IMG/VR virus record: IMGVR_UViG_2828164553_000001
Span: 57,173-121,172 of that record
DNA from: a virus
Lineage: Duplodnaviria; Caudoviricetes
Reading direction: 5' to 3' (one strand)
DNA length: 64,000 nucleotides
This document shows positions 1-64,000 of the stretch, in pieces (within the stretch, counting starts at the first letter, position 1; each line of letters begins with the position of its first letter). The notes beneath the pieces were generated by a model, which was given only the letters and a program-made list of their open reading frames with translations, searched no databases and was not told the DNA's origin. A program made the translations under genes and the position numbers.

Positions 1-507
1 GCGAACGTCAACGGTCGCTGGGTGGCCCGCGGGGGAATGCGGGCAGGAGCGGAATCGGGCGTAACGGAGTTTGTCAGGCGCGCGGCGGCAGATGCTGAAA
101 AATCCGGGGCAATACCGAAGGGAACAGCAAGCGGAGTCTTTGCTGCACCTACAGAAGATGACCCAAACGTGTTCATTCTCCACAGCCGCGACGGCTTCCC
201 CATTTATGGAAAGGCCAGCGACGGTACTCAGCGCCCTGTGCTGTTTGATCCCAACAAAACTGCTGCTGGCGTCAATCAGTGGAAACGCGACGAAGCGGAG
301 AAGCAGGCCCGATTCGATGCGCAGAACAAGCCCAAGCTCACTGTAATGGGGCTCGACCCCACACAGGCGGCGGCAATGCGTACTGCCAAGGGCGACCCGT
401 CGCTGAAGCCTACGGTACTGAAGCTGGGCGACAAACCCGCTCCAGCGGGGCCGAAGCGCACGGACGCCACCGACATGCTCGACTACCTCTCAACCTTCAA
501 GAACTAG
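1..507 (+). CDS. Internal virion protein, C-terminal part (5' truncated by window)
   Basis: Frame open from base 1 to TAG at 507; directly upstream of the large internal virion protein. Confidence 0.6.
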   Translation, partial: ANVNGRWVARGGMRAGAESGVTEFVRRAAADAEKSGAIPKGTASGVFAAPTEDDPNVFILHSRDGFPIYGKASDGTQRPVLFDPNKTAAGVNQWKRDEAEKQARFDAQNKPKLTVMGLDPTQAAAMRTAKGDPSLKPTVLKLGDKPAPAGPKRTDATDMLDYLSTFKN

Positions 508-514
508 GAATCTA

Positions 515-3500
515 ATGCCGACCAGCATCTTTGACCTCACTGCGCCTGCGAAACCGAGAGACCTCAATGAGGTTGTCGCGGAATCGACCCGCAATAACGA
601 GGGTGGACATGTAGCCCGCGTTATGCGCCGAAAAGAAGCCGAAGCGGCCGACCAGAAGCGCAAGGACGAGACGCCGTTCGGTGAGCTGGTCGGCGCCTCC
701 CAAGTGCAGGGTGGAATCGGCATGATCCACCGCGCGTACCAGGAAGACTCGGTGCTTTCCCGTGCCGATCCGGAGTGGAAACTCCCCGAGAAGTTTCAGG
801 CGGAGATGGACCAATTCGGGATCGGCACGGATCAGTGGGAACTTTTCAGCCGCGCAACCTCGCAGGAGCATTATGAGCTTCTTCGGGAATTTGCACTTCA
901 AAACGAGATGGCGAAGGAGACCCGTGCGTCCTTCGGCATGCTCTCAAACTTCGCGTCGGACATGACTGATCCGGTGTTCTTCGCCGCAGACGCTGCCACG
1001 GGCGGCCTCGCCCGAGGCGCACGTGCCGGACGCTTGGCGAATTCTATCCGCGCAGGCTTGGCAGCTGGTACGACCAATGCGGCGATGACGCTCGGAAACT
1101 CCAGGTTCAACTCTGAAATCGGAAGCGCGGATGTCGCTATCTCAGCGGCAGCGGGATTCGCATTAGGCAGCGCCCTCGGAGCACGACGAGGGGAGCATTT
1201 CGCGGAATCCGTGAAGGTCGAAGACCTCGCCAGAAGGGACATCACAGGATCATCCCAAAGCTTGGGCGCGGCGCGCTTGAATGGCCTTCCCGACAACCCA
1301 ACCCCAGGAATCTCAGAACGCTCTCTTTCGGATGCGATGCAGGCCCAAGTTGACCGTGGCGTGGACGAGGTATCCATTCAACCTGCCTTCGCCAACATCC
1401 GCCTTGCCTTGTCGGCGCAGATGGGGAAGCTGAAAGATCCAACCGCGCGTGGCGTCGGTCGGTGGCTGTTCCGCGACGGCGTGGGCTACGCAGATCGAAA
1501 CTTGGCTGTGAAGCAATCTGCAGGTGAGTACGCCAGCGTCAATCGCGCCACGCTGGAGACCCAGCTACATCGCGGCTTCAACGCAGCCTGGACGGCAGCG
1601 CGAGCGAAGCACGGACTGTCCCGCTGGGACCGCGGCGGTGAGCTGGCGTGGAGCCGAAAGGTGGCAGATGTACTGCGAGGCGTAAAGGCCGACGACGAGA
1701 CTGCAAACCAGGCCGCAGCTGCAATTCGGCCTGTACTCGATGCAACCTACGAGCTGGGCGTTCGTTCGGGCGTCTTGGAGCCAGGAAGCAAGAACCTTGA
1801 CTACTTCCCGCAGATCCAGTCCAAGCAAGCGTATCAGCGCATCTTCGGAGAGATGGGCCTGAGCGAGGACCAAGGCGTCGAGCTGTATAAGCAGGCGATC
1901 ATCGCCGACATGCGCAAGAACGGCGACGCCTCCAAGCTGGAGAAGTTCGACGAGATTGCTGGCGACTACGTAGGGACCTCCGACCGTGCCCTCCGGGCGC
2001 GCGAGAAGGCCGACGACCTGGGTGCGCTGACTTCCGACAAGCAGGCCGCTGTCCGCTCCGCCGAAGAGGCGCTGAAGGAGCTGGAGGGAATGCCCGGCAA
2101 GCAGGGCGACCGTCGCCGCAACGCAGCCCAGCGCCGCCTGGAGGACACCCGCCGCAAGCTGCAGCGACATAGCGAACGCTTGGACAAGGCCAAAGCTGGC
2201 CTAAAGGATGCGCTGGAGCATGAGCAGAAGACACTACACGCGAGGAATGAAGCCAAGAAGCTCGCCGACGACGGCGGCGTAGACGAGGAACTGGCCGAGC
2301 TATATGCCCGCGCACTTATCAAACGCGGCTCCAGCCTGGTAACTGGCGACACTGGCGCCCCCGTGCGTCCGCTCAACACCGAGTCATTGCAGGAACTCAC
2401 CGATGCCCTGCGAGATGCTGGGGCGAGCGACGCGAAGATTACGTCGGTTCTTGGTCGGTACACCGCCCAGATGCAGGAAGGCGCCAAAGCGGGCGCGGCG
2501 AAGAAGCGTATCCGCTTCGACCCGAACACCGAGATGACATTCACGAACCGCTACGGAGACGATGTGACCCTCAAGGTCACCGACTTCCTCGACAGCGACA
2601 CCACCCGTGTCGTGTCGTCGCATATCCGTGAAGTTGTCGGCTGGTCGGCCATGGCTCAAAAGGGAAACATTCGGAACAAAGCGGAGCTGGACGCGCTTCA
2701 GCAGCTACTCCGCGAGCAAGCCATCAAGGCGGGAGATGATCCTGAGAAGACCCTGCGAATGTTGGACATCGGCGTCAAGTCAATCATGGGGCGCTCCACG
2801 GAAGTCAACCCAAACAGCACTGCGTCGCGCTGGTCGCGCGCGCTACGTGACACCCAGTTTCTCCGAGTGATGAACCAGGTTGGCTTCACGCTCTTCACAG
2901 AACTAGGGCCAACCGTGGCACACGCGGGCTTGATGAACACCGCGCGATCAATCGCCTTCATCGGAGACTTCCTCCGCCGCGGCGCGGACGGAACTCTGAA
3001 GTCTGGCGAGGCACGCTACATCGAGGACCTCGTTGCGACTGGCACAGAGCACCTGCGCAGCCCTGCATTTATGCGGATTGAAGATGACGCTTTCATGCCA
3101 TCGGTCTACGGCGACAGCAAGTTCGGCAGAACAATGGAGAATGCCACGATGCTCGGCCAGCGATTCACCAGCATCGCCTCGGGCATGGCCCCCATGAACA
3201 CTGCCCTGCAGCGCATCGCAGGACGAGCAACGCTGATGAAGCTGCTTCAGCTAGCGAACGACAAGCGCGCTCTTTCGGAAGGAATGACCCGCCGGATGCG
3301 CTCCTACGGTCTCGATCAAGAGGCCCAGGACGCACTCTTCGCATCTCTCCGGGGCATCAAGAAGGTCGAAGACATCACGGAAGCTGGCCTGAGCTTGGCC
3401 GACCGTGAGCGAGTGGCGGCCTTCATGTTTCGCGTCACGCGTCAGCAGGTGATCGAAGGCGACGCCAGCGACTCCATCATGCTGATGCACTCGGCGGGCG

Positions 3501-4138
3501 GAAAGCTGGTCACGCAATTCCGTTCGTTCATGGCCTACAGCTATGAGCGGCATCTGCTGAACTCCGCCTACCACTGGAAGGACTGGAACACCTACATGAT
3601 GGTCATGCTATCCAGCTCCATCGCAGCCCTGCAATGGGCCGCGCGCACGTCACTCAATACGGCGGACGATCCGGAGAAGCGCGAGAAGCAGCTTACGATG
3701 GGCAACTTCGTGGCCGCAGGAGTGTCTCAGTCCTCCTGGGGCGGCGTCATCCAGCCCATCGTGGACACTGCGCTGCCCCTCATGGGCCAAGACCCGGTGT
3801 TCGCCAACGCCCGCTCAACGGGCATGTCGACAAACATCGTGGGCGGTATCCCGGTAGTCGACTTCGCCAACCGCGTGATGGAAGCGTCCTCTATTCCGGC
3901 GCAAGCGCTCCGCGACGACCGTGAAGTGACCCGTAAGGAGCTGGAGAGCGCAGCCAAGCTGTTCTGGTTCCAGAACCTGACAGGATGGCAGAACATCCAG
4001 CGTATGGCGCTCAAGGAGGCGGAGAGTCGCGGCTTGATAAGCGACGGCTCCGGTGAAGCTGCCGCACGTCGCGAAGACCGAGACAACAAGGAAGACTCTT
4101 GGACCGCAAAATCTCTCTTTGGCCTGGACACTGAATGA
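515..4138 (+). CDS. Large internal virion (DNA ejection) protein, T7 gp16-like position
   Basis: 1207 aa, helical, just before the tail fibre; C-terminal 'KLVTQFRSFMAYSYERHL' resembles podophage internal virion proteins. Confidence 0.75.
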   Translation: MPTSIFDLTAPAKPRDLNEVVAESTRNNEGGHVARVMRRKEAEAADQKRKDETPFGELVGASQVQGGIGMIHRAYQEDSVLSRADPEWKLPEKFQAEMDQFGIGTDQWELFSRATSQEHYELLREFALQNEMAKETRASFGMLSNFASDMTDPVFFAADAATGGLARGARAGRLANSIRAGLAAGTTNAAMTLGNSRFNSEIGSADVAISAAAGFALGSALGARRGEHFAESVKVEDLARRDITGSSQSLGAARLNGLPDNPTPGISERSLSDAMQAQVDRGVDEVSIQPAFANIRLALSAQMGKLKDPTARGVGRWLFRDGVGYADRNLAVKQSAGEYASVNRATLETQLHRGFNAAWTAARAKHGLSRWDRGGELAWSRKVADVLRGVKADDETANQAAAAIRPVLDATYELGVRSGVLEPGSKNLDYFPQIQSKQAYQRIFGEMGLSEDQGVELYKQAIIADMRKNGDASKLEKFDEIAGDYVGTSDRALRAREKADDLGALTSDKQAAVRSAEEALKELEGMPGKQGDRRRNAAQRRLEDTRRKLQRHSERLDKAKAGLKDALEHEQKTLHARNEAKKLADDGGVDEELAELYARALIKRGSSLVTGDTGAPVRPLNTESLQELTDALRDAGASDAKITSVLGRYTAQMQEGAKAGAAKKRIRFDPNTEMTFTNRYGDDVTLKVTDFLDSDTTRVVSSHIREVVGWSAMAQKGNIRNKAELDALQQLLREQAIKAGDDPEKTLRMLDIGVKSIMGRSTEVNPNSTASRWSRALRDTQFLRVMNQVGFTLFTELGPTVAHAGLMNTARSIAFIGDFLRRGADGTLKSGEARYIEDLVATGTEHLRSPAFMRIEDDAFMPSVYGDSKFGRTMENATMLGQRFTSIASGMAPMNTALQRIAGRATLMKLLQLANDKRALSEGMTRRMRSYGLDQEAQDALFASLRGIKKVEDITEAGLSLADRERVAAFMFRVTRQQVIEGDASDSIMLMHSAGGKLVTQFRSFMAYSYERHLLNSAYHWKDWNTYMMVMLSSSIAALQWAARTSLNTADDPEKREKQLTMGNFVAAGVSQSSWGGVIQPIVDTALPLMGQDPVFANARSTGMSTNIVGGIPVVDFANRVMEASSIPAQALRDDREVTRKELESAAKLFWFQNLTGWQNIQRMALKEAESRGLISDGSGEAAARREDRDNKEDSWTAKSLFGLDTE

Positions 4139-6168
4139 TTGAACAAAACCGAGGCCTGTCCTTCGTGGCTTACACCTACGAAGGCGGGCCTCGGCGCTTC
4201 ACCTGCACGTTCCCGCGACTGAAGCAGGAACACGTGCGCGTGCTTGTGGGTGACCCAAAGTCACCCCGGACGGTACTCGGCAAGTGGATCAACGCCACGA
4301 CCGTCGAGATTCCCGACCAATCCGAATACCTCGCGACGCCTTACAGCGTCCTACTGCGCCGGGTTACGCCGTTCGCAGAACAGGCGATCCTCTTTCAGGA
4401 CGCCGCAACACTGCCGGCAGGCCAGCTCAACACCGCCATCCGGCAGCTTCTCTTCGTACAGCAGGAGGTTGCCGAGTTTGGCGTCGGCACCGGAAGCGTG
4501 CCAGGCAGTGGGCTGCCGGGGAACGGCGGGGGCAACCTGCCGGATATCCAGACCATCGTCGACCAGGTCGTGCAGTCGCCGGCCTACCAGATTCTCCAGC
4601 AACGCATCCCAGAGATTGACGCCAACGCCGAACTCATCATGCAGGAGCTTCTCCGCTCCAATGAGTTCTTCGACACGAAGCGCGACTACGGAGACCGCAT
4701 CTCCGAAGCGTCCACCCGCATCGCCCTCATTGAAGACGGCGACAAGGTGACTGCTGAGCAGATCACCACGCTATTGGCTAGGATGGTCAGGAATGAGACC
4801 GATGTAGCGGCCAGCTTCGATCAGATCAACCGGGCAATCGCCACGGAGACTGAAGCGCGTGTCGAATCGCTCACCGACATGCACGCGCAGATCGCCGCGG
4901 AGACCGGAACGCTTGTTGCTCAGGCGGTCGATAGTGTGGAGGTGGTAGTCAACAAGGTCGAGTCGAGAGTCACTACGGCCGAGGGCCGGCTGGCGGTCCA
5001 CGGCGAATCCATCGCGGCTACCAATGAATCATTGGAAGTCGTCGCCAATGATGCCCAGGCAAGCACCGAGTGGCGTCAGCTGTTTGCTGCGCAGTACGGC
5101 GCCCCGGGCGCTACCGGCGCATCGGTGGCCGCCGCCGTCAAGCAGCAGATCGACACCAAGGCGACACCAGCCGAAGCACGAAGCATCGCCAACACGTCAG
5201 TGACGGCGTTCGCAAACGGCACCTTCGCGGCCCTGCAGCAGTCCTATACGGCCTATGTGAGTGCGAACGACGCCAAGTGGTCCGGCACGTGGTCCCTTCG
5301 GATCAACGGAGGCGACCCTAACAACCCAGTCGTCGCAGGTATCGCACTCAGTGCGTACCCTGGCGGATCGGACTTCGTTGTCCAGTCGGATCGCTTCGCC
5401 ATCACGACCCCGACCGCGGGCTATAGCGCTCGCAAGTTCCCCTTCGTGGTCGGGACCGTGGGCGGCTTGAGCACGGTAGGAATCACCGGGCAACTGTTGG
5501 TGGATGGATCGATCACCGCGAACAAGCTGACCGTGAACTCGCTGGCCGCCATCACCGCCAACATGGGCACCGTCAACGGCGGCACGTTCAAGACACACAC
5601 GCTCGATGTCAACGGCAACATCGTCAACGCGCACGAGTTTCGCGTCGAACTGTCGAACGTTGGCACATGGCCCATCTGGGTCGGGGCCGGAGACAAGAAC
5701 GAGAACAATGCCGTCTTCTGGGTAGATCGCTCGGGCAACGCAGGCTTCAAAGGCCGAGTATCTGCGCCAAACATTGTCGGCAACTTCAATCGCCTGGCCC
5801 CTGTAGATTGGACCGGATCGGTGTCGATGAATAACACCACGGGAATCGTCAACTTCACGCTACCTGCGCCTGTGCTGCTGGGCGAATCACACACCCCGCT
5901 GATCGTACTCAGTGCAGGCGTGGACCATGCGTCTTCGGACAATGGGCGTGCCTTCATCTACATCCAGAAGCTAGTTGGTGCGGCCTGGGTGACAGTGGAT
6001 ACCTACTTCATCATTCAGGGCTCGGGCCACAAGTTCAACCATGCGCTCAATTACGTCGGAGACCCGACAACGGCGGAAGCCACCTACCGTGTGGCCATCG
6101 CCGATTCTTCGCGCGGTGACCGCTTGATCATCACCAAGGTCCGTGGATTCATCCAAGGACTCCGATAA
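4135..6168 (+). CDS. Tail fibre/adaptor: T7 gp17-like N-terminus, coiled coil, DUF1983/lambda-J-like segment
   Basis: N-term 'YTYEGGPRRFTCTFPRLKQEHVRVLVG' resembles the T7 fibre anchor; 'WSLRING..VVAGIAL..SDFVVQSDRFAI' resembles J-type tip proteins. Confidence 0.75.
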   Translation: MIEQNRGLSFVAYTYEGGPRRFTCTFPRLKQEHVRVLVGDPKSPRTVLGKWINATTVEIPDQSEYLATPYSVLLRRVTPFAEQAILFQDAATLPAGQLNTAIRQLLFVQQEVAEFGVGTGSVPGSGLPGNGGGNLPDIQTIVDQVVQSPAYQILQQRIPEIDANAELIMQELLRSNEFFDTKRDYGDRISEASTRIALIEDGDKVTAEQITTLLARMVRNETDVAASFDQINRAIATETEARVESLTDMHAQIAAETGTLVAQAVDSVEVVVNKVESRVTTAEGRLAVHGESIAATNESLEVVANDAQASTEWRQLFAAQYGAPGATGASVAAAVKQQIDTKATPAEARSIANTSVTAFANGTFAALQQSYTAYVSANDAKWSGTWSLRINGGDPNNPVVAGIALSAYPGGSDFVVQSDRFAITTPTAGYSARKFPFVVGTVGGLSTVGITGQLLVDGSITANKLTVNSLAAITANMGTVNGGTFKTHTLDVNGNIVNAHEFRVELSNVGTWPIWVGAGDKNENNAVFWVDRSGNAGFKGRVSAPNIVGNFNRLAPVDWTGSVSMNNTTGIVNFTLPAPVLLGESHTPLIVLSAGVDHASSDNGRAFIYIQKLVGAAWVTVDTYFIIQGSGHKFNHALNYVGDPTTAEATYRVAIADSSRGDRLIITKVRGFIQGLR

Positions 6169-6178
6169 CGAGGAACAA

Positions 6179-8203
6179 ATGGCAGAAACACCAGGCTACG
6201 TTTCCAATGCAAAGCTTGCAGAGCGCATCTCGGCATTGGTAGACCGCTGGAACACGCGCGAAAATCAGATGATCGCGCTTCTGGCTCAACCCGAAGGATA
6301 CGTAACGGTCACTGACGGCCTCGGCAAGGATCACGTCCTACCGTCCTTTCTGCAGCTCTCCAGGGATGTCTCGGAGCTTGTGGACGAACTTACGGGCGCC
6401 GTCAGCGGCGCTTCCGAGTTCGCCAATACGGCCCGACTGTACGCTGAGGGCGCGCAGGCGTCTGCCAACGATGCACAAACGAGCGCTGAAGACGCAGCCG
6501 TGCAACTCGCAGACGCGACCGGGCGGGCAGAAGCAGCGGCTGCAAGTGCGACCGCAAGCGCCGCAAGCGCCTCCGCCTCAGAGTCGAGCAACCAATCGGC
6601 CGGACTACACGACAGCGCTGCATCCGCCAGCGCAGCCGATGCTGATGCTGATGCGATCCAAGCATCGAACTCCAAGGCCCAGGCCGTGGCCTCCGCAAGC
6701 GCAGCAGCGTCAAGTGAAGTCCAGGCGGCTTCCTACGCCCACCAGGCGGAAGATTGGAGCGACCAGGCACAGTCGTGGGCAAACGCTCCGGCTGGTACTG
6801 AGATTGAGCCAGGAGCGTTTTCAGCTAAACACTGGTCCGAGCAAGCCAAGGCATCCCTCACTGGCACACTGGTCTACCGAGGCGGCTGGGACGCCGGCAC
6901 TGGCGCGTTCCCATCGAGCGGTAACACTGGCGCGTTCTACAAGGTCACCGGAGGCGGCGCGATTGGCGGACGTCAGTACAACCCCGGTGACCAGATCGTC
7001 CATAACGGCTCTGGCTGGGACCACATCGACAACACCGAACAGGTCACGTCGGTAGCCGGCAAGTCCGGGGCGGTCCAGCTGGTGCCCAGCGACATCTCCG
7101 GCCTGGGCACTCTAGCGACGCGCGACACCGTGGACTTCAGTAGCCATGTCATAAACAAGCCAGCTTCGTATCCTCCTAGCGGACATATGCACACGAAGGG
7201 CGATGTAGGGCTTTCAAACGTGGACAACACCTCCGACGCGAACAAGCCAGTCAGCACCGCTCAGCAGACTTCACTGGATTTCAAAGCACCAATCGACAAG
7301 CCAGTCTTCACCGGGGGCGTAACAGTTCGGAACAACTTCCTTCGAGTAAGCGGCTGGCAATCGGTTCCCAACGATGGCGTGGTCTATTTCGGAGCGAGTG
7401 ATAGCTGGCTCTTCAAGCAGGGAGATGCTTTCAGATTTCAGGTTGAAGGAAAGTTTAATGCAGTCCTGGATTCCTCTGGGACTGTCTGGACATCCGGAAA
7501 CTTTAATCCGGCCTCCAAGGCCGATGTTGGCGGACAGCCGCGCTTCGCTGGCGTTTTTGTTGGCGCCAACAACGATCAATACCTCTACACTGAAGATGCG
7601 AATCAAAGCGTGGTACTGCGCTTCGGCTATGGCACTTCTTTCAAGTACGCGAAGTGGAATGGCGTCACCGGCGCTTTCACCGCGCCCCACCTAATCGCGG
7701 GCGGAACCGGCAACGGAGCTTACGTACAGATTGGCGATGACGCGCGTTTGGTTGACATTGGCAGGAGCCACACCACTGCTATCCAAAGTACAGCGAATGG
7801 AAATATCGGATTTCTGCAGTTCGGATCGGGACCGACAATTGGCTGGGATGGCGCCACCCTGCAAGCGGCGGGACAAGAAATCAAGCATGCAGGCAATACC
7901 GGGTATTACGGTGTAAGTGGGCGGCAGCATAGCGACTGGAATACCTGCGTCACTCAGGGCATCTGGATGGCTGTAGGCGCCACCAACTCTCCTGACAATT
8001 CCGATTGGTGGCTAGGCCACGTAACCGTACACAACGGCGATTGGGTGCAGCAGGAGGTAATCAACTTCACCTCAAATCCGCCCAAGCAGTTCCGCCGCCA
8101 AAGGCAGGGCGGTAGCTGGGGCGCCTGGCAACAATGCGGCATGGTCATCGTATCGACCACAGACCCTGGCGGCGCCGATGGCGTCCTTTGGATTCAGCCG
8201 TAA
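6179..8203 (+). CDS. Tail fibre protein
   Basis: ATG 6179 after GAGGA; Ala/Ser-rich shaft, 'VGLSNVDNTSDANKPVSTAQQ' fibre repeat, pyocin-knob-like C-terminal region. Confidence 0.8.
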   Translation: MAETPGYVSNAKLAERISALVDRWNTRENQMIALLAQPEGYVTVTDGLGKDHVLPSFLQLSRDVSELVDELTGAVSGASEFANTARLYAEGAQASANDAQTSAEDAAVQLADATGRAEAAAASATASAASASASESSNQSAGLHDSAASASAADADADAIQASNSKAQAVASASAAASSEVQAASYAHQAEDWSDQAQSWANAPAGTEIEPGAFSAKHWSEQAKASLTGTLVYRGGWDAGTGAFPSSGNTGAFYKVTGGGAIGGRQYNPGDQIVHNGSGWDHIDNTEQVTSVAGKSGAVQLVPSDISGLGTLATRDTVDFSSHVINKPASYPPSGHMHTKGDVGLSNVDNTSDANKPVSTAQQTSLDFKAPIDKPVFTGGVTVRNNFLRVSGWQSVPNDGVVYFGASDSWLFKQGDAFRFQVEGKFNAVLDSSGTVWTSGNFNPASKADVGGQPRFAGVFVGANNDQYLYTEDANQSVVLRFGYGTSFKYAKWNGVTGAFTAPHLIAGGTGNGAYVQIGDDARLVDIGRSHTTAIQSTANGNIGFLQFGSGPTIGWDGATLQAAGQEIKHAGNTGYYGVSGRQHSDWNTCVTQGIWMAVGATNSPDNSDWWLGHVTVHNGDWVQQEVINFTSNPPKQFRRQRQGGSWGAWQQCGMVIVSTTDPGGADGVLWIQP

Positions 8204-8667
8204 TGAGTGGCTGGCTTATCAAATGGGGCGGTGCATATCGACAGCCGTGGATAGTGCGCCTCAAATGGGGCGGCGCGTGGATCAATCCAGCTGCCGTTCG
8301 CCTCAGATGGGGCGGCGGCTGGGTGACCGTCTACACCGCCTACACCCCACTCTCCAGCAATGCCACTGGAAGCTCCGCTCAGTACAACAACGGCAATAGC
8401 CGCACACCTATGACCCGGCAGCTAGGAGCGCGCGCGACTGTCTACACCGCAGGAGGGAACGGGAACCTCACGTACTCCTGGTTCGTGAGCAGCTCTAGCC
8501 AAGTGTCGAATGTATCGCTTGGCCCATCTGGGCCGTACTGCGATGTAAATGTCACCGCCACTCTAAACCAAAGCGGAAGCGTCACCGTGGGATGCACCGT
8601 CACTGACGGACAGAGCAGCACCACCGCCTACGCGACGACTCGCTATGACTACTACAACACCGTCTAA
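8203..8667 (+). CDS. Small tail fibre-associated protein (3x WGG repeats + beta-rich domain)
   Basis: TAATG overlap with the fibre gene; KWGGAY/KWGGAW/RWGGGW repeats. Confidence 0.6.
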   Translation: MSGWLIKWGGAYRQPWIVRLKWGGAWINPAAVRLRWGGGWVTVYTAYTPLSSNATGSSAQYNNGNSRTPMTRQLGARATVYTAGGNGNLTYSWFVSSSSQVSNVSLGPSGPYCDVNVTATLNQSGSVTVGCTVTDGQSSTTAYATTRYDYYNTV

Positions 8668-8674
8668 GGACTCA

Positions 8675-8947
8675 TTGAACAAAGAAGAACTTACGCTCCT
8701 CGGCACCCTAGGTGCTGTCGGAGCGCTGATCGGCATCGCAAAGCTGCTGGTCTCCGATGAACCCCTCAAGCCTCGCCAGGTCATCGGCCGTGCACTACTG
8801 CACGCCGGTCTGGGCGTTGCCTCAGCCGCAATCCTTGTGCTGATCCCCGGCTTGGGCACTGCCGCAATCGTCGGCATCGCCTGTGTGTTCTCCTCGCTCG
8901 GCACTTCCGCACTGGAAGCGGCCTTCAACAAGTACCTGAAGAAGTGA
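8675..8947 (+). CDS. Holin
   Basis: TTG start after AAGGA; 2-3 hydrophobic helices and basic C-terminus; T7 gp17.5 position before the small terminase. Confidence 0.7.
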   Translation: MNKEELTLLGTLGAVGALIGIAKLLVSDEPLKPRQVIGRALLHAGLGVASAAILVLIPGLGTAAIVGIACVFSSLGTSALEAAFNKYLKK

Positions 8948-9189
8948 GCAAGGCAAGCAAGGATTCGATGGAACGCCTGCATGGCGCCATCGCAGACAAG
9001 CTGAGCGACACCATCGAGAACATGGAGGCAGGCGACAAGGGACTGGCCGCGTTACTGAACGTGGCCCGCCAATTCCTCAAGGACAATGGCATCGACTCCG
9101 TGGCAACTGAGACCAATCCGGTTGGCAAGGTAGCCGAGGCAGTCTCGAAGCATCCCTTCGATCCCTCCGAGAGCCTGAAGCACCACTGA
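8944..9189 (+). CDS. Terminase small subunit (T7 gp18-like)
   Basis: 'LNVARQFLKDNGI' motif; overlaps the start of the large terminase. Confidence 0.8.
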   Translation: MSKASKDSMERLHGAIADKLSDTIENMEAGDKGLAALLNVARQFLKDNGIDSVATETNPVGKVAEAVSKHPFDPSESLKHH

Positions 9190-10868
9190 TGGGGGCGTCG
9201 GGGATTACTTCCCTGCACGTCATCCACCCCTGGGAGGACTTCCGTAACTTCGCGTTCGACCTCTGGACGCATCTGGCCCTGCCGTCGCCAACGCCCGTGC
9301 AGTACGACATCTGTTCGTACCTCCAGCACGGGCCGCGGCGCCGCATGGTCCAGGCGTTCCGAGGCGTGGGCAAGTCATTCCTCACGGCTGGATACGTGTG
9401 CTGGCTTCTCTGGAAAGACCCGCAGCACAAGATCATGGTGGTCTCGGCGAGCAAGGAGCGCGCTGACGCGTTCTCGGTGTTCGTTAAACAGATCATCGAG
9501 ACCTTCGAGCCGCTGTCGCACCTGCGCCCCCGCAGCGACCAGCGCAACTCCAACCTGGCCTTCGACGTTGGCCCTGCCCTCCCCGACCAATCGCCTTCGG
9601 TGAAGTCGGTAGGCATCACAGGCCAGCTTACCGGCTCGCGCGCTAACACGATTATTCCCGATGACATCGAGGTCGTGAAGAACTCGCAGACCATCGTGCA
9701 GCGAGAGAAGCTCGCAGAACTCATCAAGGAGTTCGATGCGGTACTGAAGCCAGGTGGACAGGTGATCTACCTCGGCACGCCACAGACCGAAGAGTCGCTC
9801 TACAACAAGCTGCCGGAACGCGGGTACGACATCCGCATTTGGCCCGCACGCTTTCCGAAGGACATGAAGCAGCGCGTCGCATACGGCGCCATGCTCGCTC
9901 CAGTGATCGCGGCGGCGTTCGACGACAATCAGGCCCTCGCCTGGACGCCGACCGACTCCAGGCGCTTCGACGAGAAGGACCTGATGGAGCGCGAAGCGTC
10001 CTACGGACGTGCTGGTTTCGCTCTGCAGTTCATGCTGGACACCACGCTATCTGACGCTGAGAAGTATCCGCTCAAGCTGTCGGACTTCATCGTCATGGAC
10101 GTTGATCGCGAGGTCGCGCCGATCCGTGTCGTGTGGTCCTCCGGTAAACAGCAGGTGGTCGAGGAATTGCCCTCCGTGGGCTTTTCGGGCGACCGCTGGC
10201 ACCAGCCGATGTACGTGGCTCCCGAGATGGAAGAGTTCACCGGATCGCTGATGACCGTCGATCCGTCCGGACGGGGCGGCGACGAGACGGGCTTCTGCGT
10301 CACCAAAGTTCTGCGCGGCATGATTTACCTGCGCCGCTCGGGCGGCTTCAAGGGCGGCTACGAGGACTCCACGCTGGAGGGCTTAGCGCACATTGCGCGC
10401 GCAGAGAAGGTCCAGCTAATCCTTGTCGAATCAAACTTCGGCGACGGCATGTTCAACAAGCTGTTCGAGCCGGTTCTGAAGCGGATCTACCCGTGCTCCG
10501 TCGAGGAAATCAAACACTCAACGCAGAAGGAGCGCCGAATCTGCGACACCATCGAGCCGGTTTTGAACCAGCATCGCCTGGTCGTGGACAAGGCCGTAAT
10601 CCGCGCCGACGCGGACACCGAAAACCACCACTACCAACTGTTCCACCAACTCTCCCGAATGACCCGCGACCGCGGCGCCGTCAAGCACGACGACCGCGTG
10701 GAACCGCTCGCAATGGCACTCGCGTACTGGGCCGACCAGCTTGCACGCAATGTTGAAGACGAAGAGTCGCGGCGCATGGAGGAACTGCAAGAACAGGACT
10801 ACCTCGACTTCATCCAATCGGTCACTGGCCGTGCGGTGGACGAGGCGAACTTCTACGACAACTACTAA
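9189..10868 (+). CDS. Terminase large subunit (T7 gp19-like)
   Basis: 'QAFRGVGKS' Walker A, 'GITGQLTGSRA', 'YLGTPQTEESLY', 'VDPSGRGGDET', 'HDDR' motifs. Confidence 0.95.
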   Translation: MGASGITSLHVIHPWEDFRNFAFDLWTHLALPSPTPVQYDICSYLQHGPRRRMVQAFRGVGKSFLTAGYVCWLLWKDPQHKIMVVSASKERADAFSVFVKQIIETFEPLSHLRPRSDQRNSNLAFDVGPALPDQSPSVKSVGITGQLTGSRANTIIPDDIEVVKNSQTIVQREKLAELIKEFDAVLKPGGQVIYLGTPQTEESLYNKLPERGYDIRIWPARFPKDMKQRVAYGAMLAPVIAAAFDDNQALAWTPTDSRRFDEKDLMEREASYGRAGFALQFMLDTTLSDAEKYPLKLSDFIVMDVDREVAPIRVVWSSGKQQVVEELPSVGFSGDRWHQPMYVAPEMEEFTGSLMTVDPSGRGGDETGFCVTKVLRGMIYLRRSGGFKGGYEDSTLEGLAHIARAEKVQLILVESNFGDGMFNKLFEPVLKRIYPCSVEEIKHSTQKERRICDTIEPVLNQHRLVVDKAVIRADADTENHHYQLFHQLSRMTRDRGAVKHDDRVEPLAMALAYWADQLARNVEDEESRRMEELQEQDYLDFIQSVTGRAVDEANFYDNY

Positions 10869-10881
10869 CCAAGGAACCACC

Positions 10882-11037
10882 ATGACCGAGTTTTTAATCA
10901 CTGCCGCCGTCTTCCTGGCGTTCGGCCTGTTTATCCGTAACCGCATCCGCAAGGCCAAGGCAGCGTCCGCATCTTCGGCCGGCGCACCTGTCGGCGGCGG
11001 CTCCACTGGCACCAAGCCGCACACGCAGGTTCGTTGA
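10882..11037 (+). CDS. Small membrane protein
   Basis: AAGGA RBS; N-terminal TM helix followed by basic residues. Confidence 0.55.
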   Translation: MTEFLITAAVFLAFGLFIRNRIRKAKAASASSAGAPVGGGSTGTKPHTQVR

Positions 11038-11483
11038 GCGAATCCATCCGCATCGCAACCCCGCTCACCAAGGTGAGCGAGGGTTTGCGCCTTCGGGCAT
11101 ATGTGTGCCCGGCCGGCAAGCTAACTATCGGATGGGGCCACACCGGCACCGACGTGAAGCCAAGTATGACGATCACCCCGGAGCGCGCTGAGCAGCTCCT
11201 GGAGGCCGACTTAAAGCGCGCCCTGGCAGGCGTAAGGGAGCACGTGCGCGTGCCTCTCAAAGCGCACCAGGAGGCCGCTCTCGTGGATTTCGTATTCAAT
11301 CTGGGCGCAGAGCGGCTACGCACATCTACCCTGCTGCGTCTGCTGAACTCTGGAAACTACACGGCAGTGTCCGCACAGCTGACCCGCTGGGTGTATGGCA
11401 CGGTCAACGGAAAGAGCCGCAAGCTGCCCGGGCTGATCACCCGACGCGCCGCGAACGTGGCGATGTGGGAAACCAATTCTTGA
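11034..11483 (+). CDS. Lysozyme (GH24 endolysin)
   Basis: 'EGLRLRAYVCPAGKLTIGWGHTG', 'ALVDFVFNLG', 'LPGLITRR'. Confidence 0.92.
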   Translation: MSESIRIATPLTKVSEGLRLRAYVCPAGKLTIGWGHTGTDVKPSMTITPERAEQLLEADLKRALAGVREHVRVPLKAHQEAALVDFVFNLGAERLRTSTLLRLLNSGNYTAVSAQLTRWVYGTVNGKSRKLPGLITRRAANVAMWETNS

Positions 11484-11568
11484 AGCGCCTTATCCGCAAC
11501 TTCTGCATCGAGGTGGCCTGTGGCTTCCTCGCCGCGCTTGGGATTGTGGTGGTACTGGAGCGTCTGCT

Positions 11569-11922
11569 TTGACTCTCCTGCAACTTCTGGCCGCATGCCA
11601 CTCGTGGAGCGAGCTGTGCGGCACGCTAGGCGCCATCTGGGGGGCGACCCCAGCGTACCTCCAGGGTCGCTGGTTCGCCTTCTGGGCGCACTATGAGCGC
11701 GGTCTGCGTGCGTCTTATCCCGCCTACGTTTCCTTGGTCGTCTTCGTGCTCCTGCCGATAACCCTGGTGATCGCCATTGCGACTGCCATCAAGGTACTCA
11801 TGGTGCACATCTGTGGAGTTCTTCCGGAACTCTCGCCGCGCTTCTGGCGAGAGCACGTTCGACCGCGAGACCTTCAAAATGGGCAAGCGCGCAGCACAGC
11901 TGCCGAAGGACACATGAAGTGA
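11569..11922 (+). CDS. Hypothetical membrane protein
   Basis: 117-aa ORF with a TM segment, continuing the late operon. Confidence 0.45.
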   Translation: MTLLQLLAACHSWSELCGTLGAIWGATPAYLQGRWFAFWAHYERGLRASYPAYVSLVVFVLLPITLVIAIATAIKVLMVHICGVLPELSPRFWREHVRPRDLQNGQARSTAAEGHMK

Positions 11923-11996
11923 GATAAGCGGGCACAGGGACGTGCCTGGCAAGGCGAAGTAGACCACTCCCAAGGCATCAATCCCAAACATGGACC

Positions 11997-12026
11997 TTGA
12001 CTCACAACTGGGACTTGTGCTACCCT
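11997..12026 (+). promoter_or_regulatory. Putative sigma70 promoter for the lipoprotein gene, overlapped by operator-like sites
   Basis: TTGACT-18bp-TACCCT with TG extension; operator-like sites at 11982-11995 and 12000-12013. Confidence 0.5.
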
Positions 12027-12132
12027 AAGTGACTTATAGAGTACCTATAGGTTCTCGGTAAGAGTTCTTCTAGTTCAAACAACAGGGGGTACTCTAAGAG
12101 AACACTTCAAGTTCTCCTCCGGTGCTCTCCCA

Positions 12133-12396
12133 GTGCTCCTTAAGTACGTTCCTGCCGTCCTATCCCTCGTCATCCTGGCTGGATGCACTCAGCGCGCACC
12201 GCAAGCGATCCCGAAGGGACTGCTGGTGACTGCTGACGGAGGTCAGATCATCGTGGTAGGCGACGGATTCAGCTGCGGCGGGGCCACCAAGGCCCACCCC
12301 GGCGAGGATGGCCTGAAGGACGCAGTTTCCAGCTGGGTAGAGTGCAAGCCTGACGCCTCCGCCAGTGCTCCTGCAGGGCCTCCCGATGGCTCGTAG
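12133..12396 (+). CDS. Small lipoprotein
   Basis: Signal peptide with lipobox LAGC; two further Cys. Confidence 0.7.
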   Translation: MLLKYVPAVLSLVILAGCTQRAPQAIPKGLLVTADGGQIIVVGDGFSCGGATKAHPGEDGLKDAVSSWVECKPDASASAPAGPPDGS

Positions 12397-12459
12397 CTAC
12401 GCACGTAGCGCCCCTCGGCTTTGACGCCCGCTATGGGGCACCTGGACGCCTTCCTGCGC

Positions 12460-12663
12460 CTATTCGATACCGCGCAGGGCCTTGGCTTCAGCTAGGTAGG
12501 CGTCTTTTTCCGGCGATGGCGGCTGTTTGCGTACCAAGTTGATGGTCGCGGCAGATGCTGAAATGGCGTCAGTGGTCGAGGTTGGGCGCAGGGACTGCAA
12601 AAGACCCTTAAGTACGTCACGCTGAGCATTGAGGCGGGCTTCCAGTTCGGTGATCGTGGGCAT
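12460..12663 (-). CDS. Hypothetical protein
   Basis: 67-aa ORF with AAGGA RBS. Confidence 0.5.
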   Translation of the reverse strand: MPTITELEARLNAQRDVLKGLLQSLRPTSTTDAISASAATINLVRKQPPSPEKDAYLAEAKALRGIE

Positions 12664-13132
12664 CGGGTCGTCCTTAGGGTCGAAATGTTTGGCGGAGATT
12701 TCCTTGAGGGTATCTGACTCCGAAACGTCGCGCGAATCCCCCCTCCAGGGGGTCGCAGTGTGCCGCGATTCTTCTCTTCGACGGCCTGCTGCGGCTCTGC
12801 CGTCCCTCTCTGCGTCACCTGTCGCCCTAAGCCGTTGAATTGAAGCGCCCCGCGCTGGATTCCCTATCCAGACGCCACCCAGACCTCAGGCGATAGCGCA
12901 CGCCTGGTGCGCTCCAGCCGTCCGCGTGTGTTCGCGTCTGTCTTTCCCTATCTGTCGTTTTGCTTCTGACCATAGGCGGACACCTGCCGAGCACTTACGG
13001 CCCTGCCCTGCCCATGCATAGCCCTTGGCGCATATCCCAGCAGCCAGCGCGCTAGATGCCCACCCATCTAACACCGACCGGCCGCGGTCAGCGCTCTACC
13101 TATTCGTGCGTTCTCTCACATATTTCGTTATA

Positions 13133-13176
13133 TCCCGAGATTGGGACTTGACCCGATCATGGAATTGATCTAGCTT
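13133..13176 (+). promoter_or_regulatory. Early promoter 1 with operators
   Basis: TTGACC(13148)-17bp-TAGCTT(13171); operator TCCCGAGATTGGGA at 13133-13146. Confidence 0.7.
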
Positions 13177-13182
13177 ATATCC

Positions 13183-13400
13183 CATCGGCCAGCCACACCG
13201 GCCGGCGCGATCCCTGAGCCGCCCAGCGCGGCGCTAAGAGAAGCAATCGGATTCAACCGGCCCCAGCCCGTGCAATGCGCTACTGGGGCGGCCTTCAAGG
13301 GCCTGCGACTACGCCGAGAGGCAACCGCAGGGGAACCGAAAGAGGCCAAGGCGGCTAGAGGCCGCACGGTTCCGGGGTGCTCTCAGGCATAGCCGCAACA
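13183..13400 (+). ncRNA. Putative structured non-coding RNA/leader A
   Basis: No credible ORF; closing stem CCTGAG(13213)/CTCAGG(13382) encloses several hairpins. Confidence 0.5.
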
Positions 13401-13450
13401 TCCCAACATTGGGAAATAACTTGACAACGGGACGATTCCAGATTTAGGAT
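13401..13450 (+). promoter_or_regulatory. Early promoter 2 with triple operator
   Basis: TTGACA(13421)-18bp-TAGGAT(13445); TCCCAACATTGGGA at 13401-13414, degenerate copies at 13419 and 13436. Confidence 0.75.
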
Positions 13451-13454
13451 ATGT

Positions 13455-13750
13455 CCCACGGTCGCTGAGGCGGCCAGCTGGCAAAGCGGGAAGCTCTCCC
13501 GTCGCATTCCGACCCTTGCACGGGGTCGTAAATAACACGGTGCGGCTGGACCAGCTAAGGCGCGATGAGGCGTCGTTGCGGGAAGTCCGGGACGGGAATG
13601 GCTATGCCTTCGCCCACCCACATGACGACCCCTCAACGACAGCGGAGCGGCACTGGCCCGAAACCGGCACGGCCTGACAATCCTGCACACCGCAGGAGAG
13701 TCGGGCCACTCAAGCGCCTCAGCAACACGGGGGTGTTTGAGTGGCTTGAT
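13455..13750 (+). ncRNA. Putative structured non-coding RNA/leader B
   Basis: GCTGAGGCG(13464)/CGCCTCAGC(13715) closing stem, three internal domains, alternative 16-bp hairpin at 13705-13745. Confidence 0.55.
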
Positions 13751-13765
13751 TCACTGGAGAACCCG

Positions 13766-13918
13766 ATGGAACACGATGCGATCCCCTACGTTGCACCCGA
13801 CGACCGCTTGATGGACACCGTGAGGTGGGAGCTGGCGTGCTACCGGACGAGTATCGGCCGTACTGAAGCTTTGTCCATTGCATCCCACATCTGGCACAAA
13901 TCCCACGAAGGAGCGTGA
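13766..13918 (+). CDS. Early hypothetical protein
   Basis: GGAGA RBS, ATG 13766. Confidence 0.5.
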   Translation: MEHDAIPYVAPDDRLMDTVRWELACYRTSIGRTEALSIASHIWHKSHEGA

Positions 13919-13919
13919 C

Positions 13920-14117
13920 ATGACTAGGCATAAGGAAGCGCACCACAGAAGAGTTCAAGCCGGCATGGGGAGGCCGGCAAGAAGAGCGCAGTACACCTGC
14001 CTGCGCGTCGTTGGCCGTTGGGTGCTGCGGCACCACGGCCTTGCGGTTGGCATCTATCCAACTCTGGGCGCACTTGTGGCGGCCCGGATCGAACACGAGG
14101 GACGCACTCATGGCTGA
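13920..14117 (+). CDS. Early hypothetical protein
   Basis: AAGGAG RBS; tightly packed with neighbours. Confidence 0.5.
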   Translation: MTRHKEAHHRRVQAGMGRPARRAQYTCLRVVGRWVLRHHGLAVGIYPTLGALVAARIEHEGRTHG

Positions 14118-14346
14118 GCACGACGGGATCACTGAGGGGCTGGAGTGCGACAACGCCGCAGTCATGGCCGGCTTCACTCGCGAAATATTCGCCAGGACAA
14201 CGACGCTCGATCTGCACCTATTGATCCGCCCCGACACTGATTTAGACGGACACTTCCGCGCCTGGTGCACTGACGAGCAGGAGTGGCTGCGGATCGGGGG
14301 GTGGAACTTCTGCATTCAGGACGTAAACTCTGGAGCGTCCGCATGA
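14110..14346 (+). CDS. Early hypothetical protein (acidic)
   Basis: GAGGG RBS; overlapping start/stop junctions. Confidence 0.55.
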   Translation: MAEHDGITEGLECDNAAVMAGFTREIFARTTTLDLHLLIRPDTDLDGHFRAWCTDEQEWLRIGGWNFCIQDVNSGASA

Positions 14347-14504
14347 TCGAGGAGGACGCTTTGAAGCTCACCAAGCTGCGCGCTGAGATTCGCAAACTCA
14401 ACCGCGAGTCGGACAAGCTGATGCTTGAGACTCGCTGGTATCCGATGGTCGTCACCACGGCGCTGTTCGCAGCGGTCGCGGCGGTCATCAAGTTGTTCGG
14501 CTGA
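14343..14504 (+). CDS. Small coiled-coil + C-terminal TM protein
   Basis: ATGA overlap; 'KLRAEIRKLNRE..ETRWYPMVV' followed by a TM helix. Confidence 0.6.
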   Translation: MIEEDALKLTKLRAEIRKLNRESDKLMLETRWYPMVVTTALFAAVAAVIKLFG

Positions 14505-14651
14505 ATGCCTGAAGTACCAGCGGGAGCGCTGCCCTAGCGCTACACCGGATGGGCTGCCTACGGCCCGGTGGCTGGTGAGTAAATCCTAGCAACCAGGTAA
14601 GCACCCGCACATCACTGGACGACGCGCCGCGCTGTCCGAAAATTCCCACAA

Positions 14652-14675
14652 GCCGCCTCCGGGCGGTTTTTTGTT
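14652..14675 (+). terminator. Rho-independent terminator
   Basis: GCCGCC-TCCG-GGCGGT followed by TTTTTGTT. Confidence 0.8.
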
Positions 14676-14692
14676 GCCCGGAGAACGGCTGC

Positions 14693-14881
14693 ATGACATC
14701 GCACCAAAGCATCATCGACCGCGATATTGAGCAATACGAAAGCGACGTAGAGCACCACTCAATGGCGCTCCTGCGCTGTCCGAACGGTCAGGAGTGGCTG
14801 CACCGCCGCCGGAGGGATGCGGCCGCGTCAGCCGCAAGCGCGCTGCGGACGTACCGCGAAGCGCTGAAGGCCACCGCATGA
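14693..14881 (+). CDS. Early hypothetical protein
   Basis: GGAGA RBS; ATGA overlap with ardA. Confidence 0.55.
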   Translation: MTSHQSIIDRDIEQYESDVEHHSMALLRCPNGQEWLHRRRRDAAASAASALRTYREALKATA

Positions 14882-15504
14882 GCAATCCACGCATCTACGT
14901 GGCCTGCCTGGCCTCCTACAACAATGGCGTCCTGCATGGGCGCTGGATCGAACTGGACGGGATGGACGCCGACGACGTGCAGGCGGAGATTGCCGCGATG
15001 CTGCGCGAGTCGCCACACCCGAACGTGACCGCGGAGTGCCCGGAGTGCGAGGGCAGCGGCGACGCCGCCCCTGATCGTCCAGCGGGAGTCCCGCCGCTGT
15101 GCGCAATATGCAACGGCACCGGCAAGGTGCCAAGCGCTGAGGAATGGGCCGTCCATGACAGCGAAGACCTGCCGACCAGCTTCCGGGACACCGAACACCC
15201 CGACCTGTCCGCTTTGATGGAACGACTGGAGGAGCTGGAAGACCTCAGTGATGACGAACGCGAAGCCTTCGATGCCTTCTGCGAGGTCGAGGGGGAAGAG
15301 GACGTGGATACGTTCCGCGAGCGTTACATCGGCGAGTTCAACAGCTGGGCGGAGATGGCCGAGCACCACGCGGACGAAACTGCGCTTCTTGAGGACGTCC
15401 CCGAGAACCTGCGGCGCTACTTCGATTACGAAAGCTACGGCCGTGACATGCGGGCGGGGGGCGAGGCCTACGAATCGCACGGCCACTACTTCTGGAGCCA
15501 CTGA
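14878..15504 (+). CDS. ardA: Antirestriction protein ArdA family (with inserted CxxCxGxG zinc finger)
   Basis: 'PRIYVACLASYNNGVLHGRWI', 'AEEWAVHD', 'LRRYFDYESYGRD'; very acidic. Confidence 0.9.
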   Translation: MSNPRIYVACLASYNNGVLHGRWIELDGMDADDVQAEIAAMLRESPHPNVTAECPECEGSGDAAPDRPAGVPPLCAICNGTGKVPSAEEWAVHDSEDLPTSFRDTEHPDLSALMERLEELEDLSDDEREAFDAFCEVEGEEDVDTFRERYIGEFNSWAEMAEHHADETALLEDVPENLRRYFDYESYGRDMRAGGEAYESHGHYFWSH

Positions 15505-15505
15505 C

Positions 15506-16036
15506 ATGAGCACCATCGAGCTGCACGGCCTGACCTTCGCCGTCGAGAAGGAACACGACTACGACGCCGGCGCGCCTTGGGACAGCGAGGAGGGACACGG
15601 GCCGGTCTCTGACTGGCGACACAAGCGCACCAAGCGCCCCGGTGAGCTGGTGTTGAATCAGCACAGCCCGATGGAAGTCCGCTTCTACGACTTCGCGGAA
15701 GCCTGCAAGATCGCCCTACGTGATGGCTGGGGATCGCGCTACGCCGAGCCGGGCATGAGCAGGCGCCAGGTCGCCGCACTGGCCGCCCGCGAGGACTACG
15801 AACACCTCAAGGCGTGGTGCCGCGATGGTTGGGGATACATCGGCGTAATCGTCACGCTGCTTGATGCGGACGGCAACAAGACCGACTACAGCGATGAACT
15901 ATGGGGCGTCGCGGATGACGGTTCACACGCTGACACGATGGCTTGCGACCTCGCACTGAGTATCGGTGCGCTGGTGAACTGGGGACCGACTATTGAGCTG
16001 CCGGCGCGCACTGTCGAGTTGCGGAGGGCCGCATAA
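15506..16036 (+). CDS. Early hypothetical protein
   Basis: GGAG RBS, 176 aa, phage-like codon usage. Confidence 0.65.
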   Translation: MSTIELHGLTFAVEKEHDYDAGAPWDSEEGHGPVSDWRHKRTKRPGELVLNQHSPMEVRFYDFAEACKIALRDGWGSRYAEPGMSRRQVAALAAREDYEHLKAWCRDGWGYIGVIVTLLDADGNKTDYSDELWGVADDGSHADTMACDLALSIGALVNWGPTIELPARTVELRRAA

Positions 16037-16114
16037 GCGGCTGTCACAACCAACACGCACACGGTGCTTCTGCGACAGGCGACTCGGGGCAGGGACACAT
16101 GGATTTGGCCGCCA

Positions 16115-16645
16115 CTATTTCCGAAATTTCTGAAAACGAAGATAGCGCCCGAAGGCTGATTCGACTCGCCCACGCACATCGCCAATTTTTTTCTCTACTG
16201 CCCGCAGGGTTGCCATGTCATTCAGCGTGACCGCATCTGAGAGGTCGAAAGGCGACTTGCGCTCAAGACCTGTCGCCTCTCTCCGGATCAACTCCATATC
16301 GCTCCTGATTGCATACATGAGGCTTGTCACCTCCCTGCCGAAGAGGAAGGACGCTTCAAGGAGGCAATCGTCAAATTCTGCAAGAACGTCCGCCGGGATG
16401 TCCTCGTACGGCTTGTGGAAACAATTGCTCTTTTGTCGGTACGCCGGCCCGCGCCGCCATCGGACCTCTGCCAGTACGCAATCTAGCAACCTTATTGTGG
16501 CCTTGTAGACCCTCAACCTTCGGTCATACGAATCAAGCCGAAGTTTGATGGTTCCAGTTCGCCACTGAGCAACTGCGACCGCCACGCCCAATGCCGCGAC
16601 GGCAGGGCCGAGAGTGGCTTTCATGAATTCAATTACATCAACCAT
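16115..16645 (-). CDS. Membrane-anchored hypothetical protein (moron)
   Basis: N-terminal TM then 'QWRT..KLRLDSYDRRLRVY'; antisense to the early operon. Confidence 0.6.
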   Translation of the reverse strand: MVDVIEFMKATLGPAVAALGVAVAVAQWRTGTIKLRLDSYDRRLRVYKATIRLLDCVLAEVRWRRGPAYRQKSNCFHKPYEDIPADVLAEFDDCLLEASFLFGREVTSLMYAIRSDMELIRREATGLERKSPFDLSDAVTLNDMATLRAVEKKIGDVRGRVESAFGRYLRFQKFRK

Positions 16646-16717
16646 CGAGTCCCCAGTGATCAACATTCGGGGCTATTGGAGCACAGCTATGCAGTTTAAA
16701 AAGCTAGGAGCGCGGCG

Positions 16718-16984
16718 TTGAACAGCTTCTTCGATCCACGCGCCGACACTGCAGTCCACGCACCAGACGGCAAGGTATTTGCCTATGGTCCCCGCATCAC
16801 CCGCGGGGGCACCTTCGGCAAACCTGAGTACGCCGAGCCTCCCAACCCCGGCGAGACGCCCGACCACTGGGAGGTCCGCTGGGTGGACTACTACGACAAC
16901 GCGGGCCACTTCATAGACGGCTGGATCGCGGACTGCGCGGTCGAAGCGCACGCGAAGTTGCTGGCCAAGGCACTAAGTCAGTGA
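16718..16984 (+). CDS. Early hypothetical protein
   Basis: AGGAG RBS before TTG start. Confidence 0.55.
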   Translation: MNSFFDPRADTAVHAPDGKVFAYGPRITRGGTFGKPEYAEPPNPGETPDHWEVRWVDYYDNAGHFIDGWIADCAVEAHAKLLAKALSQ

Positions 16985-17157
16985 AGGCGGTCGCAGACTT
17001 TAGACAGCATGCTGCCTCAATTAAAGCTAAGGCCTTGGGCCATTCTTTCAATTAGTAAAAGGCCGCCGACATAGCGTCGGCGACCAATGTTAAAACAGCT
17101 TTACTCAAAAGCTCCGAGATACTTCGCTTCTCAGCATAATTTCAAAAAAATTCAAAC

Positions 17158-17409
17158 CTACTTACTAGCCCGAGTTGGCGCGATGAAGTTAAAAAACCAT
17201 CTCCAAGCTGACGTCACAGTCAACAAGCACACTAGGCCCGAGAGAGCAGCCAAGATTACCATCCAGGGCTTCAGTGCTACAGGGAACGGCGGGTTCGAAA
17301 ATGCGGCAGGCGCAACAAATCCAGACCAAACGCACACGATAAACGAAACCATGAATATTGCGGCAGTCCTCCCGCGAGGATAGCTTAATCCCAACATGTA
17401 GCACCTCAT
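17158..17409 (-). CDS. Small two-TM membrane protein
   Basis: Two hydrophobic segments; directly downstream of the secreted protein gene. Confidence 0.45.
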   Translation of the reverse strand: MRCYMLGLSYPRGRTAAIFMVSFIVCVWSGFVAPAAFSNPPFPVALKPWMVILAALSGLVCLLTVTSAWRWFFNFIAPTRASK

Positions 17410-17431
17410 GGATGAAATTTGACTTTTAAAG

Positions 17432-18322
17432 TTAGTCGTACTTGTAATTACAGGTAGTCTCAGGCTGCCCGTTTACGGTCCCTGTGACACAGATAACTCC
17501 ATTGACTTTCCTCACGGGCGCCCCTTTCTCCATATTAACACCGATGATGAAAAGCTGATTCACAAACGCTGCCACATCCGTCTGACTCGACCCTGCGAAG
17601 TTGTAAACGGTCGTAACCCCAGGATTCTTGGGCAATTGATCTTTGTTTTGCGGTATTACATTGTTCGCGTTGTCTCGATATGATCCAGGCACCGGCTTAA
17701 ACGTCTGAAAATCGCGATCCCAGAAATATCGAGCCACTCCACCATCTGCATAACGCACGATGATTGGGATTTTGATATCACGCGCTAAAACTGGATTTAC
17801 ACCATTAACGATCATTTGAAGCATCCCGTAGAAGGGATGGCCGAGGAGCCAATTACTAACCGCCACTTGCCTACCAGGATTATACATGTCGTCATAAGGG
17901 GTTGTCGGAAATCCCGGCTGAGCAATGATTTCAGGCTCTGCGGATGCTGTTCGCATAGCAGCCATGTAATTACTCATCCCGGACTCTACCGGCAGAACCG
18001 TGGGTACGATTACTGGGAGACAACCAGGGCGTGGCTGAGAACTGGGAGGACAAGGCACATCGCCTTCCCAGGTTCTTTGCATTCTCCACTTAAGAGTTCG
18101 GTCGTTACTGGCGTTTACGACATATATCTCTGTGGTGGAGGGCAAAGGTTGCGTTTGGGCGTACTGCCGCGCAGCTATCTGCATAGCTCCAGGCGCGCAA
18201 CCTTCGCAGGAAATGGCTACTTCCTTGACCTGTGCTGAAACATCACCGGTATATAAAAAAGAGCATACCGCGATTACCGGCAGTAATAGGGTGACTAGCT
18301 TTCCTGTGACCTTGTCGTGCAT
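17432..18322 (-). CDS. Secreted Cys-containing hypothetical protein (moron)
   Basis: Sec signal peptide (…VSA-Q), three Cys pairs, AT-richer than flanks, GGAG RBS. Confidence 0.7.
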   Translation of the reverse strand: MHDKVTGKLVTLLLPVIAVCSFLYTGDVSAQVKEVAISCEGCAPGAMQIAARQYAQTQPLPSTTEIYVVNASNDRTLKWRMQRTWEGDVPCPPSSQPRPGCLPVIVPTVLPVESGMSNYMAAMRTASAEPEIIAQPGFPTTPYDDMYNPGRQVAVSNWLLGHPFYGMLQMIVNGVNPVLARDIKIPIIVRYADGGVARYFWDRDFQTFKPVPGSYRDNANNVIPQNKDQLPKNPGVTTVYNFAGSSQTDVAAFVNQLFIIGVNMEKGAPVRKVNGVICVTGTVNGQPETTCNYKYD

Positions 18323-18483
18323 TTCTCGCTCCATGATTTTAGGTTTTGTGCAGGCCCCCTGTTGCCCACGTCCGTTTATAGCACGTGAAGAAGCTGCGTC
18401 TACTTTCTTGACGCGATTCGCAGAAGGCGCGGCCTGCAAACGAATGGTCTTGCCGCATCTATGTCCTTCAATCGTTTCGAAAA

Positions 18484-18786
18484 ATGGCAATACCACGCCT
18501 TTGGGAGGCTAATCTTGTGAACCACGTTGTGAAAATGAACGTCGACGATCTTTTCGACTACATGTCGCAAAGGTCTGCGAAAGCGGGCAAGCGCGCTTTG
18601 GAGCGGGACAAGATCACAGCAGATGTTTCTTCGCGTCCTGCTGCGGAGACGTCAAAGATTGACCTGATCCTCGACTCCAGGGGACGCCCCCTGGTCTCCA
18701 TCTGTGAGATGACCGGGCGCTTTAATAGCCGCCTGCGAGACACAACGCATGACACCTACGACGACGACGAGGGGGCCGATCAATGA
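18484..18786 (+). CDS. Hypothetical protein (true start probably downstream)
   Basis: ORF with ATGA overlap to the next gene. Confidence 0.45.
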   Translation: MAIPRLWEANLVNHVVKMNVDDLFDYMSQRSAKAGKRALERDKITADVSSRPAAETSKIDLILDSRGRPLVSICEMTGRFNSRLRDTTHDTYDDDEGADQ

Positions 18787-18977
18787 GCTGCGCCGCGCGT
18801 ATGGTCACGACTTCGCACAACACGGGGAACGATCTTCTGACTGCAATTGGCGATGCACTCGCAGCGGCACGTGTGGCGGCGCCTGAGGTGCCTGTCCAAC
18901 TGCACGCGATTTCAAGGGAAGGCGGAGAGTGGGAGCTGACAGTAGTGCGTCGCCCGATGCCCGAGAGCAACTCTTGA
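18783..18977 (+). CDS. Hypothetical protein
   Basis: GAGGGG RBS, ATGA overlap. Confidence 0.45.
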   Translation: MSCAARMVTTSHNTGNDLLTAIGDALAAARVAAPEVPVQLHAISREGGEWELTVVRRPMPESNS

Positions 18978-19472
18978 AGCCGGCAGAAGCGGCGCGAGAA
19001 GCGGGCATTCTTTTCGTGAAGACAGTGTTCCTTGCCTTTCTGTGCGGAGGCGTACTTCTAACACTCCTGGCGCCATTCCTGGCCTTATTTGCCCACGCTT
19101 GATGGCAGCCATGTCGCTGCCGGCACAAGAATTGCTAGTGATACTAACTTCGCATGGCATCTGAGGTTCTCGACTGAGATCGTTCTACACCCACCACATA
19201 ACCCTAATTCGCGATATGGCCTAAATTTGATACGAGAGAAAGACTCAGTGAACTTCTTGAAGAGCCTGCTTGCTCTACTTTGCCGCCGTCCAAGATTCTT
19301 CCTAATCGAGGCTACGCCCAACCAGAAAGGCTTCTGGGTGGACGTGATCAACGTCAATTGCATGTATATCGGTCTCGGGATCGGTATCATTGCAATTGAG
19401 GGACATGACCCTTAATCGCGAAGAAGGATGGATGCGGCTTCGCGCTCACCAGGCACATACGGAGCCGTCTCC

Positions 19473-19877
19473 ATGACACAGCTGACCACCGAAGAACTCG
19501 TGCAGATTCTCCACATCGCTCTTGGCGAGCTTCGCCAGGATGTTGAACCGGGGCTATTGGCATCCAAGATTCTCTGCCTCACTGCAACCTACAACCACCC
19601 GGGAACCCTGCAGTCCGAAATTACGAAGTACGTCAAAGACCTGACGCCTTCGGCAGCGTCCCGCCACATCATGGACTGGTCGTTTCGCGGCAAGACTCTC
19701 AAGCCGGGCGATCAGCCCAGCGGCATGGAATTTATCCAGCAGCAGGCCGATCCACTGTATCCGCGCCGCAACCTCCTCCACATGACCCCTAAGGGTCTTC
19801 AATACCTCTCAAACCTCACTGATCGCGTCAACGAGGCGCTGCAGAAGCGCGCCGTGCGTTCGGCGAAATCCGCATGA
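19473..19877 (+). CDS. MarR-like winged-helix protein, probable prophage repressor
   Basis: 'HPGTLQSEIT..LTPSAASRHI' HTH and 'DPLYPRRNLLHMTPKG' wing; immediately upstream of the integrase. Confidence 0.75.
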   Translation: MTQLTTEELVQILHIALGELRQDVEPGLLASKILCLTATYNHPGTLQSEITKYVKDLTPSAASRHIMDWSFRGKTLKPGDQPSGMEFIQQQADPLYPRRNLLHMTPKGLQYLSNLTDRVNEALQKRAVRSAKSA

Positions 19878-19887
19878 TGGAGATGCA

Positions 19888-21150
19888 ATGCCGTTACGAC
19901 TTAAGGGCACAGCCCCCCGACCCGGGGAGGCTGACCGTCGCTATTACATGATCGACGTGCAGGTGGAAAAGCGCCGGGAGCGACTATCCGCCGGAACTCG
20001 CGACAAGAACCTCGCGCTCCGTAAGGAGCAGAACATCATCGACGCGCTACGTGACGATCCTGAAGTCACTACGCTGGAACTCAAACGCATCCTCCGGGGC
20101 GAGCGTCTTGCCGCCATCCAGGATCGCCGCAGCGAAGATCGGGCCTGGACGCTGAAAGAAGCGTGCGACAAGTGCCTCAAGGACCGCGAGGACGGTGGCT
20201 GGGGTGCGGCGTCCTCCAACGACACCTACGCAACTAACTGCCGCATGATCCAGAAATTCCTGGGAGCGGACACGCCGGTTGCCTTCATCGATCAAGAAAA
20301 GATTCGCGACCTTGCAGACCATCTCCTCGACGAAGAGGAGAACGCGCCTGCCACGGTAAACCGCAAGCTCTTCGCGCTGATGCACGTCTTGGCTTACGCC
20401 AAGCAGCACAAGCAGTACCCGAAGGAGCTCCCCAAGTGGAAACCGCACAAGGAAGGCGACAACGCTCGCCAGTTCGTGCTGACCGCGGAAGACGAGCGGG
20501 TGATATTCGATGCAATCGCCAAGCTCGACGACCGACCGGACAACCCGCTCGGCGGCAACCAGGTCTCGCGCGACGCTGCGGACTTCGTTGACTGCTTTAC
20601 CTTCTTGGCGGACGTTGGCTGCCGCTTCTCTCAGGCGCTGAAAGTGCGCTGGCGGGACATCGACTGGGACCTTATGCCGGGCGTCGTAGGCATCAAGTTC
20701 TGGCGCAAGGGAGAGCAGAAAGGAGGGAGGGTTCGCACTATTCCCTGCACATCCCGCGTGGTCGATGTACTCAAGCGGCGACGGGCGCTGGGAGGAGATG
20801 GCCCATTCTCGGGACTGCGCAGGCAGCGAGGCACCGAGCTATGGAACATGGCAAAAGCAAGGACCAACCTGGCTAGGGAAGAAGAGTGCGTTCCCCACTG
20901 CTTGCGGCACACGTGCGCAACCCGCTTGCTTGCTCGTACGGGCGACCTGAAGTTGGTTCAAGAATGGCTCGGACACACCAAGATTGAGACCACGGCGGCC
21001 ATCTACGCGAAGGTGTTGGTGGACACAAAAGTGCGAGCGCTGAGTGCACTGCAAGACGGGTGGAATGGCGCGTCACCTATCCCAGATGTGGGAACAATCC
21101 AGGACTGCAACCTATCCCAACATCGGGACGACCCGACAGTAACCCAGTGA
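19888..21150 (+). CDS. int: Tyrosine integrase of prophage 1
   Basis: 'GCRFSQ', 'KGGRVRTIP', 'HCLRHT', 'WLGH', 'IYAK' catalytic motifs. Confidence 0.95.
   Translation: MPLRLKGTAPRPGEADRRYYMIDVQVEKRRERLSAGTRDKNLALRKEQNIIDALRDDPEVTTLELKRILRGERLAAIQDRRSEDRAWTLKEACDKCLKDREDGGWGAASSNDTYATNCRMIQKFLGADTPVAFIDQEKIRDLADHLLDEEENAPATVNRKLFALMHVLAYAKQHKQYPKELPKWKPHKEGDNARQFVLTAEDERVIFDAIAKLDDRPDNPLGGNQVSRDAADFVDCFTFLADVGCRFSQALKVRWRDIDWDLMPGVVGIKFWRKGEQKGGRVRTIPCTSRVVDVLKRRRALGGDGPFSGLRRQRGTELWNMAKARTNLAREEECVPHCLRHTCATRLLARTGDLKLVQEWLGHTKIETTAAIYAKVLVDTKVRALSALQDGWNGASPIPDVGTIQDCNLSQHRDDPTVTQ
21080..21128. promoter_or_regulatory. Operator pair at integrase 3' end / att arm
   Basis: TCCCAGATGTGGGA (21080) and TCCCAACATCGGGA (21115), the same motif as at the early promoters. 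Confidence 0.65.
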
Positions 21151-21186
21151 AGCTAAAGCCTTTTCGGTCAAAACAAGGGAAATCAG

Positions 21187-21264
21187 TGGGGTGGCTGAGG
21201 GGACTCGAACCCCCGACATCTGGAATCACAATCCAGTACTCTAACCAGCTGAGCTACAGCCACC
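21187..21264 (-). tRNA. tRNA-His (GTG), intact; its 3' part is the probable att core of prophage 1
   Basis: GGTGGCTGTAGCTCAGCTGGTTAGAGTACTGGATTGTGATTCCAG...GGTTCGAGTCCCCTCAGCCACCCCA; G-1 and CCA present. Confidence 0.97.
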
Positions 21265-21295
21265 ACTGAAAACCTGCTTCCTACCGTACCGCCGA

Positions 21296-21340
21296 TGGCG
21301 CGCCCGACAGGACTCGAACCTGTAACCGCCGGCTTAGAAG
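21296..21340 (-). pseudogene. 3' half of tRNA-Arg(TCT) = att site of prophage 2
   Basis: CTTCTAAGCCGGCGGTTACAGGTTCGAGTCCTGTCGGGCGCGCCA; similarity stops at the anticodon loop. Confidence 0.92.
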
Positions 21341-21360
21341 TCAGGACAACTAAGCCGAAA

Positions 21361-21446
21361 AATCAACAGCTTGCTTCAATTCTTTTTCAGGAGTGGGCGT
21401 CCCGAAAGCCGCACCACGTCGAAGCAAGTCCGCTATTTTTCAGGAG
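21361..21446. promoter_or_regulatory. att arm: IHF site and direct repeats
   Basis: AATCAACAGCTTG (21361-21373) matches WATCAANNNNTTR; TTTTTCAGGAG at 21383 and 21436 (arm-type sites). Confidence 0.65.
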
Positions 21447-21579
21447 CGGCGCGAGGAATGCAAGCGTTCGTTTTCAGCATGGGATCTTGGCCTGCACCGA
21501 CAGCGCTTTAACCAGGTCAGCCAACCGCCCCAGGCGAGCATGCATCAGCGCCTCGTGCGGAGTAGCACATAGCGGTCCC

Positions 21580-21804
21580 TCAGCAATCGCGGTCGGGATC
21601 CTCAAGGCCATGCCACGCCAAGATCTCATCAACCCGCCGGAGAACAAATTGAGCATCGTCATCCGTGATGGCGCTGTCCTCGATGACATCAGCCATACCG
21701 GCGAAAGCCTGCCAGAAGTGGCAACGGTCGGGGCTGCTTTTCAGCAGTGCCGGCACCGCCGCATCGAGGTTTTCTAGATGGGTTCTAAGTGCGGCTCTGT
21801 CCAT
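21580..21804 (-). CDS. Hypothetical protein
   Basis: 74-aa ORF 'MDRAALRTHLENLDAAVPALL'. Confidence 0.6.
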   Translation of the reverse strand: MDRAALRTHLENLDAAVPALLKSSPDRCHFWQAFAGMADVIEDSAITDDDAQFVLRRVDEILAWHGLEDPDRDC

Positions 21805-21864
21805 CAGGCCAGTATCGGCCCGAGCGTCTCAATGCTTGAGACAGTGCACCGTAGACTCGCGCAC

Positions 21865-22070
21865 ATGGACGAGACACAGCCAGGAAGCCTTTTTGAGCAA
21901 TTGCAGCAGCGCCTCGCAGCTGCGTCTGAACCACTCAAAGTTCTTCAGGAATTTGAAGCCGAGTTGCTATTTGCGTCTCCTACGAAGCCGCGGCCGTTGC
22001 GGAACTGATCGGTTCTTGGGGCTACCGTCTTGGCGTGCTTGAACGACAAGACCTGATTGGGTACATCTGA
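21865..22070 (+). pseudogene. Small hypothetical gene, apparent 1-nt deletion near 21975
   Basis: MDETQPGSLFEQ…ELLFA continues plausibly in another frame as YEAAAVAELIGSWGYRLGVLERQDLIGYI*; span is 206 nt. Confidence 0.4.
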
Positions 22071-22285
22071 TGTGCCGGGGTCGGCGCTGCTCATACGCCT
22101 CACGGGTTGAGCGGCCATCTTGGCCCCGCGCCGACACAAATAGATTGCCTGCTTCTCGCGCTCTGCGAACTCGGCTTACGCCGTTTTGCACGTAGGGGAA
22201 CTCCTTTCGTGCTCGTAGGGCGGAAGACCATCGGTCGCGGGACAGGCCTTGCGCTGAACCCGTCAGCAACTGAGAGCTCTCGTTT

Positions 22286-22301
22286 TTAGTAACTTTGCTA
22301 A
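22286..22301. promoter_or_regulatory. LexA (SOS) box, Xanthomonadales type
   Basis: TTAGTAACTTTGCTAA upstream of umuD, close to TTAGTA-N4-TACTAA. Confidence 0.7.
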
Positions 22302-22351
22302 TTTTGCAAGCCGTCTCGACCTTTGAGACTTAGTCCCGCGAAAGTTCGGCC

Positions 22352-22831
22352 ATGCTTTCCCTTCCACCACCTCACACCTATGCGCGCCTGCTTGGACTGG
22401 CGTGCCTTGACCCGTCGCCGCTCGGGTTGCCACTCAGCGCACTCTGCATCCAGCTTGGCTTCCCGTCACCTGCCGAAGATTTCCAGGACGACGAGATCGA
22501 TCTGAACCAGGTGCTGATCCGCAATCCGCCGGCCACGTTTCTCTACCGCGCTGAGCGCTGGAGCATGCTTCTTGCGGGTGTCTGCGACGGTGACATCTTG
22601 GTGGTGGATGGCTCCGCGCGACCAATCAGTGGCGACATGGTGCTGGCCATCTGGGACGGCAATCAGCCGGTCTGCAAGATCCTGCAGGTCGCTTCCGACC
22701 ACATCGAGCTGCACAGCCGCAGCCCCCATTGCGCGCCGATCATCCTGGCGCCAGGCACGGAGGTTGAGGTGTTTGCCGTGGTTGGCGTCGTCCGCCAGGT
22801 GATCCGTACCCATGCACGCGCTGGCCGCTGA
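22352..22831 (+). CDS. umuD: UmuD-like S24 peptidase
   Basis: 'GFPSPAEDF', 'NPPATF', '[12 protein letters not shown]'. Confidence 0.9.
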
Positions 22832-24117
22832 TGTTTGCCTTGATCGACGGCAACAACTTCTACGCCAGCTGCGAACGGGTGTTCCAGCCCGAGCTGCGGG
22901 GCAGGCCGCTGGTAGTACTGAGCAACAACGATGGCTGCGCGATTGCAAGGTCAGATGAGGCCAAGGCACTTGGCGTGGCCATGGGCCAGCCGATCCATAA
23001 GGTGCCAACGCCTGTGCGCCGCCGGCTCGCCCTGCACTCCGCGAACTTTGGTCTGTATGGCGACATTGCCGCCCGCATCGGCGTAGTCCTTCGCCAGGCC
23101 GTGCCGCGCGTGGAGGTCTATTCGATCGACGAATCATTTCTCGACCTCGCAGGCATCCGCGATCGCCGGGAGCTGGCGGTCAACTTGCGCGAGCGCGTTC
23201 ACCAATGGACAGGCATTCCCAACTGCATCGGCATCGCGCCGACCAAAACGTTGGCCAAACTCGCCAACCGGCTCGCCAAGAATGCGGCACGCACGCCGGG
23301 CAGCTACCCGGCCGACCTCGCCGGCGTGTGCGATTTGGCGGCACTTAGGCCCGGCGAGTTAGATGCCGTACTGCGTGCGACCACAGTCGGCGATCTATGG
23401 GGTGTGGGGCGGTACTGGAGCGCTCGTCTGCAAGAACGTGGTGTAGCGACGGCTGCAGATCTACGTGATGCGCCTGCAGGCGACCTGTTGGCAGAGTTCG
23501 GGGTCGTCATGGCGCGAACTCAGCGCGAACTACAGGGTCATGCCTGCCTAGAGCTCGAGGAAATTGAGCCAGACCGTCAGCAGATCATGGTCAGCCGATC
23601 ATTCGGCGTCTGGGTCACGGACCTACAAGACATGGCCGAGGCGCTGGCCACCTTCGCCATGCGTGCAACAGAGAAGCCCCGTATGCGCGGCCTGACTGCC
23701 TGCGCGATCGGCATCTTTGCCGAGACTGATTCGTTCAAGCCGGGCGTGCCTCAACACAATCCGTCGCGCACAGCCGCCCTCCCCTCAGCAACGTCTGATA
23801 GCAAGCTCGTCCTCGCGACGGTGCGAAACCTGTTCCGTGGCTTCATGCGAGATGGGTTCACTTATAAAAAGGCAGGCGTATTCCTCGCCGACCTTGCCAA
23901 GCCGGGCGACCTGCAGGGCGACCTGTTCACCACTGCGCGAATCGGCGACGACAAGCTGATGGACACACTGGACGCGATCAATCGCCGATTCGGGCGAGGT
24001 ACTGCTGGGCTCGGGGCAAGCGGGTGGCAGTCGTCGCCGGCTTGGGCATCGCGACAGGATCTGTTATCCGTCCGTTTCACGACTTCATTAAAGGATTTAC
24101 CAAGAGCAATATGTTGA
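22831..24117 (+). CDS. umuC: Y-family DNA polymerase V subunit UmuC
   Basis: '[13 protein letters not shown]', 'VVLSNNDGC', 'YSIDE', 'TKTLAKLAN'. Confidence 0.95.
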
Positions 24118-24225
24118 ACTCTACAGCCCCGCGCTCCGATGGACTGAAGAGGTCCGCCGGAGCGCCACCCGCTCACGACCCGCGTATGCAATAAGCAAGA
24201 TTCATTAACTGGTAAATCAGCCGAA

Positions 24226-24648
24226 TTAAACAGGCTGCAAGGGCCGCACTTCAGTACGGCCGCCCCTACTACCGCCACCTGAAGAAGATTTCCCGCCGGA
24301 GTTTGCTCCACCTGTACTTTGTCGAACGTCGCCCCGGTCATAACGACTACCTCCGTCAAGAGGAGGATAAACCACCTGCCGAGCTGGTGGACCGCCCAGC
24401 CAGCCCGCTGAGTCCGTGCGAGTATAGGTAATACAAACGTTAGAGTTGCAGAGAATTACTTTATCTCCACCTTCAGCCACGAGACTGATACCCACTTTTT
24501 GCTTTATAAGTTCGACATTACTCCAGCTCGGCTGAGGGCTTTGCAGGTCATCGGTTGTATAATATGGACCACTGACAGATGCGGCCAAGAGGATTCCCAC
24601 ACCAAGAGCTGCCGCGGCGACTATCAAAATGGATAGATTCTTATTCAC
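24226..24648 (-). CDS. Secreted protein with Gly/Ser-rich tail
   Basis: GTG after AAGGA; signal peptide, CxxxxC, Gly-rich C-terminus. Confidence 0.65.
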   Translation of the reverse strand: MNKNLSILIVAAAALGVGILLAASVSGPYYTTDDLQSPQPSWSNVELIKQKVGISLVAEGGDKVILCNSNVCITYTRTDSAGWLGGPPARQVVYPPLDGGSRYDRGDVRQSTGGANSGGKSSSGGGSRGGRTEVRPLQPV

Positions 24649-24659
24649 AACGTTCCTTA

Positions 24660-25499
24660 TTAATGAGAACAACAGTCATTTAAAATTACACTCGCTTGCT
24701 CTTCACCGGCATGCACTTCGCTAGCAGACATCGTTGACCTCAAGCGATCCAGTGACCCCAATCTAGTCCCGGGAACTTTGGCTTGGGCGGCTTTGTAATA
24801 TGCGTAAGAACTCACATCATTCTTTGGCGCTAATATCCCGTCATCATATATTTCGCCGAGCCGCATCATTGCATCAATACTCCCAGCTGACGCGGATTCC
24901 GCCAGATATGTAACAGCCTCACGCTTATACTTCGTTATCCGCTGAGGATCTCTGATCATGTCAGTTGCATTGCCGACGATTGCCTCAGAGTCGGTGGCGA
25001 ACAGAAGGCGAGCTTGAATGCTGCCATTTCGCGCTGCGGCCGCAAGCCAATCTCCTCTATTAGATAGAGACTCTTTCGTAATACCGTGACAATCAGCGAG
25101 TTGTTTGGAAATCGCTTCCTCCAATCTCTCCGGACCGATCCCAGCAGATGCGTATGCTTTCATCTCATCGTCGGAAAGCTGATTGGACATAGCCTGGAAA
25201 CACTCATTGGCCTTTAGATAAATTCCAAAAGCAGCTTCGGCGTTGCCCTCTTGCGCTGCGCCCTCAAGCCTTTTCAGAACTTGCTCATAGGAGCCAGCTG
25301 GAACTTCCACCGAATTAATCTCGATAGACGATCCAGCCACCGGAGCATTCCTTCTAGACTTAATCAAAACCGCCGAAGGTGCTTCTGAATGTCTACCTTT
25401 TGAGCCGTCAGATCGATCGTAAAAATTCGGAATGATCAGCGCACCAATAAGAACAGCAGCAATAACGCATGCCGCTAGCAAGTATCCTTTTTTTCTCAT
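24660..25499 (-). CDS. Membrane-anchored Sel1-like repeat protein
   Basis: N-terminal TM; 'AAQEGNAEAA', 'SASAGSIDAMMRLGEIYDDGILAPKNDVSSYAY'. Confidence 0.75.
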   Translation of the reverse strand: MRKKGYLLAACVIAAVLIGALIIPNFYDRSDGSKGRHSEAPSAVLIKSRRNAPVAGSSIEINSVEVPAGSYEQVLKRLEGAAQEGNAEAAFGIYLKANECFQAMSNQLSDDEMKAYASAGIGPERLEEAISKQLADCHGITKESLSNRGDWLAAAARNGSIQARLLFATDSEAIVGNATDMIRDPQRITKYKREAVTYLAESASAGSIDAMMRLGEIYDDGILAPKNDVSSYAYYKAAQAKVPGTRLGSLDRLRSTMSASEVHAGEEQASVILNDCCSH

Positions 25500-25686
25500 C
25501 CTTGCCCCCTACGCCCTTCCATCGAGCAAAAAAATACATTAGTAAAAAAATTCTGGACCACGCCCCAACCGAACACGACCGCAGCATACATACAAATGGT
25601 CCGAGGACGCAATCACAGCCTGCGGACTGGGATTCGCTCGGTCATGAGTTGCATAGAAAACGCCTGACACACCCGTGTTGAAATGG

Positions 25687-26478
25687 TCAGAAGAGAACTG
25701 CCTCGCTATCGACCCAAGATTTAATGATGAGCTCCCGCGCCAAACTGCGTGATGCATGTCCTCCAATTGTGTAATGAAGCTGGAGAGGAACGATAGAGAA
25801 TTCCTCGAACGTGCTTCTAATGGCAGGATGATCGTTTAGCGATACAACACACTTGCCGCGACACGACCGCATTAGTTCTGCCATTCGCTCGTACTCACTG
25901 AAAGGGAAATCGACACCGTATCCTTCGGTCTGCCAGTACGGTGGATCAAGGTAGAACAGCGTTTCAGGCCGATCGTAGCGAGCAACACATTCGTGCCATG
26001 GCAGCCGCTCAATGACTACATTGGCCAGGCGCAGGTGCACTGCACTCAGTTCCTCCTCAATGCGCAGCAGGTTCAGTCGCGGCCCCACACCGCTGTCCAC
26101 CAAACCGAAGGTCTGCCCTTCAACCTTGCCACCGAACGCCAGCTTCTGCAGGTAGTAGAACCGGGCAGCGCGTTGGATGTCGGTCAAGGTCTCAGGTCGC
26201 TCCATCTGTGCCCACTCGAACATCTCGCGCGACACCAGCGACCAGCGGAACATACGCACGAATTCGTCGAGGTGATGCCGCACGCAGCGGTACAGGCAGA
26301 CCAGATCGCTATTGATGTCGTTGAGCACCTCCAGTGGTGCTGGACGTGGCCGCATCAAGAGCGCGGCCGCGCCGCCGGCGAAGGCTTCGACATAGGTCTG
26401 GTGGGCCGGAAAGTGGGGATAGAGGTGTTTGATCAGGCGGCGCTTGCCGCCCGGCCAGGGAATCATGGGTCGGGTCAT
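25687..26478 (-). CDS. DNA adenine methyltransferase (D12 class)
   Basis: 'PWPGGKRRL', 'YVEAFAGG', 'LNDIN', 'YLDPPY'. Confidence 0.92.
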   Translation of the reverse strand: MTRPMIPWPGGKRRLIKHLYPHFPAHQTYVEAFAGGAAALLMRPRPAPLEVLNDINSDLVCLYRCVRHHLDEFVRMFRWSLVSREMFEWAQMERPETLTDIQRAARFYYLQKLAFGGKVEGQTFGLVDSGVGPRLNLLRIEEELSAVHLRLANVVIERLPWHECVARYDRPETLFYLDPPYWQTEGYGVDFPFSEYERMAELMRSCRGKCVVSLNDHPAIRSTFEEFSIVPLQLHYTIGGHASRSLARELIIKSWVDSEAVLF

Positions 26479-26622
26479 TGGGTTCTCAGCATTTGCGATG
26501 TCGGTAGCCGACACTGCGCCCGCTCTCGCGAGGGCGCAGGGTCTAGGCCAATGCCAGGTGGTGAGAACACCTGTGTTGCGGCGCTGGACGTGCAGTGACA
26601 GCTGCACGTCCAGCGCCCTGTT

Positions 26623-27276
26623 TTAGGCTTCTGCCAATTGCTCGGCGGGCGCAAGGCTTGCGGAAATGGCGGCGTTGGTCGCAGCCTTGATGAGTGACTG
26701 CAGCTTCCATCCCTGCAGCTTCTGTGACGTTGGAGCGCCGGGATATTGGATCACGTATTCGGGCGCAACCAGGGCAGCGATCGATTCGGCCAAGACCCCC
26801 AGGGTAGCGCCTCGGTCCTCCACCTGGAAGGTCACATTTCCAGTGTCGTTGATTGGGTTCCAGATGATGGTGATATACCGCGCAATCGGATCCGCGTCGG
26901 GATCGGGCACCACCACGTTTGCATCGTAGGCGGTGCGCGTGGCTGCTTTGATGCCGAGCAGCAGGTGCACGCCAGGCTCGTTGACCGTTTCCCCTGGCAC
27001 CTGCCCCGCCTGCCCCGTTGCGGGGTCGACCTGAGTGGTCGAGGGCGCGGTGATGTCGTAGCTGCGACCGATCAGGTCGCTGATCTGCACGGTGAGCACG
27101 CGCAGGAAGAAACGCTCGAGCGTCTGCGTCCAGCCATCGGGGTGCGGCTTGGTTGTGATCTGCTCGAGGTGGAACTCGACCGGCCCGTCGTTGGTGGCCG
27201 GGTTCCATCGGATCTCGATGCGTGGCGACACGATCTTGGTCTGCGTGCCAAAGGTGGTGTTCTCGTTGATGAGCAT
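26623..27276 (-). CDS. Tail-associated hypothetical protein (internal duplication)
   Basis: Last gene of the tail operon; two similar halves. Confidence 0.65.
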   Translation of the reverse strand: MLINENTTFGTQTKIVSPRIEIRWNPATNDGPVEFHLEQITTKPHPDGWTQTLERFFLRVLTVQISDLIGRSYDITAPSTTQVDPATGQAGQVPGETVNEPGVHLLLGIKAATRTAYDANVVVPDPDADPIARYITIIWNPINDTGNVTFQVEDRGATLGVLAESIAALVAPEYVIQYPGAPTSQKLQGWKLQSLIKAATNAAISASLAPAEQLAEA

Positions 27277-27278
27277 GG

Positions 27279-27956
27279 TCAATATCCAGTGACGTCGAGG
27301 ATGGGCGCGCGCACCCAGGCCTGACCGTAATTGCCAGGGGGTGGCTGCGGGGTACCGCTGGTGCCGCTGCGCAGGTCCTGGGCAGTGTCGACGGTGGCAA
27401 TGGACGCGACGTTGCCGTTGATGTTGACCACTCCCTTGCGCCACAGGACCTGCACCTGCCACTGGGGGCCGCCACCGATCACGCCGCCGATGGCCAGCAT
27501 GATGTTGCCGGTGGAGCCGGCCAGCGCGGCGTAGGTGCGGCCGGCCGGCAGCGTGATCGATCCGCCCTGATTCGCATTGCCCTGCAGCAACCCACGCACC
27601 TTCATGTACTTGAGTGTTGCGTCGAACACGATCTGATTGTTCGACGGGTTGCGCACGACAAGGTAGTTGCGCTGCCCGAAGTTGGGCTCATCGAACACAT
27701 AGGCGGTGAAGCTGCCGCCGGACGTCCATCCGGAGAACGTGAAGGTGTTGCCGCTTTGCGTGCGCTGGCCGAGTGTCGCGTTGCTCTCTCCCAAGAAGGC
27801 CAGCACGGGGTTCGTGCCGGCCACGGTAAGGCTCCACGTCTTCAGCACGCCGCTGCCGCTGGGCGTAATGGTCTGCTTCGAAGCGAGGGCTAGATTCTTC
27901 CAGTCCTCAGAGATCACCACCCTATTGGGACCGGCATTGATGCGAACGAATGCCAC
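27279..27956 (-). CDS. Tail tip accessory / receptor-binding candidate
   Basis: Follows J; beta-rich; 'IVFDATLKYM' motif seen in post-J proteins. Confidence 0.65.
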   Translation of the reverse strand: MAFVRINAGPNRVVISEDWKNLALASKQTITPSGSGVLKTWSLTVAGTNPVLAFLGESNATLGQRTQSGNTFTFSGWTSGGSFTAYVFDEPNFGQRNYLVVRNPSNNQIVFDATLKYMKVRGLLQGNANQGGSITLPAGRTYAALAGSTGNIMLAIGGVIGGGPQWQVQVLWRKGVVNINGNVASIATVDTAQDLRSGTSGTPQPPPGNYGQAWVRAPILDVTGY

Positions 27957-27957
27957 G

Positions 27958-28269
27958 TCAAAACCTCCCGTAGAACAACGTGCCGCCGGCCCGGGCAGTC
28001 AAGTTCGCAGACGGCGCGCTCCAGGTGATCGTGTTGCCGTCATCCGTGATGTATGGCAGCAGCGCATTGCCTGCCCCGCTATCGGCGACAAACCAGTAAT
28101 AGAGTTGGTTTGCGCTGCCGGTGATCGGTACCGCCACTGAGCCGTTGGCTCCGCTGGCAATACCGATCGCGCCCATGTGCTGGGTGAGCAAGTCCGAGTC
28201 CGGTTGATCTGTGACTTCGAGAAGCACGACATTCGTGGCTGCGTCTCGGACGCGTAGAAACGTCGTCAT
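27958..28269 (-). CDS. Tail tip accessory protein
   Basis: Overlaps the J stop codon; beta-rich. Confidence 0.6.
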   Translation of the reverse strand: MTTFLRVRDAATNVVLLEVTDQPDSDLLTQHMGAIGIASGANGSVAVPITGSANQLYYWFVADSGAGNALLPYITDDGNTITWSAPSANLTARAGGTLFYGRF

Positions 28270-31200
28270 ACGCCCGCTCCCATCGCGATCACTTGCACAC
28301 CATTAGGGGCGTAGCAGTAGATCTTGCCGTTGACGATCTCACTGCGACCTTGTCCTCTGTCGACGTCAATGAACCGCACCTTGTCGAATGCAAAATCCAA
28401 CGTTGCGCTCGTCCCGTTGTTGACCGAACGCCAGCCGGCCACGCGATTGTTGACGTCCAGCGCAAGCGTAGCTGAGGCCTCATAGCTCCTGACCCCGTTC
28501 TCCGCGGTGGTCACGCGCGTCTCGATCGATTGCGTGACCTGCGCATATTTGAGGTCCAGTCCCGCAGCTGAAGGCTGCCAACTTGACGGCACCGTTTGCG
28601 CCGGGCCCAGCTCCTCTAACATCGGTCGGACAAACCAGCTGTAGAGGTATGGTGCGGATGCTTTCCCCGATGAAAGCAGCTGCATCCTCGCGAAGGCTGC
28701 GTCACTCGGCGCAACACCGCTGGCAAAGGCGCGGATGTATTCGTTAAGCGTGATGCCGCCCGCGATGGACACCCAGTGGATTGGTGCTATACCGACTTCT
28801 TGCCCAGATCTGTTAGCCCAAACCAGTCGCACGGACACCTGCTCTGCTGTATGGCTTGCCATCCAACATGAGGCGCCGTACCGCTTGCCCGGCGTCACTG
28901 GTACATCTCGGCTTTGCACGAACACGTAGCCACTGGCACCACTGCTCTTGTAGAGCTGTAGATAAGCCATTCCAATCGGCTGCCAGCTATTGTTTAGCGT
29001 GGCAACTCCGCGCTCCAGCAATGTGCCACCCCACGGGTCACTCACGATGCCCCAGCCATCCAACGATGTGTCCCAGCCGGCGTTGTAGAGCAGGTTGGCT
29101 CCCCCTCCGGTTTGCGAGCGAACGGAGGTCAATGCCGTGCCGAGCGACGTCACCTCATTGCCCTGTTGCGTGACCTGAGTCTGCAGCGCTTGCAAAGCGG
29201 ATGCGTCAGCCTTGCCGCTCAGTGCGGATTGAACCGAACCGATGAGCTGCGACAGTGCGTTTACGCCGTTTTCTGCTTGCGTCAAACGGGTGTTCATCGC
29301 CTGCACGGCAGATGTGTCTGCCTTTCCTGCGAGGCTGGACTGCACCCCGCGCACATCCTGCGCGACGATCTGCAACTCTCGCTCGATCTGCTGCACGTCG
29401 GTGGTGACCTGCTGCATTGCCACGCCGATCGCGCCCACCGCTTCGGCCAAGCTCGCGTACTGCCCGATGAAAGACCAATACGCCGTGTCGGTGATCGCCG
29501 TGCCCACCGGCACGTCCTGCTTGGCCACATAGAGCCCGCCGGCGTGCTTTACGATCGAGCCGGCCGGCCACGCTTGGTCCGCCCACTCCGGAGCCTCGAC
29601 AAGCGCCTGCAGGTTCGCCAAGTCCTGCGCCTGTTGAAAGAGCTTGTCAGCGAGCTCTTGATCGCGCGCCGCCGCTTCCAGAAAACCCTGCCGGATCTCT
29701 TCGGTGGTCTGATCGATCGCCTGCTGCATCTCCTCCTGCAGCTCCGCCAGATTCTTGCCGAGGGTCTTTGTGATGTACTTCGCCGCCACCGACAGCGTGC
29801 CGTTGGTGTTGCGCGCGCGGATCGCGAAGACCCACGTGCCCGACGCCGGGATGGGCGAGTCGAACGCACCGGTGTGGTAGCCGCTATCGCCCACGGGCGT
29901 CATGGCCTCCCACGACGGCATCGGCGCACCCTGCTCCGGTGCCTGGGTGTAGCGGATCTCCGCGCCGGCCAAGTTGGCCGACTGGATGGTGTCGGTCCAG
30001 AAGCCCCAGGTGTAGCGCCGGATGCCGCCGCCGACCTCCTCCACGTCGAACAGGTCGTAGTTCACCGGCGGCGCATCGGCGCCGATGGTCGTGTAGATCA
30101 GCGAGGCGCCCACGCCCAGCTGCCCCTCCGGGCCGAAAGGACGCACGTTGATGGTGTAGGTGCCGGCGCGCGGGATGCGCCACCGCGCCGTGCGGGTGCG
30201 CGTCTGTGCCACCTCTACCAGCTCGCCATTGCCGTCCGACGCCGAGGCGTACACCACCGCGTGATCGAACGGGCCGGTGATGTCGAAGGTGGCCACCAGA
30301 TCGGTGGCAGTGACATCGCCGGTGGTGATCTGGTCTTCGCTGATTGCCAGGTTGCTGACGATTGGGCGTGTGGCCAGCGACGAGCCGCTCTCCGGCGGGA
30401 TGTATCGGCCGGTCTTGACGAAGGTCCAGAACTCCGGCGACTCCGGCACCACGCTGATGCTGGCGCCCTTCAGATCGCTCTCCGGCTCGATCGCCACCAC
30501 GCGCACACGCAGCCCCGGCGTGGCCTTGAAATCGTAGATCCACACGGTGTCGTGGGCTGGGTTGTCCTGCCAGCCGCCCTGCACCATTGAGTCTGCATAG
30601 CCCTCGCCTGGCAGCGGTGCGTCATCCGGCCATTCCTCGACCAGCTGGATGGTGTCGGTCGCCTCGGTGAAGTTGCGCACACGGAACGTGCGATAGACCG
30701 CCTCACCCGGGATGCGCAGGCCGATAAAGGCGCTGCGCGCATCTGGCGGCGGCACAGGCTCGTCCAGTGTCAGCGTGACGGTGCCAAGTAGCGGGCTGCG
30801 CTCTGCCGCGACGATGCGCCCGCCGAATCCCCACTGCGTGAGGTCGTGCGAGATCGACAGCATCGACATGCGACGGTAGGACAGGTACTGCAGATCTTGC
30901 GCAAAGCCGATGTCCTTGTACTGAAACAGGCTCTGGGCGAGGTGGTAGCGCGCCATCTCGGCCGCATGCGCCTCGCGGCCGATGCCCTCACCGGTGAGAC
31001 GCGCCGGGTTGAGCATGGTTTCCACGCCCGGCGCCGGCACGCGTAAGGTCTCGACTTTCTTGGTGGTGCTGTCGAAATAGCTGTACTCGATGCCGTCAGC
31101 AGCGGCGGCCAGCGTGTAGTCCACGCTGAAGCTGCCCTTCTTCATCTCGGCCATGTTGACCACGCCCGAGAGCGGCTGCTCGTCGGCGGCCCACACCACC

Positions 31201-32705
31201 GACAGGCGACCACTGGCCCAGGTGGTCTGCCCCATGCCAGCAAGGGCAATCGCCTGCAGCACCTCGTCGTGGCTGCGCTCTTCGGTCAGCCAATAGTCGT
31301 AGGTGTAGCCGTTCGCTTCGCAGTGCGCCATGAAGCCCTGCAACGACTCGATGTCGGTCTCCTCGTCGCTCTTGCCCATGCCGGCGATGAGCTTGCCGGT
31401 CTTGTCGTAATAGCCGCGAACGTACTTGAGAATGTGCGCGCCGGGGTTGCTGGTCTCCTCATTTACCCAGCTGCCGTTGCGACATACCGGAATCGGCGCG
31501 GCGATGTGCTCGGCACGCAGCTCATCCGGCTGGCCGTTGAGCTGGCCGGTGGCCTTCATCAAGATGCCGGTGCGCGCAATTCCCGCATAAGTCGCAGTGT
31601 CCGCCTGCACGCTGCCCATCGTCGACCACTGAAAGTCGTTGCGCTGGGTGTTATCGCCCTCGTAGTTTCCCTGCCCCAGGATGCGCACGCGCACGTCGTA
31701 TTGGCCCTTGGCCACATCTGCCGACACCGTTGCGCGCTTGCTGACGTCCAGCTTGTCGCCGGTGTACGTCTGGGTGGCCAGCGTGGCCCAGATCCCGGTG
31801 CCCGCGGGCGCGTACTGCACTTGCACGGTCTCGGACACGTTGTACTTCTTGCCCGAGGTGCCCACGCCGCCGAGCACGTACTCCAGGTTGATCTGGATGC
31901 GCACGGTGTCGGCGCTGGTGGTGCGGGTCACGAAGTCGGCCGTGTCCGGCAGCTCCCCACCATCGACTGTGTCCACGTTGCTGTACAGCGGAATGGTCTG
32001 CTCCGGCATCTGGCTGTAGCCGGCGTGGTAGATGCTCACGCCCTCATAGCTGGAGAGCGGTGTGTCGCCGTTGCTGTACGCCTCCACGCGCCCGACGCCA
32101 ATACCGGGCGTGAGCACCATGGCGAGGTACTGATCATCACCCTCGTAAAAGGTGTAAGGCTTACTCGCAATGTCTGCCGCGATGGTCGTGCGACCAAACA
32201 GCAAGCCCAGGGGCTCATAGGGGCGCATGCGGTTGCGCGGCGCCCCCAGGCTGTAGACGGTGCCCGCCGCGCTCTGGGCGGCTGGGCTTTCGACCTTCGG
32301 CCCGAGGGTCTTGTTGATCAGGACTGAGCCGGCCACAAAGGCTGCCGTGTACGCGACCGCCGCGCCCGTGGTACCCAGCCCGGCGGCCCACGTCGCGCCC
32401 GCGCCGCCGGTGAAGTAGATCAGCGCCGCCATCGCCACGATATACAGCGCGTTTCTGCCGACCGCGCCGCGCACCTCGATGACCTGACCATCCTTCGGAT
32501 AAACGTAGGCCCACAGGTGACGCGGCACGACGCGCCCGCCGATGGAAACCGTCCACTCGCCCTGATCCAGGTCGATCACGTGCCGGTGCAGGAAGTCGCA
32601 CAGGCGCTCGCCCGGCTGCAGGTCCATTGCAATGTGGCGCTGTCCCTCCAGCGTCACTGGATGCGGCGTCAGCACCAGCTGGCCGTCGCTCGCAGGCGTG
32701 GTCAT
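28266..32705 (-). CDS. Tail tip / host specificity protein J
   Basis: ~1480 aa; ubiquitin-like N-term, 'TSNPGA', FN3-like, coiled coil and carbohydrate-binding-like regions. Confidence 0.9.
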   Translation of the reverse strand: MTTPASDGQLVLTPHPVTLEGQRHIAMDLQPGERLCDFLHRHVIDLDQGEWTVSIGGRVVPRHLWAYVYPKDGQVIEVRGAVGRNALYIVAMAALIYFTGGAGATWAAGLGTTGAAVAYTAAFVAGSVLINKTLGPKVESPAAQSAAGTVYSLGAPRNRMRPYEPLGLLFGRTTIAADIASKPYTFYEGDDQYLAMVLTPGIGVGRVEAYSNGDTPLSSYEGVSIYHAGYSQMPEQTIPLYSNVDTVDGGELPDTADFVTRTTSADTVRIQINLEYVLGGVGTSGKKYNVSETVQVQYAPAGTGIWATLATQTYTGDKLDVSKRATVSADVAKGQYDVRVRILGQGNYEGDNTQRNDFQWSTMGSVQADTATYAGIARTGILMKATGQLNGQPDELRAEHIAAPIPVCRNGSWVNEETSNPGAHILKYVRGYYDKTGKLIAGMGKSDEETDIESLQGFMAHCEANGYTYDYWLTEERSHDEVLQAIALAGMGQTTWASGRLSVVWAADEQPLSGVVNMAEMKKGSFSVDYTLAAAADGIEYSYFDSTTKKVETLRVPAPGVETMLNPARLTGEGIGREAHAAEMARYHLAQSLFQYKDIGFAQDLQYLSYRRMSMLSISHDLTQWGFGGRIVAAERSPLLGTVTLTLDEPVPPPDARSAFIGLRIPGEAVYRTFRVRNFTEATDTIQLVEEWPDDAPLPGEGYADSMVQGGWQDNPAHDTVWIYDFKATPGLRVRVVAIEPESDLKGASISVVPESPEFWTFVKTGRYIPPESGSSLATRPIVSNLAISEDQITTGDVTATDLVATFDITGPFDHAVVYASASDGNGELVEVAQTRTRTARWRIPRAGTYTINVRPFGPEGQLGVGASLIYTTIGADAPPVNYDLFDVEEVGGGIRRYTWGFWTDTIQSANLAGAEIRYTQAPEQGAPMPSWEAMTPVGDSGYHTGAFDSPIPASGTWVFAIRARNTNGTLSVAAKYITKTLGKNLAELQEEMQQAIDQTTEEIRQGFLEAAARDQELADKLFQQAQDLANLQALVEAPEWADQAWPAGSIVKHAGGLYVAKQDVPVGTAITDTAYWSFIGQYASLAEAVGAIGVAMQQVTTDVQQIERELQIVAQDVRGVQSSLAGKADTSAVQAMNTRLTQAENGVNALSQLIGSVQSALSGKADASALQALQTQVTQQGNEVTSLGTALTSVRSQTGGGANLLYNAGWDTSLDGWGIVSDPWGGTLLERGVATLNNSWQPIGMAYLQLYKSSGASGYVFVQSRDVPVTPGKRYGASCWMASHTAEQVSVRLVWANRSGQEVGIAPIHWVSIAGGITLNEYIRAFASGVAPSDAAFARMQLLSSGKASAPYLYSWFVRPMLEELGPAQTVPSSWQPSAAGLDLKYAQVTQSIETRVTTAENGVRSYEASATLALDVNNRVAGWRSVNNGTSATLDFAFDKVRFIDVDRGQGRSEIVNGKIYCYAPNGVQVIAMGAGV

Positions 32706-33097
32706 CAGACCCATGTGTAATACCCCTCGATCCGTGCGCCGTAATCCGGCAGCTCGCGCACCCGGTGCAGCCAGCTGCTACCGAGCGCGCTGGTTGTGTG
32801 AAGTACCCAGCCCTCGTGGGCCAGGTAGAAGAAGACACCGACGTGCCCGGGCCGGATTTGGCCCTTATCGAACATCAACACCAGGTCGCCGTCCGCCGGC
32901 GTGTCGGTTGGCACGGCGTACGCCTGGGACAGCTCGCCCAGGGCTGCCTGGCCAGCAGCACCACGCGGGCGCCGCGCTGGCATCTGCACCTGGCGACCGA
33001 ACAGCTGGCGCTGGACCTGCACCACCAGGTCGGCACAGTCGTAGGCGTGGGCGTCGTACGGGATGTTGAGGAACCGCTCTACCTCACTGGCCCGCAT
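32705..33097 (-). CDS. NlpC/P60 tail tip protein (K-like)
   Basis: 'YDCADLV', 'GDLVLM', 'HVGV', 'VLH'. Confidence 0.85.
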   Translation of the reverse strand: MRASEVERFLNIPYDAHAYDCADLVVQVQRQLFGRQVQMPARRPRGAAGQAALGELSQAYAVPTDTPADGDLVLMFDKGQIRPGHVGVFFYLAHEGWVLHTTSALGSSWLHRVRELPDYGARIEGYYTWV

Positions 33098-33564
33098 CAG
33101 AAGATCCCCGGCAGCGTGTGCGGGTTGGCGCGGAGCTTCACTGCCTGCTGCCGCATGAAGAAGTCCACGCCGATCTGCGCGGTGATCAGCGGGCCGGCAG
33201 CGCGCACCTGCGTCAGCGGCAGATAGAAACGCCGCGCAATCACGTCTGGCTGCGCGCGGTCCGTGATCAGGATCCGGCACATCACCGTCTCGTTGGGCTG
33301 CACATGCTCCAGGTCATCGGTAATGCCGCGCCCAACGTTGTCCACCTCCAGCTGTGCGCGCGGCGTCTGGCCAGCAGAATCCGTAGGGGGCGTGAAGCGG
33401 AACGGATACCCGAGATACGTATTGCCATTGCTCACCCAGTCCTGCGTGTCGTTGGCAATGCGCAACACCGCGCCGAACGATGGCGCCGTCATCTCCAGCA
33501 GCTCCAGCGGGCCGGTGGTGGCATTGTCTGTCACGCGCTGGCGGCGCTCAAGGAAGGAGCTCAT
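33097..33564 (-). CDS. Tail tip protein (DUF1833/L-like)
   Basis: 'YLGYPFRFTPP', 'QLEVDNVGR', C-terminal 'PGIF'. Confidence 0.8.
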   Translation of the reverse strand: MSSFLERRQRVTDNATTGPLELLEMTAPSFGAVLRIANDTQDWVSNGNTYLGYPFRFTPPTDSAGQTPRAQLEVDNVGRGITDDLEHVQPNETVMCRILITDRAQPDVIARRFYLPLTQVRAAGPLITAQIGVDFFMRQQAVKLRANPHTLPGIF

Positions 33565-33917
33565 CGCAAGAACTCAACGACCACATCGCGCTGCCATGGC
33601 CGATCTGCCCCATCAGCTGGGCGCAATTCGCCGATGCTGCCGCCCTCGAAGCGCGCCTGTACGGTTAGTCCCGTCAGCGGGTGGCGGAAGTCGAACCAAC
33701 CGATGCGGCCGATGTCGTCGAAATACCAGCTTTCGAAAGACACCGCGTCGACCGGCGTGGCGAAGTCCAACGTCATGGCGAGCTTCATCAGCACGCGCGT
33801 ATTGAGAACGCGTTGCTTGGGCACCCCGCGCTCCATCTCGGTACGCATCACCGCAGGATCGAAAGAACTGCGCACCGTGTCGTACAGCACACCTGCAAAT
33901 AGCGGGAAAGCGGCCAT
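33561..33917 (-). CDS. Distal tail protein (M-like)
   Basis: 'MRTEMERGVPKQR', 'FESWY', position after tape measure. Confidence 0.75.
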   Translation of the reverse strand: MAAFPLFAGVLYDTVRSSFDPAVMRTEMERGVPKQRVLNTRVLMKLAMTLDFATPVDAVSFESWYFDDIGRIGWFDFRHPLTGLTVQARFEGGSIGELRPADGADRPWQRDVVVEFLR

Positions 33918-36600
33918 CAGCGGCGCGTCCTCGTGTCGAACCTGCTTTCGATGGCGCCGGCCATGCGTCCACCGCTGGCGATATTTTCGGCTCCGATATC
34001 CACAATCAGCTTGCGCAGTTCGCTGCCATCCGGCGCACGGCTGCGCTCCTCACGCTGCTGCGCTGTTTGGCCTGAATAGTTGTTGATCTCTACAGCCACC
34101 TGGCCGCCGCTGCGTCCTGTCGCAGGCATCACCGTGGTGCCTACCAGACCACCAACCGCGTAGCCGCGCCCGCTGCGGATGGCGCCCAGCATGGACAGGA
34201 AGGCAGCCGGTCCACCGATCGACGCGATGTCGCGCTGACTCAGCACGCCCTCGCCTTTGTGCACGACACCGGCCGGTTGAAACTTTCCGCCCGGCCCGGT
34301 ATAGCCACCGGTGTCCCAGCCCTGCAGCGGAATCGCCTCGCGCTGCACGGCTCCGACTTGGCCGCCGCCGAACACGCTACCCAGCAGGCTGGTGATTCCC
34401 TTGCGCACCGTGATCCGTGCAAAGTCGGCGATGATCGAGTTGGCCATGTCTCGAAAGCTGACTTTGCCATTACCGGTCGCTTTGACCACCATGTCCTCGA
34501 ATGAGGTCAGCGCCGAGGTCGTCGCGCTTTCTACCGCACCCGCCGCATTGCTGGCCCCGTCGCGATAGTTCGCCCATGCGGCTGAAACGCCCCTACCCCA
34601 ATCTGCCTGCGCTTGCGACATGCGCACGTAGCCGTCGCGAATCACTTGCACGCGGCGCTCGGTTGCCGCGCGCACGGCCTGTTCTTCAGCGGCCGCGGTC
34701 TGCTCATCGATCGTGCCCACTCGCTTGAGCAGGGCCAGCTCAGTCAGCCGCTGGGCCTGCTCGCGATACACCTCATTGAGCCGCTGCTGGATCTCGAACT
34801 CGCGATCGCCGGAGCCTACACGGGCAACCATGGCGTCCATTTCCTCGCGCAGCGCGCCCGTGCTGGCATCGAGTGCAGCCTTATAGGAGGACAGTGCGTC
34901 CTCACGTTGTTTCAGCAACTTGCGCTCGTCGGCTGCCAACACGTCCAGCTTCGCGGCACCCTCGGTGCGCACCTTCGTCAGCTGCGCCTCCATCTCGCCG
35001 ACCTGCTTGCCGACGTCGATCGCATCTTTGCCTGCGACACCGCGGCCCTTGAGATAGTCGATCTGCTTCTGCAGCGACTGCGCCTCGGCGTTGGTGCCGC
35101 GCTCAGTCAGCTCGCGCAGGCGTTGGTAGTAGGTCTCGGCCGACAGCTCGCGCGCCTGGTACTGGGCCTGCAACACCTTAGTGCTGGTTGCGATCTGCGC
35201 CTGCTCGGTGGTCAGCGCATCCCGGAGTGCCTGGACCCCAGCCGATCGGCCAGACGTTGCGATGCTCGCCGCGCCCTTTGCGCTGGCTGCCGCTGCGGCG
35301 TCGCGCATTGCACGCTCGCGTTGCTGTAGCACCTTGGTGTCGGTGATTCCTGCCTGCGCGGCCAGGGTGCGCATGTCCTTGATGCGCTCTTCGAGCTGCG
35401 CCTGCTTGCTCAGATACTGCACGCCCTCTTCTTGGAACTTCGTGCGCGCCTGCTCTTGCTTGCTGTCCACCTCTGAGTAGATGCCAGCCATGATGACCTT
35501 GACCGGCTTTTTGTTGGCCGCCTTCTGCAGCTCGTCGATCTGTTGCTGGAATTGCTTGAGCAGCCTGGTGCGGTTGGCATCGCTCAGACCTTGATAGACC
35601 CCACCGCCGCGGTTAACGCCGTCGATGTTGGACTGCAGCTGCTTGATCTTCTCCGTTGCGGTGTCGGGCCGGCCAACGCCGAGCATGGTGTCCCAAGCCT
35701 CAGAGGCGGCACCTTTGACCGCGCGCCAAGCGCGTTCCATGTAGCCCAGGTTTTCCTGCACATCGGCCGCCCGATCCTTGAGCGTGTCGGCGTAGATCTT
35801 GAACGCCGCCGCGACTGCCTGGACCTGGTTGCCCTGCTCGATCAGCGTCTTGATGTTGGCCAGCTGGGTCTGGTCCAGGAAGTGCATCGTCTCGTTGAGC
35901 TCAAGCAACGCAGCGACCGGGTCGGCCTTGATCTTGGCGAATTCGGCGACCGTCTCATTCACTGCCTTGCCCGTGCCGGCGCGCATCGTCTCGGCGGCGA
36001 TCGCCACGGTCTCCAGCTGCTCGGCAGTGAACTTGCCGGTGGCCGCGACCTCCGTCAGTGCCGCTGCGGCACTGGAGGTTGTCACACCGGCGATGCCATC
36101 CATCTGCGCAGCCACTTCCGCCAGGCGCGCAGCCGTCTGCCCAGATTGGTTGCCCGTCAGGATCAAGGCCTGTTGGTAGGCGGTCGCCTCATCGCTGCCC
36201 AACTTCCATGCCAGCGCCACGGCAGCGACGGCCGCCGCAGTGATCGAGAGCGGATTGAGCATGCCCACCAAGGCAGTCGAAACGCCAGACAGTGCAGGCC
36301 CCACGCCACCGAAGCTGTCCTTGATCTGGCCACCTTGCTGCACAAGCACCGTGAACCAGGGCATGCCACCTTGGAGGCTGGTAAAGATGTCCGTGAACTG
36401 CGCCGGCAACTGGCGCATGGCATTGCTGGTTTGCCCAGCAGAAATGCCCAGCTGCTTGATCGGGTCGTTTGCAGGCAGGGGGGTGCCAGCCTGCTTGCGC
36501 ACGTCGGCCAGCTGCCCGCGCAGCAATGCGAGGCCCTGCTTGATGTCGTTCACGTCCGCACTAAAATGCGAACGCGCAAGTTTGCAGAAGGTTCGGCCAT
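33917..36600 (-). pseudogene. Tape measure protein, frameshifted near 5' end (ORF remnant 33917-36553)
   Basis: ATG 36600 reads MAEPSANLRVRI, then ATTTTAGT puts SADVNDIKQG out of frame; lambda-type TMP motifs 'QLPAQFTDI', 'QQGGQIKD', 'GVVHKGE'. Confidence 0.8.
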
Positions 36601-36903
36601 CTACCTGATCAGGTCGTTGAGGTACTTGGTAAAGGCGGCAGGCTCGGCGCCCATCGCCATGCGCACGGCCTCAGCCGTTGCGGCTTGTTGCTGGCGTTGC
36701 TGCGTGCGCTCATCACGCGCCGCAGCAGCCGCGAACGCCCTGGCTTGCGCCAGGGTGTAGGTCATGACGTCTCGGCGTTGGTGGCCGCGGGCGATGAGGA
36801 AGTGGACGATGTCGACCCACCCGGCGGTGCCTGCGTCGCCACCATCGCGGGGATCGCCTTGCCTGCTGCCTGTAGCAGGCTCGGCAGGCGTTGGCCGAAA
36901 AAA
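36601..36903 (-). CDS. -1 frameshift extension of tail chaperone (GT-like)
   Basis: T TTT TTC at 36903-36897; -1 frame open to TAG 36601 (…WVDIVHFLIARGH…YTLAQARAF). Confidence 0.75.
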   Translation of the reverse strand, partial: FFRPTPAEPATGSRQGDPRDGGDAGTAGWVDIVHFLIARGHQRRDVMTYTLAQARAFAAAAARDERTQQRQQQAATAEAVRMAMGAEPAAFTKYLNDLIR

Positions 36904-37238
36904 TCCTGGTTGAGCTCCACCAATGCCTCCACCAGCGTGGCCGCATCGGCCAAGCTGCCACCGGCAATCCAGTCTTGCGGCTTGCCGGTGACGAGCGCAC
37001 CGCCCTTCGCGAACGCTTGCCCATCCTGCTCCAGCACGTCCATCAGTAGCGCGGCCACCTCGATCGATGCGCCAGCATTCGCCAGGCTTGCGGCGATGAG
37101 CACGCGGCCGATGATCGGCCGCGTAGCAGTGATAAAGGGACCGAGCTGCGCCAACGTCAGTGGCGACAGCAGCAGTTGCTCGCCGCGGTAGGTGATCGTT
37201 TGCGTCGGCGGACTCAGCACGTCGAGGTCGTCCATCAC
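36762..37238 (-). CDS. Tail assembly chaperone (G-like)
   Basis: Between tail tube and tape measure; contains slippery heptamer TTTTTTC. Confidence 0.8.
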   Translation of the reverse strand: MMDDLDVLSPPTQTITYRGEQLLLSPLTLAQLGPFITATRPIIGRVLIAASLANAGASIEVAALLMDVLEQDGQAFAKGGALVTGKPQDWIAGGSLADAATLVEALVELNQDFFGQRLPSLLQAAGKAIPAMVATQAPPGGSTSSTSSSPAATNAETS

Positions 37239-37990
37239 TTCTCCGCATCCCAGGTGAAGTACTGCGACACGCCAGCCGGTTTGCTGGTGTCTTTGCTGAG
37301 CGTGCCGGTGACCGTGCCAGCGCCGTACTGCTCGCCAATCAACGCCAGCTCACCGATCACCCCGCCAGAGACCCGGTAGGCCTGGGCGCGCACCTTCTTG
37401 CCGCTGCGCGCTTCGTTGAAGCCCAGGAACAGCAGCTCGTACTCTTCGTTGGAGTTGACCAATGCCTGCAAGCGCTCGGCCGCGCCGAAGCTGTAGGTGA
37501 CCTTGATGTTGGCGGCGCCATCGACCGGGACGGCAATCTTCGAATCTGCCGGCACGTAGAGCGCGCCGTTCTTGATGTCCCAGTCCTTGCCTTTTTCGTA
37601 CACCGCATCACCGGTGACCGGCTTTACCGCAGTGATGTCGGCCGCCAAATTGGCCAGCGGGGTCACGCCATCCTTGTAAGCCACAACGGCCTCATCGGCT
37701 GCATTGCCGGCCACGATGGTCGTGGCGGTGCCGCGCAACACGTCGGCGAAGTTCTCCGCGCTGAAATCGTGCATGGTGAAGCTCACCTGCACTTCGGTGA
37801 TCCGATCGACCGAATTCCGGTTACCACCGCCGGGCTGCGTGCTGTCGAGCAGGTTGATGCGGTTGGTCTGCGGCGAAAAGCTGAAGGCCGAGCAGTTACC
37901 AACACCGCGGAACGGCTTGGCCGCGCCGCGCTTACGCAGATGCAGCTCGCCGCTACCCAGGTAGCTGTAGTCAGGGGAATTGATGGGCAT
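37235..37990 (-). CDS. Major tail tube protein
   Basis: 251 aa, 'YSYLGSG', 'VGNCS', position in the tail operon. Confidence 0.8.
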   Translation of the reverse strand: MPINSPDYSYLGSGELHLRKRGAAKPFRGVGNCSAFSFSPQTNRINLLDSTQPGGGNRNSVDRITEVQVSFTMHDFSAENFADVLRGTATTIVAGNAADEAVVAYKDGVTPLANLAADITAVKPVTGDAVYEKGKDWDIKNGALYVPADSKIAVPVDGAANIKVTYSFGAAERLQALVNSNEEYELLFLGFNEARSGKKVRAQAYRVSGGVIGELALIGEQYGAGTVTGTLSKDTSKPAGVSQYFTWDAEK

Positions 37991-38020
37991 GGGTGCTCCT
38001 CGTAGGTGCCGCGTGCGGCG

Positions 38021-38455
38021 TCAGGTAATGGGGATGTGCGTTTGGTAGGTGAGCAGCGCGCCAACCCAGCTCATGCCCGCCTCGGGCTTCACCGGCTCCA
38101 TGGACACGTACTGCGGGAACTGGATGCCCGGGGGATAGCGGAACTGCTGGTCGGCCATGGCCAGCTCGATGTCTGCCACCAGCGCGTCCAGCCGCGCCTG
38201 CGCGGTGTCCAGCGGCGCGGGCGCCTTAACCACGACCACCAACGTGGTCAGGCGATGCGTGCGCGTCAGTGCGCTCTCGCTTGCGCGCTGCTGTTTGGCC
38301 ACCAGCACGGTCAACACGGCATTGGCGTCTTCGTCGACCTGGCCCGGCTCCAGCGTCAAGCTGGCGCCGGCATCGGTCTGGTAGCCGTTCGCTACGCTGA
38401 TGCGCTGCAGGCAGCTGCCCACCGCAGCGCGCAGGTGTTCGCGCGGGCTAGCCAT
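38021..38455 (-). CDS. Tail terminator protein
   Basis: 'LQRISVANGYQTDAG', position. Confidence 0.7.
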   Translation of the reverse strand: MASPREHLRAAVGSCLQRISVANGYQTDAGASLTLEPGQVDEDANAVLTVLVAKQQRASESALTRTHRLTTLVVVVKAPAPLDTAQARLDALVADIELAMADQQFRYPPGIQFPQYVSMEPVKPEAGMSWVGALLTYQTHIPIT

Positions 38456-38771
38456 GGTCGGCCACCCACTGGCTGACGGATTCGTCCTCGCGCACCCGCT
38501 CTGCCAGCACCAGGGTCTCGTCATCCAGCAGCACCCGCCCACGTTTGGCCGGCTGCACTTCGGCACGCTGCAGCGTCACAAGCGTGTAGCCAGTGCTCAC
38601 CGGTGCGAGGTCGCTACCGAAGTCGCGCACGTCGCGGTCGATCTGCACAGTGCACGGCACCGTCTCCGCAGCACCAGGCGCTTGATAGCGCGCGCCATCA
38701 GCCAAACCGACGTCGGCAAAGGCAGCAAATGCGGTCGCATCGAATGCCTGCATAAACTCGCGCTGGTTCAT
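38448..38771 (-). CDS. Head-tail joining/closure protein
   Basis: Size and position. Confidence 0.65.
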   Translation of the reverse strand: MNQREFMQAFDATAFAAFADVGLADGARYQAPGAAETVPCTVQIDRDVRDFGSDLAPVSTGYTLVTLQRAEVQPAKRGRVLLDDETLVLAERVREDESVSQWVADHG

Positions 38772-39598
38772 GCCTGCACCTTCTCAATCGCGCTGCGGAT
38801 CGCCTTGTCCAGCTCGCGGTTGAAGTAGAACGGCATCAGCTTGTCCCAGGTGCGCTGAGCCAGTCCGAAGATGTCGTAGCGCGGCGTGTAGCTGGCACGC
38901 GAGGTGAAGACGAACACGCTACGTACCGCACTGCCAAAACCGGTACCGATGCGCTCATAGATGCCCGGCGCCAACTTGCCGCGCTGGCGCTGCAGGACGA
39001 AGTAGCGACCGCCGCGGCGCACGGTGCGCTGCATCACCGCAACAGTGTTCAGGCGCGTGCGGCCCAGATATTCCGCACGGCTGCGATCGTTGCTGCGTCG
39101 CTTGGGCTGCTCGGTGTTGGCGTTTTGATAGGCATCGCGCTGCGCGCCCAGCTGCGACAGGATGGCTGTCACCTGGCCGCCGGGCACGTTGCCGTATTGG
39201 TCGGTGCGCGCACCGCGGCCAGTGACTGCAAATTGCCCGGCCGGCATCAGGCCGTTGGCCTGCAGCAGCACTTCAAAGCCTTTCTTGCGACGCTGGCCGC
39301 CTTCCACTTCCGTGCGCAAGTACTTCGACGGCGGCGTGCCCTTGAAGGCTTCATCGCGCAGGAAGATCTCCGCGAACAAGCGCTCGCGCGTCGCCTTGCG
39401 GTACATCGCCGCATTGATGGTCAGCGGCGCAGGTCGGTCGAACACGCGCGGCGCGGCGCGCTTCCAGACCTCGCGGATTTCGTAGGCGGTGGCATTGCAC
39501 GCCTGCACAATGGCGAAGGGCAGCTGCTCCCGCTCAAGCGTGGTGAACTGGCGGCCCAGCAGGTTGTCGGCGTCCACCGCGATCCGGATCTGGCTCAT
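38768..39598 (-). CDS. Neck / tail completion protein
   Basis: 'QLPFAIVQACNATA', 'FDRP', 'DQYGN', basic; position. Confidence 0.65.
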   Translation of the reverse strand: MSQIRIAVDADNLLGRQFTTLEREQLPFAIVQACNATAYEIREVWKRAAPRVFDRPAPLTINAAMYRKATRERLFAEIFLRDEAFKGTPPSKYLRTEVEGGQRRKKGFEVLLQANGLMPAGQFAVTGRGARTDQYGNVPGGQVTAILSQLGAQRDAYQNANTEQPKRRSNDRSRAEYLGRTRLNTVAVMQRTVRRGGRYFVLQRQRGKLAPGIYERIGTGFGSAVRSVFVFTSRASYTPRYDIFGLAQRTWDKLMPFYFNRELDKAIRSAIEKVQA

Positions 39599-39903
39599 CG
39601 CGCGCCCTCGCCTGCCGGCGTGCCCTGCACTTGCTCGATCTCGCCCAGGTTGGCCTCGTAGAACTCCAGGCAGCGCTTGCGGCCGCGCGAGACGTCCAGC
39701 ACCTGCTCCAGCGTGCCGTTTTTCACCCATGGGCAGCGCTGGGTCAGGCGCCGATCGATCTCCACATAGGTGCGCACCGGCACCGCGACCACGGCCGGCG
39801 CTGGCGTCACGACGATCGGGCGCGTCGGATCCGGCCGGGCGGCCTTGTTGCCACATCCAGCCAACAGCGCGGCCAGCAGCAGGGCAGTGAGCAGCGTGCG
39901 CAT
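39595..39903 (-). CDS. o-spanin (Rz1-like lipoprotein)
   Basis: Lipobox LAGC, Pro-rich, follows the i-spanin. Confidence 0.8.
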   Translation of the reverse strand: MRTLLTALLLAALLAGCGNKAARPDPTRPIVVTPAPAVVAVPVRTYVEIDRRLTQRCPWVKNGTLEQVLDVSRGRKRCLEFYEANLGEIEQVQGTPAGEGAR

Positions 39904-40403
39904 CAGTAGCCTCCCAGGCTGGGGCATGCCGCGGCCAGCGCCTGCAGTGCAGCGGTGCACTCGGCCGGGCGTTGGTCGTATTCGTGTTTGAACGCCTTGG
40001 CACTGCGATCGGCAGCGGCTTTTGCGGCTTCGGTTTTGTCGCGCAGTCCGGCGTTGCGCTCCTGCAGCAAACGTAGCTTTTCGGCCTCGGCCTGCAACTT
40101 GGCGGCAATGGTTGCCAGTGCGGCATCCTTGTCCGCGTTATTGCGTTCCAACTCGGCGCGCTTGAGCTGCGCTGCTTCCAGCGCCGCGACTTGGTCGCTC
40201 TGGCACTGCTTCACCTGACGGGTGACCACGATCACCTGCTGGCCTTTGCGGTAGGACGTGAGCGAGGCAATCGACAGCAGCGCAGCGAGCACCGCACACA
40301 CCACCTTGAGGCGGCTGCCGGGCTTACGCAGCCAGGTCAGCGCGTCAGCTGCCCAGCCAAATACAAGCGCAACGAGCGCCTTGAGGAAGGCCAGGATATT
40401 CAT
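39903..40403 (-). CDS. i-spanin (Rz-like)
   Basis: N-terminal TM, periplasmic coiled coil, C-terminal Cys. Confidence 0.75.
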   Translation of the reverse strand: MNILAFLKALVALVFGWAADALTWLRKPGSRLKVVCAVLAALLSIASLTSYRKGQQVIVVTRQVKQCQSDQVAALEAAQLKRAELERNNADKDAALATIAAKLQAEAEKLRLLQERNAGLRDKTEAAKAAADRSAKAFKHEYDQRPAECTAALQALAAACPSLGGY

Positions 40404-40678
40404 CGCTCGCTCTCCCGCCGGCGCCACGGGTAGATCAGCAGCACCGACAGGCACCCGCGTACCAGCAGCACGTACCAGGGCGCGGGTGTGTGCTGCGCCA
40501 GGTCGCGCAGAAAGATGCCCAACATGCCGACAGCCAAACCAATGAAGCAGGCACCACATAGCGCCCAGGCAGCGCGGTCGCGCGCACGCTCGCCGGCATG
40601 AAAGGTGTGCAGCAGTTGCCAAGTCGTCGCACAAAACACGGCCAGCGTGCTGACCAGGCTCACGAGATAGATGCTCAT
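40400..40678 (-). CDS. Membrane protein (holin/antiholin candidate)
   Basis: Three TM segments within the lysis cassette. Confidence 0.6.
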   Translation of the reverse strand: MSIYLVSLVSTLAVFCATTWQLLHTFHAGERARDRAAWALCGACFIGLAVGMLGIFLRDLAQHTPAPWYVLLVRGCLSVLLIYPWRRRESER

Positions 40679-41139
40679 GCAGCACCTCCGGCGCGCCCGG
40701 CCAACCGGTCGGACCACTTCTGCAGCGCGCCCAAGTAGTGCGGCAGCATCGGCTTGATGATGAAGCCGCTCAGCCCGCTCACCGCAATGCCGATGCGGTG
40801 CACCGACGGAAAGTAGTTGGCCAGCGCCACCACGATCCAGCCGGCGGCCAAGGCGAAACCCAGCACAAACAGGCCGAGCAGGCCCACGCGCAGCAGCAGT
40901 GTCAGCCACTGCACGCCCGGCCCGCCACTGGGCGCAGACACCTTGCCCACGTCGATCTCGCTGAGCAGCAGCAATCCGACCAGTGCACCCACCACCGCGG
41001 CCAGAAACCACGATTGCGGGATGCCGAGAAACAGATGCTCGCTGCCGGTGATCACCTCAGTGACCACCGCACTACCGGCGCTGGTCGCCACCAGCAGTGC
41101 GGCAGACTTGAGCACCACCGTGGCGCCGCCGTCCATCAC
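40675..41139 (-). CDS. Membrane protein (holin candidate)
   Basis: 3-4 TM segments after the endolysin candidate. Confidence 0.6.
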   Translation of the reverse strand: MMDGGATVVLKSAALLVATSAGSAVVTEVITGSEHLFLGIPQSWFLAAVVGALVGLLLLSEIDVGKVSAPSGGPGVQWLTLLLRVGLLGLFVLGFALAAGWIVVALANYFPSVHRIGIAVSGLSGFIIKPMLPHYLGALQKWSDRLAGRAGGAA

Positions 41140-41564
41140 CGGGCAATCCCCGCCAGCTCCACGCCGTCCCAGATGACCGCATCGCCCCAGAAGTTGCCGC
41201 CGTTCTCGTGCTTGGCAATCGCCTTTGCCAGCTGGAAAGCAGTTGCCGGAGCTTCCACGCTGATGCGCTGGTCAACTTCTACGCCCAGCGCCTTGGCGAC
41301 TTCGCGCACATAGGCACCGGTGTCGTTCTCCACCGGCGGCGCCCAGCGGTTGATGATCCCGCGCACCGTGCGCAGGTCGTGCTTGCGCTGGTAGGTCAGC
41401 AGTGTTTTGACAAGGGCACGAAAGCCGTATTCGGGCGTGTCGAATACGGCAAAGCGGGCCTCGCGTGCGCGTGCGGCGGCGGTGCGGTCTTCGCCCTGCC
41501 AAGCCACGCCGGTACGATCGATGTTGCCTGGATTGTTGTTGCGGACGCCGCGCGGCGGGGCCAT
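41136..41564 (-). CDS. Lysozyme-like 'NNPGNI' family protein, probable endolysin
   Basis: 'RGVRNNNPGNI', 'RWAPPVENDT', 'HENG'; heads the holin-spanin cassette. Confidence 0.7.
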   Translation of the reverse strand: MAPPRGVRNNNPGNIDRTGVAWQGEDRTAAARAREARFAVFDTPEYGFRALVKTLLTYQRKHDLRTVRGIINRWAPPVENDTGAYVREVAKALGVEVDQRISVEAPATAFQLAKAIAKHENGGNFWGDAVIWDGVELAGIAR

Positions 41565-41595
41565 GTGCTGATCCTTGGGGTCAGGTTGAAGAGAG

Positions 41596-41638
41596 CCACC
41601 ACCGCACGCGCCACCCGGGCATCTGCGTGCGGTGGTGG
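41596..41638 (-). terminator. Long hairpin between head genes and lysis cassette
   Basis: 14-bp perfect inverted repeat CCACCACCGCACGC/GCGTGCGGTGGTGG; weak U-tract. Confidence 0.5.
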
Positions 41639-41645
41639 GTAAGGC

Positions 41646-42002
41646 TTAGGCCGCCACCGGCGTGGCGGTGCCCGGCGTCAGGCGTACCAGCACCGTTGCG
41701 GCACCGTTGCCGGACGCTTCGATGGCGTAGCCGATGTTGTTGATGTCGCCGGCACCGCCGGCAGCCGAGATGGCCTGCTTGGTGTCGGTATCCCAGTTGA
41801 CCGAGGCGCCACGCGCGAACACGGCGGCCGCCAACTTGGGCAGTGCAAACACGCCTTCGACGTGCGCAGCAATCGTTTCGCCAACTGCGCCGTCGGTGAC
41901 GGCGACAGCTACCAATTTGCCGTCAGCGATCACACCGCCGCTGGTCACAGCGGTGGTCAAGGTCACGTCCAGCACGCGGCCGTCCTGATATGCGTTTTTC
42001 AT
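41646..42002 (-). CDS. Capsid decoration/cement protein (DUF2190-like)
   Basis: 'MKNAYQDG', 'VEGVFALPK'; follows the capsid gene. Confidence 0.8.
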   Translation of the reverse strand: MKNAYQDGRVLDVTLTTAVTSGGVIADGKLVAVAVTDGAVGETIAAHVEGVFALPKLAAAVFARGASVNWDTDTKQAISAAGGAGDINNIGYAIEASGNGAATVLVRLTPGTATPVAA

Positions 42003-42058
42003 GGGGAGTACTCCAGATGCGAAGAGACGCCGCACCGCGGCGCGGCGCGGCAGGCGGC

Positions 42059-44266
42059 TTACTGGCCGGGGTTCTTGTAGATGCCGCGGTAGTCGGCGAT
42101 GGCCGGCGCCGCGTCCATGCGCACCTTCCAGGCCACACCGTCCACGGTGAATCCTTCGTGCTGCTCCAGATACGGCGTCTGGTTGCCGTCCAGGTAGCCC
42201 ACCACCAGCGCATCCACATAGGCCGAATTGGCCAGGCCGTACCACGCCTTCGGGTCTGCCCCATCCAGGCGGCCGTCGCTCTCCACCTCAAAGGTGTTGC
42301 GCACGATGTTGGGTGTGGTCTGGTTATTGGCCCCGCCTACCGCGTACTCGGCAGCGCGCACGGTGAGCGCCGCGCCCGAAAGCGCCACCGGCGTCAGCAG
42401 CGTTTTCATCGGCACGCGGATGACGTTGCCGTCCGCATCCTTCTGCAGCGCCATCCGCGCCTGCATGGCGCTGACGCTCTCGGTGGTGATGGTCGCGGCC
42501 GGCAGCAGGTTGCCGTGGTCGGCATGGAACAGCGTCTTGCCATCGGCAAGCCGCGGGTTCTTGGTGATCAGCTCGAACACCGCCTTGGCCAGCGTGCGCT
42601 TGGCGGCCTGGCCCATCTTGCGTGGCACATCGCTGAAGATGCCCAGATCGTCATTGATGATGGCCTGGCGGGTGATCGTGAACAGTCGGCCCCAGGTGAC
42701 GATCTGCATCGACTGCGATTGCTCGCTGAAGGTGCCCTGCTTGTACTCACCGCCCTCCCGCACCGGCAGTAGATCCGAGAAGGCACCCAGGCCCACCAGG
42801 TTGGTCGGCTTGAAGTCCGGCACGCTCACCGCGCGGGTGAACTCGCTGAAGCGCTCTTCCACTTCCTGGTAGCCCTGCAACACCGAGCGGCGCGCGGCAT
42901 CGCCCAGCAGCGCAGGGAAGTCCGAGGTGGAATAGGTGAACGCCATGCCCACGATCTCGCGCCGGTCCATGCCGCGCGGATTGACGCCAGCCTGCACCAA
43001 GCACTCGCGCGCCATCTCGGCGAGCGAGTGGCCGCGGTATGGGTTGTCACCGGTGGCCTGGGCCAGGCCCACGCGGGCCTCGATTGCGTTGGTCATCGCT
43101 GCGCGCACGTTGTCGCGCTGGTCGCCGCCAGCGACAACTCCAGCGCGACCATTGAGCGGCTCGCCGTTGCGGCCCATCAGCGCCAGGATGTGGCGGCCCA
43201 CGTTGTCGGGGGTCACCGCAGGGTCGGCAGCGGCGATGACACCGTCCACATAAGCGCGGATCTCCGCGTTGCCCATGTGCGGCTCGGCCATCGCCATGAT
43301 GTCCGCGTTGCGGCCGCGCATCGCGACCAGAGCCGCTTGCACGGCGGCCGCGGCGTCTGGCGCAGCAGCGACAACCGGCGCCGGAGCGGGCGCAGGCGGC
43401 GTAGCCGTGGTGGTGGAAGCACCCTGCCCGCCACCGGCGTTGGCGAGGATGCGAAGGTAGGTTTGTTGGGTCATAGGATCCTCGATGTGGCCAACGACGG
43501 CCGTTTGGGTGACCTCGGGAAGTGAGGCAAAAACGCTGGGGCTGAGCGCAGCGGCGATATGGCCGCGCAGCTGCGCGGCGACCGGCGCCGGCGCTTGGGT
43601 GATGGCCTGCAGGTAGCCGGTCAGCGCGACGACAGATGCGGCCTCGGCGCGGGCGGTGGCGGCGGTGTCCGCCACGCGGTCGGCAAAGCCGAACTCCACC
43701 GCCTGCAAGCCGGTGTACCAATGGTCGGCGCCATCGGTGAGCAGCTCCTCCACCTCGGCACGCTTGCCGGTCTTGGTGGCGTACGCCTCCAACATTGCAC
43801 CGGCATGTGCATCCAGCGCGGTCGCGTATTGGCGGAAAGAGGACGCGTTGCCGGCAGCAACCGTGTGCGGCGCATGCACCATCAGCAGCGAGCTGGCGTA
43901 CATCACCAGCTCATCGCCGGCCATGGCGATCAGCGAGGCAATTGACGCGGCCTGGCCGTCCACGAACACCACCTTGCGCGCGGCGTGCTGCTTGAGCGCG
44001 TTGTAGATGGCCATGCCGTCGGCCACCACGCCGCCACCGCTGTTGATGCGCACGTGGATCGTGCCGGCGGTGATCTGGCCGATCTGTTCGGCCAGCTGCA
44101 GCGGAGAGACAGATTCAGACCACAGGCTGTCGCCAATGGTCCCGTAGATCATGACCTCGGCCACGTCGGTGGCCCGGGCTTCGATCTTGAGCAGGCACGG
44201 GCCGAGCGCCTGGCCGGCATCGGCAAGCACGCGGCCCGACGCCGCGGTCACTGCGTGGGTTCGCAT
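42059..44266 (-). CDS. ClpP-type prohead protease-major capsid fusion
   Basis: 'INSGGG', 'AASIASLIAMAG', 'MVHAP'; then 'STSDFPALL', 'ITRQAIINDDLG'. Confidence 0.92.
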   Translation of the reverse strand: MRTHAVTAASGRVLADAGQALGPCLLKIEARATDVAEVMIYGTIGDSLWSESVSPLQLAEQIGQITAGTIHVRINSGGGVVADGMAIYNALKQHAARKVVFVDGQAASIASLIAMAGDELVMYASSLLMVHAPHTVAAGNASSFRQYATALDAHAGAMLEAYATKTGKRAEVEELLTDGADHWYTGLQAVEFGFADRVADTAATARAEAASVVALTGYLQAITQAPAPVAAQLRGHIAAALSPSVFASLPEVTQTAVVGHIEDPMTQQTYLRILANAGGGQGASTTTATPPAPAPAPVVAAAPDAAAAVQAALVAMRGRNADIMAMAEPHMGNAEIRAYVDGVIAAADPAVTPDNVGRHILALMGRNGEPLNGRAGVVAGGDQRDNVRAAMTNAIEARVGLAQATGDNPYRGHSLAEMARECLVQAGVNPRGMDRREIVGMAFTYSTSDFPALLGDAARRSVLQGYQEVEERFSEFTRAVSVPDFKPTNLVGLGAFSDLLPVREGGEYKQGTFSEQSQSMQIVTWGRLFTITRQAIINDDLGIFSDVPRKMGQAAKRTLAKAVFELITKNPRLADGKTLFHADHGNLLPAATITTESVSAMQARMALQKDADGNVIRVPMKTLLTPVALSGAALTVRAAEYAVGGANNQTTPNIVRNTFEVESDGRLDGADPKAWYGLANSAYVDALVVGYLDGNQTPYLEQHEGFTVDGVAWKVRMDAAPAIADYRGIYKNPGQ

Positions 44267-44268
44267 AG

Positions 44269-45825
44269 TCAGATGTCCCTCAACATGTCGCGCGAAAGCT
44301 CGGCGCGCAGCTGCGCGCGGGCTTTCGCGGGTGCCGGCGCTGCCGGCTGCAATTGCTGCTGCTGTTGCTGCCAGTCCTGGCGCTGGCGCAGCACTTCATC
44401 GGGGTTGTTGCCGTACTGCAGCGTGTTCTGCTGCGGGCTCACCCAGCCGCGGTCCTCGGCCTCGCCCTTGGCGTAGGCTTCTTTGAGCGGGTCGATCCAC
44501 GGCATGATTGGCCGCACATACGTCGACGCCGCCAAGTGCCGCAATGTCCAGCCACGCGGCATGCGCACCTTGCCGGACAGTACCGCCGCCTCGATAAAGC
44601 GCTGGCGCGTTGGCCGCACGAACAGCGCAATGAAGCGCTCCGCCAGCATCAGGTAGCTGCCCCACTTTTCCACCAGCTCCTGACGCTGCGCGGAGTACGT
44701 GCCGTTGTAGTCCAGCGACAGGCTGGAGTAGCTCACGCCGATGCCGCCGGCGGCTGCGCGCAGCTGCTCCTTGCGCCAAGTCGCGGCATTGGGGTTCGGG
44801 CGGTCAGTGCCCAGGCTCTCGATCGATTCGCCCGGCAGCAGGTCGTCAAAGATGGCACCGGGCGCCATGCGCAGTTCGCGCACCGGCATACCCTGCTGCA
44901 TCAGCGCCACGCCGCCTAAGCCTTCGCCCGCTGGCTGGTACAGCTCGCCCGAGCCTTTCTTGATCTGGAACGTCATCGACGCCGCCACCTTGGCCGCGAT
45001 GCGCTCGGACTCTTCGTAATCCTTCACGTCTTCAAAGCGCGACATCGCACTGGCGAAGACGCTCAGGCCGCGCACCTGGTGCAGGCGCTTGAGGTTGGCG
45101 ATGCAGTGCATCACCTCGGCGCTCACGCGCTTGGTGTCGGTGGTCCAGCCCAGCTGGTCGCCGGGGTGCTGCTTGTACACGTGGTAGGCCACCGGGCGAC
45201 CCCACGCGTTACGCTCCACGCCCTGCAGGATGTTGCGGGCCGGGTCGTTGAAGTCCAACGGCACCAAGTCAGCCTCTAGCATCTCGATGCTGTAAGGCAC
45301 GCCTCCGCCATGCTCCAGGTATGGCACAGCGCCGCTCAGGTCCTGATAAAAAGCCTCTCCATCACGTAGCCAGCTGCGTGCCAGCAACTGCTGGCACGCG
45401 CCGTAGTCGTGGGCCCGGGTGACTTCGGGCGCGTCCCACCACACATCCCATAGCTCATCCAGCTGCAGGGCGAGATCGCGGTTGATCGGCTGACCCGGCA
45501 GCCGCGGTGCAGAAAGCACGTCGATGCCGGAGCCCACCGTGTTCTGCACCAACACGTTGAGCGCGTTGTCGGCCAGGTCTAGATCGCGCTCAAGGTGACG
45601 CGCCTGATCACGCAGCTAACGGGAGTCCATGCCGGCAATGGCGTTGCCACTACCCCAGTCACGGGCCAGCTTGCGGCTGCGCGACGGGCGGGTGACCTCA
45701 TGGGCACGCGCCATCACACGCAGCTGCTGCTCGCGCATTGCCGTGCGCGCTTCGATAGCGCGCACGCTACGGTCAGTATGGATCGCGACGCCGAGGCGGT
45801 CGCGGGCGATGAGTGCGGAGGCCAT
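44269..45825 (-). pseudogene. Lambda-type portal protein with in-frame TAG at 45616-45618
   Basis: Upstream 69-aa ORF and downstream 428-aa ORF are in the same frame: DSR*LRDQARHLERD; motifs 'QVRGLS', 'WIDPLKE'. Confidence 0.88.
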
Positions 45826-46040
45826 CAGGTGCGGCCACCGAAATCAGCCGTTGCCCAGCGAGCGCGACGACCTGCACCAGCCTCTCGATCTACGGCGGCC
45901 TGCCACTCCTGGCGACCCTTACGGATCTCTGCCAGATCCGCGCGGGTAAGCACGCGCTCACCGAAACGAACGCTCTGCCCTTGCAGCACGGCAATTTCTG
46001 CCTGCTGGTATATGGTGAGCATTTCCTGAGCCGTCTTCAT
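45825..46040 (-). CDS. Head-tail joining protein (gpW-like)
   Basis: 'AEIAVLQGQS..LTRADLAEIRKGR'. Confidence 0.8.
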   Translation of the reverse strand: MKTAQEMLTIYQQAEIAVLQGQSVRFGERVLTRADLAEIRKGRQEWQAAVDREAGAGRRARWATADFGGRT

Positions 46041-46174
46041 GACGAGTCAGGCTAACCGCACTAATGTCTTAAACCCAATAAACTTGCGGACAAAGGGTCG
46101 TCCAGACCATTGATTTTCAAGTAACTTTCCAAATACATGTCGCCAAAATTATTGGAAAATGAGATAGCAATGGA

Positions 46175-47602
46175 TTAGAGCGTGTCCAATTTATCCATAT
46201 TCATGGCCGACCAGAAGGTTCGGTCGAATGAGTTAAACCAATACCATCCATTGACGCCCATGCGGTTATGACCATCCTTTACTCGCGCGCGCAATTCGTC
46301 AGCGTTAGAAACGCCTGTTATCTGGGCAAGCTTAACAAAATCCCGATGCTTTGTTGCCCGAAGAAAGAATTCAGGAATCTCATGCATTGGAAGATAGAAC
46401 AGAGTCTGCGGAAACCAATATCCAGGATTCAGCATAACCATCAACAGGATTAGAATCTCCGCTTGCATTACATCTTTGAAAGGTATGTCAGACCTATCTG
46501 CCTGCCTCTTTATCAGCTCCGCTGCAGGTGCCTTCAACGATCTACCTGCCGGCGCAAGTATTTGCAACAAATCCGAATGACCATGAAATGCATTAATCCC
46601 GCTAAATTCTTTTCCTCCGCTCATAGAAGGCTGTAAATAATACCCTGTTAGCACGGCATTTAAGGTGGAATATGCCTCATTTCTTAAAAGAGCCGCAACT
46701 ATATAGATAAATGTTTCATATACAAATACAGCATGAGCATCGAACCAGTTATCGCTAAAAGAACTGATTTCCTTAGGCCTAGATTTCAATTCCAGAAGTT
46801 TTTCCAGCACTGAAATGAGGCTATCTGCGAAAACTGGAGAATCTCCTTCAGACTCTAGGAGCACCCAGTCGACAAGATGATCTCTAACGACCTTAAGTTT
46901 TCCACAAGTATCTAGTGTTTTCTGTGGCAGCTCATCGGTCGAAGGGACAGAGCGAGTCCGAAAAGAGTCGACATAACTGTAGCAGGCATCCAAAAATTCT
47001 CGACGATACCCTTTTACTCCAGCTTTTCCCAGATGAACCGCTTGCTTAAGTGCTACCAGTTTAACCAAAGCAGGGCTTGCAGGAACTGTGTGATCAGCTG
47101 CCAGATAAGCCGGAGCTTTTCCGAGCGCAGGCTTCTTGTGTAACGGCTGCCCATGAAGAACTCGGATCAAACTTTCCCAATTTTCATTTGCTGACTCAGC
47201 AGTGGAAAAATCGATCCAAATTCTGGACTCGAAGAAAACGGGGAGCAGAGGCTCTCCACGATCATCCTTTTCGCAGACAACAGGTATAAATTTCGATTGC
47301 TTCACACGCGCGTACACTTCGCGCGAAATGATCTGCGATTCAGTACCAACACCAGAAACCTTATCATTAGCTTTTCGGGCGTACTCTCGGTCCGTAAAAA
47401 CCAAAACATGCGTAACTGTCGAGTCGACGACCATTGACTCCATAAATGCATATTTGTCATCGCCTGTTTCCAGATCCCACTGATCGAGAACTACATCAAT
47501 GCCATCACTGACAAGTTGCTCTGCCCATACACGTACCTGCTCGCGATGGCTTGGCGAACTCCAGCTATATGAAATAAAAACTCTAGGCTGAGCAATATCC
47601 AC
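46175..47602 (-). CDS. SEFIR/TIR-domain protein, bacterial SEFIR-type antiphage candidate
   Basis: 'RVFISYSW', 'GIDVVLDQWDL..GDDKYAFME', 'GVGTESQIIS', 'KFIPVV'; AT-rich insertion. Confidence 0.85.
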   Translation of the reverse strand: MDIAQPRVFISYSWSSPSHREQVRVWAEQLVSDGIDVVLDQWDLETGDDKYAFMESMVVDSTVTHVLVFTDREYARKANDKVSGVGTESQIISREVYARVKQSKFIPVVCEKDDRGEPLLPVFFESRIWIDFSTAESANENWESLIRVLHGQPLHKKPALGKAPAYLAADHTVPASPALVKLVALKQAVHLGKAGVKGYRREFLDACYSYVDSFRTRSVPSTDELPQKTLDTCGKLKVVRDHLVDWVLLESEGDSPVFADSLISVLEKLLELKSRPKEISSFSDNWFDAHAVFVYETFIYIVAALLRNEAYSTLNAVLTGYYLQPSMSGGKEFSGINAFHGHSDLLQILAPAGRSLKAPAAELIKRQADRSDIPFKDVMQAEILILLMVMLNPGYWFPQTLFYLPMHEIPEFFLRATKHRDFVKLAQITGVSNADELRARVKDGHNRMGVNGWYWFNSFDRTFWSAMNMDKLDTL

Positions 47603-47683
47603 TTTTCTTCCTCTGCAGATCATTTTTATTAGCAATGCACTTTAGCACTCCGCGTGAGTATCAAGATAGGGCAAAATTGATCG

Positions 47684-48004
47684 TTATTTAGCGAGCCCAA
47701 CCATTTTAGAGGATCGGCGGCGTCCAGGAAGGCCTCCTGGAAAGAGGCTATGGAGCTTCGACCTAGAGATATCGAAGCGTCGGAGGACGTAGTGAACCTC
47801 CCTACCCTGCTCAAGCACAGATCGGATTTCTTCGATTGGATACGTCCGCACTTGTGCCGGAAAGTAGGGCTGCTCGCCCGCAAAGCACTGCATCACCGAG
47901 TCAACAAAGGGAAGGGCCATTGATTTGCTGATTCCGGTGTCTTTCTGCATTGCGGCCAGAATCCGGCAGCGCAGTTGTTCCGAAGACTCGCTCCGTTTAG
48001 CCAC
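47684..48004 (-). CDS. Mor/C-like late transcription activator
   Basis: 'FAGEQPYFP' and C-terminal HTH 'RFDISRSKLHSL'. Confidence 0.7.
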   Translation of the reverse strand: MAKRSESSEQLRCRILAAMQKDTGISKSMALPFVDSVMQCFAGEQPYFPAQVRTYPIEEIRSVLEQGREVHYVLRRFDISRSKLHSLFPGGLPGRRRSSKMVGLAK

Positions 48005-50091
48005 TAGAGCCCCCATCCATCCCGGGCGAAACTGCCTGCTCGTGAACGCGCATGCGTTCCAGGGGAATCCACGTTCTTAGACTGACTTGAAACCTCATCG
48101 ACCGTAGATTTTTCACGGGACTGCTGAGGAGCATCGAATAACCCAAGCGCCGTCGGCTGATACTGCTGCTCCAACGCTTCCCACTGCGAGTCTCGGATCA
48201 CGTCGGCTTTCACCGCCGGGGCCAGCGATGCCCAGATTGCATACACCACCGTGTCTAGCGGCTCGTTGCGCGCGCCCTTTGGTTTGATCCAATACCCCGA
48301 TTCCTTGTCGTAGAACTCGACCGTAAGCCCCTTGTAGTACACCGGCTGCAGCGAACCCGGATCCGGACTGATCGGATCTGGCACCTCATCGCCGCGGCCG
48401 CCAGGGAAGCGCAGCATGCGCGCTGTCAGATCCTCCGCTTGCCCTTCCGCGTCGGCCTTGTCCTTTGCCGCGAGAGCAGCGGTGAGCCAGCCATACACCA
48501 TTGTCTTGAGCACAGATGTGCCTACGCCCCATACACCGACGCTGCGCGCCACAGTCTTGTCGCGGTTGTTGACCTCGGTCTTGGCCGGGCGATACACCGC
48601 ACGCTCAGACTTGCGTTCGTTGCGGCCCCGGATCAAATACACCGTCTGCTTGATGTAGCCGTTCGGCGTCTCCACGATGCGCGCCTGGCCACTCTGGTTG
48701 ACCAGCTGCTTCACGAACTGCGCCACCGTCTCGGTCCAGTTGCCGCCGTCCAGCGCCACCGCAGTGATGGGCATATCGATGCCGCGCGTGGTCTTCCATG
48801 TGCCGCGTAGGTACTCGTCCAGCGCCGGGTAGGTGTCGAGGATGGTCGGATCCAGGTCGATGACGGCGTAGTCCACCACCCAGCGCCGCTGACCGCGGCC
48901 GGTGGCGATTACCTGGATTTCGGCGCGGTCGTGCTGGAAGTCCACGCCCGCCGTTAACAGCAGCCCGCCCAGCGGCACGATGCCCCGGTGCACACCCGGC
49001 TCGCCCAGCTTGGCCACCTCGTCTGCATCCTGCTCCTGTCGCTCGCCTGCATAGGGCAAGCCGAGTTTGAGGTTGTGGAAGCCCGCTGCTTTGTTCGGGT
49101 CGCGGTCGGCTTCGGCCTTCGCATCGGCCAAATCTTTCCACGACGGACCGAGGCCCAACGGCGCGTACGCGGCCCACGCGTAATAGCTGCGGTGATACGG
49201 GTCCGCATCTGGGTTGGTCGGCTTCCAGTACGCCGTGCCGCCGTGTCCGCGCTCGGCAAACATCAGATCCTTGTGGTGCTCCTCGATCACGCAGCCGCTC
49301 GCCAAGCAAGCGAATGTGCCGTCAGGCTGCAAGCGCTCCACGTCGAGCGTTTGCTCGCCGCCGCAATGCGGGCACTGCACCATGTACACGCGCTGGTCGC
49401 CGGCTGCGTGGCCGGCCTCAATCGCGCTGGCGCCGGCAATGGTCGGCGTGCAGGCGCGGTAGATCTTGGCGCGATCCCCATACGACATCGCACGCGCTTC
49501 CAGCTGCTGGTCAGCCGGCCCCTGCCCTCCGATGTCTTTCGGGTATTCGTCCACCTCGTCCATGAAGATGTAGCGCGCGGTGCGCTGGCGCAGCTGCTTG
49601 GCCGAGTTACTCCAGATCACCCACAGCGTGCCGCCGGGGAAATGCTTCTCCAGCATGTTGTCGGTGTTGAGCTTGGCTAGCAGCTCGGGCATCTCCATCA
49701 CCGCCGGGTCGAACTTGGAGGCGGCCCAGCTGCGCGCCAGATCCTTCACCGGCTGCGCCACGATCATCGAATCGGCACCGCGGTCGATGACGTAGCCGGT
49801 CCAGTTGATACCGATCTCGGTGGCACCGATCTGCGCGGACTTCATGAAGTCCACCAGGCGCACCGGGGAATGGTCGCTCAGGCAATCCATGATCTCGCGC
49901 AGGATTGGGTTGCGGCTGGTGCGCCACGGACCAGGCTCGGCGCCGGAGCCCTTGGCGATGATGCGGTTGGCATCGGCCCACTCGCTCACGGTCTGGATCG
50001 GCGGCAGTTCCCATGCACGCTCCCAGGCGTCGCACACAATATCGGCTGGCTCTGCCAGTTCCACGTCGAAGGCGTTGAGATCCAGTGTCAT
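48004..50091 (-). CDS. Terminase large subunit (lambda GpA family)
   Basis: 'VSEWAD', 'KSAQIGATE', 'DEVDEY', 'CPHCG', 'RNEPLD'. Confidence 0.95.
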   Translation of the reverse strand: MTLDLNAFDVELAEPADIVCDAWERAWELPPIQTVSEWADANRIIAKGSGAEPGPWRTSRNPILREIMDCLSDHSPVRLVDFMKSAQIGATEIGINWTGYVIDRGADSMIVAQPVKDLARSWAASKFDPAVMEMPELLAKLNTDNMLEKHFPGGTLWVIWSNSAKQLRQRTARYIFMDEVDEYPKDIGGQGPADQQLEARAMSYGDRAKIYRACTPTIAGASAIEAGHAAGDQRVYMVQCPHCGGEQTLDVERLQPDGTFACLASGCVIEEHHKDLMFAERGHGGTAYWKPTNPDADPYHRSYYAWAAYAPLGLGPSWKDLADAKAEADRDPNKAAGFHNLKLGLPYAGERQEQDADEVAKLGEPGVHRGIVPLGGLLLTAGVDFQHDRAEIQVIATGRGQRRWVVDYAVIDLDPTILDTYPALDEYLRGTWKTTRGIDMPITAVALDGGNWTETVAQFVKQLVNQSGQARIVETPNGYIKQTVYLIRGRNERKSERAVYRPAKTEVNNRDKTVARSVGVWGVGTSVLKTMVYGWLTAALAAKDKADAEGQAEDLTARMLRFPGGRGDEVPDPISPDPGSLQPVYYKGLTVEFYDKESGYWIKPKGARNEPLDTVVYAIWASLAPAVKADVIRDSQWEALEQQYQPTALGLFDAPQQSREKSTVDEVSSQSKNVDSPGTHARSRAGSFARDGWGL

Positions 50092-50654
50092 GCGTCGTCC
50101 TCGGTGGTGTCGTTGCGCTGCCCCGGCGGCGCCAGCAGCTGCCGCGCTTCTTTCTGCATCGTCTGTGCGATCAGGCGTACCTCGGCGTCGAGCATCGCCT
50201 CAATCGCACGCGGGTCACTCTCCGCGGCCAGCTTGGCGCGCAGGCGGCCCGACAGATTCATCATGCTGTTGAGTGCCTGGCGCACCAGGGTGAATACGGC
50301 GCGCTCCACGCCTTTTGTGCGCGTCAGCTCGCGCGACTCTTCGCCCAGCTCCAGCTCTGCCAACCGCGCCCGCGCCAGCCTTTCGCGGCGCACCGCTTCC
50401 TGCACGCTGGGCACATCGCTCGGCAGCACGCGAGCGGTGGGCACCTCCAGCCGGGTGTCGGCGCCAGCCGTGCGATCGCCGCCACGCAGTGGGTCGGTGA
50501 TGTCATCCAGCAGCGCATCGCTGGCCGCAACGTTGATGCGCTTGCCGTCGGCGTGCATCACCAGCTTGCCGGAGCGGCGCATGCGGCGGATGTACGAATC
50601 GCTGCACCCGCGGTGGCTGGAATACTCGGCAACACTCATCGTTTCGGAACTCAT
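50088..50654 (-). CDS. Terminase small subunit
   Basis: N-terminal HTH, coiled coil; overlaps the TerL start. Confidence 0.8.
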   Translation of the reverse strand: MSSETMSVAEYSSHRGCSDSYIRRMRRSGKLVMHADGKRINVAASDALLDDITDPLRGGDRTAGADTRLEVPTARVLPSDVPSVQEAVRRERLARARLAELELGEESRELTRTKGVERAVFTLVRQALNSMMNLSGRLRAKLAAESDPRAIEAMLDAEVRLIAQTMQKEARQLLAPPGQRNDTTEDDA

Positions 50655-50699
50655 GCACCCACCTGAGTTCCGACCGGAACCAAACTCCGGAACGAAAGA

Positions 50700-50770
50700 T
50701 GCATGAAATGTGGGGTCCGAATTACCCGCAGACGGCCAAGGCCCAGGAGGACCCGCGCTACGGTCGCGCC
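50700..50770 (-). other. Probable cos/packaging region
   Basis: GCGGGTCCTCCTGGGCC…CTGCGGGTAATTCGGACCCC just upstream of TerS, a typical position for lambda-like cos. Confidence 0.5.
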
Positions 50771-50861
50771 CGCCATCCCGGCCGCTATGGTCGCGGTCGC
50801 TCCGCTTTGCCCCTGCCTGCCCGCGCGACGATTCCCGTGAAACACGACACTAAGGGGGCAC

Positions 50862-51100
50862 GTCCACACCGTCCGCACCTCGCGTGCGAGGTCTGGACGG
50901 TCGCAGCCCTTGGAATCATTGAGGTGTCCAGACTGTCCACACTGTCCATACCTGTTGAGAGTTTTTGATTGATGGTTGAAAAGGGTCATGTACATAGGCG
51001 CGCGCGAAAGATGTGGACGGTGTGGACAGCCTTGCCGCACAAGGCGGAAGGTCTGGACGCAGGTGTGGACAGGTGTGGACGTGGGCGGCGAGGTCTGGTC
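50862..51100. repeat. Iteron cluster (GTCCANAC / GTNTGGAC, ~12 copies, both orientations): probable replication origin
   Basis: Copies at 50862, 50871, 50926, 50935, 50944 and inverted at 50891, 51011, 51020, 51051, 51063, 51073, 51093; directly after the helicase gene. Confidence 0.75.
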
Positions 51101-52508
51101 AGAAGTCCGGTGCATCTGTCGCCTCCTGGCTCGTCTGCTCTCGGCTGGCGCCGGCCAGCCACTCGTCCACCGTCAGACCAGCACGAAACCATCGCGGCTC
51201 TCGCCCACCGTCCGGCCATCGTCGTCGGTGGTTCTCCCAGCCCAACGTCTTGAGGATCGCAGCCACGCGCATCTGCTCAGGCTTGCCGTGCTTGCCGGGG
51301 TCTAGCCCGATCGCGTGCACCAGGATTTCGTCGGTGGTGGCCCAGTCCACTTTGGCTGCCGAGAACTTCAACCGCGCTGGGTAGCGGTCCTCGGCCATGC
51401 GGCCATCCAGCCACTTCTCCACACGTCCCTCCCAGCTGTCGCCCACGTAGCGTGCCGCCTGCTCCTCCGCTGCCTCGGCAGGGAGCTGCCACCATTCGAA
51501 GCCGCCATCGAACATGTGCACCGCCTCGGCCCACAGCTGTTCGCGCTGCGCGCTGATCGCATCGATCAGCACCTCGCCATCGGTACGCACCGGCAGAAAG
51601 CGTCGGCCGCCGGTCGGATCACGCAGGTACTGATGCTCGTTGGTGGTGCCGGCGAACACACACTCGCGCCGATAGGAGCGTGGCACACGCTCATACGGTG
51701 CCCTGAACTTGTCCACGCGCCGGGTGATCGCGGTCTTGACGCTGGTCACGTCGGCCTTGGAGAAGCTGTCCATCTCGCCGATTTCCACGCCCCATGCGCC
51801 CTGTATGACCTGGTAGAAGTCTTTGCCGCTGGGCGACTCGCTGGTCTCCACAAACCACTGGCTGCCGAAGATCGCTCGCAGTGCGCTCGACTTGCGCTTG
51901 CCCTGCTCGCCCTCGAGCACCAGCATGAAATCCACCTGCGCGCCGACCGATGGCTGCTTGGCGTCGAACCACAGCACACGCGCGACAGCGCTCACCATGA
52001 AACATTGCGCTGCGCGTCGGCTGTAGGCAGATTCGGCCGCACCGAACAGATCCACCAGCATCCGCTCCACGCGCGCCTGCCCATCCCACTGCAGGCCGGT
52101 GAGGAATTCGCGGATGGGATGGCGCCGGTACCGCCGGGCCACAGCGATCACGGACTTGAGCACCAACTCGTCGCTGCACTTCATGGCGTAGCGGTCCGGG
52201 TGCTGTAGCCAGGCTGCTAGCTCGTAGGCATCAGAGTCGATGAACTCCTCGCGGCTACCACCGCGCCACGGCGGGTCGCGCTCCAGCTTCACCTGGTTGC
52301 TCGAATCGTTGAGCCACCACAAGCCGGCCAAGCGCTCGTCGTGTTCCATGATCAAAATCAGGTTGTGCAGCGTTCCCTCGACATTGCGATCGCGGTTGTA
52401 CGTCAGCTGCGACTTCCACGCGTCCGGGTTGTGATCCCCGCCGCCCGGTGGTGCAGCGCCCAGCCCCCCGTCTACGACGGTGAGCGTCTTACGCTTGGTC
52501 AAAGTCAT
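51099..52508 (-). CDS. VapE-family P-loop helicase
   Basis: 'LVLEGEQGKRKS', 'EIGEM', 'FRAPY', 'GTTN', 'DPTGGRRFLPV'. Confidence 0.92.
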   Translation of the reverse strand: MTLTKRKTLTVVDGGLGAAPPGGGDHNPDAWKSQLTYNRDRNVEGTLHNLILIMEHDERLAGLWWLNDSSNQVKLERDPPWRGGSREEFIDSDAYELAAWLQHPDRYAMKCSDELVLKSVIAVARRYRRHPIREFLTGLQWDGQARVERMLVDLFGAAESAYSRRAAQCFMVSAVARVLWFDAKQPSVGAQVDFMLVLEGEQGKRKSSALRAIFGSQWFVETSESPSGKDFYQVIQGAWGVEIGEMDSFSKADVTSVKTAITRRVDKFRAPYERVPRSYRRECVFAGTTNEHQYLRDPTGGRRFLPVRTDGEVLIDAISAQREQLWAEAVHMFDGGFEWWQLPAEAAEEQAARYVGDSWEGRVEKWLDGRMAEDRYPARLKFSAAKVDWATTDEILVHAIGLDPGKHGKPEQMRVAAILKTLGWENHRRRWPDGGREPRWFRAGLTVDEWLAGASREQTSQEATDAPDF

Positions 52509-52684
52509 CCCCGCTCGCCCTCTTCGCAGCGTTGCGCCTGCTGCAGGCAGTAGTCGTGCCGGCGCTGGCAGCTCGCCGGTGTTTCGAATGGATTGCGTAA
52601 CGCGGCCTCGGCCGACGCACGCCAGTCGGCGGCAGTCGGCTGGCGATCGCGCCAGATGTCGCGTTGCGTGGTGTCACTGCGCAT
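52505..52684 (-). CDS. Hypothetical protein
   Basis: Fills the gap between primase and helicase with overlaps. Confidence 0.5.
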   Translation of the reverse strand: MRSDTTQRDIWRDRQPTAADWRASAEAALRNPFETPASCQRRHDYCLQQAQRCEEGERG

Positions 52685-53732
52685 GGCCTGGCACCACGGT
52701 GACTTCAATCACGCGCCCCGCTGCCCAAGCCGACAGCTGGCGTGGCGTCCAGGCGTCCCGCTCCAGCGCATCGGCAATGTCCCAGCCATCCGGCATGCCA
52801 TCGGTGTCGATCAGCCGCACACTCTGTGCGCCTGCGCGCATGGCCAGCTGCGCCAAGCCCGGAATGTAGTGGCCGGCATCGTTCCGCCAGCCCAGCATCG
52901 CCTTGCGCCCGGCCGCATCCGCGTCCGGCCACAGCACGACGTTGCGTCCGGCCAATGGCCGCCAGTCGGTCTTGGGCACGGCATTGCTGCCGCCTGGCCA
53001 CGAGGCGACGGCATAGCGTTCCCACGCGCCAGCGCCAGCCGCGCGACATTTCTCGCCCTCGACCAACAGCACATCGGCGTGCGGCTTGGCCGCCAGCGCG
53101 TCTAGGCCGCAGATCGGGCGCGGTGTAGGAAAGTGCTGGATGCACCACTGCCGCTTGCCGTCCGGTCCAATGCACCACGTCACCTGCGGCGTCCACTTCT
53201 TCACCTTGCGCGTCTGCCTGTCTGTGAACTCGGCGCGCAACACATAGCCCAGCAGCCTGCCTTCGCTATCGCGGTACGCATCGGCCCGCACCACGCGCAT
53301 GCGTCTCAGCCTTCCGCGTTTGGGATTCCAGATCGGCACGGTCCAGCCGTTGCCCGCCATCAAGTCCGGCGCATCGTCGGGCACCGGCATTAGCGGCACC
53401 CAGGTCACATCCAGCGGTGCCTCGATATCCACACGCACGTCGTCGCGCGCCTGGCGGAAGTCGTGCGCGCCCAGTTGTTCGCACGCTTCGTGAAAGTCGC
53501 AGCCCGTAATCGCCATGAGGAAGCCGATCACGTCATGGTGCGCGCCGCAGCCGAAGCAGTGCACGAAGCCCTTGGCCGGGATCACCGTGAACGATGGCGA
53601 AGACTCGTTATGGAACGGGCAAAAGCCAGCAAATTCCTTGCCGGATCGGCGCAATTGCACGTAGCGCTCAACCACGGCTACCAGGTCCACCGTGGCTTTC
53701 AACTGCTCCACGTCGATCTTGGTGTGCGTCAT
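52674..53732 (-). CDS. DNA primase (CHC2 zinc finger + Toprim)
   Basis: 'CPFHNESSPSF', 'HCFGCG', 'VEGEKC', 'WPDADAAG', 'GWDIAD'. Confidence 0.92.
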   Translation of the reverse strand: MTHTKIDVEQLKATVDLVAVVERYVQLRRSGKEFAGFCPFHNESSPSFTVIPAKGFVHCFGCGAHHDVIGFLMAITGCDFHEACEQLGAHDFRQARDDVRVDIEAPLDVTWVPLMPVPDDAPDLMAGNGWTVPIWNPKRGRLRRMRVVRADAYRDSEGRLLGYVLRAEFTDRQTRKVKKWTPQVTWCIGPDGKRQWCIQHFPTPRPICGLDALAAKPHADVLLVEGEKCRAAGAGAWERYAVASWPGGSNAVPKTDWRPLAGRNVVLWPDADAAGRKAMLGWRNDAGHYIPGLAQLAMRAGAQSVRLIDTDGMPDGWDIADALERDAWTPRQLSAWAAGRVIEVTVVPGHAQ

Positions 53733-53944
53733 CGTGCTCCTCCCCCTTTCAACTGCTCGCGCCGGGCCTGCGCTCGGTACTGCACACGTAGGTAGTCGGC
53801 AATGCGCGAACGGCAGCCGATGCCGCCGGTGCAGATGCTCACGTGCTGGCACTGCTCTGGCAGCGCATCGACGGATGCTTTCCACTGCTGACGCGGCGCC
53901 TTGGCAATATCTAGCGCTTTGGTGATGCAGCGGCTCACGCTCAC
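53729..53944 (-). CDS. Hypothetical protein
   Basis: Overlapping junctions in the replication operon. Confidence 0.5.
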   Translation of the reverse strand: MSVSRCITKALDIAKAPRQQWKASVDALPEQCQHVSICTGGIGCRSRIADYLRVQYRAQARREQLKGGGAR

Positions 53945-54144
53945 GGCTGGCTTTCCAGCAGCAAGGTCGCCTGCGGATTGCGGCGCGCCTCGTCTTGAGC
54001 GCGCAATCGCTCACGCTCGGCCAACGCGTCATCGCCAGCCAAGCCAGGTGCATCGCTGTAGAGCAGGCGCAACGCTTCGGCCACGTGTTGCTGCGCGGCG
54101 GGGCTCAAGGTGCGGCGGATGTGGGAGGCGCGGTTGGTCGTCAT
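53941..54144 (-). CDS. Hypothetical protein
   Basis: Operon packing. Confidence 0.5.
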   Translation of the reverse strand: MTTNRASHIRRTLSPAAQQHVAEALRLLYSDAPGLAGDDALAERERLRAQDEARRNPQATLLLESQP

Positions 54145-54145
54145 G

Positions 54146-54676
54146 TCATGCACGCTTGCGGCCCTTGGCTGCCGCGCGGCGCACGTTGCGCTCCAGGCGG
54201 TGGCACATCGTGCGGATCGCCTGCAGCTCATCCACCATCAGGTCGGCTTCCTGCAGCGACAGATGCGCATCGTCAAGCGCTTCGAGCGCAACACCGGACA
54301 GGCGCCCCGCGTGCTTGGCAACGTGCAGCAGCTTGGCTTGCATCGCGGCCACTTCATCCGGCCAGCCGTTCTCCGGTGCGGGCGGTACGAAGTCCATCGC
54401 CAGATCGAACTGCGCGCCCAGCGATTGAATCCAGCACGTCGCCTGCGCCTGCCCGGCGCTCAGCTCCTGCATCCACTCAGTGAGCATCTCCGCCATCTCC
54501 ATCGACAGCGACTCACCCTCAAGCCCTCGCAGCTTCTTACGGAGCGATTCCGCCGTGATCGTCTTGCCGCGCCGCTCTGTAAGGTAAGCCGCTGCGGCGC
54601 GCACGTTACCCGGCATCTGCGACACCGCGTTGTACAACGCGTCACGCCAATAGATATCTGAGCGTTGGCACGTCAT
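54146..54676 (-). CDS. CII-like phage regulatory protein
   Basis: 'ESLRKKLRG', 'EALDDAHLSLQEAD'; downstream of cro. Confidence 0.7.
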   Translation of the reverse strand: MTCQRSDIYWRDALYNAVSQMPGNVRAAAAYLTERRGKTITAESLRKKLRGLEGESLSMEMAEMLTEWMQELSAGQAQATCWIQSLGAQFDLAMDFVPPAPENGWPDEVAAMQAKLLHVAKHAGRLSGVALEALDDAHLSLQEADLMVDELQAIRTMCHRLERNVRRAAAKGRKRA

Positions 54677-54933
54677 CGCGCATCACCCTGAAGCGCCCTG
54701 CAGTTCATCGTGGTGGCGGCCTGGCCGGCAGACGCACCATGTGCGTCATGTACACCATCACCCCACTCCTGCGGTTCAGTGCCTTGCGGCGCTACGACAT
54801 CCAAACGGGCGTCGGTGATGTCGTCGCTGTGTTCTTTTTCACCGAGCAACCCTGCGCAGAACGCAACCAAGCCCGCCAGCGCCAGAGCAGTAGCTGCGCC
54901 GGTACGAATGATTCCCGGAATGACTGAGGACAT
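54673..54933 (-). CDS. Small membrane protein
   Basis: TM segment, ATGA overlap. Confidence 0.45.
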   Translation of the reverse strand: MSSVIPGIIRTGAATALALAGLVAFCAGLLGEKEHSDDITDARLDVVAPQGTEPQEWGDGVHDAHGASAGQAATTMNCRALQGDAR

Positions 54934-54997
54934 AGGCGACAGGACGCCGCGATCCCAACGCCGCCCTACAAGATCAAGCACTAGTTTGCGGACTGAG

Positions 54998-55222
54998 TTA
55001 CGCATAGCTGCACGCTTCTGCAGTCGAAATGACACCCTCAGTCGGCGCAGGAAAATTGAGCGGCCAACCCACCAGTCGGCGGCGCTCCGTGAGCGCTGCC
55101 CACTCGTCGGAGGTCAGGCACAGGTCGGCGATGTCGCCGTTGTTGTGGATCGGCAGGCCCACCAGCGTGGCAAGTTCTCCCGCGCTCAGCGCGTCATCCA
55201 GTTGCGTGATGTGGCGGGACAT
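54998..55222 (-). CDS. Hypothetical protein
   Basis: TGATG overlap with cro. Confidence 0.45.
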   Translation of the reverse strand: MSRHITQLDDALSAGELATLVGLPIHNNGDIADLCLTSDEWAALTERRRLVGWPLNFPAPTEGVISTAEACSYA

Positions 55223-55470
55223 CAGGCCGCCTCCGGACCATCAGCGACGTGGCCGCTGCATTCTGCAATTAGCGAAGTTTTCTGCGAAGCGCCGGCCAGC
55301 CTTACCAACGCGGTGCCTATTTCAAAAGCAACCGACCGCTGCCCGTGCTTGATCCGGTGAATGGTGGGCTGCGAAGTTCCGACTTCTTTCGCAATACGCG
55401 ATTCAGACCAGCCGGCCTCGACAAGTCTGAGTACAGCCTGCGCTGGAGTAGGTTCGTTCATGACACCCAT
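55222..55470 (-). CDS. cro: Cro-like HTH protein
   Basis: 'GWSESRIAKEVGTSQPTIHRIKHG'; divergent from CI, with which it shares the QPTIHR recognition helix. Confidence 0.85.
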   Translation of the reverse strand: MGVMNEPTPAQAVLRLVEAGWSESRIAKEVGTSQPTIHRIKHGQRSVAFEIGTALVRLAGASQKTSLIAECSGHVADGPEAA

Positions 55471-55473
55471 CCT

Positions 55474-55510
55474 ATACACAAACGAATTGGCATGCAATAC
55501 ACAAACGATC
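55474..55510. promoter_or_regulatory. OR-like operators
   Basis: ATACACAAACGAAT (55474) and ATACACAAACGATC (55497). Confidence 0.75.
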
Positions 55511-55545
55511 TATGCGGGCCGCCGGTGGCGCCGGACAATTCGGAT

Positions 55546-56289
55546 ATGAATCGATTGTCAGAAAACCTGCGCCACCTGATGGGTGTTGAGTCTCTTAGCG
55601 AGAACCAGCTGTCCAGAAATACTGGGGTCCCCCAACCCACGATCCACCGCGTTCTCAGTGGCCGCGTTTCTGATCCACGAGACGGGACTCTGCGCCCCCT
55701 AGCTGAATACTTTGGCCTCTCAGTTGAAGAACTCCGAACCGGCAAGCTCGACGAAAAGACAACTGCCGCACGCCGTTCGAGCAACGAGCCACTTGCTGCC
55801 TATCGCGTCAAATCGGTCGATGGCGAAGACGGCCTGGATCCAGATCGCGAAGTGATCGTGGCCGAGGTTGATGTGCTGGTGTCCGCCGGCGTCGGCTTAC
55901 GAATGCCGGAGTTCGTTGAAACCCGCTATCGAATGTCCTATCAGCTTTCATGGTTTCGTCAGGTGGGCGCAAAGCCGGAGGATGTCCGAGTAATGCGCGT
56001 CACCGGCGACAGCATGGAACGAACGCTTTTTGACGGCGACAGGATCGCGGTGAATATCGCCGACAACAAGCACATCACAGACGGTCGAGTCTATGTGTTT
56101 ACCACCGGTGGGACTGACCCCGACGTCAAAATAAAACGTCTTTTCAAGATGGCGGATGGGCGTCTGCGCATTGTCAGCGATAACGCGGACAAAGCACTCT
56201 ATCCAGACGAAATACTTACCGCTGAAGATGTGGAAAATGTACACATCGTTGGCCGAGTCATTGATCGAAGTGGCAGAGGCGGCCTCTAG
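55546..56289 (+). CDS. cI: CI-like repressor (HTH + S24 peptidase)
   Basis: 'GVPQPTIHRVL', 'SAG' cleavage site, 'VTGDSME', 'IKRL'. Confidence 0.92.
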   Translation: MNRLSENLRHLMGVESLSENQLSRNTGVPQPTIHRVLSGRVSDPRDGTLRPLAEYFGLSVEELRTGKLDEKTTAARRSSNEPLAAYRVKSVDGEDGLDPDREVIVAEVDVLVSAGVGLRMPEFVETRYRMSYQLSWFRQVGAKPEDVRVMRVTGDSMERTLFDGDRIAVNIADNKHITDGRVYVFTTGGTDPDVKIKRLFKMADGRLRIVSDNADKALYPDEILTAEDVENVHIVGRVIDRSGRGGL

Positions 56290-56322
56290 TGACCACGGCG
56301 AATCTAATTTCAGGGAGGGAAG

Positions 56323-56718
56323 ATGGCTCTTGTCTCATGTAGCGAATGCGGTAGAGAAATAAGTGACAAGGCGAGCAATTGTGTGGGGTGCGGGGCGCCC
56401 TTACCTCCGGATCCAGCTGCGAGCACGCCCACCTCGGGACAAGTTGCTCCCGAAAAAAGCTCTGGGGGCAAGCTAGTAATGTGGCTAGGCATTCCTATCG
56501 CGCTTGTCACGCTCTTCCTTGGCTGTGGCGCCATTCTCTCAAATACGCCAGAAGGGCAAGAGCGGTCCCGCGAGCGGCAAGCAATAGAACTATGCGAGAA
56601 GGACTTGGCACAGCTGCGGGAGGATCCGAGATCCACCGCGAACACAGTGGGCTTCGTCATGGACACTTGCTCGAAGATGCGCGATGACTTCACCAGCAAA
56701 TGGGGACGCACCCCCTAA
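56323..56718 (+). CDS. Zinc-ribbon + TM protein (lysogeny-expressed candidate)
   Basis: 'CSECGREISDKASNCVGCGAP' then a TM; downstream of cI. Confidence 0.75.
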   Translation: MALVSCSECGREISDKASNCVGCGAPLPPDPAASTPTSGQVAPEKSSGGKLVMWLGIPIALVTLFLGCGAILSNTPEGQERSRERQAIELCEKDLAQLREDPRSTANTVGFVMDTCSKMRDDFTSKWGRTP

Positions 56719-56725
56719 TCGATCA

Positions 56726-56763
56726 ATTCGTTTAGGTATTGCGATATTAATTCGTTTGTGCAT
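56726..56763. promoter_or_regulatory. OL-like operators
   Basis: ATTCGTTTAGGTAT and ATTCGTTTGTGCAT are reverse complements of the OR motif. Confidence 0.75.
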
Positions 56764-56900
56764 TAATGTGCCTGTCGGCGATTTCGCTGACGGGCGACCG
56801 GCGGGTCGTCCCTGCCGGACAGCCCTCCCCTCTGCCCGGTAGCAGGCCCTCCCCTGGCCTGACTGACCCGTCGGCGCCCTCCTTCTTCGGAGAGAGCGCC

Positions 56901-58866
56901 ATGTCCCGGAATGCAGACCTCGAGCTCGACGAGCTCACCGCAGCAACCTCGCTAAGCGGCCCCGCCACTCGCCGCTGCCTCAGCGCCTGTGCTGCCGCAG
57001 ACCACGCCCACGCTAGTGCGCTCAAGCGCCGCGGCATGTCAAAGGGTCCCAAACGCTACCCGAAGCGCAGCGATCGCATAGAACTGACGGGCCTGCGAGC
57101 CGAAGCAGCCAGCCGCGACTTCGTCCGGGAGCTGCGCGCATGAGCGCTGTTGCAGCTTCGTTGACCGCAGAAGATCTGACGGCCGCAATCATCTGGGCCG
57201 AGGACGCTATCCGCGAGGACGCGCACACCCTCAAAACGCTAGGCGACTACGCCTCGGCGAGCTATGCAACGTGCCTGCAAAAGAGGATCGCCAAGCGTAG
57301 GGAGCAGTTGGAGCGCTTCCGCTCTGCACTCGCAGAGGTTGGTGCCGCATGAACGAGTTTCCCTCTGCCGGCTTCCGGCCGGGCCGTGGTCAAGGCACCT
57401 TGCTGCGGCTGTGCGTCGAACGCGATTCGGTGAGCGCTGCGCTGTATGGCACAGACCGCGGCAGAGAGCTTGCGGTGACCGTCTGCCGCCTCACTGACGT
57501 GCGCCGCATAGCCGGCGCGCTGCAACTTGGCCAGACCGCGTACACAGCGGGCGATGACGCGCTGCAGGCCATGTGCGAGTGGATGGCGGCGCACGGCGTG
57601 CCGGTACGGGTGACGCCATGAGCGACCGTCCATTGGAAGCCTTCTTCCCCACCGGACATGCCAGCCAAACACTTGCGCTGATGATCTGCAGCGACTGGAT
57701 CTGGGCTGGCCTGTACGACGGCAAGGTCACGCCATCCCTGGATGGCTGCGCAGTTGCGCCGCGCCTACGCGCACGCGCCACAGCCCGCCATCTGTGCATC
57801 GGCCGTGACTCCTTCGCACTGGCACCACGCGTTCTGCTGCGTGCCACGCGCTGGTTACGCATGCACGGCGTGCGGGTCCAGGAGCAGCGCGCATGAGCCG
57901 CCTCTATCAGCGTGCCCTCGCCCTTGGCTGGACATTGGTGGCTATCGCCGCCGCCGTCTGTGTGCCGATACGCCTGGCCGAAATCCACGCCGCGCAAGAC
58001 AACGTAGTTGCCCAGCCGGCAGTGGCCACAGCGCAAAAGGCGCCCCTCTCCCACGTACGGCTGGCGCGAGCAGAGGACTGACATGCGCCAGGAAGCCACG
58101 CCCTTGCCGCCTACCGTCCCGATATGCCAGCCGGGCCATCGCCCGCAGCTGGTCACCACGCACGGCGCGCCGCATCGCTATCGCATTGGCGGCCCCGCAC
58201 CGACCACGTTCCACATCGAGTGCTGCCGCTGCGGCAAGGCCACCGCGCCCAGCCCCAGCCGCGCACTCACCGAAAGCCGCTGGACCGAACCCACCGGCCA
58301 GCACCGCATCCCGCTGTCCCACCTAAGCCGAGCACGCGAGCAGCTATTCGCCGTGCTGGCGCTTGCGGCCCACGCCGCCTGACCGAGGTCATCATGCATC
58401 TACAACCCAAAGCACAGGCCGCGCTCAAGGCGGCCTACGGCGCCCAAGGCCGCACCCTGCGCCGCACACGCGGAGGCTTCGCAGCCATGCCCGCACAAGT
58501 ACAAACCAGCGGCCCGGTGCAGATCCAAGCCTTCACCCGCCGCTGCATCAACTGGCTCGACGAAGCCGGCCTGGTGCAATTCGACGACCCGCAATTCCCG
58601 AACGTCATCACCCTCAACCCGCGCGGCATCGCCTACGCCGAACAGCTGCTGCGCGACGAACCCGCTGCGCGCGGCAAGGCAGGTGCCCAATGAGCGCCTT
58701 TGCCCTGTCCACCGTCCGCCACAAAGACCGCGAACGTGCCGAGCTGGCAAACGACCTCAAGGCGTTCGCCAAGCGCGGCGGCAAGGTGCACAAGTTGGGT
58801 GCTACGCCGGTGCGTAAGAGCTTGTCGCGGCGTGAGGCAAACGATGCGCGAGTGATCAAGGTCTAG
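56901..58866 (+). CDS. Operon of eight small early hypothetical genes (56901-57143, 57140-57352, 57349-57621, 57618-57896, 57893-58081, 58083-58382, 58394-58693, 58690-58866)
   Basis: Chain of ATGA overlaps downstream of the OL operators. Confidence 0.6.
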
Positions 58867-58876
58867 TTGTATGCGG

Positions 58877-59356
58877 TCAATATTTCACTATCAAACTGGA
58901 CCGATCGAACTGGCCGCCAGAGCCAATGCAGGACTCAGGTACAGGTCGGTCTTTACGAGCATCTTTGATCACATCCATCGTGATGAAGAATGTGAAGGAT
59001 GCCGCCAATACAAGAGCCGAAAAGACGCTAACGCCCTTAGCCCTCGCACGCCACTCGGAGGGAACATTGTGCATATATGGCTTTACAAAAATCAGGACAG
59101 CACAAGCAACTGTCAGGGCTCCGCCGATCGCGCAGCCTACTACTCCCACAACCTTCGCACGGTCTGCGATCCCAGACGCTACTACAGCTGCCCCGCCAAT
59201 GCCAAACGACACCCCAAGCGCCATGCATTTCATCAACTCCACGAAGCGTTTGAGCGATTGCTCAAAAGCTTCCGCGTCAGCATCTTTCAGCTGCTGAACG
59301 CGTTGCTCGGTAGGAATCTCCTCGTTGTGGCAACTGCAAGTACAAGCGTTCGACAT
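58877..59356 (-). CDS. Three-TM membrane protein (moron)
   Basis: Hydrophobic helices; antisense insertion before xis. Confidence 0.55.
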   Translation of the reverse strand: MSNACTCSCHNEEIPTEQRVQQLKDADAEAFEQSLKRFVELMKCMALGVSFGIGGAAVVASGIADRAKVVGVVGCAIGGALTVACAVLIFVKPYMHNVPSEWRARAKGVSVFSALVLAASFTFFITMDVIKDARKDRPVPESCIGSGGQFDRSSLIVKY

Positions 59357-59471
59357 AGGCGTTCCTTCGAGATAGCAGGCGCGCAATGGTAGGACAAGCA
59401 GCCACAGCAAACATTGGCACTGGCAGCATTTCCTTTCTGCTGCTGAAAGAAATCGCGATCGGGTCGCCAAC

Positions 59472-59696
59472 ATGATTGGAACCGTATTGCAATTTGAGGA
59501 CATGCAGTCCTTGTGCCGACCGGGCGAGCGCCCACGTCTGGCCACCGTCGAGCAATGGGCACGTCGCTGCGGCATTCGCTATCACTACGACGGCAAAGGA
59601 GGCATATGGACAACAACCGATGCACTAAACGCTGCCATCGGTCTTTCGCCAAATGCCAACAATGCCGAGTCCTATAGCGCTAGCGATTTGCTTTGA
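59472..59696 (+). CDS. Probable excisionase
   Basis: 74 aa, wHTH-like, directly upstream of the integrase. Confidence 0.65.
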   Translation: MIGTVLQFEDMQSLCRPGERPRLATVEQWARRCGIRYHYDGKGGIWTTTDALNAAIGLSPNANNAESYSASDLL

Positions 59697-59759
59697 CTCG
59701 CAAGACTGACGTCAGCCCTTAGCCCGAACACGGGCCATCTACTTTTTATGGTTATCAGC

Positions 59760-60998
59760 ATGGCTACACGCGGCCGCCCACGGAAGACACCCGCCAATCT
59801 TCCAAGCCATATCGACTACAGCAAAGTGCCCAAGGGAATCTACTGGGACGCCAGCGGCAACGGTCGATGGTATGTATTGAATCCACATCCGGAAGGCAGA
59901 GGCTGCAAAGCAAAGACAGTCGCTCAGGCCTCGGCGCGGCTATCCGACCTGCATGCGATCGCCGAGCAACGCAGCGGCGCAGCGATACGAGGCACTATCG
60001 CGTCCGTCATTGACCTCTTCGAAGGCAGCCTGGCATTTGCTCAGCTAGCGAGCACAACCCAACAGCACTATCGTGACTATGCAAAAGCGATCAAGCTGTA
60101 CCCGTTGAAGAACGGCACGATGCTCGGCGACGCAATTGTGGACCGCCTCACCCCGGGCGTCATCCGCCGGCTGGTAGACATGATCGCTCAAGGGAGACCA
60201 GCCGAAAAACCTGGACAGGAGGGTGTTCCCGGGTATCCCACCAAGGCAAATCACTGGCTGCGCTACCTACGCCGAGTCTTCGGCTGGGCCCGTGAACACG
60301 ACCATGTCCAGACCAACCCAGCCAGCGGCGTGAAGCAGGTAAAGGAAAGGCGTGCTCACAGAATGCCGAAGCCAGAGGTGTTCAGAGCGGTGCAAGCCTA
60401 TGCCCGAGAATGCAGTACCCGGGGTCCAAGAGAAAAGGGTGCAGTACCTCTCTATCTTTGGGCTGCCATGGAGCTCGCATATCAAGCAAGGCTCAGGGGC
60501 ATCGAGGTTCTCACCCTCACCGACGCTCATGATGTTGGGCAAGAACTGATGACTAACAGACGCAAAGGAAGTCGCGACAATCTTGTCCGAAAAGGCGGGC
60601 CCCTCACTGAAGCAATTCAGGCCTTGCAAACCCATCGCTTCAACGTCTGGCAGCGTCAGAAACGGCCTGTGCCACTAGATGCGTCGGAGCGCTATCTGTT
60701 CGTCGGCGAAGACGGCGGCCCACTCACCAGGTCAGGCTTCAACACCTCTTGGCAACGTCTCATGAAGAACGCGCTACGAGATGGGGTGCTAGTTGAGGCA
60801 GATCGCTTTGCACTGCACGGGCTGAAGCACCGCGGCGTCACGGATACAGACGGCGACAAGAAGCTGGCCAGCGGGCACAAGACCGACGCGATGCTCCACG
60901 TGTATGACCACTCACTGCCTGTCGTTTCCTCCACAAGTGGGAGCATCCACCCCGTGGCGGCTTATACTGCTAACCGCATCATGGAACCCGACAAATGA
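59760..60998 (+). CDS. int: Tyrosine integrase of prophage 2
   Basis: 'TNPASGVK', 'ARLRGIE', 'RKGS', 'HGLKHRG', 'SGH', 'VYD'. Confidence 0.9.
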   Translation: MATRGRPRKTPANLPSHIDYSKVPKGIYWDASGNGRWYVLNPHPEGRGCKAKTVAQASARLSDLHAIAEQRSGAAIRGTIASVIDLFEGSLAFAQLASTTQQHYRDYAKAIKLYPLKNGTMLGDAIVDRLTPGVIRRLVDMIAQGRPAEKPGQEGVPGYPTKANHWLRYLRRVFGWAREHDHVQTNPASGVKQVKERRAHRMPKPEVFRAVQAYARECSTRGPREKGAVPLYLWAAMELAYQARLRGIEVLTLTDAHDVGQELMTNRRKGSRDNLVRKGGPLTEAIQALQTHRFNVWQRQKRPVPLDASERYLFVGEDGGPLTRSGFNTSWQRLMKNALRDGVLVEADRFALHGLKHRGVTDTDGDKKLASGHKTDAMLHVYDHSLPVVSSTSGSIHPVAAYTANRIMEPDK

Positions 60999-61888
60999 CC
61001 CAATCGCATGGCTTCTACACCCCTCTTCGCTACCCAGGAGGCAAGGGAAAGCTGGCCGACTACGTTGAGAAGGTCCTAGAGCTGAACGGTCTCTTCGGTG
61101 GAACCTATGTCGAGCCATATGCTGGCGGTGCCGCTGTGGCTATGGAATTGCTGATCCGTGGACTTGTCAAGCGGATACATATCAATGACCTCAATCCGGC
61201 GGTGCATGCCTTTTGGTCGGCAGTTCTGACAGATGCTGAACGGCTAATTCGCCGAATTGAAAAATGCAACGTCGATATGGACACCTGGCAATGGGCCAGA
61301 ACTGTCCAGCAAGAGGCTTCGCCAGATACATTAGATTTAGCTTTTTCGACATTTTTCCTAAATCGAACTAACCGTTCAGGAATTTTGCTGGGTGGAGTCA
61401 TTGGCGGCAAAGAACAGACTGGTCCTTGGAAGATTGATGCCCGCTTCAATGTTGAAGATTTGATCTGGCGGATCGAAAGAATCGCGGAGAGAAGCGAGAG
61501 CATCCGCCTGCATAACGAGGATGCTCAGACTCTCGTGAAGAGGCTTGCGCCGAAAATTGCAAAGAAAAATCTGATTTATTTTGACCCACCTTATTTCACC
61601 AAGGGCCAGGGGCTTTATATGCATCACTACAACCCGTCAGATCACGCTGATGTAGCAAAAACAGTCGGCAATCTCCCAAAAAACTGCAATTGGATGGTTT
61701 CATACGACGACCATCCCGTAATCAGAGGGCTGTACTCCGGCTACGAAGAACTCACTTATACTCTCAATTATACAGCCCAGGAAAGAGGGCGCGGCACAGA
61801 GGTTATATTTTACTCACCAGGCCTGGTCGTCCCAGCTCCAGTGAAACCTATGCGCGTCATGCCTATGAATAATCTTGCGTTCGCCTGA
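60995..61888 (+). CDS. DNA adenine methyltransferase (D12 class)
   Basis: 'TPLRYPGGKGKL', 'YVEPYAGG', 'FLNRTNRSGI', 'YFDPPY', 'WMVSYD'. Confidence 0.93.
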   Translation: MTQSHGFYTPLRYPGGKGKLADYVEKVLELNGLFGGTYVEPYAGGAAVAMELLIRGLVKRIHINDLNPAVHAFWSAVLTDAERLIRRIEKCNVDMDTWQWARTVQQEASPDTLDLAFSTFFLNRTNRSGILLGGVIGGKEQTGPWKIDARFNVEDLIWRIERIAERSESIRLHNEDAQTLVKRLAPKIAKKNLIYFDPPYFTKGQGLYMHHYNPSDHADVAKTVGNLPKNCNWMVSYDDHPVIRGLYSGYEELTYTLNYTAQERGRGTEVIFYSPGLVVPAPVKPMRVMPMNNLAFA

Positions 61889-62873
61889 GCACTTTAATAA
61901 ATGCCTTCTCACGCGCTATTAATCGGGGCAATTCATTAGAGCGGTGACAAAAGATTGAACCCGAGCGTTCTAACAACAAACCGCGCGCGGCATATGCAGG
62001 AAGAATCTCTCGATAAAATATCGATCCGTACATCGCTGAGAAATATCGTACCTGCTCTCTGTAGGTAGCTCCGAAGAGAGGGACGATAGAAAATGGAATA
62101 AACATTGCTGGCTGAGGGGGAATTATCCATGGACTCGCCAGCCAATTCTTCTGCAGTGCATCTATATAAGGCGAAATAGGCTTATCACGCCAATTTGCGC
62201 CACTTGCCACCTGCCCAAATAGATTTAATTTTCCACTGGACTTATCTATTCTTTCTTTCCATGCGATAACGTCAATCCCTGCATCTTTTTCGCGACCGGC
62301 TGAACCAGCGGGAGCATTGCTATGTGGGACAATCTCACCATCAGCCATGAGCGTGACGAATACATCATGCAGAGCAACTTGGAAGTCGCTTCCGTCAACT
62401 CGCGGCCATCCAAACACATACGATGAACCATCAATCGACCCGGCTGCGGCCCAACCTGAGCATGCCTGAAAGGCATCTCTTATCCATGGCGTGATTGGAA
62501 TTGGATCTATGAAGACGGAAGTATCTCTGGCCACTGATAAAAAGAGACAGAGCAAGTAAACTGCCTCACCATCAGCAATTTCTGCATCACCTTTAAACCT
62601 AAGAGCAGTGTCATCATCGGAGAATTCGAATGGATACGACTCTCCAAGTAGCTCGATGCGTCGTTGAATAATCATGACTCTGGCGTTGAGCCACTCGTCA
62701 AACTGCTCAAAACCGCCACCCGGGTCTTGATCCTCTGATTCGCGATTTGCTTCCCAAGCCCTTTCTATATCGGTAAACGAAAGCCGATCCTTAGGACCTA
62801 AGATCGCTTTCATTTCCATCCAGTCCGCGGCCGTGTGCGTATCGGCGTCAAATGGAACAGCTTGCAGCCTCAT
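61863..62873 (-). CDS. Putative PD-(D/E)xK restriction-endonuclease-fold protein
   Basis: 'KDAGIDVIAW…FGQVASGANWRDK' resembles a D..D..QxK-type active site; adjacent to the MTase. Confidence 0.6.
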   Translation of the reverse strand: MRLQAVPFDADTHTAADWMEMKAILGPKDRLSFTDIERAWEANRESEDQDPGGGFEQFDEWLNARVMIIQRRIELLGESYPFEFSDDDTALRFKGDAEIADGEAVYLLCLFLSVARDTSVFIDPIPITPWIRDAFQACSGWAAAGSIDGSSYVFGWPRVDGSDFQVALHDVFVTLMADGEIVPHSNAPAGSAGREKDAGIDVIAWKERIDKSSGKLNLFGQVASGANWRDKPISPYIDALQKNWLASPWIIPPQPAMFIPFSIVPLFGATYREQVRYFSAMYGSIFYREILPAYAARGLLLERSGSIFCHRSNELPRLIAREKAFIKVLRRTQDYS

Positions 62874-64000
62874 TCTTGACCCTGCTTACCTTTCATGGCT
62901 GCACTTACAAGTAACGTAAGGCCTTTTGCTTGCGTGTGAATTTCTTTTGCAATTTCAGCTAGCGCTTCCGGTAACGTTTCGGCGCGAGCAGCCAACTGGG
63001 TAGCCTCTCTCAAACGTAGATTAATTGTCACCAAAAGCTCGTTGAGCATTGTTTCCGGAGGCCTAAATTCCTGCCGAGCCTCTTGCAAACTCGCGCCACC
63101 ACGCAGCACGTGCAGAGCAATATTGTTCCTCAGCGCCTCACCGAGATGCGCAAGATCAGGGTTTTGCGATTTGATTAGCGACGGTTTCTTTTGCGACTTA
63201 CTACCGTACAAATAAAGCAGAACCTCTGAAAGCTCCTCCGACTTTTCACCAGGAATAGGATCAACCTCAAGCTTCTGAGCCCACCCCTTCCTGAGGCCAA
63301 GATGATCCATATACTCTGCTCGAGACAGGGCAGTGTACAAATGCGAGAACGCGAAACGCCCCTTGTTAGCTCTATCCGATATCTCGAAGCCGATTCTCTT
63401 TCCCTGCTCGAGCACCAACATGCCGGCAATCATGTTACGAATGGTGTTGTTATCGTCCCCAAGCCTGTCCGCTATTTCATTAATGGTGAGCCCGGTCTCG
63501 CGCTCATCAAGCCACCAACTGGTAACGTACTTCGCTTTTGCAAAAGATTCCCAGCGATGCGGGCCATTGATGTGCTTGAAGCCAATGAATGCCCTTGCGT
63601 CAGAGGGGTTATGTACCCGATAGACAGGAACCGTCTGGATTGAATCAAGAACTGATTGCGGTACCGGCCTTGGTACTGAGACACCTAATTCGTCAGCCAA
63701 AGCAGTATTTTTGAGCAATCTAATGCACGCAAGCCGCCGGTTGCCTTCCAGTACCGTGTAAGGCCCGCCGTCAGGGCCATGGATCACTAGTGGCTCAATC
63801 CGCTTGAAACCGTTATGCGTGATGGAAGATATCAACTCATCCAAAGCTGCCAAGTTGCGCAGCCATTGAATGATCTCCTTTTCACTGGTCGGCTCATTGC
63901 CGTCTACGCCGTCCTCAAGACGTGGATTTTGGATATCGAAGACCAAGCCCTCAGGCGCAATGTCTTCAATTTGCTCGAACACAACATTCTTGGATGGCAT
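62870..64000 (-). CDS. ParB/Srx N-terminal domain protein
   Basis: 'QNPRL', 'EPLVI', 'VLEGNRRLAC', followed by an HTH-like segment. Confidence 0.8.
   Translation of the reverse strand: MPSKNVVFEQIEDIAPEGLVFDIQNPRLEDGVDGNEPTSEKEIIQWLRNLAALDELISSITHNGFKRIEPLVIHGPDGGPYTVLEGNRRLACIRLLKNTALADELGVSVPRPVPQSVLDSIQTVPVYRVHNPSDARAFIGFKHINGPHRWESFAKAKYVTSWWLDERETGLTINEIADRLGDDNNTIRNMIAGMLVLEQGKRIGFEISDRANKGRFAFSHLYTALSRAEYMDHLGLRKGWAQKLEVDPIPGEKSEELSEVLLYLYGSKSQKKPSLIKSQNPDLAHLGEALRNNIALHVLRGGASLQEARQEFRPPETMLNELLVTINLRLREATQLAARAETLPEALAEIAKEIHTQAKGLTLLVSAAMKGKQGQE

Follow-up and report, generated by a model that had tools for sequence, protein, structure and literature searches.

The first early gene of a T7-like prophage in the window (the whole stretch of DNA analysed, 64,000 nucleotides in length) is preceded by leader B, an untranslated leader RNA that is conserved among related prophages, whose helices are maintained by compensatory changes and whose 3' part keeps alternative pairings that covary with one another. 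Leader B belongs to a known kind of element, the structured phage early leader with alternative folds, and what is new in it with respect to T7 is a conserved core of about 200 nt together with a four-segment refolding module backed by coupled covariation. A structured leader ahead of the first early gene had been proposed in a first-pass annotation of this DNA, and the comparison with relatives shows it to be conserved, structured and non-coding, placed between an operator-flanked promoter and that gene. Literature searches gave no description of this RNA.

Early region of the prophage and relatives of leader B

Protein matches identified the initial 21 kb of the window as the right-hand portion of an integrated T7-like phage. 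The matched genes, and the tRNA at which the prophage ends, are the following:

515-4138: T7-type internal virion protein
4135-6168: T7 tail-fibre N-domain
9189-10868: T7-type large terminase
11034-11483: phage lysozyme
14794-15504: ArdA
19888-21150: tyrosine integrase
21187-21263, minus strand: tRNA-His, prophage end (integration site)

In addition, a T7-type RNA polymerase gene is located about 20 kb upstream of the window start, within the same 121-kb provirus record. The lysis genes are separated from the first small early gene by about 1.3 kb without convincing genes. The first feature in this gap is a conserved 45-nt element, a probable marker of the genome end; next come two promoter-like sites, both with the palindrome ATCCCRNNATTGGGA in front, and then two long leaders. 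The features around leader B are:

About 12923-12972: conserved 45-nt element, common to distant relatives
13132-13146: second copy of the operator-like palindrome, ahead of the upstream promoter
13400-13414: operator-like palindrome ATCCCAACATTGGGA, directly upstream of the -35 box of promoter PB; member of direct repeat family D3
13421-13450, + strand: promoter PB, sigma-70-type (TTGACA, 18-nt spacer, TAGGAT), with 10 of 12 matches in the promoter scan
13457-13765, + strand: leader B RNA, about 308 nt, untranslated, from PB
13756-59, + strand: ribosome-binding site GGAG, serving the first early gene
13766-13918, + strand: first early gene (ATG at 13766-68, 50 aa), its protein conserved across the close group of relatives

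Of the two tandem sigma-70-type promoters that lie at the left end of the prophage, PB is the second, and transcription from it would start at about 13457-13458. Its position is also maintained in the more distant relatives L007, L021 and the Stenotrophomonas type, and the operator-like palindrome at 13400-13414 is kept within the close group (alignment A1). The product of the first early gene matched no Pfam or PHROG family.

Leader B is strongly folded by prediction (-142.6 kcal/mol, z = -3.5), and none of 100 dinucleotide shuffles was equally stable. When the whole window was compared with Rfam 15 at the gathering score, tRNA-His alone was matched and no family corresponded to leader B; a covariance-model search of positions 12800-14200 with E <= 10 gave only chance-level similarities to MIR918 (E = 1) and GadY (E = 3.2). 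Similarly, blastn of positions 12400-13920 against 50,697 phage records gave no match.

Homologues were sought by a terminase-anchored scan of viral contigs, by pattern scans of viral and metagenome contigs and by scanning bacterial genomes for the terminase. Related prophages of about five lineages were recovered in this way, and all the named hosts among them are Stenotrophomonas:

Close group (L034, L003 = L002, L001, L008, L006, L004): 90-98% identical to the window
L007 lineage (= L120): 76% identical to the window
L021 lineage
Stenotrophomonas maltophilia / S. sepilia prophage type (L012, L017, L090, L118, L124, L125, L127 and others)
L010 lineage: recognised from structure alone and assessed by eye

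Three pattern scans aimed at widening the family, one of them on metagenomes and the others on viral contigs, returned only the same lineages and six chance matches, and a covariance model of the 3' module revealed no further members in 95 related loci (1.03 Mb). In these pattern scans and with this model, leader B was therefore seen in one genomic position and one phage clade only. The Dyella prophages display the same two-promoter layout with a leader of similar length, but the sequence of their second leader is unrelated.

Conservation is concentrated in the core of the leader. Between the window and L007, positions 13505-13680 are 88-92% identical, while in the flanking sequence, the peripheral helices and the adjacent genes the identity is 23-73%; the DNA flanking the core reaches 65-73%, compared with about 90% for the core itself.

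Comparative fold of the leader

The first-pass annotation had drawn leader B as three domains enclosed by an outer helix (13464-72/13715-23, nine perfect pairs in the window sequence). The domains were built on AGCTGG/CCAGCT (13476-81/13551-56), on TGAGG and CGTCGT with TGACG and CCTCA (13566-76/13622-35) and on TGGCCCGA/TCGGGCCA (13654-61/13701-08), and a 16-bp hairpin (13705-20/13730-45) was the alternative to the outer helix. A pair-by-pair check found every one of these complementary segments at its position, as well as TTGATT followed by the GGAG at 13756 and the ATG at 13766. In the 10-sequence alignment A2, the enclosing fold had 84.3% of its cells paired, and its covariation (0.046) fell short of the shuffled mean (0.061) and did not surpass that of slid controls. 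Covariation thus rejects the outer helix, whose bases build instead a local hairpin, P1, in which compensatory changes (for example those of L034) disrupt the outer helix. The three domain helices, which belong to the fold so scored, fail on covariation too, and the three-domain drawing is unsupported. From that drawing, the two small hairpins of the first domain (13486-13502 and 13510-28) and the 16-bp hairpin are supported and retained.

The revised fold comprises P1, P2, S1, P4, D2, a hairpin at 13658-67, an inner hairpin at 13681-97, the helix X:Y and the terminal hairpin. In alignment A2, 95.5% of its cells are paired and 20 pairs present compensatory changes on both sides; its covariation is 0.162, compared with 0.089 after shuffling, and 0 of 500 shuffles equalled it. 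Its elements are:

13460-65/13470-75, + strand: P1, 5'-end hairpin GGTCGC-TGAG-GCGGCC; 96.6% of cells paired, 2 compensatory pairs
13486-13502, + strand: P2, hairpin GCGGGA-AGCTC-TCCCGT; 90% paired, one compensatory pair and wobble changes
13510-15/13523-28, + strand: S1, hairpin with loop TTGCAC at 13516-21; invariant in nine close sequences
13560-13573, + strand: P4, 4-bp hairpin with conserved loop GATGAR and an invariant TAAGG just before it
13574-13638, + strand: D2, irregular hairpin of some length, its internal loops (GGGAAGTCCGGGA ... CCCACATGACGACCCC) near-invariant; the most conserved part
13681-13697, + strand: inner hairpin TCCTGC-ACACC-GCAGGA, enclosed by X:Y; compensatory changes in 5 of its 6 pairs
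13708-13742, + strand: terminal hairpin, its loop and 13-bp upper stem, common to both alternative states

P1 begins 2-3 nt from the expected RNA start, and its compensatory variants include GGTCAC/GTGACC in L034 and GGCTGC/GCAGCC in L002, with L127 also compensated. The S1 loop TTGCAC and the sequence GTGCGG at 13540-45 form a candidate H-type pseudoknot, suggested in the first-pass annotation and reasonable in its geometry, the bases of which are invariant in the close group and thus give zero covariation. For L021 and the Stenotrophomonas type one can draw a pseudoknot with this topology (CGCGG/CCGCG), but in a register that does not align. The P4 stem is GCGC/GCGT in the window versus GGCC/GGCC in L021 and the Stenotrophomonas type.

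The identity of D2 is 89.6% to L007 and 67.5% to L021. Its outer stem covaries, and in L021 its apical stem is longer through compensating bases; in the Stenotrophomonas type, a different hairpin domain replaces D2 and the 3' module is retained. The sequence GGAAAGUCCGGG in D2 resembles the CR-I motif of RNase P, and parts of D2 resemble SRP RNA. A relationship to either RNA was discarded, given that there was no Rfam match and that the pairing partners differ. At the place of the inner hairpin, L021, the Stenotrophomonas type and L010 also have a hairpin, despite unrelated sequence. For the upper stem of the terminal hairpin, pairing stands at 100% and 97.5%, with 6 compensatory pairs.

Separately, a loop-loop pairing between leader A and leader B (CCCGTGCAA/TTGCACGGG) is conserved in L007. 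As a candidate interaction it was set aside, since a run of 9 nt lies within the shuffle range and has no counterpart in L021.

The same comparison bears on whether the region functions as RNA. A signal at the level of the DNA (packaging, replication or a repressor site) or a small protein-coding gene on either strand is extremely improbable. Its favourable points are that the region lies within about 800 bp of the conserved 45-nt element (about 12923-12972) and that the minus strand folds well too (z = -2.9). Coding is rejected because of frame-breaking indels of 1 nt, which disrupt the ORFs at 13565-13918 (+ strand) and 13355-13690 (- strand) in L004, L007 and four close relatives. The first-pass annotation had weighed translation of the ORF at 13565-13918 through the element, and this fails in four relatives (L034, L008, L006 and L004), in which the 1-nt indel leaves the frame open for just 29 codons upstream of the ATG. 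Across the aligned relatives, no conserved small ORF was found within leader B. In addition, the compensatory changes preserve pairing rather than sequence, and conserved G.U pairs are found in P1, in P4 and at five positions of the long hairpin that ends the leader. Because these many G.U pairs would become A-C mismatches on the opposite strand or in a cruciform, a minus-strand RNA and a DNA cruciform are rejected and the folded molecule is the + strand RNA. The GAGTC/GATTC sequences were also considered as GANTC methylation or restriction sites and discarded, GANTC being present 78 times in the prophage against 76 expected.

Alternative pairings of the 3' module

The 3' part of leader B holds four consecutive segments, here named Z, X, Y and X', which compete for partners:

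13653-58, + strand: segment Z, CUGGCC in the window, adjoining a small hairpin CCG-AAAC-CGG (region 13653-13668)
13671-13678, + strand: segment X, GGCCTGAC, partner of Y or Z
13698-13707, + strand: segment Y, GAGTCGGGCC, the shared strand, pairing with X or X'
13743-13752, + strand: segment X', GGCTTGATTC, which with Y extends the hairpin to 23 bp (13698-13752)

The sequences of X, Y and X' in the five lineages are:

Window and close group: X GGCCUGAC, Y GAGUCGGGCC, X' GGCUUGAUUC
L007: X GGUCAGAC, Y GAGUCUGGCC, X' GGCUUGAUUC
L021: X GGUCAGAC, Y GAGUCUGACC, X' GGUCAGAUUU
Stenotrophomonas type: X GGUCAGAU, Y GAGUCUGACC, X' GGUCCGAUUC
L010: X GAUAGAUC, Y GAGUCUAUCC, X' GGAUUGAUUC

The helix X:Y (13671-78/13700-07) has 98.4% of its cells paired and 4 compensatory pairs; it is perfect in the four alignable lineages, and in L010, judged by eye, 7 of its 8 positions pair. 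The long hairpin including Y:X' is 96.1% paired over 19 aligned pairs. Y:X' is compensated at Y7 and Y8, and the pair Y6:X'5 is a G.U or a mismatch in four of the five lineages. Positions Y6-Y8 covary with both partners, X and X', in the five lineages. The third helix, Z:X, consists in the window of C-G, a U/U mismatch, G-C, G-C, C-G and C-G, and in L007, in which Z is CUGAUC, of C-G, U-A, G-C, A-U, U.G and C-G, so that two positions are compensated between them. In L021 and the Stenotrophomonas type, an adjacent CUGGC takes the role of Z through an equivalent CUGGC/GUCAG pairing. All three helices, Z:X, X:Y and Y:X', are therefore retained with compensatory changes, as a conserved set of 1:2 and 3:4 helices versus a 2:3 helix. 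Mutually exclusive folds, as anticipated in the first-pass annotation, do exist and are conserved, but the strands that form them differ from the outer helix and 16-bp hairpin proposed there.

The 23-bp hairpin (13698-13752) was considered in two further roles, and both were ruled out. As an intrinsic terminator it has no U-tract, its tail being UUGAUUCA, and the terminator scan made no call at 13698-13760. As a mask of the ribosome-binding site it ends too early, at 13752, 3 nt ahead of the GGAG that starts at 13756, which leaves this site outside the hairpin. A search through the 21 kb of prophage that the window contains revealed no further intergenic hairpin of this type.

The order in which the helices form was approached by folding successive prefixes of the leader, each fold being a thermodynamic minimum-energy snapshot and not a kinetic simulation. 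In all five lineages, the 8-bp X:Y helix is the minimum-energy pairing from the appearance of Y until X' is complete, after which Y swaps to X' and X re-pairs upstream. The full-length fold of the window reverts to X:Y, and X:Y is predicted to be merely transient in four of the five lineages. In constrained folds of the five lineages that allowed the comparison, the state with Z:X and the long hairpin was equal or lower in energy when compared with the X:Y state, and in the window they hardly differ (-56.0 versus -55.2 kcal/mol). These predictions point to a folding order in which X:Y would form first, followed by Z:X and the 23-bp hairpin.

This logic recalls that of hok/sok, in which coupled covariations are said to have revealed a metastable folding pathway in the 1997 work of Gultyaev, Franch and Gerdes. 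In both cases one strand has two exclusive partners, all three segments covary and an early pairing is displaced by a downstream segment. The likeness is one of logic only: sequence, context and output are unrelated, and neither a toxin gene nor an antisense RNA is present here.

A folding pathway of this type could have no regulatory output. Leader B might be a passive structured spacer or stabiliser whose folding averts Rho loading and RNase attack, the alternative pairings serving to prevent Y from mispairing before X' is made; in a variant, the freed leader would work in trans as a decoy or small RNA. The transience of X:Y predicted in four of the five lineages agrees with this, as do the strong predicted folding (z = -3.5), the hairpin placed 2-3 nt from the expected RNA start and the Dyella leaders, which have like length and layout with unrelated sequence. 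We consider it rather unlikely, and it leaves unexplained the core identity of about 90% (against 65-73% in the neighbouring DNA) and the invariant loops of D2.

Possible roles in early expression

Tentatively, and with a chance that we would place somewhat short of even, leader B may be a processing or translation-setting element of the T7 R0.3 kind located behind a conserved RNA core. The early transcript would be made from PB by the host RNA polymerase, with leader B as the cis-encoded 5' leader of a temperate T7-like phage, consisting of two 5' hairpins, the conserved core (S1 with or without the pseudoknot, P4 and D2) and the Z-X-Y-X' module. During transcription X would pair with Y and, after X' emerges, Y would change partner, giving an end state with Z:X and the 23-bp hairpin at 13698-13752, whose lower stem contains a weak spot. 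In the early leader of T7, its counterpart would be R0.3, an RNase III site. If a double-strand-specific nuclease cut the 23-bp hairpin, the mRNA of the first gene would be left with a brief, unstructured 5' end (GAUUCACUGGAG...), and the conserved body of the leader would come free as an RNA of its own, capped at its 5' end by hairpin P1. RNase III cleavage is presumed here, as is any effect on translation or stability.

The position of the hairpin, in a host-polymerase early transcript and between the early promoters and the first gene, fits the R0.3 type. The early transcript that the host polymerase makes in T7 is cut co-transcriptionally by RNase III, and this cutting matters for the translation of several mRNAs (PMC4858673). 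Both phages have tandem host-polymerase promoters near the left genome end followed by an untranslated leader of hundreds of nt (in T7, A1, A2 and A3 at 498, 626 and 750, with gene 0.3 at 925), and in both an anti-restriction protein (ArdA here, Ocr in T7) and small genes open the early region. The context is also T7-like, with an internal virion protein, a tail fibre, a terminase and, in the provirus record, a T7-type RNA polymerase. In the fold of the T7 A3 leader, the sequence GAUAUUC-ACU, which starts about 34 nt ahead of the gene 0.3 ATG, makes up the lower 3' strand of a hairpin. The site R0.3 and its cut position, as reported by Dunn and Studier, would correspond to this hairpin. The corresponding strand is GAUUC-ACU here, with the weak spot immediately 5' to it.

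Sequence homology with the T7 leader is absent. The T7 sites comprise about two helical turns with an asymmetric internal loop at the cut site, and their stems are shorter, whereas the hairpin described here has 23 nearly perfect pairs with one wobble or mismatch spot. Moreover, it is tied to the two alternative helices X:Y and Z:X, and it is preceded by a conserved core of roughly 200 nt which T7 does not have. Finally, T7 has such a hairpin before most early genes, while only one was found in the 21 kb of prophage present in the window.

The RNase III idea leaves unexplained the conservation of the core above that of the surrounding genes and the upkeep of X:Y and Z:X. For this reason, besides the passive spacer already discussed, readings in which leader B senses a factor or modifies the polymerase must be considered.

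It is unlikely, in our judgement, that leader B is a sensing switch of a new class, confined to temperate T7-like phages, and that its core (S1/pseudoknot, P4, D2 and P5) recognises a small molecule or, with greater plausibility, a protein of the phage or the host. The bound factor would hold Z or X and thereby pick Y:X, with X' free, or Y:X', with the long hairpin next to the ribosome-binding site, setting the translation of the first early genes. The 1:2 and 3:4 versus 2:3 arrangement is classical attenuator logic with all the pairings under selection, near-invariant loops and bulges amid covarying stems give the core the look of a binding site, and little energy separates the two states in the window, as switching requires. 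As in attenuators and riboswitch platforms, four consecutive alternative-pairing segments lie between a conserved folded domain and the first gene. In contrast to them, the 3:4 helix of leader B carries neither a U-tract nor a ribosome-binding site, so that it is neither a terminator nor a mask, and there is no leader peptide. Furthermore, the Stenotrophomonas type swaps D2 for a different hairpin domain and keeps the 3' module. Of the attenuator-like character suggested in the first-pass annotation, the conserved exclusive helices stand, and the U-tract, the terminator call and the leader peptide are missing. The riboswitch-like character suggested along with it is not upheld: no riboswitch of Rfam was matched at E <= 10, and a single gene context in a narrow phage clade means that a ligand cannot be inferred. 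If such a class were real, the Z-X-Y-X' relay would decide between expression and processing of the early operon seconds after entry or induction, as an RNA-level checkpoint on the lysis-lysogeny or entry programme, above the repressor.

A further reading, which appears quite improbable to us, is antitermination of the HK022 put kind, in which the core would work in cis and enable the host polymerase that transcribes it to pass the intrinsic terminators of the early operon; such readthrough would also be needed to pull a T7-like genome into the cell. Several lineages do have strong, sequence-conserved intrinsic terminators on the coding strand within their early operons:

Window: 14650
L012: 8733, 8965 and 9619
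L021: 17004
Dyella L091: 13532

In the excised genome, the gene for the T7-type RNA polymerase is situated past the integrase and the attachment site, and the host polymerase may therefore need a long transcription to reach it. As with put, a folded RNA comes straight after the early phage promoters, in two promoter-leader units, with intrinsic terminators downstream. This likeness is positional only, since size and fold differ, put RNA being about 70 nt long with two stems, and a known sequence or structure signature for comparison is absent. Besides, the Z-X-Y-X' module plays no part in this reading, the Dyella-type relatives carry a terminator yet a different leader B, and the terminators could simply leak.

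To our knowledge, temperate T7-like phages have been little studied, and we know of no description of how the first seconds of their early transcription are controlled. Leader B is conserved in several Stenotrophomonas prophages and in related uncultured phage contigs, and is absent from Rfam and from the phage collection searched. It provides a clean natural case of coupled three- to four-way covariation, indicative of a programmed pathway of refolding. If RNase III does cut leader B, as in the reading that we tentatively prefer, the R0.3 paradigm of T7 would reach distant relatives with an added refolding step; if it senses a factor or modifies the polymerase, leader B would be a new class of regulatory RNA.

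Leader A and its complementarity with leader B

Upstream of leader B, the untranslated RNA of about 308 nt of the second tandem promoter, lies a further leader, leader A:

Window 13183-13398: leader A, with a hairpin at 13260-13289

The 16-nt loop of this hairpin, CCCGTGCRATGCGCTA, is kept in L007, a separate leader B lineage, and its stem covaries from CCCCAG/CTGGGG in the window to CCTAGA/TCTAGG in L007. Since nine bases of the loop are complementary to TTGCACGGG of leader B (13516-24), a loop-loop contact between the two leaders is possible. Complementary runs of 9 nt, as long as this match, were often given by shuffles, and no counterpart of the complementarity was found in L021, another separate lineage.

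The Stenotrophomonas type (prophages of S. maltophilia and S. sepilia, including L012) has a longer match:

L012 8027-8037 and 8434-8444: complementary pair formed by the start of leader A and the Z-loop-X region of leader B

In this type, the Z-loop-X region, with the 3' segments of alternative pairing Z and X, reads GCTGGCGACGG and is a perfect 11-nt complement of the leader A start, CCGTCGCCAGC, a run exceeding the longest among 60 shuffles (10). Judging from the sequences, transcripts from the upstream promoter could fold alternatively through this match.

Outside the window, leader A also bears a motif, GGGACTAGCC-N4-6-GGCCCC:

L021 14940-14975: leader A motif
L012 8117-8145: leader A motif
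L091 11893-11920: leader A motif

Because this motif is common to L021, the Stenotrophomonas type and the Dyella type (L091), and the window's own leader A lacks it, leader A is, on sequence grounds, a separate RNA family of wider spread.

Early genes and flanking elements

Window 12923-12972: conserved element of about 45 nt (..TGTCTTTCCCTATCTGTCGTTTTGC..)
Window 13920-14117, plus strand: second early gene, 65 aa
Window 14794-15504, plus strand: ArdA homologue
Window 16115-18496, minus strand: lower-GC gene cassette (48-58% GC)

The conserved element is kept in all lineages, even with differing leaders (L010, L012-14, L017, L021), and probably marks the limit of the genome end or terminal repeat of the phage. 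At its start, the second early protein, for which no family match was found, is rich in arginine (MTRHKEAHHRRVQAGMGRPARRAQ), which calls to mind the arginine-rich motif that binds RNA in the N proteins of lambdoid phages. The ArdA homologue holds a cysteine-rich insertion (residues about 76-116) with weak matches to Anti-TRAP and DnaJ CXXCXGXG. The cassette separates the integrase from the early genes, has its own genes in antisense orientation relative to the early operon, and looks like cargo that the prophage picked up.

Terminators within the early operons

Strong intrinsic terminators are located on the coding strand within the early operons:

Window 14650-14679
L012 8733, 8965 and 9619
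L021 17004
L091 13532

Their stems are near-identical (AGCCGCC....GGCGGCT), as are their tails (TTTTTGTTGCCC), and they are kept as far as Dyella prophages. At these sites the host polymerase must either halt or be made resistant.
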